64,000 nucleotides of DNA, from the NCBI GenBank assembly GCA_002189035.1, contig NEEC01000002.1:496001-560000 (forward strand), in the 5' to 3' direction. Of the stretch, positions 1-64,000 are shown piece after piece (position 1 is the stretch's first letter; each line of letters starts with the position of its first letter). The position numbers and the translations under genes were made by a program. The notes beneath the pieces were generated by a model. The model did no database searches. It was not told the DNA's origin and saw only the letters and a program-made list of their open reading frames with translations. Origin of the DNA: Utricularia gibba. Lineage: Eukaryota > Plantae > Magnoliophyta.

Positions 1-170
1 ATGATTCCAAAAGTACTGATAGCTATGGGAAAATTGTTTTTGCTTACTTGTTTCCGTTTTGGTTAGATTTGGTTGTTTCGTTTTAAGGTGAACTGATTTT
101 GGTTATGGGAGGATTTGCCTTAGTATTTAATGCCTCATCGTTTTGATCATCATCGTTGTGATTTTGCTTA

Positions 171-1092
171 GTTCTACGGCTAAAATTCGAAGTGAAGTAC
201 TATCTCCCTTCCGTTCGGTGCGCATGTTCTTTTATCTTGCCTTCATGGCTAGTGGGTCTCTTGGAGGATTGATTGCCATCAGTCAGCTGATTGGTGCCCT
301 TTCGGTTCAATCCAGAGCCGAACAAGTTCCTGAAATTCTCAAGGGTTTAGGAATTGACTTTGGAGCAGTATCTATCTTTGCATTTCTGTATTACCAGGAA
401 AACAAGGCCAAAAACGCCCAGGTGGCTCGGCTTTCAAGAGAGGAAACCCTCTCAAATCTTAAGATTCGTGTGAAGAACAAGGTTCTTCCTTTAAGTACTT
501 TTAGGGGAATTGCTCGCCTCGTTATACTTGTTGGTCCGGCGTCTTATATTGAGGAGTCTTTCAAGCGAAGCATACCTTTCTCAGAGGCTCTCCTGGAAAG
601 AGGAGTTCTTGTTTTACCGATTCTGACTGATAGTGTTTCACCGAAATTGGAGTTTGAGGAAGCAGAAGAAAACGAGGATATCATTGCTAGAAGAAAAAAA
701 TTATGGCAGTTGGTTCCTGCTTCTACGGCTGACTGGAGCAAGTAAGTTTTTTTTTTCGTTTCTTTTAGTTTTTTGATATTGGATTGCTCTTATTTCTAAA
801 GCTGACAACAGGTGGTTAGATGAACAAAAAAAACTGGCTAATGTCACTCCGGATTCTCCAGTGTAAAGCTAGTTTTTTCTCTCTCTTAAATAAAAGGCTT
901 AGTATTTATCGAGTGATGGTTTAGTGAATGTAGTTTCTATTTAAATGAAGGTATTTGTCTCTCCGCATGGATGGTCGGGTTCGGGGCAGCGGTGTTGGCT
1001 ACCCTCCCTGGAATGCATTTGTGTTGCAATTACCACCTGTGAAGGGAATGTGGTCTGGTCTCCTTGATGGAATGGATGGAAGAGTTCTTTGA
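171..1092 (+). CDS. LOW PSII ACCUMULATION 1-like protein (DUF3493; At4g28740-type), 5'-partial, at least 3 exons
   Basis: The ORF 143-745 peptide RSEVLSPFRSVRMFFYLAFMASGSLGGL...WSK continues via GT-AG introns into WLDEQKKLANVTPDSP and YLSLRMDGRVRGSGVGYPPWNAFVLQLPPVKGMWSGLLDGMDGRVL* (TGA 1090-1092). The start codon is not resolved. Confidence 0.88.
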
Positions 1093-1586
1093 GCTGTGAA
1101 TGGATTGTTCAGTAGAATTGTTCTCCTCGATTTTGTGCCAACTTCCTCTTGTAAGAACGGCAGCAAAGCATTTCTGGCATATCTTTACATTTGATGCAAA
1201 TCAGCGGAAAAATCGGTTCATTTTCTCGGACACATTAGAGCTGGATGCTAACAGATCCGCTACAAAAACTACCATGGGAACAAAATGCAGCCGTCTTATA
1301 CACTGAAAGACAAAGTGTGCCTTACACAGGTATGTTACAGAACACCATTCCTCTGTTTCCTAAAGTTTCTTTTTCGTTCTGCCATGTGCTTACAGATTGC
1401 ATGAAGTCTTTTATATCATGTACTTAACCTTTATGTGGGAGCGTGTCAATCGATATTCGGTTATGTGGGAGAAGTTTTATATTGATGTACATTGAAGTAC
1501 TTCACTTGAAGGACATCCAGCTACCATAAATCTTGAGAGATTCATTGCATACATTGGCGTGGTGAGTAACTCAAGGACATCGCAAG

Positions 1587-2111
1587 CTACTCCGCGGGTG
1601 CATAATGGAAGCACTTCAACTTCACCTCACTGAACTGCACAACTGGATACCGAGCCTTGGTTCCTGAGGAATCAGACTACGCACCAGATTTATGTGCAGG
1701 GAATCCCCTTTATATCAAAAAGATTCTGTGGCAGGAAATTATGTGAGCATGCCCACCTAATCCAACACCCTTCTACGTCTCCTTCCTCAGAATCCTCACC
1801 TGCAGGTGCAGTGTCGGTCATTCATTTTCGTCAGTAATTGATGCAAAGGAAAAAAAAAAAAACAGAAGGCACTCTTTTGATTGTCATTTAGTCATAATCC
1901 TTCTTGGTATTTGCAGTTGATCTTACTTTGATCATCTCGGTAGCCCAGCAGGTGGACGCTTGGCGACACTTGGAGCTTCTTAGGTTGCGACAGCCGGTGC
2001 ATCGGTGTCTGTTCCTCAGCCCCAACCACCGACCTGCAGTCCTGAAAGTGTGCGAGGCGTGGTGGCCGCTGAAAACCCAAAATTGGCGAATGGCGCGCTG
2101 CTGGTTGCCAT
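1587..2111 (-). pseudogene. PsaE: Photosystem I subunit E (PsaE) pseudogene
   Basis: ATG at 2111 begins a transit-peptide-like MATSSAPFANFGFSAATTPRTLS. Across shifted frames the relics read VVGAEE, KRPPAGLPR*SK | VRILRKET*KGVG | EP(K)ARYPVVQFSEV...HYAPAE*, against PsaE KPPPIGPKRGTK|VRILRKESYWYKGxG..|DPKTRYPVVVRFNKV..NYALDE. The two intron positions are recognisable. It lies next to the At4g28740-type gene, as PSAE-1 (At4g28750) does in Arabidopsis. Confidence 0.8.
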
Positions 2112-2529
2112 TCCCAAAAAATCCGGCGTCCGTCACCCAGTTAGGAGTATCTGATCTACCGGAGACCGCGTACCCGCATTTGAGAGGCTCCCCTGGATCT
2201 GGAAGCATCCGCCCTCTCCGACGTCGCCACGTGGATCTCATTATCCCTTGATAATCTTTTATTTAATTACTTATTTATTCCTTTTTTAAAAAGAATTACA
2301 TCGATAAAAATAGATGGATTAATCCGTTTTATTTTTTTAACGAAAATAGAATAGTTAATTAATTAGTTATCGGATAATTAATAAGAGGAAGATGGAACAT
2401 TCCTTAATCAACAAACGTTCGAAAAACAGACACCAAAAAACGGACACGACACGACGACACACATGCAATAACCTCAGCCAACGTCCGAAAACAGCACTTG
2501 AAATGAGAAAAAAGAGGCCGGCCGTAGCA

Positions 2530-2919
2530 TCATGGGGATGTTACAGACCCGGGGACGCCGCCACCTGCAGCTCCTCCGATCCCGCCACCCGGTGCAGCCC
2601 CGCCCCCGCCGCCGCCGCCCATTGCCGGGATGACACCGATGCCTCCGAATCCGCCGCTGGGCATCGTCCCAATGGCGCCACCAACTCCTCCGAAGCTACT
2701 GGTTCCTCCCAAGCCGCCGGTCCCGAATATCCCGCCGCCGACTCCCCCGAATGGGACGCCGCGGTTGTCGACTCCGGAGTACCCCCCTACTCCACTATAG
2801 GAAGCGTAGTTCTTCTCATCAGCTAATCCAGCACCGCAGGGAAGCTCCCTGGCCCAAGCCTGATGCCGGAGGGGAGCAACAGACAGAACACACAGAATCA
2901 GGACAACCCACTTGCTCAT
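2530..2919 (-). CDS. Secreted glycine-rich cell wall protein, 129 aa, intronless
   Basis: ATG at 2919. Signal peptide MSKWVVLILCVLSVAPLRHQAWARELP, then a DEKNYASYSGVGGYSG motif and a Gly-rich tail. Confidence 0.85.
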   Translation of the reverse strand: MSKWVVLILCVLSVAPLRHQAWARELPCGAGLADEKNYASYSGVGGYSGVDNRGVPFGGVGGGIFGTGGLGGTSSFGGVGGAIGTMPSGGFGGIGVIPAMGGGGGGGAAPGGGIGGAAGGGVPGSVTSP

Positions 2920-3424
2920 ACTCGCTGAAATGCCAACCTTCCGACGACCACTTGAAATCGCGTGATGCAGGCAACTGTTTCGCTTTATATAGAGACTGTG
3001 GAATACGAGACACTGTTTGTACCTCTGGTAAAAAAATAATAATAATAATGAAGGGAGTAAGTGAGATGCTGCCGTAAAAAAAATAATAATCTTGGGTCCC
3101 AATGCTAGTCTACAGTGTAGAGTTTAACAGCGATTTATTACGCCATCCATCAGTAAAAAAAATTCCGGAATCTCGCCGTTTATTTGTTCTGTGGTGAGGA
3201 GACACTCGTGAAGCAGCCGGTGGTAACTTCTCGCCAGGGTTTTTACCGTGGGGTAACTGTGGGTGAAAAGGGAATTAAAAAATATTGAATTTATGGAAAA
3301 TGATAATTGCCTCTTTTTTGGGTTAATGGGATTAATTTGTGTGAAGGAAATGTAATTTTTTAAGGAAAAAAAAATGAAATATTGGCCGGACAGATGCAGC
3401 GGCTGGTTCCCCCAAATCCAATTC

Positions 3425-3444
3425 AGGGTTTAGGGTTAGGGTTT
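3425..3444. promoter_or_regulatory. Tandem telo-box (AGGGTTT AGGGTT AGGGTTT) upstream of CSL4
   Basis: Read directly in the sequence. Telo-boxes are established elements upstream of plant translation and RNA-processing genes. Confidence 0.6.
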
Positions 3445-3603
3445 ACCATCTTTTGACTCTTCACTGTGGAGTGAGGGGTTTACGACCAGCAGCTTTCTTG
3501 TAATTGCTGGACTTGGATTGTGGAGATACGGGTTTCTCCGGCATACTCTCCTTTCCGGAATAAACCCTTGGTTGCGGGGGCGGTTTCCTGCAGGTGAGAG
3601 AAA

Positions 3604-4727
3604 ATGGACAGGGCCGAAGGGGCTTTTGTGACGCCTGGTGAAGTTCTCGGGAAGGTATCAGAGGTGAAAGCAGGTGCCGGTGCGTATGTTTTTCAAAACA
3701 AACTTGTACGCTCTTCCCTCGCGGGTTTCAGTTTCATCAATCCACCTTCTGGAGACTCCAAAGACTCGGTATTTTCTGATATGCATACATGTATATTCGC
3801 CATCATCAAGTGTTGTTTTTCTCTTGTTTATATGTGTTTGGGGGCAATGTTGCTTTTAGAGGCCAGTAGTTGAGGTGAAAGGGCATAAGGCCCATGGTGC
3901 TGTCCCCGAGCCGGGGTGCCTGGTTATTGCACGGGTACGAGTATACTATTTCCGTTGCATGACATTCCAACTAGTTTTTAACTGAAAGCAGTAATTTTTG
4001 CACTCCATTCTCTGCGTATTCTATGGAAGATCACCAAAGTGATGGCAAAAATGGCTTCTGCGGATATAATATGTGTGGGACCAAAGTCAGTAGGGGAGAA
4101 ATTTACTGGAACCATTAGGTGAGATAGAATTTCATTTCTTCCTCTCTGTTTAAGTGATGGCATATGGAATGCTCTGCGAATGAAAAATCCATGTTTTTGT
4201 TTGTTGTCACATGGCAGACAACAGGATGTGAGAGCAACAGAGATCGACAAAGTAGAAATGCACTCCTCCTTCCGGCCTGGTGATGTTGTTAGAGCACTTG
4301 TCGTATCCTCAGTGACATGTTACCTAATACAACACAGAAGAAAAATCCCATCTAGGGGATGAATAGGTGTAACTTCTCAACTTTGAAAGGGGTGATGGAT
4401 ACTGACTTATTTTTGGTATTTGCAATCTGCCCTTAATTCTTGAAAAGCTATCTCTTGGTGATGCGCGAGCATACTATCTATCAACTGCAAAGAATGAGCT
4501 TGGCGTTGTCTGTGCCAGAAGCGCTGCAGCAGGTGCACCCCCTACTCAGTCCTAGCAATATATGTTGTTTATGCTTCTGGTGTTCCTTGCTTCAAGCCAG
4601 AAATCAGTGTTTTTTTATCTTCGGATTAGGTGCCATCATGGTTCCCATAAGCTGGACAGAGATGCAGTGCCCAGAAACAGGCCAAGTAGAGCAGAGGAAA
4701 GTTGCCAAGTCTGGCGGAGCCTCCTGA
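3604..4727 (+). CDS. CSL4: Exosome complex component CSL4 (EXOSC1), multi-exon
   Basis: Spliced peptide MDRAEGAFVTPGEVLG...RPVVEV...AVPEPGCLVIAR|ITKVMAKMASADI...|QQDVRATEIDKVEMHSSFRPGDVVRALV|LSLGDARAYYLSTAKNELGVV...|MVPISWTEMQCPETGQVEQRKVAK. Confidence 0.95.
4303..4447 (+). other. U12-type (minor spliceosome) GT-AG intron in CSL4
   Basis: Donor GTATCCTC. Branch-point-like CCTTAAT about 10 nt before the AG, and no polypyrimidine tract. The spliced junction RALV|LSLGDAR is in frame. Confidence 0.75.
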
Positions 4728-5121
4728 GAGTCGAGCTCTCCATGACTCTGTTGCTTCACTTCCCCCAGTCCCTTGTTCCCTCTTTCGCAATTTTGGATGG
4801 AATTGTGGTTGCATTGTTTTTGGTTGTGAAAATGATTTACAATTTTTTATATATATTTTAAAAGAATAATATTTTTTGCAAAATTTAATGTGGAAAAAAT
4901 TGAAAATTTTCCCAAAACAATAATTATAATTGAAGATATTTAGGAAAGGCATGAAGATATTTGGAAAAGGCTAAGTTGAAGATATTTATTTACTTGCGCT
5001 GGAAAAAGGGAAAAGCGAAAAGCGAAAAGCGAACAGGGAAAAGTAGCTCCGCCCATAGGAGACGGAAAACACCACCGGAGTTGAACTTGGAAGCTTCATC
5101 TCTTCAGCGAAAGCGGCGCCG

Positions 5122-7260
5122 ATGTCTGCGGTTCCGGGAGATGGACTCGACACACCGGTCCTCGATTCCAAGTTTTCACAACTCCTGCAGCGAATAGCAG
5201 AAGCCGGTGGATACGCTTTCGCATCCATCGTTACGCGAGCCGCCGCCGGAGATCCTCGAGCGGCGGAGGCGGCAAGGGAGATGGCGTGGGAGCAGCTGCA
5301 CTCGGGACCCTGGCACTCGGTAGTTCCCGCGTGGCGCGATGCGTATGCGATGGCCTGCCTTCATGTGGCGAAAAATCACTTCTCATCTGGGGAGTTTGCG
5401 TCCGCTCTCAAAGCCCTTGACATGGGACTTATAATGGGCGGTTTGACTCTGAGAGATGATCTGAATTCCTGCATTAGGAAGGTCTGTTCTGCTTTGAGAG
5501 GTGAGGAATTTAGGGATGACGCCGCGAAGAAAAGTGAATGGTATCAACATTTCACGTTGTCGGAGGTGAGCTTCGTTACCTGTCCTAAGTCGCTGTCCCT
5601 GTCGCACTGAATATTCCAAAGTTACTCTTATCTCCACTTCTCATCTTCCATTCAGTGGCGTGCAGCTTCTGAGGATTTACGTACAACCCCTTGATGCCGA
5701 TGGTTGAAAGACAAGCAATCTTATTAACTAGGCAGAAAATAGTTCTTCATTTTTTTGCTTATTGGTTTTCTATGTGTTTGTTCTCTCGTGAAAGAAACCT
5801 TTGAATGGTCTCTCGATTTGGAACTTTGAAACTTTAATTCACCACACCTGCTTTTTTTTTTTTTAGCTGCATGTGAACAAAGGGGTTTACAGTTGCTTGT
5901 TTTGGAAAATCTCCTTTTGGATTAATGTCATGTGACTTGTCTATTCTTGTATTTGACATTATTTTTCCAGGTTGCAAAGTCCTTGCCTTCCAAGTCATTT
6001 TCTTGTAGGGCTGTGGAAAAGAAATCTGGCTTGTCGTTGGAAGGATTTTTGCAGAAACATTTTCTCCCTGGTTCTCCAGTGATAATTAGTGATTCCATGA
6101 CCCATTGGCCAGCGAAAGAAAGATGGAATAATGTGAATTACCTTAAAAGTGTTGCTGGCTTCCGGACGGTTCCAGTAGAGGTATCTGCATTCCTAGTGCA
6201 CTGAGGATACATGCGCACCAGAATAGTTGGATTTAATCTCTTAAATGCTTTTTTAGTAGTTAGGTTCATGATTGAATTGTAGAACTCCTAGCTTCGGTGC
6301 TGCCCATCGTCAGTTTAGCAATGCTGTTTCCTATATGCTTCATTTTATTGTTGGTAAAAATGTGAAAGTACCCTTCAGGTTGGTAAAAACTATCTCTCTC
6401 CAGAGTGGAGGCAAGAATTAATCACATTTTCTGATTTTATTGAGAGGGTTCAGTCCAGCAAATGTTCTTCTGCGGACACTATATACTTGGCGCAGCACCA
6501 GTTATTTGATCAGGCATGTACTTGCCTTGTGCTGCACAAGCTGTATTTGGCCGCACAAAGTAGTTTCCGGAGTACTTATGCATGGCTGTGTTCCAGATTA
6601 ACGAACTCAGGCAGGATATTATTATACCAGACTATTGTTTCGTCGGCGGTGGGGAGATCAGGTCTCTTAATGCTTGGTTTGGTCCTGCTGGAACAGTTAC
6701 ACCATTGCATCATGATCCACACCACAATATACTTGCCCAGGTAAAGATACACATCTTGCAAATGCATAAATCCTTCAAGTGACTTGGTAGTTATGATGCA
6801 AACGTACATTAGTATCAGTGGTAGTATTGTCATGCCTTTCCCTTGTTTCTTATTTCTCATTTAATACCCTGTTTCAGGTTGTTGGGAAAAAGTACATCAG
6901 GCTCTACCCTGCATCATTGTGCGATGAGCTTTACCCTTACCCTGAATCTATGTTATGCAACTCCAGCCAGGTTACTTTCTTGCCCATCTTTAGGAAGTTT
7001 TCTTTTCAGTGGCTTTGCTGCTGCAGTTGGTAATTTGCACAGTAGATTGTTTACATTGTTACTAAAACATGTTCTCTTGTTCAAAACCAAAGGTTGATCT
7101 TGACAACATTGATGAGCAAGAGTTCCCCAGAATTTTGGATTTGGAATTTTTCGATTGCGTACTAGAGGAAGGTGAAATGCTGTACATACCTCCCAAATGG
7201 TGGCATTACGTACGATCCCTCACCCCCAGCTTTTCTGTTAGCTTTTGGTGGAGCGGATGA
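5122..7260 (+). CDS. JMJ30: JmjC lysine demethylase JMJ30/JMJD5 (KDM8)
   Basis: N-terminal [21 protein letters not shown]. JmjC motifs [24 protein letters not shown] and [17 protein letters not shown]...SVSFWW. Contains a GC-AG intron at 6514. Confidence 0.96.
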
Positions 7261-7635
7261 GGAAAAGATTCTCAGGCTCGATGATAGTATTTGTTGATGA
7301 CATTTGCCTTGATAATGTATTCAGCTACTACTACCAATTCAACAGTGTAATTTGTAGCTCAGCACTAGAAGCTGTGATGAAACTTGTGTTCGGTTGTATT
7401 CCCTGGCACGAGGACAGGACATGTAAAGCTCATCTTATGCACATGGGTATCTCCCAGGAAAGGGAGATGAGTGCCCTCTTGAGAATCATTCATTCCTTGC
7501 ATAATAACAATGACATGCTGTCGAGTGCATACACCTCATCTCAATTTGAGCAACAAGTTTGCAAATAATCTGACTCCAATACTCATACTCACGTTATGGT
7601 CTCACAGAATGTCAGCTCTATCCATAACGTGGAGT

Positions 7636-10110
7636 TTAGAACCTTCTGACCTGAACACGGGTACCTCCTTTCCGGCTGGATTCGAGCATTGCATCCAGAA
7701 CAGCGACGTCTCGTGCCCCTTCGAGAAAAGAAAGCCGCGGCTCCAACTGGTGGCTGCTGTTCTTCTGCTGTGCAGGAGGAAGAGGTCAGCTAGTGTAGAA
7801 GTGGCAATCAAAGGAATATAATCTTCAACTTGTCATTTCATGATCATTGTGCACCTTAAGTGTGGCCAATGAAATATCAGATAGAAAAGCTTTAAGTTCA
7901 TTTGTCACGCCATCAAATGGGTAAAACCAACTTCTCTTCTGGCCATCGGCCAAAAATAGTGATACCTGAGATTATTTGTCCAGGAACCTAGTTAGTAACC
8001 AATGAGACTTAAAGAGTTAGAAAAGGCAAGAAAATGAATCATGGAAACATTTACTGTGTATCCATGCTTCCCATCTGTTATTCCCCGCTCTATTTGCAAA
8101 GTCCCATTCAAGCCCACAATTCGCCAGAGGACCTATGATGAACAAAATCTCATCATAACCGATGATATGACCTCAAGGTAAAGTTCAGGGATTGCACATA
8201 TTGATACCCTTGGAGATCTAGAGGATACGACCATCACAAAAACTCCAGAACTCCCGCTCTCCAGTTGACTGAAAGGACAAGGAATGAGGCCACGGTGGGA
8301 GTTAGTTAATTGAAACGCATGTTAATAAATCATACATTGTTGAGGATATGTGATCCGGAGCTGGCAATGTTGAATCAACATGAGAAGTGACGGCCGCCAC
8401 TGAAGTTACTTCACACCCAACCAACTGTTCCACATGCAGAAGAGATGAACAAGGCCAACTTTATTTTTGTACCAATTATAATTAAAATATCCAAATGCAT
8501 CTTGCGAGTTTTGATGCCATTTTTTCGGTCAAGCAGGTACTCCGAGATCAAAAAAATCTGATAAATAAGACAAAGGTGCCTATTTTCCACAGGGAGAGCA
8601 GCTCGACAATTATTTGTTCAGTAGATCAAACCTTAGTTGAGATAGAGACCAGGTGGAGTTAAAGTCATTAAAGTTGCTCAGTAGACGAGCAGAATTTATT
8701 TCGATGCTAAAAACATGTGATCACCATTCTCAATGCGGAAATGAAATGCACGCCCATGTCTAGAATGAAACCTCCCTGCAAAAGCAGGAAATATTCAGTC
8801 CAAAAATACGAAGAGTTGATGCCAATTTGGGTTTTAAAATGAAACCATGGACTAAAACTCACAACAAATTCACGTCTCCAAGAGCTTGAGAAATAGGGGT
8901 TTGAGCTATTCATTGATCCTTCAATAATGACATGAACATTAATTATGTTTCCGATTTCATCCATAAGTCGTCTCCCCTGAAAACTCCCAAATTGTTGGCA
9001 GTTTTATACCATGACCCTTGTGTAGTCAATCACATATATATCATAGAAAAACATACAACCGACATACCTCTACAAATGCAGGTTCAAATCGATAGTTCTC
9101 AGCAATTCCCAGAATGGAGCCGAGTTCAAAGATTTATAGGACGATATGCATTTTTCAAGCTCATCAACAGCTAGAGATTAGAGAGAAATATTGTCATTTT
9201 TTTGTGCAAACAGAAGCCAAGCTGAAAATGACCCTACTATTTTCGGGCCCTGAAACTACCTATTGACATTACTTACACGTTGCAGCAGGCTTCTCTTTGG
9301 ATCAGCAAATTACGCAGAACATACAAAAAAAAAAAAAATGCTGTCAATGCCCTTTATGTAAAAAAGAACTGGATTCGATATATCAGAAAATCAGGTTGGT
9401 ATTACTAATAATTCTCAAAACGACTTTCTCTAGGAATGTTGAAAGCAGACACCTTGAAGAACATGCTTTCCTGCCCTCAGAAACCTGAGTGAGATATCAA
9501 CCTGAAGAGAAGGATTTTGTGGATCGCAATAGGATCATTGATATTTCACTAAAGAAAATAATGTGTAACCAATACACAATGGAGTCTGAAGCTGGCTAGT
9601 GGGTATGCACACATAGAGATTTTGATGGTCACATGTAAAATATACAGAAGGCCAGAGAATTTCACCTGGGCCTGTCCAGCAAGCACAACAACCACACCAA
9701 TAATTGAAGCATCTACAATAATTTCGTCAAGTCCAGCTTGCCCCCATTTATATTCTACACCATGGAACGTCTTCTTTGCCATCTCATGAGCAGCTCTAGC
9801 GGATTCCTATTTAGCAACACTGTGAAATTCTCCCCTAATCCGGAATCGAATACAAAAATAAACATATGTTGACCGGGAGGAAAACAACCATTAAAAAAAT
9901 GCCTCCTCCACATGATGAGCTGGTCAAGCGTTAGTAATAACACACGTGTTCAAGGTGGAAGAAGTTAACCTCCGTGCGGCTCCAGATGACACGAAGATTC
10001 AGAGAACTGGAAATTTCAGCCAATCTGGGAATGTAGGTGTTTCTAACAAAAATTCCAGCCCCAACAACCGCGATTTGAGGTCGCTCATCCGCCGCGGGCG
10101 ATGGATCCAT
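7636..10110 (-). CDS. Gfo/Idh/MocA-family NAD(P)-binding oxidoreductase (At3g20790-type), multi-exon
   Basis: ATG at 10110 gives MDPSPAADERPQIAVVGAGIFVRNTYIPRL. Internal IEGSMNSSNPYFSSSWRR..GGFILDMGVHF. Ends EPRLSFLEGARDVAVLDAMLES...RRF* (TAA 7636-7638). Neighbours JMJ30, as At3g20790/At3g20810 do. Confidence 0.9.
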
Positions 10111-10584
10111 TATAGAAGTGTTCTTGTTAGGCGAATCTCAGTGTGTACTTCGATGGAGTAGTTTCGTCAGCGCAGATTGCAGAACGACAGAAACGATCGG
10201 GCAAAACTCACAGTTTCGGATTTTTCTTACTGGTCCCTAATATTTTCAAACTTTTCAAATTAAACTAGAATAAATTACAGTTTGGCTCTTCAGGTAGTGT
10301 TATTTCTTCTGATACCCTTCATTGGAAATCCTATTAAAAGGCTGGGCGGATCTACGTTGGGCCCAATAGTGACCCAAAAGGCCGATCTTCAAATCCGTCT
10401 CATTGGCGACGATGGCGGGTTCTCTCTCTTTTTCTTTGTACTTCGAGTACTGATTATCTTCTCTTCTTCACCACCTGCTGTTGTTCTTCAGATTCCGGTT
10501 GCGGAAGAGTGATTCCTAGTGTCTCGCATTGTTAGAGTTCCCTGAGGATTTGATGCGAGGTGACGACAAGTGAGCAGATCAGGA

Positions 10585-13500
10585 ATGACGGAAGTTGCTG
10601 GTGAGCGAAGTGCGGGAGCAACGGGGGAGCTTGTTTCTTGTGAAACCAGCGGGAATGCGGCGGCTTCAGGAGCGGCTTTCGCAGTGTCGGCGTCATTGAA
10701 GAGTTCGGCATCACGACGGAGGGCGGTTGTACGACCTAGCGTCGACGCGGATGAGTTGATAAGCTCGCTCCATGGTTCGGATCCGGTGAAACTGGAGCTT
10801 AATCGACTGGAGAACGAAGTCAGAGGTTAGTCTCTTTTTCCGGATCCACGCGATTCGCCTGCTAGTTTGAATGTGAAGCGCCACCGTTTTGAATGCTTTT
10901 ACGTTAACTGCTGTGCTTAGCTCTGGAGCATCACTTTCGTTTTTTTTTTTTTTTTTGTTGTCTGAAGATAAGGAAAGGGAATTGGGAGAAGCGCATTCAC
11001 ATATCAAGGCGTTGAAGCTCTCTGAGAGACTTCGAGAAAAAGCTGTTGAAGAGGTTCTGTTTTGCTCATCTGATGTCGATTTTTCTGGTATCTGTAAAAA
11101 ATAAGGAGAAGATTCGTTGGCATTACCGGTCGCGTTCAATTACCTATTGCCAATTGCAGGATGTAGACTTAACCCAGTCATAGAAATATCTGCGTTTTTC
11201 ATATGGTTTTTCTAGTAGTGCTCCAGCATTAGGGTTGAATGGAAAAGTAACCTGCGGCTTCGCTTTTTTTATAGTTGACTGATGAATTATCGAGGGTGGA
11301 GGAGAAACTTAAACTAACGGAGTCTCTTCTTCAGAGCAAGGTCTTAGTAATGTCTTTTTTTTGTTATTCATCTCTTTGTTTCGAATGTTCTGTAGATGGT
11401 AATGCCGTTACGGCCTTCTTTTCAGAATCTTGAGATTAAGAAACTAAACGATGAAAAGAAAGCCTCAATGGCAGCTCAGTTTGCTGCAGAAGCTACGCTT
11501 CGGAGAGTTCATGCTGCCCAAAAGGATGATGATATGCCTCCAATCGAAGCCATTTTGGCTCCATTGGAAGCTGAACTTAAGCTTTCTCGACAGGAGGTTT
11601 ATGCTTTCAGTAATTCGCTCTTCTATTCGACCTCCTCTTTTCTGAATTTTTTTCTCAAACTAACTCATTATTCCACCTAGATTGCAAAGCTACAAGATGA
11701 CAACAAAGCATTGGACCGACTGACAAAATCAAAAGAGGCTGCTCTACTTGAAGCAGAGAGAACTGTACAGATAGCAATGGCAAAGGCGTCTATGGTGGAT
11801 GATCTGCAGAACAAGAACCAAGAATTGATGAAGCAGATTGAAATTTGCCAGGTATAAATGACTTCTGTGACTACTTGTTTTCGTGAGGCTAATCAATATT
11901 GCTATTCGTTTTTTTTATACATTTACCATCTGAAGTTTTAATATTGTGTCAGGAAGAAAATAAGATATTGGATAAAATGCATAGGCAAAAGGTCGCTGAT
12001 ATTGAAAAGCTGACCCTAACTGTACGAGAGCTTGAGGAAGCCGTGCTCGCTGGTGGAGCAGCCGCAAATGCAGTGCGTGAATATGAGAGAAAAGTTCAGG
12101 AGATGAATGTATTCATCTATAATATAAATTCTTTTAGAAATCCTAGCGCAGTTGGTCTTAATTCAAGTTAGCTGAAGGCCTTCTTTCACTTAATTTCAGG
12201 AAGAAAGGAAAACTCTCGATAGGGAGCTGGCTCGAGCTAAGGTGACTGCAAATAGAGTTGCAACCGTGGTTGCTAATGAATGGAAAGATGCTAGTGATAA
12301 AGTAATGCCTGTGAAACAATGGCTTGAAGAAAGAAGATTCTTGCAGGTGCTGTGGTTACCCGTTATTTGTCACACAATAACTGTAGTTGATGGATGCAGT
12401 AGAGTTCCCTGAGTTGAATTCTTCTTAAACTTTGTAACTACTTGCAGGGCGAGATGCAGCAACTCAAAGATAAGCTTTCTGTTGCTGAAAGAACTGCCAA
12501 GTCAGAAGCTCTTTTAAAAGTAAATGGTTTCACTGAGACTTTTCATTTAATTCTTGAGAAACCTGCCATTAAGTGCAGCAGCATAAATTTTCTTGAATTC
12601 GCATAATGTTTTTTAACCTTCTCTTTCAGGAAAAGTTTCAACTGCGTATGAAGGTTCTTGAGGAAACATTGAGGTCACCAAATGCCCCATCTCGTGGAAC
12701 TTTGGAACCAAGAAGCATAAGCACTGGCCGCCGCCAGTCGCTCGGTGGGGCTGAAATTATGAACAAAACAGCCGCCAGCTTCGTTTTACCTAAAAGATCC
12801 CCATCTTTTCAGAGTAAATCTTCTAGTAGCAGTGCAGTTTTGAAACATGCAAAGGGGACATCAAAGTCCTTTGATGGTGGATCACGATCTGTGGACAGGA
12901 GTAAAGTCCTCTTGAATGGATTAGCCCAAAATTTCAAGCAAGGTCTGTTCTGTGATGGAACCAAGGAAGTTGAAGGGCCTAGTAGTACATGGAAAGAAAC
13001 GCCTGAAGAAAAAACTAGTGATGCACAAGTTGGCGCAGATACCGAAGATGCAGTGCCTGGTTTATTGTATGATCTGTTGCAGAAAGAGGTTATTGCTTTG
13101 AGGAAAGCTGGCCAGGAAAAGGATCAAAGTCTTAAAGACAAGGATGAAGCAATCGAGGTCGTAACATTTCTACACTTGCTATTTTCGTTGTGTTTGCACT
13201 AACAAGGTCTCCTCTCCTCTTCTATGGTCAGATGTTAGCAAAAAAAGTGGACACCTTGACTAGAGCAATGGAAGTCGAAGCAAGGAAGATGAGAAGAGAA
13301 GTAGCTGCCATGGAGAAGGAGGTAGCAGCAATGCGCGAGGAGAAGGAGCATGACAGCAAATCCAAAAAGCTTGCGCATTCAAAGAGCTCCATCAATGCGT
13401 CTCAGTTGCTGTCTGGAAGGTATGGTCCCCATCCCCATACATCATGAAGCAAAAAGTATATGTTGAACTACTCCCGATACTTATCCATGCACATCAATTC

Positions 13501-13606
13501 TTACTATATCTTCAAAATCATCCCCTTTTTTCATCAATTCCATTCAAGACAATTTCCTTCCTGCAGGATCTTATCAAGAAGTGGAATGACCCGGAGCACC
13601 CAATGA
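10585..13606 (+). CDS. MAP70: Microtubule-associated protein 70 (MAP70)
   Basis: HGSDPVKLELNRLENEVR, AQFAAEATLRRVHAAQKDDDMPPIEAILAPLEAELK, VANEWKDASDKVMPVKQWLEERR. Last exon reads RILSRSGMTRSTQ* (TGA 13604-13606). Confidence 0.95.
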
Positions 13607-14239
13607 CAGACAAGATGTCTGCAGTAAATTTCAATTCCCTTGTTTTTGTATCTCATGCTTTGTGGTGGCTCCGGAATTTTATTCAATCCATCAATCTAGA
13701 AGGCATCCTGCTCATTAAATCCTCCCCTTCTCATTTATATCAGTTGTGTGTGAGCCTTCATTCCACTAGCAATGCTGTTTACCTTTGGAACCCTGGGCTT
13801 GATTTCCTCCTCTGCCACATGAATGATTGAATTAAAATGTCTTTCTCATTGTGTGTCCTCTCATGTGGCTAGGGGTCTTCCTTGATTGGTGCTGTCGAAG
13901 TTCTACGCCATCACTGTTACTCTCTTTGATAGTCCTCCCATTTGCGTTTTACCGTGAATTTTATGAATCTGGTAGTTTTTTTCTACACTCATCAAATTAA
14001 GCCCTGGTCTCATAAATTCCCGATCCTTTGTTTCCCATGTCTTGCCCCAGGATTGGAGACTCTACGCTCCAGGAGCAGGTGGTCCATTCTTACGGAAAAG
14101 GGTTGGGCCGAGCCACCAATCGCTACGTATTTCTGTTGAGACTTGGTGGCTTGGGGGAATTCATTCGTTTGAATCCAAACCTCTGTTCTGAGGAGAATTT
14201 GGACGCAGAGTCTTGCCCGCTCGACGTCGATCGTTTCCG

Positions 14240-15157
14240 ATGATTTTCCGTAGTTTCTGCGGCTCCTTATCTAGATCCCCACTAAACCTATCCTCCATCT
14301 CCTCGATACTCGCCAAGCCCCCACTCATTTCCCGGTCATATCCACTCCATCCTGAAGTCCTGAAATTCCCCCCGTCGGGGATTCCGTCGGTGAAGTCGCT
14401 GTGCTCTGTGCCGGTTTATAACACGAATTCGGTAACGAGTGAACCGAGGATGGCAAACGGAGTCTCCATTCCGCACCCTGATGGTGCCGGCCGGTCCGAA
14501 ATATTTCGAGCTGTAGAAGCGGCCCTGGGCACCGGATTCAGCTCCCAACCTATAGTCCCAAACCCCAGCCCTCTTATAATTGTGGTCAGTGGTCCAAGTG
14601 GTGTGGGAAAGGACGCGGTTATCAGACGACTGATGGAAGTTAGAGAGGACTTGCATTTTGTGGTCACCGCGACAAGCCGAGCCAAAAGGCCTGGGGAAAT
14701 CGATGGTAAAGATTACTTTTTCCTGAGCAAAGATGAGTTTTTGACGATGATTGAGAAGAATGAGCTGTTGGAGTACGCTTTAGTTTACGGTGATTATAAG
14801 GGGATTCCCAAGCAGCAGATCAGGGATCACATGGCTGCAGGGCGTGACATTGTTGTGAGGGTGGATATTCAGGGTGCTGCAACACTGCGAAGGGTATTGA
14901 GAAATAGTGCAGTGTTTGTGTTTTTGGTGGCAGAGAGTGAGGAGGCGTTGGTTAAAAGATTGATCGATCGAAAGACGGAGACTGTGGAGGCGTTGCTGAT
15001 GAGGGTCGCTGCTGCAAGGGAGGAGCTGAGGCATTTGAAGGAGTTTGATTATGTGATTGTGAACAAGGAAGGTGAGATGGAGAGCTCAGTGAGACTTTTG
15101 GAGTCAATCATTGACACTGAGAAGGCCAAAGTGGTTCAAAGAACACCAATCCTTTAG
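14240..15157 (+). CDS. GK3: Guanylate kinase, organellar (GK3/GMK3-type), intronless
   Basis: Transit-peptide-like N-terminus, P-loop [29 protein letters not shown] and [10 protein letters not shown]. Confidence 0.93.
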
Positions 15158-15738
15158 ACTACATACAAGTCCCTGCAATCCTATGGATAATGATGGCTCC
15201 ATTGATAAAGCTCTATTTGGCTAATTCATCTCCCAAAGAAGATGCTCTTAGACGATTCCTTTTCTATGTCGCCCATTTATGCTGTGGGATCGATTATCTT
15301 CTTGACTTTGTTCTCATCTGCTAACTCTCCATCGCCGCGAGGCTTTTCTTTAGAATCACTGACTTAACAGGCATTTAAACATCAGATTTTCCCTCAGGTT
15401 GTTCTGGTGCTTCAAAGGGAACAGGGAGTCTTGCTACCTGTAGGCTCCTCAACAGAAATGGCCAATGACTACTGCCGATGTGTGATCAGTGAATCGTAAT
15501 GGATAATCGGGGTGATGACTTTACACGTAAGAAGGAGGATGTAGGATCCATGGCTTGTGCTCTCTCAAGCTGGCTTCTTTGAATTTTGGAATGCTTTTCT
15601 TCTTTAAAGAATGGGGCTTTCAATTGATGACAGCACCTTCGAGAGACCCAAAATCGGAAAACCCATCTCTATGTATAAAGCCTGCTAAACCAGTCCAACG
15701 GAGAAGACGGGAATTTGTAACCCTAGCTGTCTCTGGAG

Positions 15739-16923
15739 ATGGCTTCATTAGCTGGGTCCACGGGAAAAGAGGATCCAAAGAAGGGGAAATTCGAGAGCTT
15801 CGTGATAGTGCACAACATAGCTAAGAGGCACAACGTCGGAACTCTTGCCCGGAGCGCCGTCGCGTTTGGAGTCACGGAGATCATCCTGGTGGGACGCCGC
15901 GACTTCAACGCCTTCGGAAGCCATGGCTCCACCTCGCACATGCGTTTCCGCCACTTTCACTCCCTTCCGTTAGCCGCCGCTTTCCTCAAGGTTAATACCC
16001 AGTTCTTGACATCTTCCTTTCATTGCCAGTAAAGCGTACGGTTTCCACCCTCACCCTGCTCAGATATTTTGGGGAATGCCAATTTTTGAATGATTTTGAT
16101 TTGTGTCCCATGTGCACTTTGAATGCTAGATCTCACATCTTTGCTGTTAAAGAGAGTATATTTACTTTACCCGTCATGATTGATCTTCCCCTTTTTCTGT
16201 TGTAGGAGAGGGACTGTGATATCTGTGGTGTGGAGATCACGGATGGTGCCAAGGCAGTGAACCATCATCCGTTCAGGAGGAGCACTGCCTTTCTCCTTGG
16301 CAACGAGGTAGAATCATGAACTTAGCTTCTTCGTGGTGATTCGAATGCATTTTTACCATACAATACGGTGGTTTTCCTGATCCTCCTGCGTCATTTTTCA
16401 TATTTCACGACAAACTGGAGCTATTTCTTGTACAGGTTAATTATTTTATGCCATCGTTGCAGTGACAATGAGTTCTCGTGTTACAGGGAACAGGACTTTC
16501 CACGAAGGAGACTGAGATATGTGACTTTTTTATTTACATTCCTCAGTATGGGGATGGTACTGCCTCCTTGAATGTCACGGTTGCCGCTTCCATTGTCCTG
16601 CATCATTATGGGGGTATGAGAATTCAACCCAAACCATCTTCTGATTCTGTAGCGACATTTTCAGTGCTGGTGATCTCACCCGTTCGCTATGTCTCATCTC
16701 AGTGTGGGCAGGATTCTCAGAGAGAAGCCGTGAGGGCAACAAGTTCATCGTAGCCGAGAAACCTGCTGGCCAGTTGAGGAAAAGTCACCTTTCAGAAACA
16801 CCAGAATCCATAGCCGCGGAGCGCAAGATGAGAAGGGAAGACGCTGCTGCAAATGATCCGTTCAGTGAGAGCAGGGAGGATTTCTCCCCTTCCAACCTCC
16901 TGGATGCATTATTCATGTCGTAG
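15739..16923 (+). CDS. SpoU/TrmH-family tRNA/rRNA 2'-O-methyltransferase
   Basis: HNIAKRHNVGTLARSAVAFG, TAFLLGNE|GTGLS and IPQYGDGTASLNVTVAASIVLHH (SPOUT knot motif); 4 exons. Confidence 0.92.
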
Positions 16924-17692
16924 CATTTGGAGGGCTTCAGATTCAAAAGAGAACCTTGGTGATGCCTGCTGACTATCTGTTCAGTCATGCAGAGAAGTGG
17001 CGGCCCCATCAACAGAAATGCTCTCTGTGTGCTCGACTTAAAAGCCAATCCTTCGAACTCAACGGTTTCCATTTGAAGCATCTGCGCCTAGCCCACTACA
17101 TGATAGCATTTGTGCCCATTTAAAGCCCCGGAAGAGGCCCAATTCCAGGGCAAGGATGAAAAGCCCCAGGGTCCAAATCCCCCTCAATAAGCACCTCGTG
17201 TACTTCTCCGAGAGAAGTTCTTCGCTTCTCGGTAGTATTCTTCCGCTGATGTTTCTATCTCGTCTCCTTGTCGTGCAGTTGCTTCACAAGAAGGCTGACC
17301 TAGTTTCCCTTCCTTAGGATCGATCATCATGATCAGGGGCTCCTGCTTCTTTTTCATCGTCGAATGATGACACTTGAAATTCTGAGACTTGGTATGGATG
17401 CCTACCCCTTCTGCTCAGAAACCCCCTGTTCAGCATGAATCTGTACCCCAAGACCATCGCTCTGATTCATAGGGAAATCGTCCAGCTTCTACGCTGACTT
17501 CTGGGAGCATAAACAAGCTGTAAAACATCAAACGCAGTGATAGAAAACAAGATTTATTCATGCAAAAGTGTTCTAAAACATCTGATCCGTTTCTTAAATA
17601 AAAGCGCACGCGTAGCAAATCCCAGGAAAGCAGAGATGTAACACATCAAATTCGATCAATCTATGGTGCATGAATTGCATCTCATCTTCAGA

Positions 17693-18760
17693 TCAGTTCT
17701 TCTCCAGTAGCAGTTCGATGAGGTCGGCAGCTTCTTGAACGGTTGTGATGCTCTGCGCACTATCTTCCTCGACAACGATCCCGAACTCCTCCTCGAGTCC
17801 CATGACAATCTCAACCTGCAAACATTGGCATTAGGCAAGTGTGCAACAAAAGGGTCAGCGCTGAGATGCAGCTCAGTGCTTACCGTGTCAAGTGAATCAG
17901 CCCCAAGAGTAGCAAACGTGGATTCCCCATTGACATCGCGTTCTTCAGGGAGAGCCAATTGCTTCTTCACAATTTTTACAACCTTATCCACCGTCTCTGG
18001 TTTGGCCTGCCAGAATCAGATTAATCATTGTCAATGGATAGCAACAGATTCTCCATTTTTTTTCCCACATCAGTATGAACTCCAGACTGAATGTGCATGC
18101 ATCTCAAAGCTTTTCTAGAAAAAATGGGCACAGAATGAAGGTAATAACTAGATGAAACCAGTACCGCACAGGAAACTCGAAAGCGGAGGACCGGTGACCT
18201 CTTAGAGAACCCCCTGCTGCTGAATGAGACCGAAGCCTTCCCAGGCAAAGCCTGCTTCAAAACAACATATAAGATTTAAGATTAAACAGCGCCCGATAAA
18301 CCCCCCCCCCCCACACCAAGAGAATCAACCTCAAAACAATTTGCATCACCTAAATTAGGGGAAAAAAATAATACGGACAACTGATTTGGCGCAGAAAGCT
18401 GATAATTATTTGAAAAAAAAGTGTCACGCAGAGCGAAATAAAAAAAAAAAAACCAATAGCATGGCAATCTTTCGCTTTTTCCGTTAATCATTTCCTTCAC
18501 TAACGCTTTACTAAACTGCTCTTTTCAAATCGGTCATCAAGAATCCACAGCATGCAGACCAATCGAAAAAACAATGAAGCACGCGCATAAGGGGTACAGA
18601 TCAAAGGCCATACAGCTCAGAAAAAACAACCCGAGCTTCAAATGCTAATACGGAAGGGGAAAAAAGAAGAATCAGTGACAAGAAAGAAATCAACCTGGCC
18701 GCGCTTCAGCGAGCAAGAAACCTGGGTGAATGAGAGAGAAGATGCAGTGATACTCGCCAT
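17693..18760 (-). CDS. ACP: Plastid acyl carrier protein
   Basis: ATG at 18760 gives [13 protein letters not shown].., transit peptide ending RFRVSCA, then LGADSLDT|[13 protein letters not shown] (phosphopantetheine Ser). TGA at 17693-17695. Confidence 0.93.
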
Positions 18761-19179
18761 TCTTGATGTATCGAGAACCAGATCTACCAGAAATGAGACG
18801 GAAGGACCAAAGATAAAGAGCGGAAGGTGGCGGAGAGCACGATGAAGGTGAATCCTATCACAAGCGGCACAAAAGTGGCGTGTGTTCAGAAGGTTTTATC
18901 GGAAACTGGGCCGGCCCAAAACTGAAATAAAAACACATGATTTTCCAATTAATTCATTATAAAAGTCTAATAATAATAATATAATAGAATAAAAATATAT
19001 CGTTAATGGTACAAATCTGAACCCCCAAGGGCGTCCAATGTCCATACCAGTGAGAGAGCATGGGAAGGAAGGTGTTCCGCGTCGCAGAGTAGCTGCTGGC
19101 TCAAACACAACACACGAGATTGCAGTGGCTCACCTACATACACCCCATGCATTGATCCAGCAAGTAGCCTCTGCGCTCT

Positions 19180-21542
19180 TCATCCATTCCAAGCGGATCT
19201 CTTGTCCTTCTTCGCAGGCCTCGGTTTCCTCTTCCCCGCAGACAGGTCGCCTAAGGGCCCAGACCAGGTCTGAATCTCATCCTTGTCGTATGAGAAATTC
19301 ATGGAGGAGAAGGGCACATGAGGGGGGTCGAAGCTTGGATTCATGTGTTGGGATGATCCCAGAGGGTACCCAATTCCTCCTCCATCTTGATGTGGAGGAG
19401 GGAACTTCTCGCTTTTGCTCTTTGCATTTGCGTGTGTGATCAGCCTCCATCTCTGTTTCAGGGGAGTTGGTCAAAGCAGTTAGAAATATATGATAAAAAA
19501 AAATGAACTGTAGATTCCAAAACATGATGGTGTAGTACATCGATGTTTGCAGGAAGCTCGGCATTGGCTACAGGGGCTGGGACTGCACGCATTCCTCGAT
19601 CCCGAGTGTGCCGTTTCTTGACAACATCGACTTGTGTTTTTTTACCAGCAGCTCTTAGTCTGAAATAATGTTCAAAACTTATATAACATGAAACATAGTA
19701 GTATGGAAACTGAAGGGACTAGCAAGTAGTACAGTTATTCGCACCTTCTTGTTTCAACATCGCGCCGCTTGGCATCGATTTCCTTGCTGGGTGGATACTT
19801 GGGAAGGGTAGATGGATCACACGCATAAGGTTTGGTTGTGAAGAACTGCAGAAGACAGTTCCAGGACAACAAAGGTTAAGCACAATGCAATAAAAGAAGA
19901 CTCTTGCACTTTTTTGGATCCCGAACTTCACTATGCATTCTCTTGAAATATTTTCAGGCTTACTATGCAAAGGTGAGAAGCTTACTTCACTTTTTAGTGC
20001 TGCTGTAGCAGTTAACCGCTCACTTGGGTCGAGGGCCAGTAAAGTATCAATCAAAGGCAGCGATGATGAAGGGAAATCTTTAAAGGTTTCCATTATACAT
20101 CTTTTGTAGGACTGCTGAGGCTTGAACATTGTTGCATGTGGGAGCTTTGATTTCTTCCAGTACTCATCTGTGGGTGAACCACACAGCTTGAAAATCCTGT
20201 GTAGTTGTTCTACCTAGTAATATTGAATGCCCCAGAAGAAAAAATTAATGGCCAAGTAGTGTGGAAAACACAAACTCCGACTTAGCCAAAAAGTTTGAAA
20301 GAAAGCTACACAACGGAGACGGAAATGGGAGAGAGTGAACAAATCACTTGCCTCTGTCCTCCCGGTCATAATTGGCTTTCCATAAAAGAGCTCAGCTAGG
20401 ATGCAACCAGCACTCCATAAATCAACACCTACACCATAATCTGTGGCGCCAAGAAGTAGCTCTGGTGCCCTGTACCAAAGAGTCACCACACGACTTGTCA
20501 TCGGATGCTTGTTGTTTGGGTCAAACATAGAAGCCAAACCAAAATCAGCGATTTTAAGCACCCCTCCATCATCAATGAGGAGGTTTGAGCCCTTGATATC
20601 ACGATGCAAGACATGACGCTTGTGGCAGTGTTCAAGTCCTGCAAGTAATTGGTGCATGTAGCATTTCACCTGCCATTTCAAGTACGCATGAGGAAGCCTG
20701 GCGTATAAGACAACGACATGTGAATGAACATGAAGAGCACATAATCCAGGAAGATTGAAGCACACCTGAGGTTCTGTAAATTTGACAGTAGAGCTTGAAG
20801 CAAGACCAGCAAGATCATGCACCATATAATCAAATACAAGATACAGACTACATGACATTCTTGACATTGCCAGGCCTTGTAATTTCACAACATTTGGATG
20901 ATCCAGCCGACGCAAGATAAGAATCTCCCTAGCCATAAACTTCACACTTTCTGGCTCCAAGTTATCAAATCTAACCTTCTTTAATGCTACCACCTCCCCT
21001 GTTATCGTATCTCTTGCTTTATACACATTGCTATAAGTACCTTGTCCAATCTACAGTCCCTCATGAAAAACAAGATGAAGATTAGTGAGGGGAACGCTAG
21101 CCAATGATACGTGACAATCTACTATTACCTTATCAATTTTTTCGTAAGTATCAGCACGACGAGGCGTCCATCCACCAATTGCCTCTCCGGCTACAGCACA
21201 GAGCCAAGATGGCCATCCAGCAGCCACTTGCTCACCTTGGATGTTATTTGTTGGGTTGCTAAGTCTAGGATTCAGCTTGGATTTCCTTCTATCTCCTCTT
21301 AGTCGTTGGTGAGTGTCAACTTTCTGTTCCTCGGGTTTCTCTGTCCCATTAGCAACGTTGGCTCTACTACCAACATTGGCCACATCATCACACTTGCTCA
21401 CTGCATCGATTTCAGGATGCTCGCTTCTTCCTGATGGCACGGACAAACCATTCCTTGCTTTATTTGCTCTTCCTGTTCTGCCTACAGCACCTCCATTGGT
21501 TGATTGAGTCCACTTTGTCTCTTTACTAAAAGCACACCCCAT
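19180..21542 (-). CDS. CDK-related Ser/Thr kinase (At1g54610/IBS1-like family)
   Basis: Myristoylation-type start MGCAFSK. Motifs QVAAGWPSWL, VALKKVRFDNLEPESVKFMAREI, HRDIKGSN, DFGLA, VVTLWYRAPE. Last exon THANAKSKSEKFPPPHQDG..QTWSGPL; TGA at 19180-19182. Confidence 0.93.
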
Positions 21543-23304
21543 TGCTGAAAACCCCAACACTTCGTTTCCCACCACATAACACACTCTTGCACCTCATTCA
21601 AAAGCCGCCCACGTATCACCAATTGAAAGAATGTACCAAACAAAATCCTGGGACAGCCAAAAATACGATTTGAACTTCCTGCGTGGCCATAAACACAGAG
21701 CCCGTAATCAGCGAAAAGCCTGCGGGTTTAATGCCTTGTTAGATAGCGAAACCAAGATAGATCGCAATCAAGGAACCAACACGCGCTCAGATTCAAATTC
21801 TCAATATTAACGATCAAAAAGAAGATCCGGGAAACAAAAAAAACAACCTAACTTTAAATGCCGCAACTAGTGAAATTACCCATTCTCAGACCAGCAGAAT
21901 TCAACAAAGCTGAAAATAGTACTCGAAACATATCGCATTCAAAAAAAATAGTGGGTTGTAGCCATCTTGCACCTGAACTTTCCTTGTTTCGTTTTCTTCA
22001 GACTCAAGAACACGAACAGACAGAAGATTGGAGTTCACAGCAGTTTAACTCCCACTTTCCAAATCTTGGTCTTTCCAACCTAACTATCCAACAATAAATC
22101 CTATCCCCGAAGGGAAAAGGGATCATTCAGTAGATCTGCAGCTCCTGCCAGCAAACATTCACTGCATTCCTCTTCCTCCTCCCCAACTATGAAGAAAGAG
22201 GAAGAGTTCCCAACAGCAAGAAAAAAAATGAAAGGAGTTAAAAATTCCAAGAGAGGCGCAATCAGAATTTGACCGCGGCTGTCAAATCCCTAATTCATTC
22301 CCAAGTTGTCCTCTCCCCGCACACGAAAGCAATTTTAAATCCCGGATGGAAATAAATTAAATAATGATTTGAAATCAAATTCAAATACGGGTTTGAATTT
22401 TAAATTTTATAAAATTATTAAATTCGAATACCTAACCATCACCATTTAAATTCCACTTACTGTGAAATTATTCCAAGTCATTTGTACTTATTTTTAGAGT
22501 TTATGTACAATTTACAATCTTTTTTCTCATTACAATGGAAATTGGACAACTGGTGTGCTTATGAAAGCGATTTTCAGCACGTGTACGGTGCTAGTGGTTT
22601 TGTTGGTGCACGAAGCTGAGCGTTGTTAAATGCCAGCAACCCCTGAGCCTATCTAATCCCACGGACCCGCCGCCGGCACAAGTGCGACGGGGAAACCCAC
22701 GTCGCCGGCGGCAGCACCACTCTCACATGAAGGGGATGCGATTGTGCAGAAAAAGGTAGGTGATTGCAAGTTCAACGTAGCACTTAACTCCTCAACTCCT
22801 TGCATTATTCACAACAGCCCACGTGCAGATTGTGAATCATTTCGCATCCCGTTGACTGATCGCCGCGGCCCTTGTGAGCAATTCATTACTTGACAATTTG
22901 ATCTGGGATCCTTTCTTCTTCCTCTCGCTGATCACATCATCGCCTGGCACGCAATATCACCAGCCATGGCGCATGGAACCTGCTCTGGCAAGCTCACAGG
23001 AGCAGGATGAATGAGCTCTCAGAAAACTACTTCAGATAGATTCCTTGGATGGCCTCCTGGCATAATGCATCACTGATGCAGTTTCGGTCAAACACAACCT
23101 AGACCTGCATAAACCAGATCAGCTAGCTAGAATTTTGTATTCCCTGTTTCGAATGAGGGGCCCCCTGCAGTACGATGTAATGCATGATGGGGATTAGGTA
23201 CGTACCCTTGTTGTAGCCATTGGAAGAGACGCCACCCAGTTCACTGAGCGGGACCACGACCAATCTTTATATACTCTGCATCCTTCTCTTAGGAGACTCG
23301 TTCC

Positions 23305-23992
23305 ATGGAGTCCACCAGTGGCGCAGCGGAGGGGCAGGTGTGCGAGAGCGGGACAGGGAGAAGCTGCTTGGGAGAGGCCGAGAGGGAGGACTGGGGGAGT
23401 GGTCTGTGACTTGCTGCTCAGGATTCTCGCCCTCCTACTGACCCTCGGAGCGTTGCTGGTTATCGCCTCCAATGAGCAGCCGCAGACAGTGTTCTACACT
23501 CTTGCTCCGGGGATCCCAGGATTCATCACCAGGATCACAGTTTACTTCCATGACTTCCCTTCACTCACGTCAGTTGGCTCACTCCCCTTTTCTTCTTCCT
23601 TGTAAAAGAGGCAAGCTTTTCACACTGTTTGTGTTGTCTTTCTTGGCTGAAGTTACTTCCTGGTGGCCAATGGAGTAGCAGTTCTCTACTCCATTCTCTC
23701 GGTCGTTGTCTCACTGATAAACCGAGGGGGGATGAAGGGCCTCACCATGTTGCTCATCGTTCTGGACCTCGCCGTCATGGCAGCGCTGTTCTCTAGCCTC
23801 GGTGCTGCTCTGGATGTCGGCCTCATCGCCTACAATGGCCTCCAGCGAGCACAGTGGTGGAAGATTTGCAATGTGTTCCAGAGATTCTGCAACATGGGGG
23901 CTGCTGCTGTAGCCCTCTCCGCCGGTGCTTCTTTGATCTTCTTCTTCCTGGTTGTGCTCGGAGCTGCAACCCTCTACAAGAGGATACTCTAG
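23305..23992 (+). CDS. CASPL1D: CASP-like protein (CASPL1D-type), 2 exons; two apparent 1-nt deletions in 5' G-runs
   Basis: CDLLLRILALLLTLGALLVIASNEQ, FPSLT|YFLVANGVAVLYS (intron ~23569-23654) and WWKICNVFQRFC. ATG 23305 joins the domain frame only if one G is added at both 23331-34 and 23393-97. Confidence 0.8.
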
Positions 23993-24290
23993 ATTCATTC
24001 CACTGCCTTTCAATTCATTTACCTGTGTTTCCCACTGAACTGATTCCTTGTACTACCAACCACTGTGTTAATAGAAGAACAATGTTGTCATCTTGGTGTC
24101 TCAGAGGCAACGCTGCACTGCCATCCTGCGCACTGAGCTTCCCTTTGGGGAATAAGAGGAAAGAATTTACATTTCATTAATCATAGTTGCAAAGGCAACA
24201 ACATGAGAAATGAGATCTATTTACAATATTTGACATGCATATGCTTCAAGCAAGAACTTATATACATTACAGTTACAGGGTTTCGTGGAT

Positions 24291-26843
24291 CTACGAAGCA
24301 CTCCTCTCTTCGGATCCACCCTGTTTCAGTTTCAGAGAAGATGGAAAGGTATGATCTCTTGACATAAAGAGATTTCCATCTGAATCTGTTTCCACCAAAG
24401 CCCCAATCTTTGATCCATCACAATCTTACATTTACTTGTTTCTCCGGGGCATCCCATCTCAATATCGTAATATGTCAAGTGATCCAAGATGCTGTTCCCG
24501 CTAACAGATCTGCTATTCAGAAGCATCCGCATTTATAATTTAGCAAGCGATATTGAAACATGCCACAAACTTGGAAGAAATCATGTAAGATTTTGAAGGC
24601 CTCAAATGATCAGACAGCAGGGTCATTGAAATCAATTGGAGAACAGTAACTTGCCTGCTACAAGTTGGATCTTCGCCAGACGCATCACAGACTCTCTCCT
24701 CTGTGTAACCTAAGGTTCCAATCCCGACATTGTGGACCCACACCTACACACAAGAAGATAAAAACAATCTCAGTGGACAATAAATATGAGAAAGGAGGTT
24801 TAACAAAAAAATTCCATGGGAATCGTTTAGAAAATACAAGCATCACAAGTATAAATCTGTAAAGGAAGCATTTTAAATGCATCACCTCAGTTGGGAAGTG
24901 ATGGTAGGTCTTCTTAGAAAAATAATGGTAATAAGGAGGTAAATGAGGCACAATGTCATGTCCATGTGTGACTCGAATGGTCTTTGGAATCAATTTGGAG
25001 TAGTAGGACGCAAAAGCAGCATTTCCAATCCTTGGTTGCCCAAAAGTGGTCACCTGAACATTCAGCTCCCCAAGGCTAAGCTGAGATAAGATGCACATTT
25101 CAGTGCAAATCAGAAACTTTGGAGTTCAAAGAATGGGATTCAAAATAGGAATAATCAACGATTGCACGAAAGACTAAAGCACAAAAAAAACAGGTGCCCC
25201 TATTGTGATCATCGAAAGCTATTACGTTTTTTTTTTTTTTTTTCGCAGGAACTGAAGAAGAAAAGAAAAGAACAACCAATGATTGCATGAAAAAGTGCAT
25301 CACGGAAAAAGTGTTTCTTTTTTCAGGAACTAAATAAGCAACACATGGAAGAAAAAAGGGGTTGAAAGATTGAAAAAATAAGAAATTACAAGAAGATCAA
25401 GTCCACAGAATGCTGCCATAGCGCCACCCATTGAGTGCCCAGTGACCATAACGTTTGTGCTTCCATATAACTCCTTTGTCTTTACAACTGCTTTTAAAAC
25501 TCCATCGCGCACAGATGTGTTGTAATAAGAAGAATAGAAACCATGATGCACCTGGAAACAGCAACAAAATATGACAAAACGTAGCAGCATAATGGATAGT
25601 AAACATCAACATTTGAATTAATATAGGATACCATTGAATCATCAACTCCAGGAAAATTCACATCGAGCTGTTTCCAGTATAAATCTTCCACCCAGTTCTG
25701 TATGCTATTAAGAAAAAACAATCCATAATTTTGTAAGTGGAACATTATGAAACGAGAACTCCATAACAACCAGCACCTTGAAAAGTTTCCCACATACATT
25801 GTAAAATACTACAAAAAGACCATTCCATGCATAAGAGCTTTTTGTAAAAGTAGCAAACCTGCTTTCTTGGGTCCCTCTGAATGCAATTACAGTAGCATTA
25901 AGATCTCCTGCAAAACCTATGAATGCCTGAAGAAAACATAAATCATCAGCATGTAAAAGGGGGATTAAAGACAGTAAAACTTCAGAAGTAGTATGACCAT
26001 TTGACCTGCAGACAGCGTTTGACGTCTACAACCAATCCAACCATTTCAAAACCCTGGCCAAATTTCGGAGTGAAATCAATGAAAATGGGCACGAACACCA
26101 AGATACAAGGGCCTTCTAATTTATCAATTTCATTTTCAATCACTTACCTCAGTTGGTCCATCACATCTTGGACAAGTCCATGTAAAAAGCTGTGTAAGGT
26201 CTGACAGATATACCTGCAGGTGCAAGGGTAGTTCCAATCAAACAGGTGTTAACGACTAGCTAAACGACTAAGCGGTGAGACAAGTGAATCAGAAAATCTA
26301 AGACCCAAAAAATTTCATGATCGTAAGGTTAAGAGTGGGTTCTCTATTATCAGCTTAAAGATTTCATATATGAGATAGCTAAAGCATCCCCAAATACCAC
26401 AGTACACATTTCCAAAACTTCTGGAAGGCGAATCATGAAAAACATATCCTCCAAATAGCGCGTTAATACGGTCCAGGACAGACTTACAGCGGACGCATAG
26501 CTAGCCAGGGTTTTTGCGAGGGTGTGATTGTAAAACCCCAGCTGTTGATCATCCTGCTGTTTGTGTTTCAATACCACCTTCAAATCTGTAACCAAGGTGA
26601 CATACTCCGAAATTCAGAAATAACGCCCTTCCTCAGTAAGACTGTACCATAATAATAACCGCTATCGATCATAATAAAGAACAACGGTTCATATCAAATA
26701 CACAACAAACAAACGCTAAACTCGCAATTGAAATCTAACAGAGCGAATTCGAGGAGGCACTTGGATACTAAATTACCTCTAGCAGACGAAAGCCCAAGCA
26801 AAAATACATATGTGGTGACGATCAAAAAGATCCATCTTCCCAT
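24291..26843 (-). CDS. Class 3 lipase / alpha-beta hydrolase (At5g18630-type), multi-exon; apparent 1-nt deletion at 24401-24404
   Basis: Signal peptide MGRWIFLIVTTYVFLL, YNHTLAKTLASYASA, VHHGFYSSY, VTGHSMGG nucleophile motif, TFGQPRIGN, HGHDIVPHLPP, DHLTYY. The homologous tail ETDSDGNLFMSRD lies in a shifted frame ending at TAG 24291. Confidence 0.9.
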
Positions 26844-27429
26844 ACCTAGCTGAAACAATGATAACACCACATAATTTCGCGCCACAAACTGAATATAACG
26901 AACAGAATAACATATCAACTGGATCAAAAATTACCAAGAAACAACGAAAGAGCAAGCGTCTACTCACCAGACCTACACACGAAACCCCAATCACAAACTG
27001 CTTGATACGGTTCCCCGAAGGTACAAGATAACTCCAGAAGGAGCCGTATGAAGCTCGACAAAACAAATAATGAAAAGGAAATTTCTCACGCTCCCAGAAA
27101 AAAAGGAAACAACTCCAGACAATAAACACGTTGGGCCGAGGCCCATCAAGTGAAGGCATTTGGGCCTCTGTGGAATGGAGCTTTTGTTTCATTTTCTTAA
27201 AAATTAAATTAATTGTTGCAACATTAGTATTTTGAGGAAAAGGATATTATTTTTATATTTTGAGTGTTATTAAGAAAAATAAATAACTATATATACATAC
27301 ATAAACAATTGAAAGTTTTTTTTTTTTTGTTTTTTTTTTGTTTTTGAGGATGAACTATACCTATCCATCACATCTCTTTCCTTTCCGCAGAGTGCCTCTG
27401 TTCAGCGTATGGATGCAGTGGCTCCTCCT

Positions 27430-29667
27430 TCACCAGAAGTCCATGCAGGAACACACCCCATCTTTAAAATGGTGAAAACGGCTGCGATCCCTGGCAATGA
27501 TTTCCCTGTTGAATATCTTGGAGATCAGCTTGGTTGCCTCATGGCAGTTCCCACAAACTCTGAGGTTCTTAACAATCCTTAAAGTTGTTCCTGGCTTCGT
27601 GCTGATCAGGCCGAAGGCGATCGCAAGCTTCTCACTGTGCTCGCACAAGATGCCTTCTTTCAACTCCTGATTCAGATCATAATACACTTCTGATGTATCC
27701 GGCTCGTGCCCTGCCAGTTTCAGAAGCTTGTCAACTTCAAGTAGCATCTTGTAGATTTGGGTGCTTTTCGGGTGCGTTCGATCACTAACAAGGAACTCAT
27801 GTACCATGCCATCTACTTCAATGGAGGTGGAACCAGGAACCTTCTCCATTCCGTTATCATTGAGGGAAGTTCTTATTCTTGCTACCTTATCCCATTTGCC
27901 TGCCCCTGCGTATATGTTTGATAGAAGAATGTGGGCTCCGGTGTTGTCCGGTTCGAGTTGAAAAAGCTTGTCAGCTGCATATTCTGCCAATTCTAGATTT
28001 CTGTGGATTCGACAAGCGCTTAAAATGGAACCCCATATTGCTCCATCTGGTTCCATCTCCATTCTTCCCACCATAGCTACTGCTTCCTCAAACATTCCTG
28101 CTCTTGCTAACAGGCATATTATGCATCCATAATGCGGCAATTTAGGAGCAATTTTGTACTTGCGGATCATATCATCAAAGATCTTCTGTGCAACATCCAC
28201 CATACCTGTGCTACAACAAGCTGATAGAACACCGACGAATGTGATCTCATCTGGCTGCAATCCTTCCTCGGCCATTTGGTGGAAAAGTTCAATAGCTGCT
28301 TTTCCATCCCCATGTATGGCGAAACCGGACATCATAGCATTCCATGATGCCAAGCTTTTGGATCGCAGACTATTAAATACTTGTTTGCTAGCTTCAATAT
28401 CTCCACATTTGGCATACATATCAATAAGGCATGTCCAAAGAGCATCGTTGGGAAAACACTCGAAATGTTTGTTGACATAAGCATGCATCCACTTACCAAG
28501 ACCAAGAGCGCCAAGATGAGCACAGGCTGGGATAATGCTCAATAGAGTCACATCATTCGGCACCATGTTGTTAAGCTGCGCCTGGTGAAAAATTTCTAAG
28601 GAATCTTTATACATTCTTGAATGTGTATAGCCACCAATCATAACATTCCAGGTGACAAGATTTTTATCCTGTATTCCATCAAACAAAGCTCTTGCTGCTT
28701 TTAAGTCCCCACACTTGGCATACATATCAACCAACGCATTGGCAAACCGAAGATTCGAGCTTTGGTTATGTTCTTCAATCCAAGACCGAACCCAGCTTCC
28801 AGTTTCGACGGCACCAACGTGCGCACAAGCAGATAGAACGCTCAAAAGTGTACTCTCATTTGGAGGGATTCCAGTTCTCTTCATCTCCATAAAAAAGTTC
28901 AACGCTTCATCATATCTGCCGATTTGCGCGCACCCGGAGATCATTGCGTTCCATGAGACGACATCTTTAACAGGAATGGCGTCAAACAACTCGCGTGCCT
29001 TGACAACAGAGCCCCTATTTAAGTACCCAGTTACTAAAGCTGTAACGGAAACTGCATCTCTGAGAGTACTGTTATCAAACACTATTCTTGCGTCATCCAT
29101 TTCACCATGCTGAGCATACATGTTGATCAATGACGTGCATACATAAGCATCATCTTCCAGGCCAAACTTAATAACATGCCCATGTACCTGTTTTCCTGCG
29201 CGTGAAGAAGCCGGGAGCTTGGTGCAAGACTTGAGAAGAAAAGAAAACGTGTAAGAATTTGGGAAATAACCGGACATCAAGGCCTCAACGTAGTAGTCCA
29301 GGGCCGCTGCAGGAAAAGAACTAAGAGAGTGCCCACGGATAATAGAATTGTACATCACCAGACATGGATCATCAACATAATCGAAAATCGACATTCCGTA
29401 ATCGAGGTTTCCAAAAGGGTTGACTGCACAAAACCCCATCAATTTCCCCAGAGCAAAATGGGTGTTATGGAGGCCACATTTGACTACCTGCGAATGTATT
29501 TGCTTAAAAGTTTCGAAACTTCTGCAATTCGAAAGAAGCGAAAGAGACGAATGGGTTCGCAGGAGCCGGTGCGGCGGATCGGAGCCAGGCAGAAAATGCA
29601 GAAGATCCGCCGAGGCTCCAAGCTCCGCCATACCCAGCAGGCCAGCACCACCAACGTTGTTCATCAC
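27430..29667 (-). CDS. OTP82: PLS-class PPR protein with E/E+/DYW domain, OTP82 (At1g08070)-like, intronless
   Basis: N-terminus FLPGSDPP..HSSLSLLSNC..IHSQVVKCGLHNTHFALGKL matches OTP82 as I recall it. PLS repeats, PG-box KVPGSTSIEV, HSEKLA and CGNCH deaminase motifs, C-terminal DFW. Confidence 0.85.
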   Translation of the reverse strand: MMNNVGGAGLLGMAELGASADLLHFLPGSDPPHRLLRTHSSLSLLSNCRSFETFKQIHSQVVKCGLHNTHFALGKLMGFCAVNPFGNLDYGMSIFDYVDDPCLVMYNSIIRGHSLSSFPAAALDYYVEALMSGYFPNSYTFSFLLKSCTKLPASSRAGKQVHGHVIKFGLEDDAYVCTSLINMYAQHGEMDDARIVFDNSTLRDAVSVTALVTGYLNRGSVVKARELFDAIPVKDVVSWNAMISGCAQIGRYDEALNFFMEMKRTGIPPNESTLLSVLSACAHVGAVETGSWVRSWIEEHNQSSNLRFANALVDMYAKCGDLKAARALFDGIQDKNLVTWNVMIGGYTHSRMYKDSLEIFHQAQLNNMVPNDVTLLSIIPACAHLGALGLGKWMHAYVNKHFECFPNDALWTCLIDMYAKCGDIEASKQVFNSLRSKSLASWNAMMSGFAIHGDGKAAIELFHQMAEEGLQPDEITFVGVLSACCSTGMVDVAQKIFDDMIRKYKIAPKLPHYGCIICLLARAGMFEEAVAMVGRMEMEPDGAIWGSILSACRIHRNLELAEYAADKLFQLEPDNTGAHILLSNIYAGAGKWDKVARIRTSLNDNGMEKVPGSTSIEVDGMVHEFLVSDRTHPKSTQIYKMLLEVDKLLKLAGHEPDTSEVYYDLNQELKEGILCEHSEKLAIAFGLISTKPGTTLRIVKNLRVCGNCHEATKLISKIFNREIIARDRSRFHHFKDGVCSCMDFW

Positions 29668-29708
29668 GTGTATAATTAGAAGATAACAAAGCGATAATGT
29701 TTGGAAAA

Positions 29709-29741
29709 TGGGCCGGTAATGGGCCTAGTCCACGGGGCCCA
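29709..29741. promoter_or_regulatory. Site II (TGGGCC/GGCCCA) cluster in the 263-bp divergent promoter between the PPR gene and HIG1
   Basis: TGGGCC at 29709 and 29720, GGCCCA at 29736. Confidence 0.6.
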
Positions 29742-29930
29742 CAATAATGTAGATTTAATGAGAGGTTTTAGTTATCGATTTGGGCTCTGCTTTCGAAGTC
29801 GACGGTTGGAAGGCAAGACCAGGGGCGCGACGGAAAACAAGGGGAAAGAAAACATGGGTTTGTCTTCTTGAAAACCGCTACATATACCAGGTTCGCGATC
29901 GGAACCCCGATCATCGTAGGAAGAGGCATA

Positions 29931-30474
29931 ATGAACACCGAGAAGAGCAAGATGGAAGCGTTCAGGGAATGGGTTGTGGAGCATAAGCTTCGCACTGTTG
30001 GTAATTTCTTCGTCTCCGCCTTGGTTGTATCGATTTACCTCCTGTGTTTTCAACATTTGAGAACGATTCTCGTTGACCAGGGGCTTTATGGGCGACCGGG
30101 GTTGCGGGTTCCTTGGCCTATAACTGGTCTCAAGTTGGTATGAAAACCAGCGTCAAGATCATTCACGCCAGGTTTGATACACATTGAAATCAATCTTCTT
30201 TTCTCAATTTCTCGAGAATGCTGCTTTTCTCCTGTTCTTCTCTCTGGGCGTGTGTGGATCTGCTTTCTAGTAATTTTGATGTCAAAAAGGAAGGATCTTT
30301 CTCTGAATATAACTAATGAATTTGGCAATCCTCGTCAGGTTGCACGCGCAGGCACTGACCCTCGCTGCGCTCACCGGTGCAGCTCTCGTGGAGTACTATG
30401 ACCATAAAACAGGTGCGAAGGCTGAGCGTGTGGCGAAGTTCTTGCAGCTGGGCAGTCACCCACAGAGCGATTAA
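29931..30474 (+). CDS. Hypoxia-induced HIG1-domain mitochondrial protein (At5g27760/At3g05550-type), 3 exons
   Basis: MNTEKSKMEAFREWVVEHKLRTVG|ALWATGVAGSLAYNW..KTSVKIIHAR|LHAQALTLAALTGAALVEYYDH..*; TAA at 30472-30474. Confidence 0.93.
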
Positions 30475-31261
30475 GAGACTATGTTATTCTCAGTAGTCAT
30501 AATTAACAGTAGCCGGTGCACTCTTCTAGAAAAGAGTTTTCTTTATGTACATCAGCCTCTAGACTTGTTCTCCGCTCGGAGAACTATCAGAGAGCCTGAT
30601 ACAAGTATCATGTATGATGCGAATGAATGAAAATTCAATATTTGTGTTCAAAGTGTTCTAACCTTCTGTAGATTCCCAGCAGATGCTGGCAAGTCCCCTC
30701 CTCTGTTCAAATCTGACCCGGATCCATGAGGGTTCATTAATCACAATAACTGATGAATTATGATGACTGATGACACTCTCCAGGGTAGGACCATGCCGCC
30801 ATAGAACTTGAATTATCAGGACTGGGGGAACCCCCCTCTCGCCCAATTTCCCGTTTGTCGTTAAACTCGAATGGGAAATTGAAAACTCGGTGCCTGGTGG
30901 TCTGGGCCTACGCCATCTGTCCTCGATATCAGGATCGTCTGGGTTGCGTCATGGAGGGTTTCAGGCCTGCCCTCAAGGTCAGTTGTGCTAATAAGTCCTC
31001 ATCCTGTGTCATCTTGTGCAGGTCCATGAATCCAACGGAAGTTTCTGCGAACATCGATATTCGATGGGTCGGAATCAGATGGTTCTGCCAGACACCTTCC
31101 GTGGACCCTGAGCTTGACTTCGCAGGAGACGGGAAGCATTGACGCTGAGTCGGGATCCACTCCTAGAAGCATCCATTCATTTTCTATGAAAACCCAACCC
31201 GCGTACATATAAATCAAATGAGCTCCCTCAGTTATCCATCTCCGATAGAAAGCTTGTTGCT

Positions 31262-32109
31262 ATGGAGACACCGAATACAATGGCTCAACCGCCTGCCCCC
31301 GCCAGACCATCAAATGTCTACGCTATCAGCGGCAAAATTGTGCTTGCCGCCATTCTCATTCCCCTGATCCTCGTTACCATCCGGTCTGCCTATCATATCT
31401 TCATCAGTTGGTACTTGTTCCTTAGACGCAGACGCCGCCGCGCCCGCCGCAACTACAGCATCGAGAACGGCAACTACACCGCATCTGTGACACAGGGGCT
31501 GGACCCAGAGATTCTGAAATCGCTCCCTTGCTATGAATTCTCAAAAACAGAACCGAAGTCCTCCGTTTTAGAGTGCGCCGTGTGCTTATCCGAGTTCGAG
31601 GAAAAAGAGACTGTGCGTTTGTTGCCCAAATGCACCCATTCCTTCCACATTGAGTGTATCGATATGTGGCTCAACTCCCACAGCACTTGCCCTCTCTGTC
31701 GCCGCCCTGTGGAGCCGCAATCAGAACCCGCGAACGTCGCGCTGGAGATCCCGGTCTCCGTCCCCAATCATGAATCAAATTCGCATGAAGGGGACTGGAG
31801 TACCTGCAGCGCCAGCGGAGCCGCAGCGGACACGAGCTCCTCCGCAGGGAAGGGTGGAGGCGAATGCATTGGAGCTGTAACATTGACGATACAAGTATGT
31901 TCGAGGGGCACGATCAGGATCTGGATATGGATTTGGAGAGTAGCCTTTCGCAATCGCAGAATTCTCTAGGGCCTCGGTTCCTGTCTTTCAAAAGATTGCT
32001 CAGCATCAACCTAAAACCGCCGGGCGACAGCTGCGAAGTGCGGTCGCATGTTGCAGGAACCAGCGACACTGCCGCCGTCGATTTAGAAGTCGAGATCCGA
32101 GTACAATAA
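31262..32109 (+). CDS. ATL-family RING-H2 E3 ligase (ATL2-like); apparent 1-nt deletion at 31905-31908
   Basis: Transmembrane segment, GLD motif and RING-H2 CAVCLSEF..LLPKCTHSFHIECIDMWLNSHSTCPLCR. The ATL-like tail RFLSFKRLLS lies in the -1 frame ending at 32109. Confidence 0.88.
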
Positions 32110-32289
32110 TCGGATTGTATATCACTACTACTTAAATAGCACATTTGTGTTTTGAAAAATATTTTAAATGTATTTTTACTTCTAAAAAGTATATAAACTT
32201 TATCTCTATCCCTCCTCCTTAATTTACATAAATTCCACTAAATTACTTATATCTTTTTATGGTAAGAATACATTCACTTGATAACTTAA

Positions 32290-32503
32290 GATATATTTGA
32301 TATCGTTTCAAAAAATAATTTCAAAAAAGTGATTCTATAAACGTTTCAGTTGTTTTTGGAACAGGGGTATTCCAGCATCTAAAAAAATCGAAACACTTCA
32401 TTATTTCAATTCCATGTGAAATAAAAGCAATACATGTTTTGTTTGATAATCGTTTTTAAAAATGATTATATTGAAGCACAATCACAAGTTGCACCAAACA
32501 AAC
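32290..32503. mobile_element. Putative MITE (Tourist/PIF-Harbinger-like), copy A, decayed
   Basis: The right end AAGTTGCACCAAACAAAC resembles the reverse complement of the G>A-decayed left end. Flanked by TAA/TAG. Shares ~100 bp (ttggaa..aaaaaa.tgaaacacttcatt.tttca.tt..atgt) with copy B. Confidence 0.5.
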
Positions 32504-33109
32504 TAGATTGTTTACTAAAGTGTATCTTATCATCTATTATATATTTGAATTTGGTTTTAATATCAAATATTATGATTCATATTTTTTTTACGATATTATT
32601 AGTTTAAAATATTTAATATTTATAATTTTATGTTATTTTCACTTGAAGAAAATAATATCATGTATAAAATTAAATAAGATCAATTTATATAAATTTTACA
32701 TTTGTTTTATTTATAATTGATATGAGATTTGTTTAAAGATCTATATTTTCTTAAGATTGGACTCTTCCATATATATAACTTAATTTTACTTAAAAAGTAA
32801 AATTAAAATTCAAAAATATTAATATATATATATTCTAAAGTATGTGTTAAAGTCACCTGCTTTAAGGGATTTGTGTGCGAATCTATTGAAATTATATTAT
32901 TTAATGAACGATAAATTCGAGAATAGAAAATAAAGTATATTAATTATTTCACCTGGAGGCTGATTGGATAGATTTGGGGATGAATATTGAATATGATCGG
33001 AAAGATTTGGATTTGTTGATTATAAATAAAATACTTAACAAAATACAAATAATTGGTTCTTGTTTCGTCTCGAATGTATCGCCTCTAGAGATTTGGGGAA
33101 TTGGCGACG

Positions 33110-33561
33110 ATGGAGTTTCACAAATTCCCCGAAATCTCTCTGCTTCTGGGCTTCTTCATGCTCGTCGCGTATACCTTGTGGCGATGCTTGACCGACTCCC
33201 CGACTTGCCGCTGCCGATTCGCCGCCGTATGATTGTCACCCCCGGCGGAGCCCGGAGTGGGGATCTATTCTTGTACGCCGCCCACCAAGCCCCCACTGCC
33301 TCCATTGACGTGGGCCTCGATCGGAAGGTTCTGGATTCTCTACCAACGCTAGTCTACTGCTTAGCCGGCACGCCGACGCAGCAGGGGTGCGCGGTCTGCT
33401 TATCGGAGTTTCAAGAGAACGAGATTTTGCGCCTCCTCCCCAAATGCTGCCACTCCTATCACGTTGACTGTATAGATATGTGGTTTTATTCCCACTCCTC
33501 TTGCCCCCTGTGCCGCACCCCCGTCCAAATCATGGACCCTCCGCCACCGTTGCCGGTGTGA
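33110..33561 (+). CDS. Short ATL-family RING-H2 protein; apparent 1-nt deletion at 33198-33201
   Basis: ATG 33110 gives MEFHKFPEISLLLGFFMLVAYTLWRCLTDSP (transmembrane). It joins GLDRKVLDSLP..CAVCLSEF..HSYHVDCIDMWFYSHSSCPLCR if C4 is read as C5. Confidence 0.82.
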
Positions 33562-33775
33562 AATTTTTTCCCAGGCATCGGTAACGGGAGGCTCCGCAAA
33601 TCCAGGGGCTGTTCGATTGGATCGAGATGCCGTCGGTGACTAGATGGATAAAAAAAAAAGTAAAAAGGATCTAGGTGTAAATACTCAAAATGATATTAAT
33701 AGTTCTTCAGGGTGCTCTTTGTAAATACCCAAAACGATTGAATTGTTATTCATTTGTTAATAGTAAATGTCTATT

Positions 33776-34066
33776 TAGTGCAGCTTCAAAAAACAAAAAA
33801 AATTGATTCTAGAAGTATTTCAATTTTTATTGGAATAGAGGGACATCAATTTCTTAAAAAAAATTGAAACACTTCATTGTTTCAGTTCTATGTAAACAAA
33901 TTTATTACGTATTTTTAGAGGTTATTCTCAAACTAAACAAGCATTGTTTCTGAATTGAAACAGTGAATTGATTCAATTTTTTTGAAAAGTTGAGAAATCC
34001 ATACTCTAAAAAAAACTAAAGTACTTCTAAAATCACTTTTTAGAGTTGTTTTTTGAAGTTCCACTA
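33776..34066. mobile_element. Putative MITE, copy B, with long terminal inverted repeats
   Basis: Left TAGTGCAGCTTCAAAAAACAA (33776-96) vs right TTGTTTTTTGAAGTTCCACTA (34046-66): 19/21 inverted match, extending inward (aaaaa.tgatt.tagaagta.tt). AT-rich, non-coding interior. Confidence 0.65.
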
Positions 34067-34395
34067 TACCCTAAATACACGCACGGCATCTGCTTTTATT
34101 CAATTAAATTCGGTTCGCAGGTTGTGTGTGTTGAATTATATTCTAATTTCGAAATTTATAATGTAATTTTTAATTAAATAATATAAATGCAAAATATAAA
34201 AGGGCCTTCTTTTTGTAGGGAGCCCAAAAGGGCGATTCTGAAGGCTCCATAAATACGGGTCGCGGAGCACAACTAGGGTTTCTCGATAACGCAGGCGCGG
34301 TCCGTTTCTCCGGCGTGAGCCTCGTCTCGTCTGTCGCTTTGCTCTCGTTGTTGATTCATCATCATTCGCGGACGGATCTTGGCCGGGAGTAAACA

Positions 34396-34664
34396 ATGGC
34401 AAAGTCGAAGAATCATACCGCGCACAATCAGTCGTACAAGGCCCACAAGAACGGAATCAAGAAACCGAAGCGCCATCGCCATACCTCAACGAAAGGGGTA
34501 TGTTTCTCATTTCTATCCGGTTTCTGTACCTAAGGATCACTTTTTGATGACGGGTTTTGAACGGGGGTGCTTGTGAGCAGATGGATCCTAAGTTTCTGAG
34601 AAACCAAAGGTACGCGAGGAAGCACAACAAGAAGAACGGTGAGGCAGCAAGCGAGGAGGAGTAG
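34396..34664 (+). CDS. RPL29: 60S ribosomal protein L29, 2 exons
   Basis: [34 protein letters not shown]|[28 protein letters not shown] telo-box (TAGGGTTT) lies upstream. Confidence 0.97.
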
Positions 34665-34909
34665 AAAGGTGTAATCTTTTGATGATTTCAGTATATGCAT
34701 TTGGTGTTTTATGGATCGAAATTTAGATTGTCCGCTTACCAAGACCTGAGTTTTCTCCATGGCTGCGTGCGTGTTCCTCCTCTTTTGCATTTGAATTAGT
34801 TCATGTATCATGGATCTGGACTAATTGAGAACTACCCTGTTCTGTTTATTGGATATCCTGATTGTTGAAGTTTTGGGTAACTCAATAACTCATGTTCCAC
34901 AACTTTATT

Positions 34910-35458
34910 TCATACTCCATTGTTCTCAGAAAGATCAGGCTCCTCCAGTCTTTGATTAGCGATTTGTTTCATAACTTCACTGTAGTGACTGAAGCCTTCA
35001 TTTCCCCATCGTTGGCATGCGTCTTGCAGCTCTGCAGGTACTCTTCACCTGTCTTCTAAGCAATAACCTACCTGATAAACTGCCCCAATTGCCCAACATG
35101 CTGTGATTGCCTCAGTGTTACACACTTCTCGGTCCACTAAGCTCTCCAAGAATCCACAGAGGAAACTGAACCTGGTTTTCGGAATTCAATAGTGAATTTG
35201 TTACAGAACACTTGAAAGAAAAGCTGCAAAGTGTCTAACGAATATGCAATCCTGCCTCTGCATGTTGACAGTCACAGTCTTGTGTTCAACAGCATTTGCA
35301 AAATTGAATGAAGCCTTTCCCATTTGGGAATGATATTCCTTTTGCCAGCCATCGCTTGAATGATCTACAGCGCCGCTGCGGATACCGACGATGAAGCGGT
35401 GCCGGGAGGTTATGTAGACGGTGCTTCTGGAGCCACGTGTCAACCACCGCCGATGCAT
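34910..35458 (-). pseudogene. TENA_E: TENA_E (TenA/Thi-4, thiamin salvage) pseudogene
   Basis: Fragments AVVDTWLQKHR / TSRHRFIVGIRSGAVD / FKRWL / QDCIFVRHFAAFLSSVL* / GFLESLVDREV..AITACWAIGAVYQ..CLEDR*RVPAELQDACQRWGNEGFSHY match the TENA_E family. Several indels, stops at 35201-03 and 35045-47, and an internal deletion. Divergent from UBC32; At3g16990 and At3g17000 are neighbours in Arabidopsis. Confidence 0.85.
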
Positions 35459-35742
35459 GTGTCCTATCCGTTTCTGCTTGATGGGGGCGTTCTTGTTTAG
35501 AAGATGGTAGAGTTGCGAGAAACGCGCTTTTAGGAATATTAGGCAGTGCAAAGTGCGGCCAATTAGAACGTAACACGTAATCTCACGACGACGCGAATGA
35601 CGTGTCACTTTGATTAAACACGGAAAAAAATCTGTAAAGGACCCTAGCCTGCGTTTGTTGTAGGGATAGGAGTATTTAGGAGCAGTAATTGCGGGAGGGT
35701 TCCGGTGAATTGGGAAATCGTGGGGATTGACGTTGGGTGGCG

Positions 35743-37243
35743 ATGGCGGAGGATAAGTTCAATCGGAGAAACCCCTCGGTGAAAAGGATCTTGCAAGAGG
35801 TTAAGGAAATGCAGGCAAATCCTTGTGATGATTTCATGAGCCTTCCCCTCGAGGTTTGTTGATCGTTGACTGAAGCTGTGTCCTTGTGACCTTTTACCAG
35901 AGATTTCTTATTTCTGTCTTTCTTATGAAAATTCTGTAGCGATTGCGTTTCGAGGATGGGCGATGAAATAATCGATTTCCTCTTCGCGTTGATGGTCAAT
36001 TTAATATGGGTTTGATTTGAGCATGATATTTACATGGCAAATATGCTTATTTTTGTTACAACCATGCATTTCCGGCTGATGTATTCAACTTCCATGATCC
36101 TGCGGTCTTCCAAGAAGCAGTTTTTTTTTGTTTTTGTTTCTGTGGACTGAGAAACTCTATTTGCATTACCAACTAGCTATTGATTGGCCAAACGATATGT
36201 TTAATCAATGTTCAGGAGAATATATTTGAGTGGCAATTTGCCATCCGTGGACCTAGAGATTCTGAGTTTGATGGAGGCATATATCATGGAAGAATCCAAT
36301 TGCCTGCTGAGTACCCTTTCAAGCCACCTTCATTTATGCTGTTGACGGTATGTAATTGCGTAGTGTAGAGTCAATTTGGTCCATTATCTGCTTCTGAGTG
36401 AACTGTGCCATGTTGTGAAATGTCATTCGTTTAAATCCTTGCTTTTACAGCCAAATGGCCGGTTTGAAACCCAGACAAAGATATGCTTGAGCATTTCAAA
36501 CCATCATCCCGAGCATTGGCAACCATCCTGGAGTGGTGAGTTGTATATATACGCAATTCAGTATTCAAGTATCGCCATCATTTGAGTTTGGTTGAAGTGA
36601 AGGTACTTTTTTTTGTGATGAAATGTTGCAGTCCGCACTGCTTTGGTGGCATTAATTGCGTTCATGCCCACCCCTCCAAATGGTGCTCTGGGATCCTTGG
36701 ATTACACCAAGGACGAAAGGAGGGCACTTGCGATCAAATCCCGCGAACAAGCTCCAAAATTTGGCAATGAAGAACGCCAAAAGTTGATTAATGAGGTTCA
36801 TATCTTGGAATTCTACACAGGCTTATCTCTACGTTCAGACAGCTAACTCGTTGCATTCTCAGGTACATGAATATATGCTGGCATCCGCTGCGCCTCAAGG
36901 CAACCAGGTCTCTGAAAAATCAACTGTCCATGAAGTCAACAACCTTCAACCGAATCCCAGGAAAGACACCACAGTCGAAGAAATCACTGAAACCATTCCT
37001 CCTCCAACTGAAGACAACGATATAAATATAGAGGAAACACCAACTTCAAATGTGCTTCAGGCGTCAACTTCAGGTGCAGAACACCAACTCATCATCAAGC
37101 CAGAGACCATCACCCCTAAGCAGGCAGACGACCGCATGCTCACATGGGCAGCTTTGGTGCTCACCATCGCCATAGCTGTGCTTCTGTTCAAGAAGTTCCT
37201 CAAAGCAAATGGGCACAACGCTGTTTTTGTGGACGAGTCTTAG
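35743..37243 (+). CDS. UBC32: Ubiquitin-conjugating enzyme E2 32 (UBE2J1-type, tail-anchored)
   Basis: MAEDKFNRRNPSVKRILQEVKEMQ, FEWQFAIRGP..GGIYHGRIQLPAEYPFKPP, KICLSISNHHPEHWQPSW; C-terminal TM DDRMLTWAALVLTIAIAVLLFKKF. Confidence 0.95.
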
Positions 37244-38103
37244 ACAGTCAAGTTTTATGCACACACATATTTGCCTCTGGGGAAGCACAGTGATCTCCTT
37301 GTACGTACTTTACAGTGGGTTTATGAAAGAAGTTACTCTTCTCTGGTTCACCTGAAAGGCATCCTCATTTACTGATGACAATCTGCAGTGCTGAAATCTT
37401 TGAATCAATACACATTACACAGTCCCACCTCATCCGCACAGTCTGATCAGTGGAACTCCGGCCCCGGGGAGGGCCCAAATGGAAGAGTGGGCGCAGTTGA
37501 GCTGTGCACCACTCGTTTGTAGTCTTATTCTGTGTTTATTGTTAAAAATTCAAAGTTGATCTCTAGTGGGGTTGTGTGTTTTGGGGATGCTTTTGTAGTG
37601 TGGCGAATCAGAATCCCCACCCCCACGTGGTCCATACCTATCCAATTCAAATGGTCAAAAAGTCGCCTCCCAAGCTGCCAATCGGCACTTACCATTCTGT
37701 ACATGTCTCCCTGCCTTCGCCACATGGTTTTAGTGTCTCTGCGCCGGTGCGCCCGAGCGACTCGGTGCGCGGACCAGTACGGACCTCTCCTCTCATAAAT
37801 ATTTAAAAAATAATAGAATTATTTATATAATATTATAGATATTAGTGGACTTATTTTTTTATATATATTTCCAAAAAACTCGCGAAATTCGTAATAATTT
37901 TAATTATTAATTAAAAAAATAGTTTTTTTTAGGACATACGAATATTTATTCCCTAAGAAAAGGACATCGCTGCTACCGGGGTTCCAGTCCCGCTCTCTCT
38001 TTCAACCTCATCCACGGCGTGAAGTGTTTGAGAGTACTTTCTTGACGTTATCCCTGACAATAGTGTTGAGTCGAAGTGTTCCAGACTCACAACTCTTGTG
38101 TAT

Positions 38104-41100
38104 ATGGCGGCGTCGGGAAGGAGAAACGATGATCGGAGCTCACAAGCATTGAATCGAGTGCAGTCCTCCGGTTCATCCCACAGTGACCCCTACGTCGCAA
38201 GCAGTTATAATTTGAACAGGTGGGGTGATTCCTCCAGCAGGGCTGTCGAACAATTTAGCGCAGATGCAAGGCTTCACGCCGTTTACGAGCGATCCGGTGA
38301 GTCTGGGAAGTCATTTGACTACTCAGAGAGTGTTCGGATAACCAATCAGTCTGTGCCTGAGCAGGAGATGACAGCGTATTTGTCGAAAATGCAGCGGGGC
38401 GGCCTTGTTCAGCCCTTTGGCTGTATGATCGCGGTTGACGAATCGAGTTTCAGAGTTATTGCCTACTCAGAAAACGCGCGAGAAATGCTGGGGTTGACGC
38501 CCCAGTCGGTGCCAAGTCTCGAAAGGGCCGAGTTCTTGACAATTGGAACTGATGTCAGAACCCTTTTTACACCCTCAAGCTCTCTTTTACTCGAGAAGGC
38601 TTTTGGGACAAGGGAGATTACTCTCCTGAACCCTATTTGGATCCATTCTAAGAATTCCGGGAAGCCCTTTTATGCAATTTTGCACCGGATTGATGTTGGG
38701 ATTGTAATTGATTTGGAGCCTGCCAAGACCGAAGACCCTGCTCTCTCAATTGCTGGCGCCGTTCAGTCGCAGAAGCTTGCGGTGAGAGCCATTTCCCTTT
38801 TGCAGTCTCTTCCTAGTGGGGACATCAAGCTTTTGTGTGAAACGGTGGTTCAGAGTGTGAGGGACCTTACCGGGCACGATAGAGTTATGGTTTATAAGTT
38901 TCACGAGGATGAGCATGGTGAGGTTGTGGCAGAAAGCAAGAGATCAGATTTGGAACCTTATCTTGGTTTGCATTACCCTGCAACTGATATCCCGCAGGCT
39001 TCAAGATTTTTGTTTAAGCAGAGCAGAGTAAGAATGATTGTAGACTGTCACGCCCCACCTGTTTCCGTGATTCAAGATGAAACTTTGATGCAACCCCTGT
39101 GTTTGGTAGGTTCTACTTTAAGAGCCCCTCATGGCTGCCATCCACAATACATGGCGAATATGGGTAGCATTGCCTCGCTTACCTTGGCAGTTATCTTAAA
39201 CGGGAATGATGAAGATGTTGCAAAAGGAACAAATTCACAGAAGCTATGGGGCTTGGTTGTTGGCCATCACACATCTGCTCGATACATTCCTTTCCCTCTT
39301 CGATTTGCATGCGAATTTCTTATGCAGGCATTTTCGCTTCAACTGAAGATGGAATTGCAGTTGGCATCACAGTTGGCGGAGAAGAATGCTCTAAGAACAC
39401 AAACACTGTTATGTGATATGTTGCTTCGAGATTCACCTACTGGCATAGTTAAACAAAGCCCCAGTATCATAGACATTGTGAAATGTGATGGGGCTGCTTT
39501 GTACTACAAGGGTAACTATTACCCGCTTGGTGTTACACCAACAGAAGCTCAGATAACAGAAATATTAGAATGGTTGTCAGCATTCCATGGTAAATTAACC
39601 GGATTGAGCACGGACAGTTTAGCTGATGCTGGCTTTCCAGGGGCACTCGCTTTAGGAGATGCAGTCTGTGGAATGGCTGTGGCTCACATCACAGCAGGTG
39701 ATTTTTTGTTCTGGTTCCGCTCCCACAGTGCAAAAGAGATCAAATGGGGCGGCGCAAAGCATTATCCTCAAGATAAAGATGATGGTCATCAGATGCATCC
39801 GCGTTCTTCATTTAAAGCATTTCTAGAAGTGGTCAAAAGCCGGAGTTTACCATGGGAGAATGCAGAGATGGATGCAATTCACTCATTGCAGTTAATTCTG
39901 AGAAATTCATATCAGGATGATGGAAGCAACTCCAAGGCAGTGATACGTGCTCCTATGGATTTGGAGTTGCAGGATATGGATGAATTAAGGTCTGTCGCAA
40001 GAGAAATGGTCAGGTTGATTGAGACCGCAACGGCTCCTATATTTGCCGTGGATCTCGACGGACACATAAATGGCTGGAACGCAAAAGTTGCAGAGCTGAC
40101 AGGTCTTCCTGCTGAACAAGCTATGGGAAGGTCATTGGTTCATGATCTTGTTCACAAGGAATCACAGGAAACTGCTGACAAGCTTCTCTTTCATGCTTTA
40201 AGAGGTGTGATCCTCCACTACTACCTTTTTTTTCGTATGCATCAAGTCCAAGTATTGCTTTATCAATCAAAAAAGAGTATTATTTTGTCATTCATCACCT
40301 GATTTCTTTTGAAATGCATTTTCCATGAAGCTTGTTGAGTGATATAACGTACATAGGTGAGGAAGACAAGAACATCGAATTAAGGTTGCGGACTTTTGGC
40401 TCTGATCAGAATAAGCAAGCTGTTTTTGTGGTGGTGAATGCATGCTCTAGCAAGGACTTAGCAAGCAATATTGTTGGTGCATGCTTTGTCGGTCAAGATG
40501 TTACTGCTGAGAAAGTGGTGATGGATAAGTTTGCAAACATTCAAGGTGATTACAAGGCTATCGTGCAGAATCCAAACCCGCTGATCCCTCCAATATTTGC
40601 TTCAGACGACAACACCTGCTGTTCTGAATGGAATACTGCAATGGAAAAGCTCACTGGATGGAAAAGAGCAGAGATAATTGGGAAGATGTTGATTGGGGAG
40701 ATATTTGGAAGCTGTTGTGAGCTGCAGGGTTCTGATGCAATGACAAATTTCATGATCGTCTTGCATAATGCTATCGAGGGGCAGGATACAGAGAAGATGC
40801 CGTTTTCCTTTTTCGACAGAGATGGCAAGTGCATTCAAGTGCTCTTAACAGCGAATCCGAGACTAAATATGGGTGGCCGCATTATAGGAGCCTTTTGCTT
40901 CTTGCAGGTTGCAAGTCCCGAGTTGCAGCTAGCCCTTAAGGTGCAGAGACAAAAAGATCAGAAATGTGTCTCAAAAGTGAACGAGTTGGCCAACATTTGC
41001 CAGCAAATTCAGAATCCATTAGCAGGCCTGCGTTTCAACCACATGCTATTAGAATCAACACATTTGAGTGAAGATCAAAAGCAGCTTCTGCAAACCAGCT

Positions 41101-41852
41101 CTGCTTGTGGGAAGCAGATTTCAAAAATTATGAGAGATGTTGATTTGGAAACCATAGAGGACGGGTATGTCTCTGTGGATGCTATACTCTACATTGCAGT
41201 GATCATCTAGTTTCTATAATGGCTGCATATATCATCGTTATCAAGACTCTGGTTTTGCAGTTCAATGGAGCTGGAGGAGGTGGAATTCATACTTGGAAAT
41301 GTAATGAACACTGTTATCAGCCAAGTGATGCTGTTGCAGAGAGAAAGAGGTCTACATTTGATCCGTGAAATCCCTGAAGCTGTCAAGACGCTAGCCGTCT
41401 ATGGCGATCAAATTCGAATCCAACAAGTATTGGCTGATTTCCTACTGAACATGGCTCGCTGTTCGCCATCTCCTGAAGGTTGGGTGGAGATCCAAGTCAA
41501 TCCCAGCTTCAAAGAAACACTCCAAGGAACCACCATCGCCCGCATCGATTTCAAGTACGACCCTTCTGCGCTGCAAGATTCCACTGCAACTCCAATGTGT
41601 CTAACCAGTGAAATTCATTGTGAATGAAGGATCATCTGTCCAGGTGAAGGTCTTCCCTCCCAACTAGTCCACGACATGTTCCGGGGCCAGAGCAGCCGAT
41701 GGGCGACGCCGGAAGGCCTAGGACTCGGAATCTGCCGACATATTGTGAAGCGCATGAAAGGAGAAGTCCAGTACGTTAGAGAATCAGAGAGATGTTGCCT
41801 CACTGTCATCCTTCAACTGCCAGTCGTGAAGCCCACTCTGAGGATCGTTTAA
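38104..41852 (+). CDS. PHYB: Phytochrome B-clade photoreceptor, 4 exons
   Basis: PAS-GAF-PHY-PAS-PAS-HKRD architecture with [10 protein letters not shown], chromophore Cys in [16 protein letters not shown], and canonical intron positions. TAA at 41850-41852. Confidence 0.95.
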
Positions 41853-42527
41853 CCCCCTCCACAGCCTCAACTCCGGCGCCACCCCAGCCCCAACCACCGC
41901 CCCAGTCCAGTGCTACTTACTGCGTGCACATTCAGCATCTGTTTGGGGATGAGGGGCATCTGTGAATGTCTTCGAATTTTACCCAAAATATATTTAATAA
42001 TATTTTTTCCCCACAAGCAAGGAATATGGAATTTGGGTATTTATGACGTGATTAATAAGCGTTTCAGTCCATGTGGGTGACTGGGATTGACGACAGCCAC
42101 ACGTCGTCTGTATTTGTTGGTTGCTCTGAACCTTTCCCTCAATGGGGAAGAAATATTCTTGCTTTTATCGTTTATGGGCACTGTCCAGTGCTGGATGAGG
42201 CGTATCTTCACATTCTGGGAAAAGGGGAATTATTGATTTGGCCCACCACTCTTTTGATCACGGAACTTCGAAGAGATTGGGCAAGATTCTGATGTGATCG
42301 GATGATCGCCGTGTTCTGGATGGCATTCGGCAGTAAAAAAGGTTACTTGCATATTTATATAAACTCAGTCTTGGAACTCTGTTAATTCGTCCTCATCGTA
42401 CCTAGAATATCTCTCCTGTTTTTCTTAGGCCCTCTTGGTAGCAAGAAAGGTGAGGCCTTTTCATATCACCCCATATATATACAGCGCAAGTAAAGAAACC
42501 CAGAATCGAAAAAGGTGTTCCGCGTCA

Positions 42528-45320
<2,793 letters not shown>

Positions 45321-45963
45321 CCCCCTAGGCCAGAACCGAAGGTGTTGGCTATTAGAAGTAAACCAGTCTTCTCTTAACTTTTATCTGCTGTTTCTTATTC
45401 CTTTGAGGGCTTGAACGAATCATTCAAACAAGCAAAAAGAGCTGCTTTGCAGCGCTACTGTGGAATGAAAAAATGGGCCTGAGATCATACAGAAAAAGGA
45501 CAAAAAGGCAAAAATTCAACACTCACTGTGAAAAGTGTGACAATATATGATTGCAATGTTCAGAGGATGAGAGGGGGAGGGAGGAACCCCATTGGTATGC
45601 ACAATCACTTTCTGCATAATTATGTGCTGCTGCTCCTCTTCTCCTGCGCACGGGCATTTATGAATCAACAGAGGTGCATTCACTGCACTGCGTTCAGTTC
45701 AGCTTGCTTTCACCATATGTCAATTTGATAAATTGTGCAGGTTAGGTCAATCAATCTCTTCCACATTCACAGCATTCTCATTCATTCATTCCGCCTGCTT
45801 CTGAAAATTGCTGGCTTTCTTTTCAATTGTGGAGCGCAGAGCAGAGCAAACACAATGATGATGACATGGAAAAGAGATAATCTTTGCAGAAACTACTGCA
45901 GTCAACTACCCTTCTGCTACATCCCCTGTTTACTTAACATAATTAATCATTCTTCCTCATCTC

Positions 45964-45970
45964 TATAAAA
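45964..45970 (+). promoter_or_regulatory. TATA box of the TAS3 transcript (putative)
   Basis: TATAAAA about 75 nt upstream of the sORF ATG and followed by a C14 tract. Confidence 0.55.
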
Positions 45971-46044
45971 TCCATCCCTGGAACGCCAGCCATAACCCCC
46001 CCCCCCCCCACGTCAAAAGCCCCAAGATTTCATTCCCAGCCACC

Positions 46045-46191
46045 ATGTTCCAAGGTAATCAAAGGGTTCCCTCTTCAGCTGCACTACTGAGGAACGGCGG
46101 CCGGAACCCGCGGAGACTACAGAATTCAATAAAGATAGCAACGTTCAACTTCGGCGCAGAACATCATCAATCCATGGCTTGCTACTTCTAA
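46045..46191 (+). CDS. TAS3 upstream small ORF (48 aa)
   Basis: ATG in good context (CACCATG). Peptide MFQGNQRVPSSAALLRNGGRNPRRLQNSIKIATFNFGAEHHQSMACYF*. The stop ends 8 nt before the 5' miR390 site. Confidence 0.6.
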   Translation: MFQGNQRVPSSAALLRNGGRNPRRLQNSIKIATFNFGAEHHQSMACYF

Positions 46192-46199
46192 GAATGCTT

Positions 46200-46390
46200 G
46201 GTGCTATCCTACATGAGCTCTCTCCTCCTTTCTTTCTACCCATGTGTTTTTTTTTCTTGACCTTGTAAGGCCTTTTCTTGTCCATTCGTTTCCCGTCGTC
46301 CCCTCTGCTTAGGTCACAAGAGCAGAATTTTCTTACCTTTTCTTGTTTCGCATTCCCGCTTCTCCCTCGCCGTCTATCCCTCCTGAGCTG
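46200..46390 (+). ncRNA. TAS3: TAS3 trans-acting siRNA gene (miR390/AGO7 two-hit locus producing tasiR-ARF)
   Basis: 5' site GGTGCTATCCTACATGAGCTC (46200-20) has central mismatches. tasiARF TTCTTGACCTTGTAAGGCCTT (46254-74). 3' site CCGTCTATCCCTCCTGAGCTG (46370-90) is complementary to miR390 AAGCUCAGGAGGGAUAGCGCC at positions 2-17. Confidence 0.95.
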
Positions 46391-47456
46391 CCCTCATCGT
46401 GAACTTCCTTCACAGTGTACGGAAGTCGCTTCCTTGTTTGTATCACTGAAATTTATTACACGATGTATGCCTCTTTTTTTCTTTTAAAAAGATGGGCTCG
46501 AAGGCCCAATGATAATGGGGCCATTTAATATTTACAAGGCCCATTGGGCTGTATACCCCGAATCACGGTATCGGTGATTCGGCAGTACAATATGAACATT
46601 AATAGTTTAAAAAAAAGGAAAATGCACTAATTTATTTTAAAATTAATTTTCCTAAAAAGTCATTGCATCGTAGCATGTGGAGAAGAATACGGGATGCAAG
46701 GGCTTTATAGTAAAATATTAATAGTCAAAGTATGGCTGCTGTGAATAGGAGTATTATCGGTAGATTTTCAGCGCTTTGAAAATTAATTAATCGACTATTA
46801 AATAGTTATAAATAAATAAATTTTAACTCATATTCATTTCCAAATTTTTTGATGAATGGAAAAATGTATTAATAAATCATAAATGTTTTAAATTTCCAGA
46901 AAGTTATAAATATTCTACACTAATTTCACATCAATTATCTACGTAGAAATGATTAGATTGAACATCATAACTAATTGAGACCTTTTATCCAAAAATATAA
47001 AGCTTAAAATTATGAGATTTGTATGTTCTCGTATAAATATAATTATATGCTAATATTTGGTAATTTTGTTTTTTGAAATAAAATATTTTTAAAATTGAAT
47101 CGAAAATTTTTTTGGATTTGGAAGATGAGTAGGAAGAGACCTGTTCTTGTTTGGGAGATTGATTCTCTACGGTGTGAATGGATTGGTTGGGACACGTGGA
47201 AGCCCAGCCCAGGAAGGGACCGGAGAAGAAGATCCCCTTCCGGTCGCCGTTCACACGTCTCTGCAATTCCTCCTCCACGTTTTATGCAAATGAAGCGGAG
47301 CAGGGAGGGGTTTCAATCCAACTTAACAAATCACAGCCTTACAACATGTACCGTTTCTGCCAAAACTCTATAACCAAAAAAACAAAGCTATGGCTACCGC
47401 TCCCAAGAACTTGAATTGTTATTGAGTTTGCTGGTTTCTGTGTGTTGCGTTTGTGT

Positions 47457-48685
47457 TTATGAAAATGAGAACAGAGGATTTGCCTCGGGTTGCTCTTGAT
47501 GTTGGAAGAACCACATGTCATCACCCAAATACCAGTCCTCCGGCGCTCCTCCGCCGCTGATCCACTGGTTGCTGCTGTTGTGATCAATGAACTCCGGCCC
47601 TTGATTCAGGTACGCGTGCCCGGATTGACTATTCATGGGTTGTTGTTGGGTCACGTAGGGTAGCTGGTAGCCGCTATCCAGAGTCACCTGATACTGGTTG
47701 CTGTTGCAGAAATCCGTTTGTTCGGTCGCGGGTGTTCCGAAGGAATCGGAGGACAAGTCGGCGCTGGAAATCTTCCAAGCCCCGCTTTCAAAACCGCCGA
47801 AAACATGGGCTTGGCCTCCCATGCTGGTGTTTATACTGTGATCGCTGAGGTGGGAAGTGGTGGAGGAGGAGGAGGAGGAGCCCATCACCGGAACCCCGTC
47901 GTTTACGGCGGCGGAAGCAGAAGAAGCTTGGATCCGCTCTACTAATCTGGGCATCCATAAGTAGCGCATGGTGTCCTTGAATTGCTTACTGTTAACGTCG
48001 CATTTCAGCTGCTTCGCATGCTTCTGCACCCTGGTTCTCCAGTAGTTTTTGATCTCGTTGTCTGTTCTGCCGGGTAAATGTTGAGCAATTTTCGACCACC
48101 TGAACCCAGTAACCGGAAATTCAGATGCAGCCCTCGTTTATAAGCGCAGCAGAAAGAACAGGAGAGAGCAGTACCTGTTTCCCCATCTGGAATGGAGTTC
48201 GAGAATCAGAAGCTGTTCTTCCAGAGTGATGTTTCCTCGCCGGACGTCGGGCCGGAGATAATTCAGCCACCTCAATCTGCAGCTCTTTCCAGTTCTCTTC
48301 AATCCTGAAACCCACCCAACACCATATAAAAGAGTCAGTTTTAATTTTCTGATTCAGAGCAGGCGAAGGAAGACAGATCAAGAAGAAAAAGTTTCAAAGA
48401 AATTTAGATTTTTTTATAACTGAGCTCCATAAAAAGATTGCAGCTTTAGAGTTTCTAAACAAAACCCACCAAACTCCACCTCAGAAAAGAAGAGGAAAAG
48501 CAGAGATGGGTTTCCTTACCAGCGCAGCGAGAAAGGGAATTCCATCGGCCCTCTCCATGGCGAGCGATGTAATTGATGAGCGCAAAATCTTCTTCAACGG
48601 TCCAGGGCCCTCTTCGCAGATCCCCTCCTCCCGCAGACGAGTCTTCCTCGCTCTGCCCATAACTGCAAGTCTTCATCTGCTCCAT
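47457..48685 (-). CDS. MYB108: R2R3-MYB transcription factor, subgroup 20 (MYB108/MYB78-like), 3 exons
   Basis: [24 protein letters not shown]|[26 protein letters not shown]..|[56 protein letters not shown]. The WxPRL motif is diagnostic; the exact orthologue is uncertain. Confidence 0.9.
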
Positions 48686-50201
48686 TTTTTACCCAAATCC
48701 AAAGACAGCAGTAGCCAGAAATGGAGAAGCAAAGGCAGTACAAATCAAACCCGGTGTTTTTCGTTTCGAACTCTGGTGGGCTGTTTGACAGGAAGGCTAT
48801 GGGTTTATATATAGTGGGGAGGTTTCAACAATGAAGGAGTTGAAGTTTGAAAAAAGAAAAAAGGAAGGTGGTGACTGTAGCACAAGGGAAGTGGTGTGCA
48901 CGTCCGATCAAGAAGCCGCAATTGCGACTTCTGAATAGTGGCATTTATTCAAGTGCACGCCCTTTTCAATGGAGTACAAATGAAAGGTTATCGCACATGG
49001 GGATATGAGTCACGTCACGCCCACTGGGAGAACACGACCCAGAAAACAAAGACATTCCCTTTGGCATTCCCACCCTGGAGGGTTCCAGAGAAGCAGATCA
49101 GTTTACAGTTCACAGTTTACAGGGTGGCAGGATGAACAGGGATTCATGAATCCTGGAAGGATATGTATGTGTGCCCTGTGAGTTTGGTAAAGAGGCGAAG
49201 AAGATGGCCCCTATCCACCCCCTAGCAGAGGCAAGGCATGCATGTCACACTTGAATGCAAATACGAACCCAAGTACACAAGGGTTTACTTTACCTTTGCT
49301 CCATTAAAGAATAGAGGCATGGGGTGCCCATTCCATTCCCACTATTACACCACACTCCCTCTTCCTACGGAGGAGTACTTCACCTCCTAAGCATTCCGCC
49401 AACGCGAATGCGTGGGTGTGGATCCAGAGAAGCCCACGTCACTCACTCTCAGAACTCGAGAATCAGGCGGAGGGTATGCGTGTGTTCAGTCTCAGAGAGT
49501 TTGATTTTGGGAATGCTGAGATGACGTCATTCCATTGGCCTGGAACCAGGAATGGAACGTGTGCATTGAAAAGTGGGGAAGGGGGCCCGTGGACGTCGGC
49601 TCTGAATGTGTACAGTGTGACCCTTTTAACAAGATCAGCGTACGCCACGCCAAAACCATTTCCAATTGGGTTTTGATTGGGACCGGCTCAGACCCTCTTC
49701 CTGCGAGAGCATGGGCCGCGATTCATGGCGTTCATCTTGGGCGTGCAGGGGGATCAACCAACGGATTCAAGCTTACAATATGCGTTACTTTTATCAGGAG
49801 CACCTACAGCTTTAGCAGGAGCGGGGTGGGTTTCCCTTCTGGAAGGATTCCACTCCATGATCCCGCAAGTCGTTGGGTCAACGAAGAGCAACCAATGATT
49901 GTGTGGTATTCGGAAAGCGATCGAGTGTTGTGGTTTTGGGGTGGCCCGGCGAATTCGTCAAAATGATGGGGCCCGAAGAGCGCCCGCATTTTCTGGGGTT
50001 TGACCTGCCTGTGTGTCAGTCAGTCATCATCATCCCATCTTCCATCCCTCTGAAACAGTAGTTCAGTTCGATGTGAAAGTAAGTAAAATTGCAGTGCAGA
50101 GAGGGGAGGGGAGCCCTGGCCCTCCCGTCCCGGGAGTGGAGGTGGACTTTCCAAATTGCGATCCCAGCGGACCCCCTGCTCGCTTTTCAACACATTCGAC
50201 T

Positions 50202-50225
50202 CAGCCGCAGCCGCAGCCGCAGCCG
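50202..50225. repeat. (CAGCCG)4 hexanucleotide microsatellite
   Basis: Read directly, in the intergenic region upstream of the MYB. Confidence 0.8.
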
Positions 50226-51063
50226 CAATCCATCCATCCAGTATCATCGTGCGGTGCTGGTGCTGCTGTGCGTGCCACATTAGGCAAATAAAGAAATCCA
50301 CTTTTCAAACACTTTGAAAGGAATGAGGTGGCTGGATTCCTCATCTACCCATCAGATCAGATGGTGCCGTCTTTGACCCCAACTCCCCTCTCCTCCCCTC
50401 CCGCATTCGGTGACCACCAGATGCGCAAGCCTATTCACATCTTGTCGCTTCCGGGCCGCCCAGGCGCTCCCCTCCCCGGGGCTCCTTTCCCAACCCTGTC
50501 TCACAAACCCCCCACTTTGCCTCTTCTGGGTCAGCAACCACCCCTCCTTACCAGTGTCAAAAAAGCCGCAATTCAACGGTCCTGAAAACGTTAATCATAA
50601 CCCTTCATATCGTCGTTTTACCAAGGAGCGCCCAGATAGCTTTTTCATTCCATTGATTTTTAACTTGTGAAAATATTATAAAAAACTAATATTTATTAAA
50701 TCAAATAAAAAGAGTCATTAAGCTGGATTTCAGAGTAAATTTAGGGCAGGAGGTCAAGGAAACTTGCATGCACTGTTGTTATTACAACCAAAGTATGGGA
50801 AACGTGTTGCATTAATGAACATTATTTTAATTACGTGAAAGACAGATATTATTAAACAGTCTACCGTCTCTATCCTCATCTTCGTGTAGGAGCCAGGAGG
50901 GGGGTCATTTTCATTGAATCTGACCACCATCCACGCAATTCATTTTTAATTATTTCAAAATTGATGATGACGGTGATGATGGCGAATGCACGCACACAAC
51001 TCAAACCCTACCTCTACGCCTGGCCGTACTACTGCTGCTGGGTTGGTTGGTAACCAGATCCCC

Positions 51064-52845
51064 CTACTTGGGTCGTCGGTTGAAGTTCTGGGCCATCTCC
51101 TCCGCCTGCCAAACACATGATGTCACCATTTGAATTTGAATTTCAATGCACAAAACCATCAAATCTCATGCCTTGTCGAAGACCAGCTTTGGGTTGCGGA
51201 TCATGTCTCCTGGGGTTGGCTCCAGCATCTTTGTTGAGAGGGTTAAGCGGCCCCTTTCACGATCGTGGTGAAGCACGATGACCTGCAGAGGAAGCAGGAA
51301 TGTTTTGTCGTCACATATCTGACATCCCCTAAATGAAAGATGAAATCTTGCATCCCACCTTCAGTGTGTCTCCGGGGTGAAGGACTGTGGCGATGTCTGT
51401 CACACGATCATGGCTGATCTGGCTGATGTGCAAGAGACCACTGATCCCACCCATGTCTATGAAGGCGCCGTATGGTTTCAGACTCAGAACAGTCCCAGTG
51501 ACTACGGATCCTACGACGAGTTGAGCTTGGCCATCGGCCAGAGCATTACGGTTGCTTAAGACAATTCGTCTCCGCTCTTCTTCCATTTCCAGGAATTTCA
51601 AGGGAAGTGTTTTTTCCAGAAGTTCTTCTCCTGTTGATTTCTGAAAGCAAAACAGCATTTCGTCATGGCAAACGCATTATCATTCCATAAAACTTTCACA
51701 ATTAATCTCTTATTGTAAAATCCAATAAACAAAAGGCTTTTAGAAGAAAGAACTCACACTTGAGATATGTGAAAATGGAACAAAAGCAGGAAGGCATTCT
51801 ACGACTACAACCACTCCCCTTTGTTTGCTTCAACTACCTGAAAAGTGACAACCATGAGACATAAGTCAGGGTACTATCAAGAATTATGATCCATTCAGAT
51901 TTTCGGTATAATGTGAATTCATGGATTTCTGCATATAGATACAAATCAAAACATATACAAATCCCCTGGAGACCAACTTACCTGTGGAGGAAACGTACCT
52001 TACCGTTGATAATCACATCTTCAGCCTGCAGCTGTCTACACCGTTCCCAAGCAAGGTCGCTTTGAATTGAACGCAAGCTCAAGATCCAACAATCATCCTC
52101 TTCATTCTCATCCACAACTAGAAATTCGTCAACTAAACCTGGGAATATACCCGCCTCTTTCACATGCTTGATGCTATGGATAGATGCCTCGCTGAGAGGC
52201 AAGTATCCAGATGATTTTGCATTTATCTCAACCAATGCTCCATTTGCGTCAACACTGTATACAGTCCCCTTAACCTTCAAAGACAGGGAAATGAAATTAT
52301 GTATCAGAATCTCCATGATTCTTGAATCATTTTCAGTATCTCGCTTGTATACGTTCTTTATTCCAAATGGTAATAAAACAAGAACACTTTCCAGATAATG
52401 CAACACGAACTATGATGACTTTGAAAACCAACTGCAGACACCATAAAGCTGGACGATTTAGAAAAGAAATCACACGCCTAAGCCAAGAATCATCACTAAA
52501 GAATCATCGAACTAGAATGGATGAGGAGATGAAAAAAGCTCTAACCTTGGTTCCAATTTCGATGTTGGAGTCGTACTTTTCAACTGCGGCATCAAATTCT
52601 TCGAATGTGAAATTCACACCTTCCATGGGAGATGTAATGCACCGCTCGTACGCCGCCTCAAACATCTGCTTCAGCTTCCGTCTCTCCCTGACCTCATCGC
52701 TCGTCCTCACACCAGCCGCTGCAGCGACTATGGTTCTACTTCTATTAAGCACCTTGCAGCAAATCCCCGCGGAAACGCAAGATTTTTTACCTAGGTCTAA
52801 AATTGACGGGTACGGGTAGTCGATCACCCCGAATCGCTGCGCCAT
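51064..52845 (-). CDS. RPS1: Plastid 30S ribosomal protein S1, diverged tandem copy B (C-terminally truncated; apparent 1-nt deletion at 51816-19)
   Basis: Same exon structure as copy A. Starts at the second Met (MAQRFG) and has a GC donor at 51171. The last exon reads [13 protein letters not shown] (TAG 51064-66) instead of continuing [17 protein letters not shown]... Confidence 0.8.
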
Positions 52846-53195
52846 GGAAGGCGTCGTTTTTACGTTCCCGGAATCGCCTCCGTTTCTTGCACACCGGAAC
52901 GGAAAGAGAACCAAAGAGGAATAAGGCCCGGCGGTTGTGGACGCTCTACTTGGGCGTCATTGGTAATTGGGATCTCAGCCCATTTTTAGGGTTACCCATG
53001 GTGTAAGTTGGGCCATGCCGCTGCTTTAGCAGCTCGCCGCAAGGCTGTTAGATGATCTTCTTGGATGGAAGAGCACAGGCGGCACCGGCGCAGGGCTAAT
53101 CTTTCAACAGGTATGGCATTCCGGAATTACAATACATACACGGTGAAGCAGCATATATTGGACGTCACTCAAATGTGCATAGGTAACCTACCCGT

Positions 53196-55199
53196 CTAAA
53201 GATCATCATCCCCAGCAGGGGAGGCTCCACTCAAATCCAGAAGACCACCCTCTACCGGTGCGTCTGGGTCCAGAGGTCCGAAAATTCCCTCGGCGCTCAG
53301 CGTTAGTCCACCCTGAACCACCCCAAAGAAACAAAGCCAGAAAGAAGAAATGCAGGGTGAGTGTGTGTATTCTTTTGTTGCAACTCTGAAGCGAATAAGA
53401 AATACCTCAGGCTGGAATCTCAGCATATCAGCACGAGCCATGGCTTCTGCTTGAGCAATTCTTTGTCTAAATGTCTGAGCCATCTCTTCAGCCTGCCCAG
53501 GCATCATGTAAGAACAGATATGGGTTCAATCCTAGTGCCATGTATGACTATTACCTTCTCAAAAACCAGCTTTGGGTTGCGGATCATGTCGCCTGGAGTT
53601 GGCTCCAACTTCTTTGTTGAGAGGCTCACTCGTCCCCTTTCACGATCATGGCTAAGGACCATCACCTAACAGAGGAATATGAAGCATTGAGTCACTCGTC
53701 CCACATGACAGGAAATGTGAAATAATGCATCCATCACCTTCAATGTGTCTCCAGGCTGAAGGACTGTAGCGATATCAGCCACACGGTCATGGCTGATTTG
53801 GCTGACGTGCAGAAGGCCATTGATCCCACCAATATCGATAAAGGCGCCGTAAGGTTTCAAACTCTGAACAGTCCCAACGACCACAGATCCTATACCAAGC
53901 TGAGCCTGGCTATCAGCCATGGCCTTGCGGTTGCTCAGAACAAGACGTGTTTGTTCCTCATCCACTTCCACAAATTTTAATGGAAGTTCTTTCTCCAGAA
54001 GTTCCTCTGCTGTTGATTTCTGAAAAAAGAAAAAGAATCATTATTTCCTGTTTAAAGAACACCGGCACATCGTCGTTCCATGAAACGACCACAAAATCAA
54101 GGGATTTAAAAAAAAATATAGGGTTTTCAGAAAAGAACTGACGGTGGAGATCTGTGAAAATGGAACAAAACCACGAAGGCCTTCGAGGAGCACAACCATA
54201 CCACCTTTGTTTGCGCCAACCACCTGAAGAATGGCAACCATTAGATAAAATCACAAATGTGACACACGGGAACAATTTCACACTAGAAATTACTAAGAGC
54301 TTAAATACCTTCAAAACTTACCTTACCCTTGACAACCACATCTTCAGCTTGTAGCTGTCTGCACCTTTCCCAAGCAAGGTCTCTTTGAATTGAACGCAAA
54401 CTCAAGATCAAACTATCATCAGCTTCATTCTCACCAACAACTACAAATTCCTCACGTAAACCGGGAATAATTCCAGCCTCCTCCACATGTTTGATGGTAT
54501 GGACAGACGCCTCGCTTAAGGGCAAATATGCGGATGATTTTGCAGTTATATCAACTATTGCTCCATTTGCATCTACACTGAAAACAGTTCCCTTGACCTT
54601 CAGAGTAGAGGAAACCAGACAATTCATCAGCATCCCGTAAGTCTTCAACCATGTTCAAATTTCGCCCCACACGCTATCACTATTCTTTATTTGTTTCCAA
54701 ACGGTTACCAAACCACAAACAAGATAATGCAACACATAAACCAAGGCATTAACTGCAGGAACACCAAAGCTCGATCCTCAGAAAAAAAGAAAAGAAAAAC
54801 CACATGCCCAACAAAGCCTTGCCGATAATCCCGGGAAACATTCACTCATTCAACGCGACTCATAATTACTGCCAAGGAGGGGAGAAAAAAGCTGACCTTG
54901 GTTCCAACTTCGAAGTTGAAATCGTACTTTTCAATAGCGGCGTTAAATTCTTCGATGGTGAAGTTCACACCTTCCATGGGAGCCGTAATGCACCTCTCGT
55001 AAGCCTCTTCGAACAGCTGTTTCAGCTTCTGTCGCTCTCTTACCTCCAGGCTGGCTGCGTACCCTGCCGCAGAGACTATGGTTCTACTTCTAGCGACCAG
55101 CTTGTAGCAGTAACCCCTGGATATGCAAAATCTGTTACGAAGTGTTGAGATTGGCGGGCATTTGAGCCCTCCAAATTGATGCGCCACCATGGACGCCAT
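53196..55199 (-). CDS. RPS1: Plastid 30S ribosomal protein S1, copy A (full length)
   Basis: [29 protein letters not shown]|[13 protein letters not shown].., S1 repeats with [27 protein letters not shown], and [11 protein letters not shown]. Confidence 0.95.
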
Positions 55200-55559
55200 T
55201 TATCCTGCAGTTTCTTTGAGATCAAGAAGGCAGGGACGGAAAGGAAGTTATCAAGAATCCAAACGTCACACAGTCGACAAAAAGAGTGAGGCTCTCTCCC
55301 GGATAAGGAGGCTTAGCCAATGAGAAGAAAGACCACCCAACCAAGTTTGGGCTACACGATGGGCCTACGATCTGAGCTTGGGCTTTTTGGCCCATTTTTC
55401 GTAAGAATTTTGAACTGAATTTGATTATTTTCTCAGAATCCTTTTACAGGCGCAAGTATGGCGATCACCGGAGCAAATGGGAAAGGCCATCCAACCAGAA
55501 GAGCAGGAATGAAGAAGACCTGGGTCGTCTCCGTCAGAAGATCACCCCAAACATGGCGT

Positions 55560-57549
<1,990 letters not shown>

Positions 57550-57807
57550 TATCCCGACCCCAGCTCCTCCCCCTCCACCAAATTTAGAAATTATAGCATG
57601 GAAATCTAGGTTTTAAACCCCTATTAATAATTTCGATTTTTAGTATCTTTAAATTTATTTTACAGACGGAAAAAAAATTACCATTTATTTATTAGTTTTT
57701 ACACTTGCACTGCGCCACTTGCTTAGTGCACAGATAAGTATAGCAGTTCAACAACACTGGAAGATCCAAGAGGGAAACTACGCCTTCTCCGACTTCAATT
57801 CGTGGTT

Positions 57808-60800
57808 CTACTCAGCGCCGTACTTCAGCTGCTCCCATCTGAATGGCCGGAAGGAGAAGACAACCTCCGGCGAGCTTTTGAAGAGCAACGCAGCACAGAC
57901 GCAAACGGCAGCGATGGCGAGCATGGAAAGCATGGCTGGTCTGTATATAGCCACCGGGCTTCCATACGCTCCGGTCTCCCTGCATCTCTTGCAGCTCATC
58001 ATCGGAAGCTGCTTTCTCGTACTCTTCTCCGTTTCCAGGGCGGCGATCCTACCACCATGTTCTACGGTCTGCTTTGCGGTGCCATCGGGAATGTCCAGAG
58101 CCACCACGCCATGCTTCTTGTTGAGCTTCCTTTCAACCAAATGGATGTAGGAGAAGTGACCTCGTAGATAGGCGTAGTCGTGCGGAGTCATTCCGGCGCT
58201 GTCCGGAGTATTCCTCCATGCTTCAATCCCCACCTGACAGATGAGATCACCAAAACTTTTCTGCTGAGCAGAGTGTTGTTTCAGACAAATGAATCGAAAA
58301 GATGGAGTAGGGAGCAATACCGATTCAGGGTCTTCCGTTAGTGAATCGATCACAGCATCAGAGTCATCTAAACCAGCTGCAAGATGAAGGGGAGTCACCC
58401 CACCAGGCCCAGATGCATCAGGCTTGAACATGAAGCTGCTAGTAAGGGCTCTTTCATGGGCATTCTCCAGCTTGATGGAGATTCTTGTTGGTTGATATGT
58501 TAGTAAGAACTTGACCATGGGGACGCTGCTTTTACGAACGGCACGGTGGAGAAGTCCCACATCGAACAATGCAGACAAAACAGATGTGTTCCCTTCTGCA
58601 ACCACAGTTCCATCCAGCAGAACATCCAAAAGCTTCCTCACTACTGCAGGCCATTCATGATCTATGGAAAATTCAATTAGGTACTTGTAGCGCCAGAAGG
58701 GAAAGAGGGCCAAATCCTGACTCAGTTTGCCTAGTCTTGAAACCAAGTGACTTTTGTGCAGAAGCCATCCCAGTTCATGAACAAAGTTCAAAGCTTGATT
58801 TCTAGCTTCAAGTTTATCTGAAGATGCATTGTCAGTAACTTCGATAACAGTTTCCAGGTCACGAACCTCTGCGCAGACATCCTGTTCTGCAACAATGAAT
58901 GGGAAGAAGCTGCTGTTGAGACAATAGTCTTCGACCTAGACATGTGGAAAGCCAATTCAGCACCTTGGAAAAGAACTGAATGTAACAGAGAATGAAGATG
59001 AAACCAGCAAGAAAGCAGGTAATAGCATAACCTCAATGAATCCTCTCCCAACAGCATCCGGTATGTTACAGGAGAACCCAAAGCACTGGAACTCTTCCTG
59101 ACTCATAAGATAATCATCTCCAACAATATCAGCACACTTTTCTTGAAGAAGATACCTCCCTTCAAGAGCACAATGTAGCCTAGTACAAATGCAGCACATA
59201 ACAACTAAGATAACTCCAGTCATTCGAAAACAAGAAGGCATATCCAAATGAATACACGTTTAACCATCTTTCACATGCAGAAACAAGCATACCTTGAACT
59301 AGGGCCAGTTAGATTATAACCCTTGATGACAAAGTGCGCTGATTCAGAAAAGGAAACAGCAATTGGTGTGATAGTCGATATTCGACAACTCTGATGTGCA
59401 TTCAGAGGTATCGGCTTATCTAATACAACATGGCCTGCAGTGAAACAAAAAGGGCATTTTTTAGTGCTGTAACCCTGTTGGAATGATTGATCACAGCTTC
59501 CAAAAGCAAAATCAGAAGATAGATTCAAGGGATAGAAAGCTTGACCATACCATTATATGCAAAAGAGGCATGATTCTGTACTCTGGCATATATCCATTCA
59601 CTTCTCCAAAATGGATCACAAGATGCATTCAGAAGCTTCCTCAAATTGAAATGTAGGTTGCAGTGGAGCTATGAGGAATGTGACGACATGACGTGAAACA
59701 GACCCTCGCATGACAATTTGCATACATGTAAGCCATATATGAACTTACCTCGTCCCAGTTTGACTTATCCATGCATGCATAAATTGTTAATACGATGCAA
59801 CCAGGTCTGATATAGCTCTCAATATCAGTAGGACTATTGGATAGCCAATCAAATATCTGGAAGTTGGTTGGATAAATCAGGCTTCTACGTTGCGACAGAG
59901 TAAGAAAAAACTTCATCAGGTGATAAAACCAGGAAATGAACCTGCTTTCGCAAGTCAAGAGGGAGATCATCCGGGTTTTTGTTGAACAGCTTAAAAACAA
60001 TCCTATCTGTATGAGTCTGCAGGCACAAACCATCGAGCAAAACGCAAACCATTTGAAGAACATTAATAAAATTAGAAGCCTTCAGGATGTTAACTAATGA
60101 ACTGGATACAAAATGGGATGTACCCGAGACTCTCCACTGGATGTCGATGGAGTTTGGCTCTGTGATGACCCTGAATTCCCACTATTCTGAAAAGGACTGC
60201 ACCTTTGAGATTCTTTAAAAGACCAGGGCGAGAGACATGGTGACACATTCTCAGGATTATCACGGGGAACATTATCCAGAAAATCTTCTGAACATTCCTC
60301 CGTGTCATCATACACACTGTTTAGGTCAATATTACTCATTTTTATTCTTCCTACTTTGGCTGAAGCATCAGAAGAACATGGTGGAGACGTCTCACAAGCA
60401 GGTTCTACTTGAATAAAACCATTCGGGGCACTCTTCTGCATCAGACTATCACTGGGCAATGTCAATCCTCTCCCATCAGGATTCTTGTCCTGCAAGGAAA
60501 TCAGATGAAGAAGCTAGCAGCACATTTTAAACATATGATGGATTAGTACCTTGACTACAGTTCCAGCATTATGAGAATTCTGTGAGACGGGTAATAATTC
60601 ACTGGGGCTTGTTGGGTTCGTGGCACCAGCTACAGTTGCAAGATTTCTGAGAAGATGAGAAAGAAGATCCTGATCGTTGGTTTGACCAGAGCTGCTGGCT
60701 GTAATTACAGAACGGAAAGTGTTGGAAGTATTAAGGCTATATACCAACAAAATAGCATATGCACACTAGGTGGATAACAACAAACATATATAGCACAGTC

Positions 60801-61902
60801 ATATTTCCAGAAGCCAGATCAACAGAAATTATCTCATGGCCTTAAAATGGTTCAACAGTTTTCAAACATTTCTTTGGGAAGAAAATAGACAAAAGGACTA
60901 TAATCCAGCTCTTAAAAATAAGAATTCACAACAGCAGACAATGGACACACCAGTACTTACATTGTGTATTGGAGAGTATCCTCAGAAGACTAGTTAACAA
61001 ATATTTAGCTCCCTGCTCATCACTCACTGCACTAGAGCCAACAACATTCTCTGGATGTGCTTTCCTCCGCCTTTTATTGTGGCCTGCCAAACGCCTGCGA
61101 CAACTCCTCTTCCCATCATCAAATTCTTCAAGAGCGTGAAACCTACAGATGCGAGCAACATAGGGCGATCAAAAAGGTTGTACATTGACGCCAGAAAATG
61201 TTATGCAAGAGACAAACAGTTTGAGCAGAGCATAATGTAATGCATAAAGAATATGCATGCCCAATGACAGAAGACGCGCCAAAAGACAGAAGAAATTGGG
61301 AAATCTTAAAACAGAATAGACCTGCTACACTGCTGACAAAATCGCTGCATAACGTTCCCAACCAGAGCTGCGCTAGCCTTGGAATGCACTTCACAAACCT
61401 TATGTCTTCTATGATAATCCTTTGCATTACTCAGATCAGCTTTGCAACCCTCAACTTGACAAATAGTTCTACTGGGCTGTACACCAGATAACTTGGACTT
61501 CTTCCCACTCTTTTCCCATTTATCCGCGTCTCTGTCGATGGCAGGGCACACTTGCCCACCCAAATTCAAATTAAGCGATCCATTCTGTTCCTCATTCATC
61601 TCAACATACCGCCTCCTTTTTTCGGAATCTCTCTTATCCATCCCAGCTTCCGGTGCAGGTCCATGCGGCAATGGTGACAAAAAGTTAACAAAACCGTCTT
61701 TTACAGGAAGACTAGGACAAACTGGGAAGAATTGTCGACTTCGACAATCAGATGGCACTGCGTTCAACGGAGCAGCCCTCAGAAAATCTCCATCCCATCT
61801 CCATTCATTCAAGTCCCACTCCATACTTCTTTTCCCCAATCCATTCAATGGTTCTGACACTACAGAACCATAGAAGTGATGCGATTTACCGCCTAACTCC
61901 AT
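57808..61902 (-). CDS. SPL1: SQUAMOSA promoter-binding-like protein, long SPL1/SPL12 class (SBP + ankyrin-like + C-terminal TM)
   Basis: [15 protein letters not shown] domain [34 protein letters not shown]|[77 protein letters not shown]. Confidence 0.94.
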
Positions 61903-64000
61903 CAACGGAGACCAAATAATTTGCAGGGAAGGAACTACAAGTTCAAGAAATACAGTTCACATGAAAAAGGATGGATACTTTTCCAGGCGAACAACCAACA
62001 CATCTCTGAATCTCGTAAAACCCACCACAATGTAAGGTCCCTTTGTGATTGTCTGTCAATCTGCCATAAAACAAGCCCATATAACCCAGTCAAATGCAAC
62101 CGACACGCCAGCTCAAATTTCTTTTATTACCCACAGCACCACATCCGCATATTACACAAAACCCACAAACATCACAACTCCTGCGGACAAGACTTTTGTC
62201 CCTGGATCTGAGATACAGAAAATCTGAATTTATTACCCAGATTCCCGAAGCTCAAAATGCGATCCCTTTCTCAGCTAAGACCACATGCACTGAGACTTCC
62301 GATGCGTCCCATCGGCTGGGAATAGCGAATTCCCCGCTTTCAAGATCGAACAACTGGACGAAAAAAAATCAGGACTTTAGCGACGTTCACATCAGGATTG
62401 GAAAGGGGTCACACCCCTTTATCTTTCTAAGAAAGTGGTAACTAGTGCTTCGTGATTTACTCCGTAGATTAGGTTTGAAATGGATACTCCTCGTCCTCCA
62501 CAAGTGAAAACCAGTACAGTTCACGCAGCTCCACTTAAGCTTCTCAAGCGGTAAAAGAAAAATAAACACCGTAACCGTAACCTCAAAGCCGCGGGAGCCC
62601 CCCCCCCCCCCCCCAAAAAAAAAAACGTGACTTTTTTCATTTTTGAATATAAATATATTTAAAATTGATAAAAAAATAAAATTCACATGAGACTTTTTTT
62701 AAAAATATGATTAAAGTGATAATAAAAATATTTTACCTCATATTTTAAATTATAAATAAACTATTACTTTTAACTTGCATGCAGTAATATATGATATTCA
62801 CACACAACGCCTTTTTTCCAGCTAGGAAATAATCTATTAGACGATATTTATGTCAGGAATATTAAATAATATTTTTAAATTATTTTTGTATAATATTTAT
62901 TATTTCCCTTTCATGTACCTTTATGAAATTCTCCTGACTCACCATCCAATATCTAATGAAAGAAAAAAAGACATGTAATCAGCTAAACGCCGCCGTTTGG
63001 CAAAAAAAGACCACGTGAAGAAGTAGGGTTTTCTTTGTTCGGCGGTGGGCGTTAGGGTTTGGGTAGGTTAAAGACGAGGGGAAAGTGTAATGAAGGGGGT
63101 GATTAATGTAATTAATTATCGTAATTAAACACCATGGAACTTTTGTTAATAATGCAGCATAAAATATTTAAATATAAGTTTATCTTCCTAATCAATTATC
63201 GCAAGTCAAGGGTAGGGAGGGGGTCGGGGCCGCACGTGGATTCCGCGGGAACCGCTTCTTGACCTCCCGAGTTATGGAACAAATTCAACTTCACTACTTC
63301 CATTACAATGTAACTTGAAGTTATCTTTTGAATTATATGAATAGAATCATTTTTGAAATTATATAAATGAAATCAATTTTGAGATTAGGAATCCATTTTA
63401 CATAATAAAATTTAATGAATAAAGTATATATTATAAAAAGTATATATTATAAAAAGTAAATATATTAAATAATATATTGGTTTTATTATAGAATGATTAA
63501 AAAATATAATTTTAAAATATTAAAGATAATTATTTCAAAAAATTATGTATGTAGAACATATTTTTTATATCATAACATCCGTCGAATAAATTAGAAAAAA
63601 AACCAACATATTTTAGTAAAAAAATTATGTTGTGAAATAATTAGATTTCATATATGTGTGATAAGATTAATTACATGACCTAATGATTGTCATAAATGAT
63701 TATTGTAAAATTTTGATAGAATAAAAATAAGAATTGATTTTATAATAAATGATAAATTTACCTATATTATGATTAATTTTATTTTATAAAATATCTTTTA
63801 AGCAAATGATATTTATAATCTATTTAGTATCATAATTTAGTTAAGTAATGACAATGATTGTAATATTGTAAAACATATGAATTTAATTTTAAGTTTATAT
63901 CATATAATTAATTTTTTTAAAAAAACTTTTTACCTATCCTTTTCTAGATTATAATAGAATTGAAATAATTTTTAAAAATAATTGTTTATTGAAGAGAATT

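What the first reader, a model, noticed from the sequence alone, without database searches (positions are those of the whole stretch)
46200..46390. Hidden TAS3 tasiRNA locus between galactokinase and MYB
Invisible to the ORF track, but the whole two-hit architecture can be read. The 5' miR390 site has mismatches opposite miRNA nt 10-11 (non-cleavable type) plus an extra mismatch at nt 8. The 3' site is cleavable, with the predicted cut between 46380 and 46381. Counting 21-nt registers back from the cut puts D6 at 46255-46275, within 1 nt of the tasiARF at 46254-46274. The miR390-AGO7-TAS3-ARF3/4 pathway (leaf polarity, phase change, lateral organs) is established knowledge.
Basis: partly seen in the sequence, partly recalled or inferred. 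Interest (0 to 1): 0.8.

Follow-up and report, generated by a model that had tools for sequence, protein, structure and literature searches.

The report
Short-type TAS3 tasiRNA gene, transcribed
This stretch is a genuine, transcribed copy of TAS3, the well-known plant non-coding gene that microRNA miR390 turns into small RNAs that repress auxin-response factors, so it is a correct call but an ordinary family member.

Summary
Window 46200-46390 (+) carries two miR390-complementary sites flanking an exact 21-nt tasiARF at 46254-46274.

- **5' site (46200-46220):** it has the classic position-10 mismatch and position-11 G:U wobble, plus mismatches at miRNA nt 8 and nt 1.
- **3' site (46370-46390):** nt 2-17 pair perfectly and nt 18-21 are unpaired. 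The predicted cut is 46380/46381.
- **Geometry:** the two cuts lie 170 nt apart (8x21+2). The tasiARF is 1 nt off both registers, as published for short, one-tasiARF TAS3 (TAS3S).
- **sORF:** a 48-codon sORF stops 8 nt before the 5' site, another published TAS3 hallmark.
- **Transcription:** RNA contigs from two samples give one unspliced, mismatch-free ~460-nt RNA (46015-46474) next to a silent stretch.

Not shown here: phased siRNAs, cleavage, ARF targeting, and the transcription start, which could be its own TATA or read-through from galactokinase.

The scan noted this same stretch before (s1-261669). It also noted two other TAS3 loci and a position-8 MIR390 variant elsewhere in this genome.

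Verdict: a real TAS3S-type gene, a new member of a known kind, of low interest.

The parts
45964..45969 (+). TATAAA box, a candidate core promoter. It lies about 30-50 nt upstream of where the RNA contig begins.
   Evidence: pattern; contig starts at 46015. Its function is inferred, not shown.
46015..46474 (+). Transcribed TAS3 precursor. One unspliced RNA contig of 460 nt (run X1) or 457 nt (run X2) with 0 mismatches. The strand is inferred from the TAS3 architecture, because contigs carry no direction.
   Evidence: records 5 and 10. The same runs show GT..AG joints in galactokinase and the MYB, which proves they are RNA. Depth is zero over 46639-47306; four samples hold 62-84% of the words of 45950-46500.
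46045..46191 (+). Short ORF of 48 codons plus stop. The stop ends 8 nt before the 5' miR390 site. No Pfam family matches.
   Evidence: Bazin et al. (PMC5699049) report that TAS3 genes of diverse plants carry a poorly conserved 50-58-codon sORF ending 8-20 nt 5' of the miR390 site.
46200..46220 (+). 5' miR390 site of the binding (non-cleavable) type. Nt 10 is mismatched and nt 11 is G:U, with extra mismatches at nt 8 and nt 1.
   Evidence: Duplex energy is -28.7 kcal/mol, against -34.9 if nt 8 were paired and -44.3 for a perfect site.
46254..46274 (+). tasiARF, an exact 21-mer TTCTTGACCTTGTAAGGCCTT. The in-register 5'D6(+) product would be 46255-46275.
   Evidence: The same 21-mer is used as the TAS3 primer in longan (PMC4680215).
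46275..46295 (+). Possible relic of a second tandem tasiARF, identical at 12 of 21 positions. Not decidable.
   Evidence: P is about 0.011 at this fixed position under shuffles of the spacer, but another 21-mer in the spacer (46334) also scores 12/21.
46370..46390 (+). 3' miR390 site of the cleavable type. The predicted cut is between 46380 and 46381.
   Evidence: Its pattern (nt 2-17 paired, nt 18-21 and nt 1 unpaired) equals the consensus over 1891 3' sites in Xia et al..
46450..46474 (+). AAUUUAUUA-like poly(A) signal, followed by the 3' ends of the RNA contigs at 46471-46474.
   Evidence: The poly(A) site itself is inferred.
45741..45839 (+). GT..AG intron of 99 nt downstream of the galactokinase stop codon (45318-45320). 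It joins the 3'-UTR contig (45223-45740) to an exon contig that runs to 45996. This may be an upstream exon of the TAS3 precursor or a read-through isoform of galactokinase.
   Evidence: joint 45736/45836 with cut +4, at depth 10 and 5.4; contig 45836-45996 at depth 7.2.. No contig covers the C14 run at 45996-46009.

Best explanation
This is a TAS3 gene of the short, one-tasiARF subtype (TAS3S) in a Lamiales-like asterid with a compact genome.

Shown here: a non-coding RNA of about 460 nt is transcribed from the region (46015-46474).

Inferred from the established miR390-AGO7-TAS3 pathway:
1. Ribosomes translate the 48-codon sORF up to just before the 5' miR390 site.
2. AGO7-miR390 binds the weakened, centrally mismatched 5' site and slices the 3' site between 46380 and 46381.
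3. SGS3 and RDR6 copy the 5' fragment into double-stranded RNA.
4. DCL4 dices it in 21-nt steps from the cut.
5. The sixth register (46255-46275), or a 1-nt-slipped 46254-46274 form, is the tasiARF that represses ARF2/3/4-class mRNAs.
For: - Exact tasiARF and two co-oriented miR390 sites at the reported coordinates.
- Both sites reproduce the published consensus patterns. The 5' site has a nt-10 mismatch and a nt-11 G:U. The 3' site has nt 18-21 and nt 1 unpaired with a perfect centre.
- Cut-to-cut distance is 170 = 8x21+2. The tasiARF starts 127 nt (6x21+1) before the first nucleotide after the 3' cut, and 43 nt (2x21+1) after the first nucleotide past the predicted 5'-site cut. Its end lies 64 nt from that cut.
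- Xia et al. describe exactly this for TAS3S: a 2-nt difference between the two registers, and about 65 nt from the 5' site to the tasiARF in eudicots.
- My register arithmetic is validated on three canonical two-tasiARF loci from metagenomes. They give exactly 168 and 147, both mod 21 = 0.
- The site-to-site span of 191 bp fits the 170-190-bp one-tasiARF class of dicots.
- The sORF ends 8 nt before the 5' site.
- A discrete RNA contig spans the unit in two samples, next to a silent stretch. Four samples hold it.
Against: - No small-RNA or degradome data could be examined, so phasing and cleavage are unproven.
- The extra nt-8 mismatch costs about 6 kcal/mol and opens a 3-nt internal loop in the 5' site. 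AGO7 binding may therefore be weak.
- In Mimulus lewisii, also Lamiales, the TAS3S gene gave no small RNAs in floral buds.
- The transcription start is unresolved. Spliced RNA from upstream reaches 45996 at similar depth.
- All RNA evidence comes from one study and from contigs without strand information.
- No orthologous TAS3 could be fetched from relatives. Scans near MYB108/78-like genes (9 loci, 8 species) and PHYB genes (2 loci) found none.
Confidence: 0.82

Rival explanations
1. A transcribed but functionally decaying TAS3 copy. The precursor is made, but the weakened 5' site (mismatches at nt 1, 8 and 10) no longer recruits AGO7-miR390 well. Little or no tasiARF is produced, and other TAS3 loci of the genome do the work.
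For: The 5' duplex is only 65% of the perfect-site energy. The full-length, uncleaved precursor is what is assembled. The M. lewisii TAS3S gave no small RNAs in the floral-bud libraries sequenced. At least two more TAS3 loci are noted in the same genome (not checked by me).
Against: The tasiARF is 21/21 intact and the 3' site core is 16/16 intact, which argues for purifying selection. The positionally conserved sORF is intact. A single cleavable miR390 site suffices for TAS3 tasiRNA production in Arabidopsis reporters (PMC5435969). Positions 8-12 of 5' sites are naturally variable. The other two TAS3 loci noted carry insertions in their 3' sites, so this is the noted copy with the canonical one.
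Confidence: 0.12
2. This rival concerns origin, not function. The locus is a former two-tasiARF TAS3 of the D5/D6 type, as in longan, whose downstream tasiARF (46275-46295) has decayed. It would not be an ancestrally single-tasiARF TAS3S. This is earlier scan note s1-261669.
For: The 21-mer directly following the tasiARF keeps TTCTTG, CC, T and CCC in register, 12 of 21 positions, with P about 0.011 at that fixed position. Tandem tasiARFs at 5'D5+ and 5'D6+, with 158 nt between the sites, exist in longan. Here the spacing is 149 nt and the intact copy sits at about D6.
Against: An unrelated 21-mer in the same T/C-rich spacer also reaches 12/21. The 2-nt difference between registers, the 64-nt distance from 5' site to tasiARF and the 191-bp span are the specific TAS3S signature. 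Two-tasiARF loci are exactly in phase with the 3' cut, whereas this one is 1 nt off.
Confidence: 0.2
3. The TAS3 RNA is not an independent unit. It is the tail of a spliced read-through, or long 3'-UTR, isoform of the upstream galactokinase gene.
For: RNA contigs run on from the galactokinase stop (45318-45320) to 45740. They are then spliced across 45741-45839 and continue to 45996, at depths (10, 5.4 and 7.2) like those of the TAS3 contig (8.7 and 6.4). The only hole is an 18-nt stretch (45997-46014) that contains most of a C14 run.
Against: A TATAAA box lies at 45964 and the TAS3 contig starts at 46015 in both samples. No contig bridges 45997-46014. The sORF-to-5'-site arrangement only makes sense if ribosomes can start at 46045, which is unlikely far downstream in a galactokinase mRNA.
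Confidence: 0.3
4. A chance resemblance in T/C-rich intergenic DNA.
For: None beyond the low-complexity composition of the spacer.
Against: An exact 21-nt tasiARF, two correctly patterned miR390 sites on one strand, TAS3S phasing geometry, the sORF and a matching transcript all coincide.
Confidence: 0.01

Closest known systems
TAS3-short (TAS3S, one-tasiARF TAS3) of seed plants, as defined by Xia et al. 2017 (bioRxiv 10.1101/090647) and Krasnikova et al.
   Same: One sense-strand tasiARF lies between two miR390 sites. The span of about 190 bp, the 2-nt difference between the two phase registers and the roughly 65-nt distance from 5' site to tasiARF all match. The 3' site has nt 18-21 unpaired.
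   Different: Many eudicot TAS3S genes have a paired (cleavable) position 10 in the 5' site. This one has the A/A mismatch and G:U wobble typical of non-cleavable sites, plus an extra nt-8 mismatch. The register should therefore be set by the 3' cut alone.
Arabidopsis TAS3a (At3g17185), the canonical two-hit TAS3-long
   Same: A non-cleavable-type 5' site (nt-10 mismatch, nt-11 G:U) and a cleavable 3' site. An sORF ends just before the 5' site (52 codons in TAS3a, 48 here). From memory, this tasiARF 21-mer is identical to the Arabidopsis 5'D8(+) species.
   Different: TAS3a has two tandem tasiARFs, at D7 and D8, exactly in phase with the 3' cut. This locus has one, at about D6 and 1 nt off. 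The spacer is also shorter.
Longan DlTAS3 (PMC4680215)
   Same: tasiARFs at the fifth and sixth registers, a short 158-nt spacer and a non-cleaved 5' site. The upstream copy uses the same 21-mer.
   Different: Longan keeps both tandem tasiARFs in exact phase. Here the D5-equivalent is at best a 12/21 relic.

Membership tests
TAS3 (vascular-plant type) | Two miR390-complementary sites in the same orientation on one transcript | tested here: met
   Sites at 46200-46220 and 46370-46390, both on the plus strand. Both lie inside one RNA contig, 46015-46474.
TAS3 (vascular-plant type) | 3' site with perfect central pairing (cleavable) and nt 18-21 unpaired | tested here: met
   Nt 2-17 are paired, and nt 1 and nt 18-21 are mismatched. 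This matches the consensus.
TAS3 (vascular-plant type) | 5' site with a position-10 mismatch and a position-11 G:U | tested here: met
   A/A at nt 10 and G:U at nt 11. The extra nt-8 mismatch lies within the variable 8-12 zone.
TAS3 (vascular-plant type) | Conserved sense-strand tasiARF between the sites | tested here: met
   Exact TTCTTGACCTTGTAAGGCCTT at 46254-46274.
TAS3 (vascular-plant type) | tasiARF within +/-1 nt of a 21-nt register from a miR390 cut | tested here: met
   127 = 6x21+1 from the 3' cut and 43 = 2x21+1 from the 5' cut.
TAS3 (vascular-plant type) | Positionally conserved sORF ending 8-20 nt 5' of the 5' site | tested here: met
   48 codons at 46045-46191 with an 8-nt gap. 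The criterion is, whose stated range is 50-58 codons, so this sORF is 2 codons short.
TAS3 (vascular-plant type) | Transcribed as a non-coding RNA | tested here: met
   Contigs of 460 and 457 nt in two RNA samples, with a silent flank. No Pfam match for the sORF. The strand and the start site are not shown.
TAS3 (vascular-plant type) | miR390-guided cleavage at the 3' site | not testable with these tools
   This needs PARE or 5'-RACE. Only assembled contigs were available.
TAS3 (vascular-plant type) | 21-nt phased siRNAs dependent on AGO7, RDR6 and DCL4 | not testable with these tools
   No small-RNA run was offered.
TAS3 (vascular-plant type) | tasiARF target sites in ARF3/4 of the same genome | not tested
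   The ARF genes lie outside the window. The window holds no other tasiARF-complementary site.
TAS3S subtype | A single tasiARF, with the two registers differing by 2 nt | tested here: met
   Cut-to-cut distance is 170, mod 21 = 2.
TAS3S subtype | Cleavable 5' site (A:U at position 10); frequent in eudicot TAS3S but not obligatory | tested here: not met
   A/A at position 10. Xia et al. note that a 10th-position mismatch still predominates in most lineages, so this does not exclude membership.
TAS3L subtype | Two tandem tasiARFs exactly in phase with the 3' cut | tested here: not met
   Only one intact copy. The adjacent 21-mer is 12/21, and the phase is off by 1 nt.

The most novel reading that the evidence does not exclude
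The extra mismatch of the 5' site lies exactly opposite miRNA position 8. An earlier scan note (s1-290766, not checked by me) reports an expressed second MIR390 copy in this same genome with a compensated change at guide position 8.

If that variant carries U at position 8, it would pair nt 2-9 perfectly with this 5' site. Duplex energy would improve from -28.7 to -32.7 kcal/mol. The same variant would mismatch the 3' site. That would be a division of labour in which a variant miR390 serves as binder and the canonical miR390 as slicer on one TAS3 transcript.

A G-to-A change is the likelier compensatory route and would not help pairing.
Probability: 0.1. Interest if true: 0.6.

Novelty: new member of a known kind. 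Interest (0 to 1): 0.17.

Why it matters
[quoted passage not shown] Locating a copy correctly improves the annotation of this genome. Of the three TAS3 loci the scan has noted here, this is the one with a canonical 3' slicing site, so it may be a main tasiARF source. Beyond that it adds nothing new about the mechanism. The only points of wider interest are two untested links: the nt-8 mismatch and the position-8 MIR390 variant, and the possible read-through origin of the precursor from galactokinase.

Tried and rejected
1. **Rfam.** There was no TAS3-like family match in 44000-49000 at E<=1, and nothing in the whole window at gathering score. Rfam therefore gives no help here.
2. **Synteny.** I fetched nine loci around MYB108/78-like genes from Paulownia, Sesamum (two paralogues, with one of them fetched from two assemblies), Erythranthe, Vitis, Primulina, Hibiscus and Forsythia. 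I also fetched two loci around PHYB, from Paulownia and Handroanthus. None has a tasiARF or a paired miR390 site within 8-10 kb. One look-up found no record. My remembered lead, that Arabidopsis TAS3b sits next to MYB78, could not be tested and gained no support from these loci.
3. **Metagenome scan.** A scan for 'tasiARF, gap, 3' site' returned only three two-tasiARF loci. They were useful as a control for the register arithmetic but not as orthologues.
4. **Runs X5 and X6 (other organisms).** They match only from about 46248 across the tasiARF, and the match does not reach the miR390 sites. That shows tasiARF conservation and nothing more.
5. **Literature.** A search for the three possible position-8 miR390 variants found no paper. 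No supplement is held for Xia et al..
6. **Organism.** The best PHYB and MYB hits are Lamiales, at 82% and 47% identity. Introns are tiny. Xia et al. show a Utricularia TAS3 with a bulged 3' site, like two loci noted in this genome. This suggests Lentibulariaceae but does not show it.
7. **Chance.** A chance origin was considered and rejected.

Full report
**What is in the sequence**

On the plus strand, 46200-46220 reads GGTGCTATCCTACATGAGCTC and 46370-46390 reads CCGTCTATCCCTCCTGAGCTG. I paired both against miR390, AAGCUCAGGAGGGAUAGCGCC. That sequence is printed in many papers found.

- The 5' site has mismatches opposite miRNA nt 1, 8 and 10, and G:U wobbles at nt 11 and 19.
- The 3' site pairs perfectly at nt 2-17 and is unpaired at nt 1 and nt 18-21.
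- By the 10/11 rule the 3' cut falls between 46380 and 46381.
- The 21-mer TTCTTGACCTTGTAAGGCCTT lies at 46254-46274.

The only correction is that nt 11 is a wobble, not a mismatch.

**Not chance**

The tasiARF 19-mer pattern has one perfect hit in the window. Only 0.05 hits are expected even when three mismatches are allowed. The two exact hits to CTATCCNNNNTGAGCT are the only ones in 64 kb, and they lie on one strand 170 nt apart. A looser pairing scan of both strands of the window finds no other site of comparable quality.

**It fits the published family portrait feature by feature**

Xia et al. (bioRxiv 10.1101/090647) analysed 1793 5' sites and 1891 3' sites.
- 5' sites typically have a position-10 mismatch and a position-11 G:U, and positions 8-12 are variable.
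- 3' sites always have nt 18-21 unpaired and usually nt 1 mismatched.

Both patterns are reproduced here.

The same paper defines TAS3-short:
- a single central tasiARF;

For eudicot TAS3S the paper also gives a constant distance of about 65 nt from 5' site to tasiARF.

Here the cut-to-cut distance is 170 = 8x21+2. The tasiARF start is 6x21+1 before the first nucleotide after the 3' cut, and 2x21+1 after the first nucleotide past the predicted 5'-site cut. Its end is 64 nt from that cut.

As a control of my arithmetic I used three canonical two-tasiARF loci fished from metagenomes. They give exactly 168 and 147, both mod 21 = 0, for their two tasiARFs.

The site-to-site span of 191 bp also falls in the 170-190-bp one-tasiARF class that Krasnikova and colleagues amplify from dicots.

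Xia et al. 2015 count +/-1 nt as phased.

An ATG at 46045 opens a 48-codon ORF. Its stop codon (46189-46191) ends 8 nt before the 5' site. The ORF has no Pfam match.

Bazin et al. (PMC5699049) report that TAS3 genes of diverse plants carry a poorly conserved sORF of 50-58 codons placed 8-20 nt 5' of the miR390 site. [quoted passage not shown]

**Transcription**

Four runs of one study in one organism hold 62-84% of the sampled words of 45950-46500. I laid two of them on 43800-48800.

They are truly RNA. Their contigs skip GT..AG introns in galactokinase and CT..AC introns, which are minus-strand introns, in the MYB.

One contig covers 46015-46474 in X1 (460 nt) and 46015-46471 in X2 (457 nt). 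It has no mismatch, gap or splice. Depth is zero over 46639-47306. This silent stretch argues against genomic DNA carry-over and separates the unit from the MYB on the other strand.

The contig starts 46 nt after the end of a TATAAA box (45964-45969). It ends about 20 nt after an AAUUUAUUA motif.

Contigs have no direction, so the plus strand is inferred from the architecture.

**Unresolved: where the precursor starts**

The galactokinase stop is at 45318-45320. Even so, contigs continue to 45740, are spliced across a 99-nt GT..AG intron (45741-45839) and go on to 45996. Their depths (10, 5.4 and 7.2) resemble those of the TAS3 contig (8.7 and 6.4).

Only the 18 nt at 45997-46014, most of a C14 run and the bases just after it, are uncovered. 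Two readings remain open:
- TAS3 has its own start near 45995-46015.
- Part of its precursors are spliced read-through or upstream-exon transcripts.

I put about 0.3 on the second.

**How it most likely works**

The following is inferred from the established pathway, not shown here.
1. AGO7-miR390 binds the 5' site and slices the 3' site.
2. SGS3 and RDR6 make double-stranded RNA from the 5' fragment.
3. DCL4 dices it in 21-nt steps.
4. The sixth register yields the tasiARF, which represses ARF2/3/4-class genes.

The nt-8 mismatch weakens the 5' duplex to -28.7 kcal/mol. It would be -34.9 with nt 8 paired, the 3' site gives -34.7, and a perfect site gives -44.3.

This need not abolish function. 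In Arabidopsis reporters a single miR390 event suffices, and the two-hit layout mainly improves fidelity (PMC5435969). Conversely, a position-10 mismatch does not guarantee non-cleavage.

One caution: the TAS3S gene of Mimulus lewisii, another Lamiales, gave no small RNAs in floral buds. I therefore keep 0.12 on 'transcribed but nearly inactive'.

The 21-mer at 46275-46295 matches a tasiARF at 12 of 21 positions, including the first six. At that fixed position P is about 0.011 against shuffles of the spacer. However, another 21-mer in the same T/C-rich spacer scores equally.

Longan has tandem tasiARFs at D5 and D6 with a 158-nt spacer, so a two-copy ancestor is conceivable. The 2-nt register signature and the 64-nt 5' distance point to TAS3S instead. 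I leave this at 0.2.

**Context**

- The upstream genes are PHYB and galactokinase.
- Downstream on the minus strand is a MYB108/78-type gene.
- The best protein hits are Lamiales.
- Introns are 64-107 nt, so the genome is compact.
- PHYB and the MYB are linked on one chromosome or scaffold in several eudicots, judged from shared contig lengths and gene numbering. Other genes lie between them there.
- No TAS3 was found within 8-10 kb of these genes in 11 fetched loci. So I could not obtain an orthologue.

**Leads from the scan's own notes (unchecked by me)**

- Two other TAS3 loci in this genome have 3- and 4-nt insertions in their 3' sites. Xia et al. figure a Utricularia TAS3 with such a bulge.
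- An expressed MIR390 copy has a compensated change at guide position 8.

The extra mismatch here is opposite position 8. A U8 variant would therefore restore pairing at this 5' site. I could not read the variant's base, and no paper holds any of the three possible 21-mers. I give this 0.1.

**Verdict**

This is a bona fide, transcribed TAS3S-type gene, a new member of a very well known family. Small-RNA phasing, the 3' cut and ARF targeting remain to be shown. Interest is low.

Noticed in passing
window 43974-45320: The RNA contigs show two versions of the galactokinase exons. One is identical to the window, at depth about 66. The other is divergent (for example 21 differences in 189 nt) and more abundant, at depth about 177. 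This is presumably a paralogue or homeologue elsewhere in the genome.
   Followed up: no
window 45741-45839: A 99-nt GT..AG intron lies about 420 nt downstream of the galactokinase stop codon and is spliced in part of the transcripts. An intron in a 3' UTR could make that isoform a target of nonsense-mediated decay. Alternatively the intron belongs to the TAS3 precursor.
   Followed up: partly
window 45996-46009: A run of 14 C sits exactly between the upstream exon contig and the TAS3 contig. No RNA contig covers it, so continuity across it is unknown.
   Followed up: partly
window 38098-41850 and 47457-48685: PHYB and the MYB108/78-like gene lie only about 6 kb apart here. In Paulownia, Vitis, Handroanthus, Buddleja, Nyssa and others the two are on the same chromosome or scaffold but tens of genes apart. 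This is consistent with strong compaction of an old linkage block.
   Followed up: partly
window 46068-46085: Inside the sORF, TCCCTCTTCAGCTGCACT is 83% identical to the core of the 3' miR390 site and its flank (46377-46394). It is probably chance, since it does not pair acceptably with miR390.
   Followed up: no
window 46248 onward, across the tasiARF (runs X5, X6): Contigs from two other organisms match only the tasiARF neighbourhood. In X6 the summed word depth is very high (bin mean 3667), presumably from a strongly expressed TAS3 of an unrelated plant.
   Followed up: no
window 51329-51658 and 53666-53971 (- strand): Two ORF pieces carry near-identical S1 RNA-binding-like repeats (…[37 protein letters not shown]). 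They look like exons of one multi-S1-domain gene.
   Followed up: no
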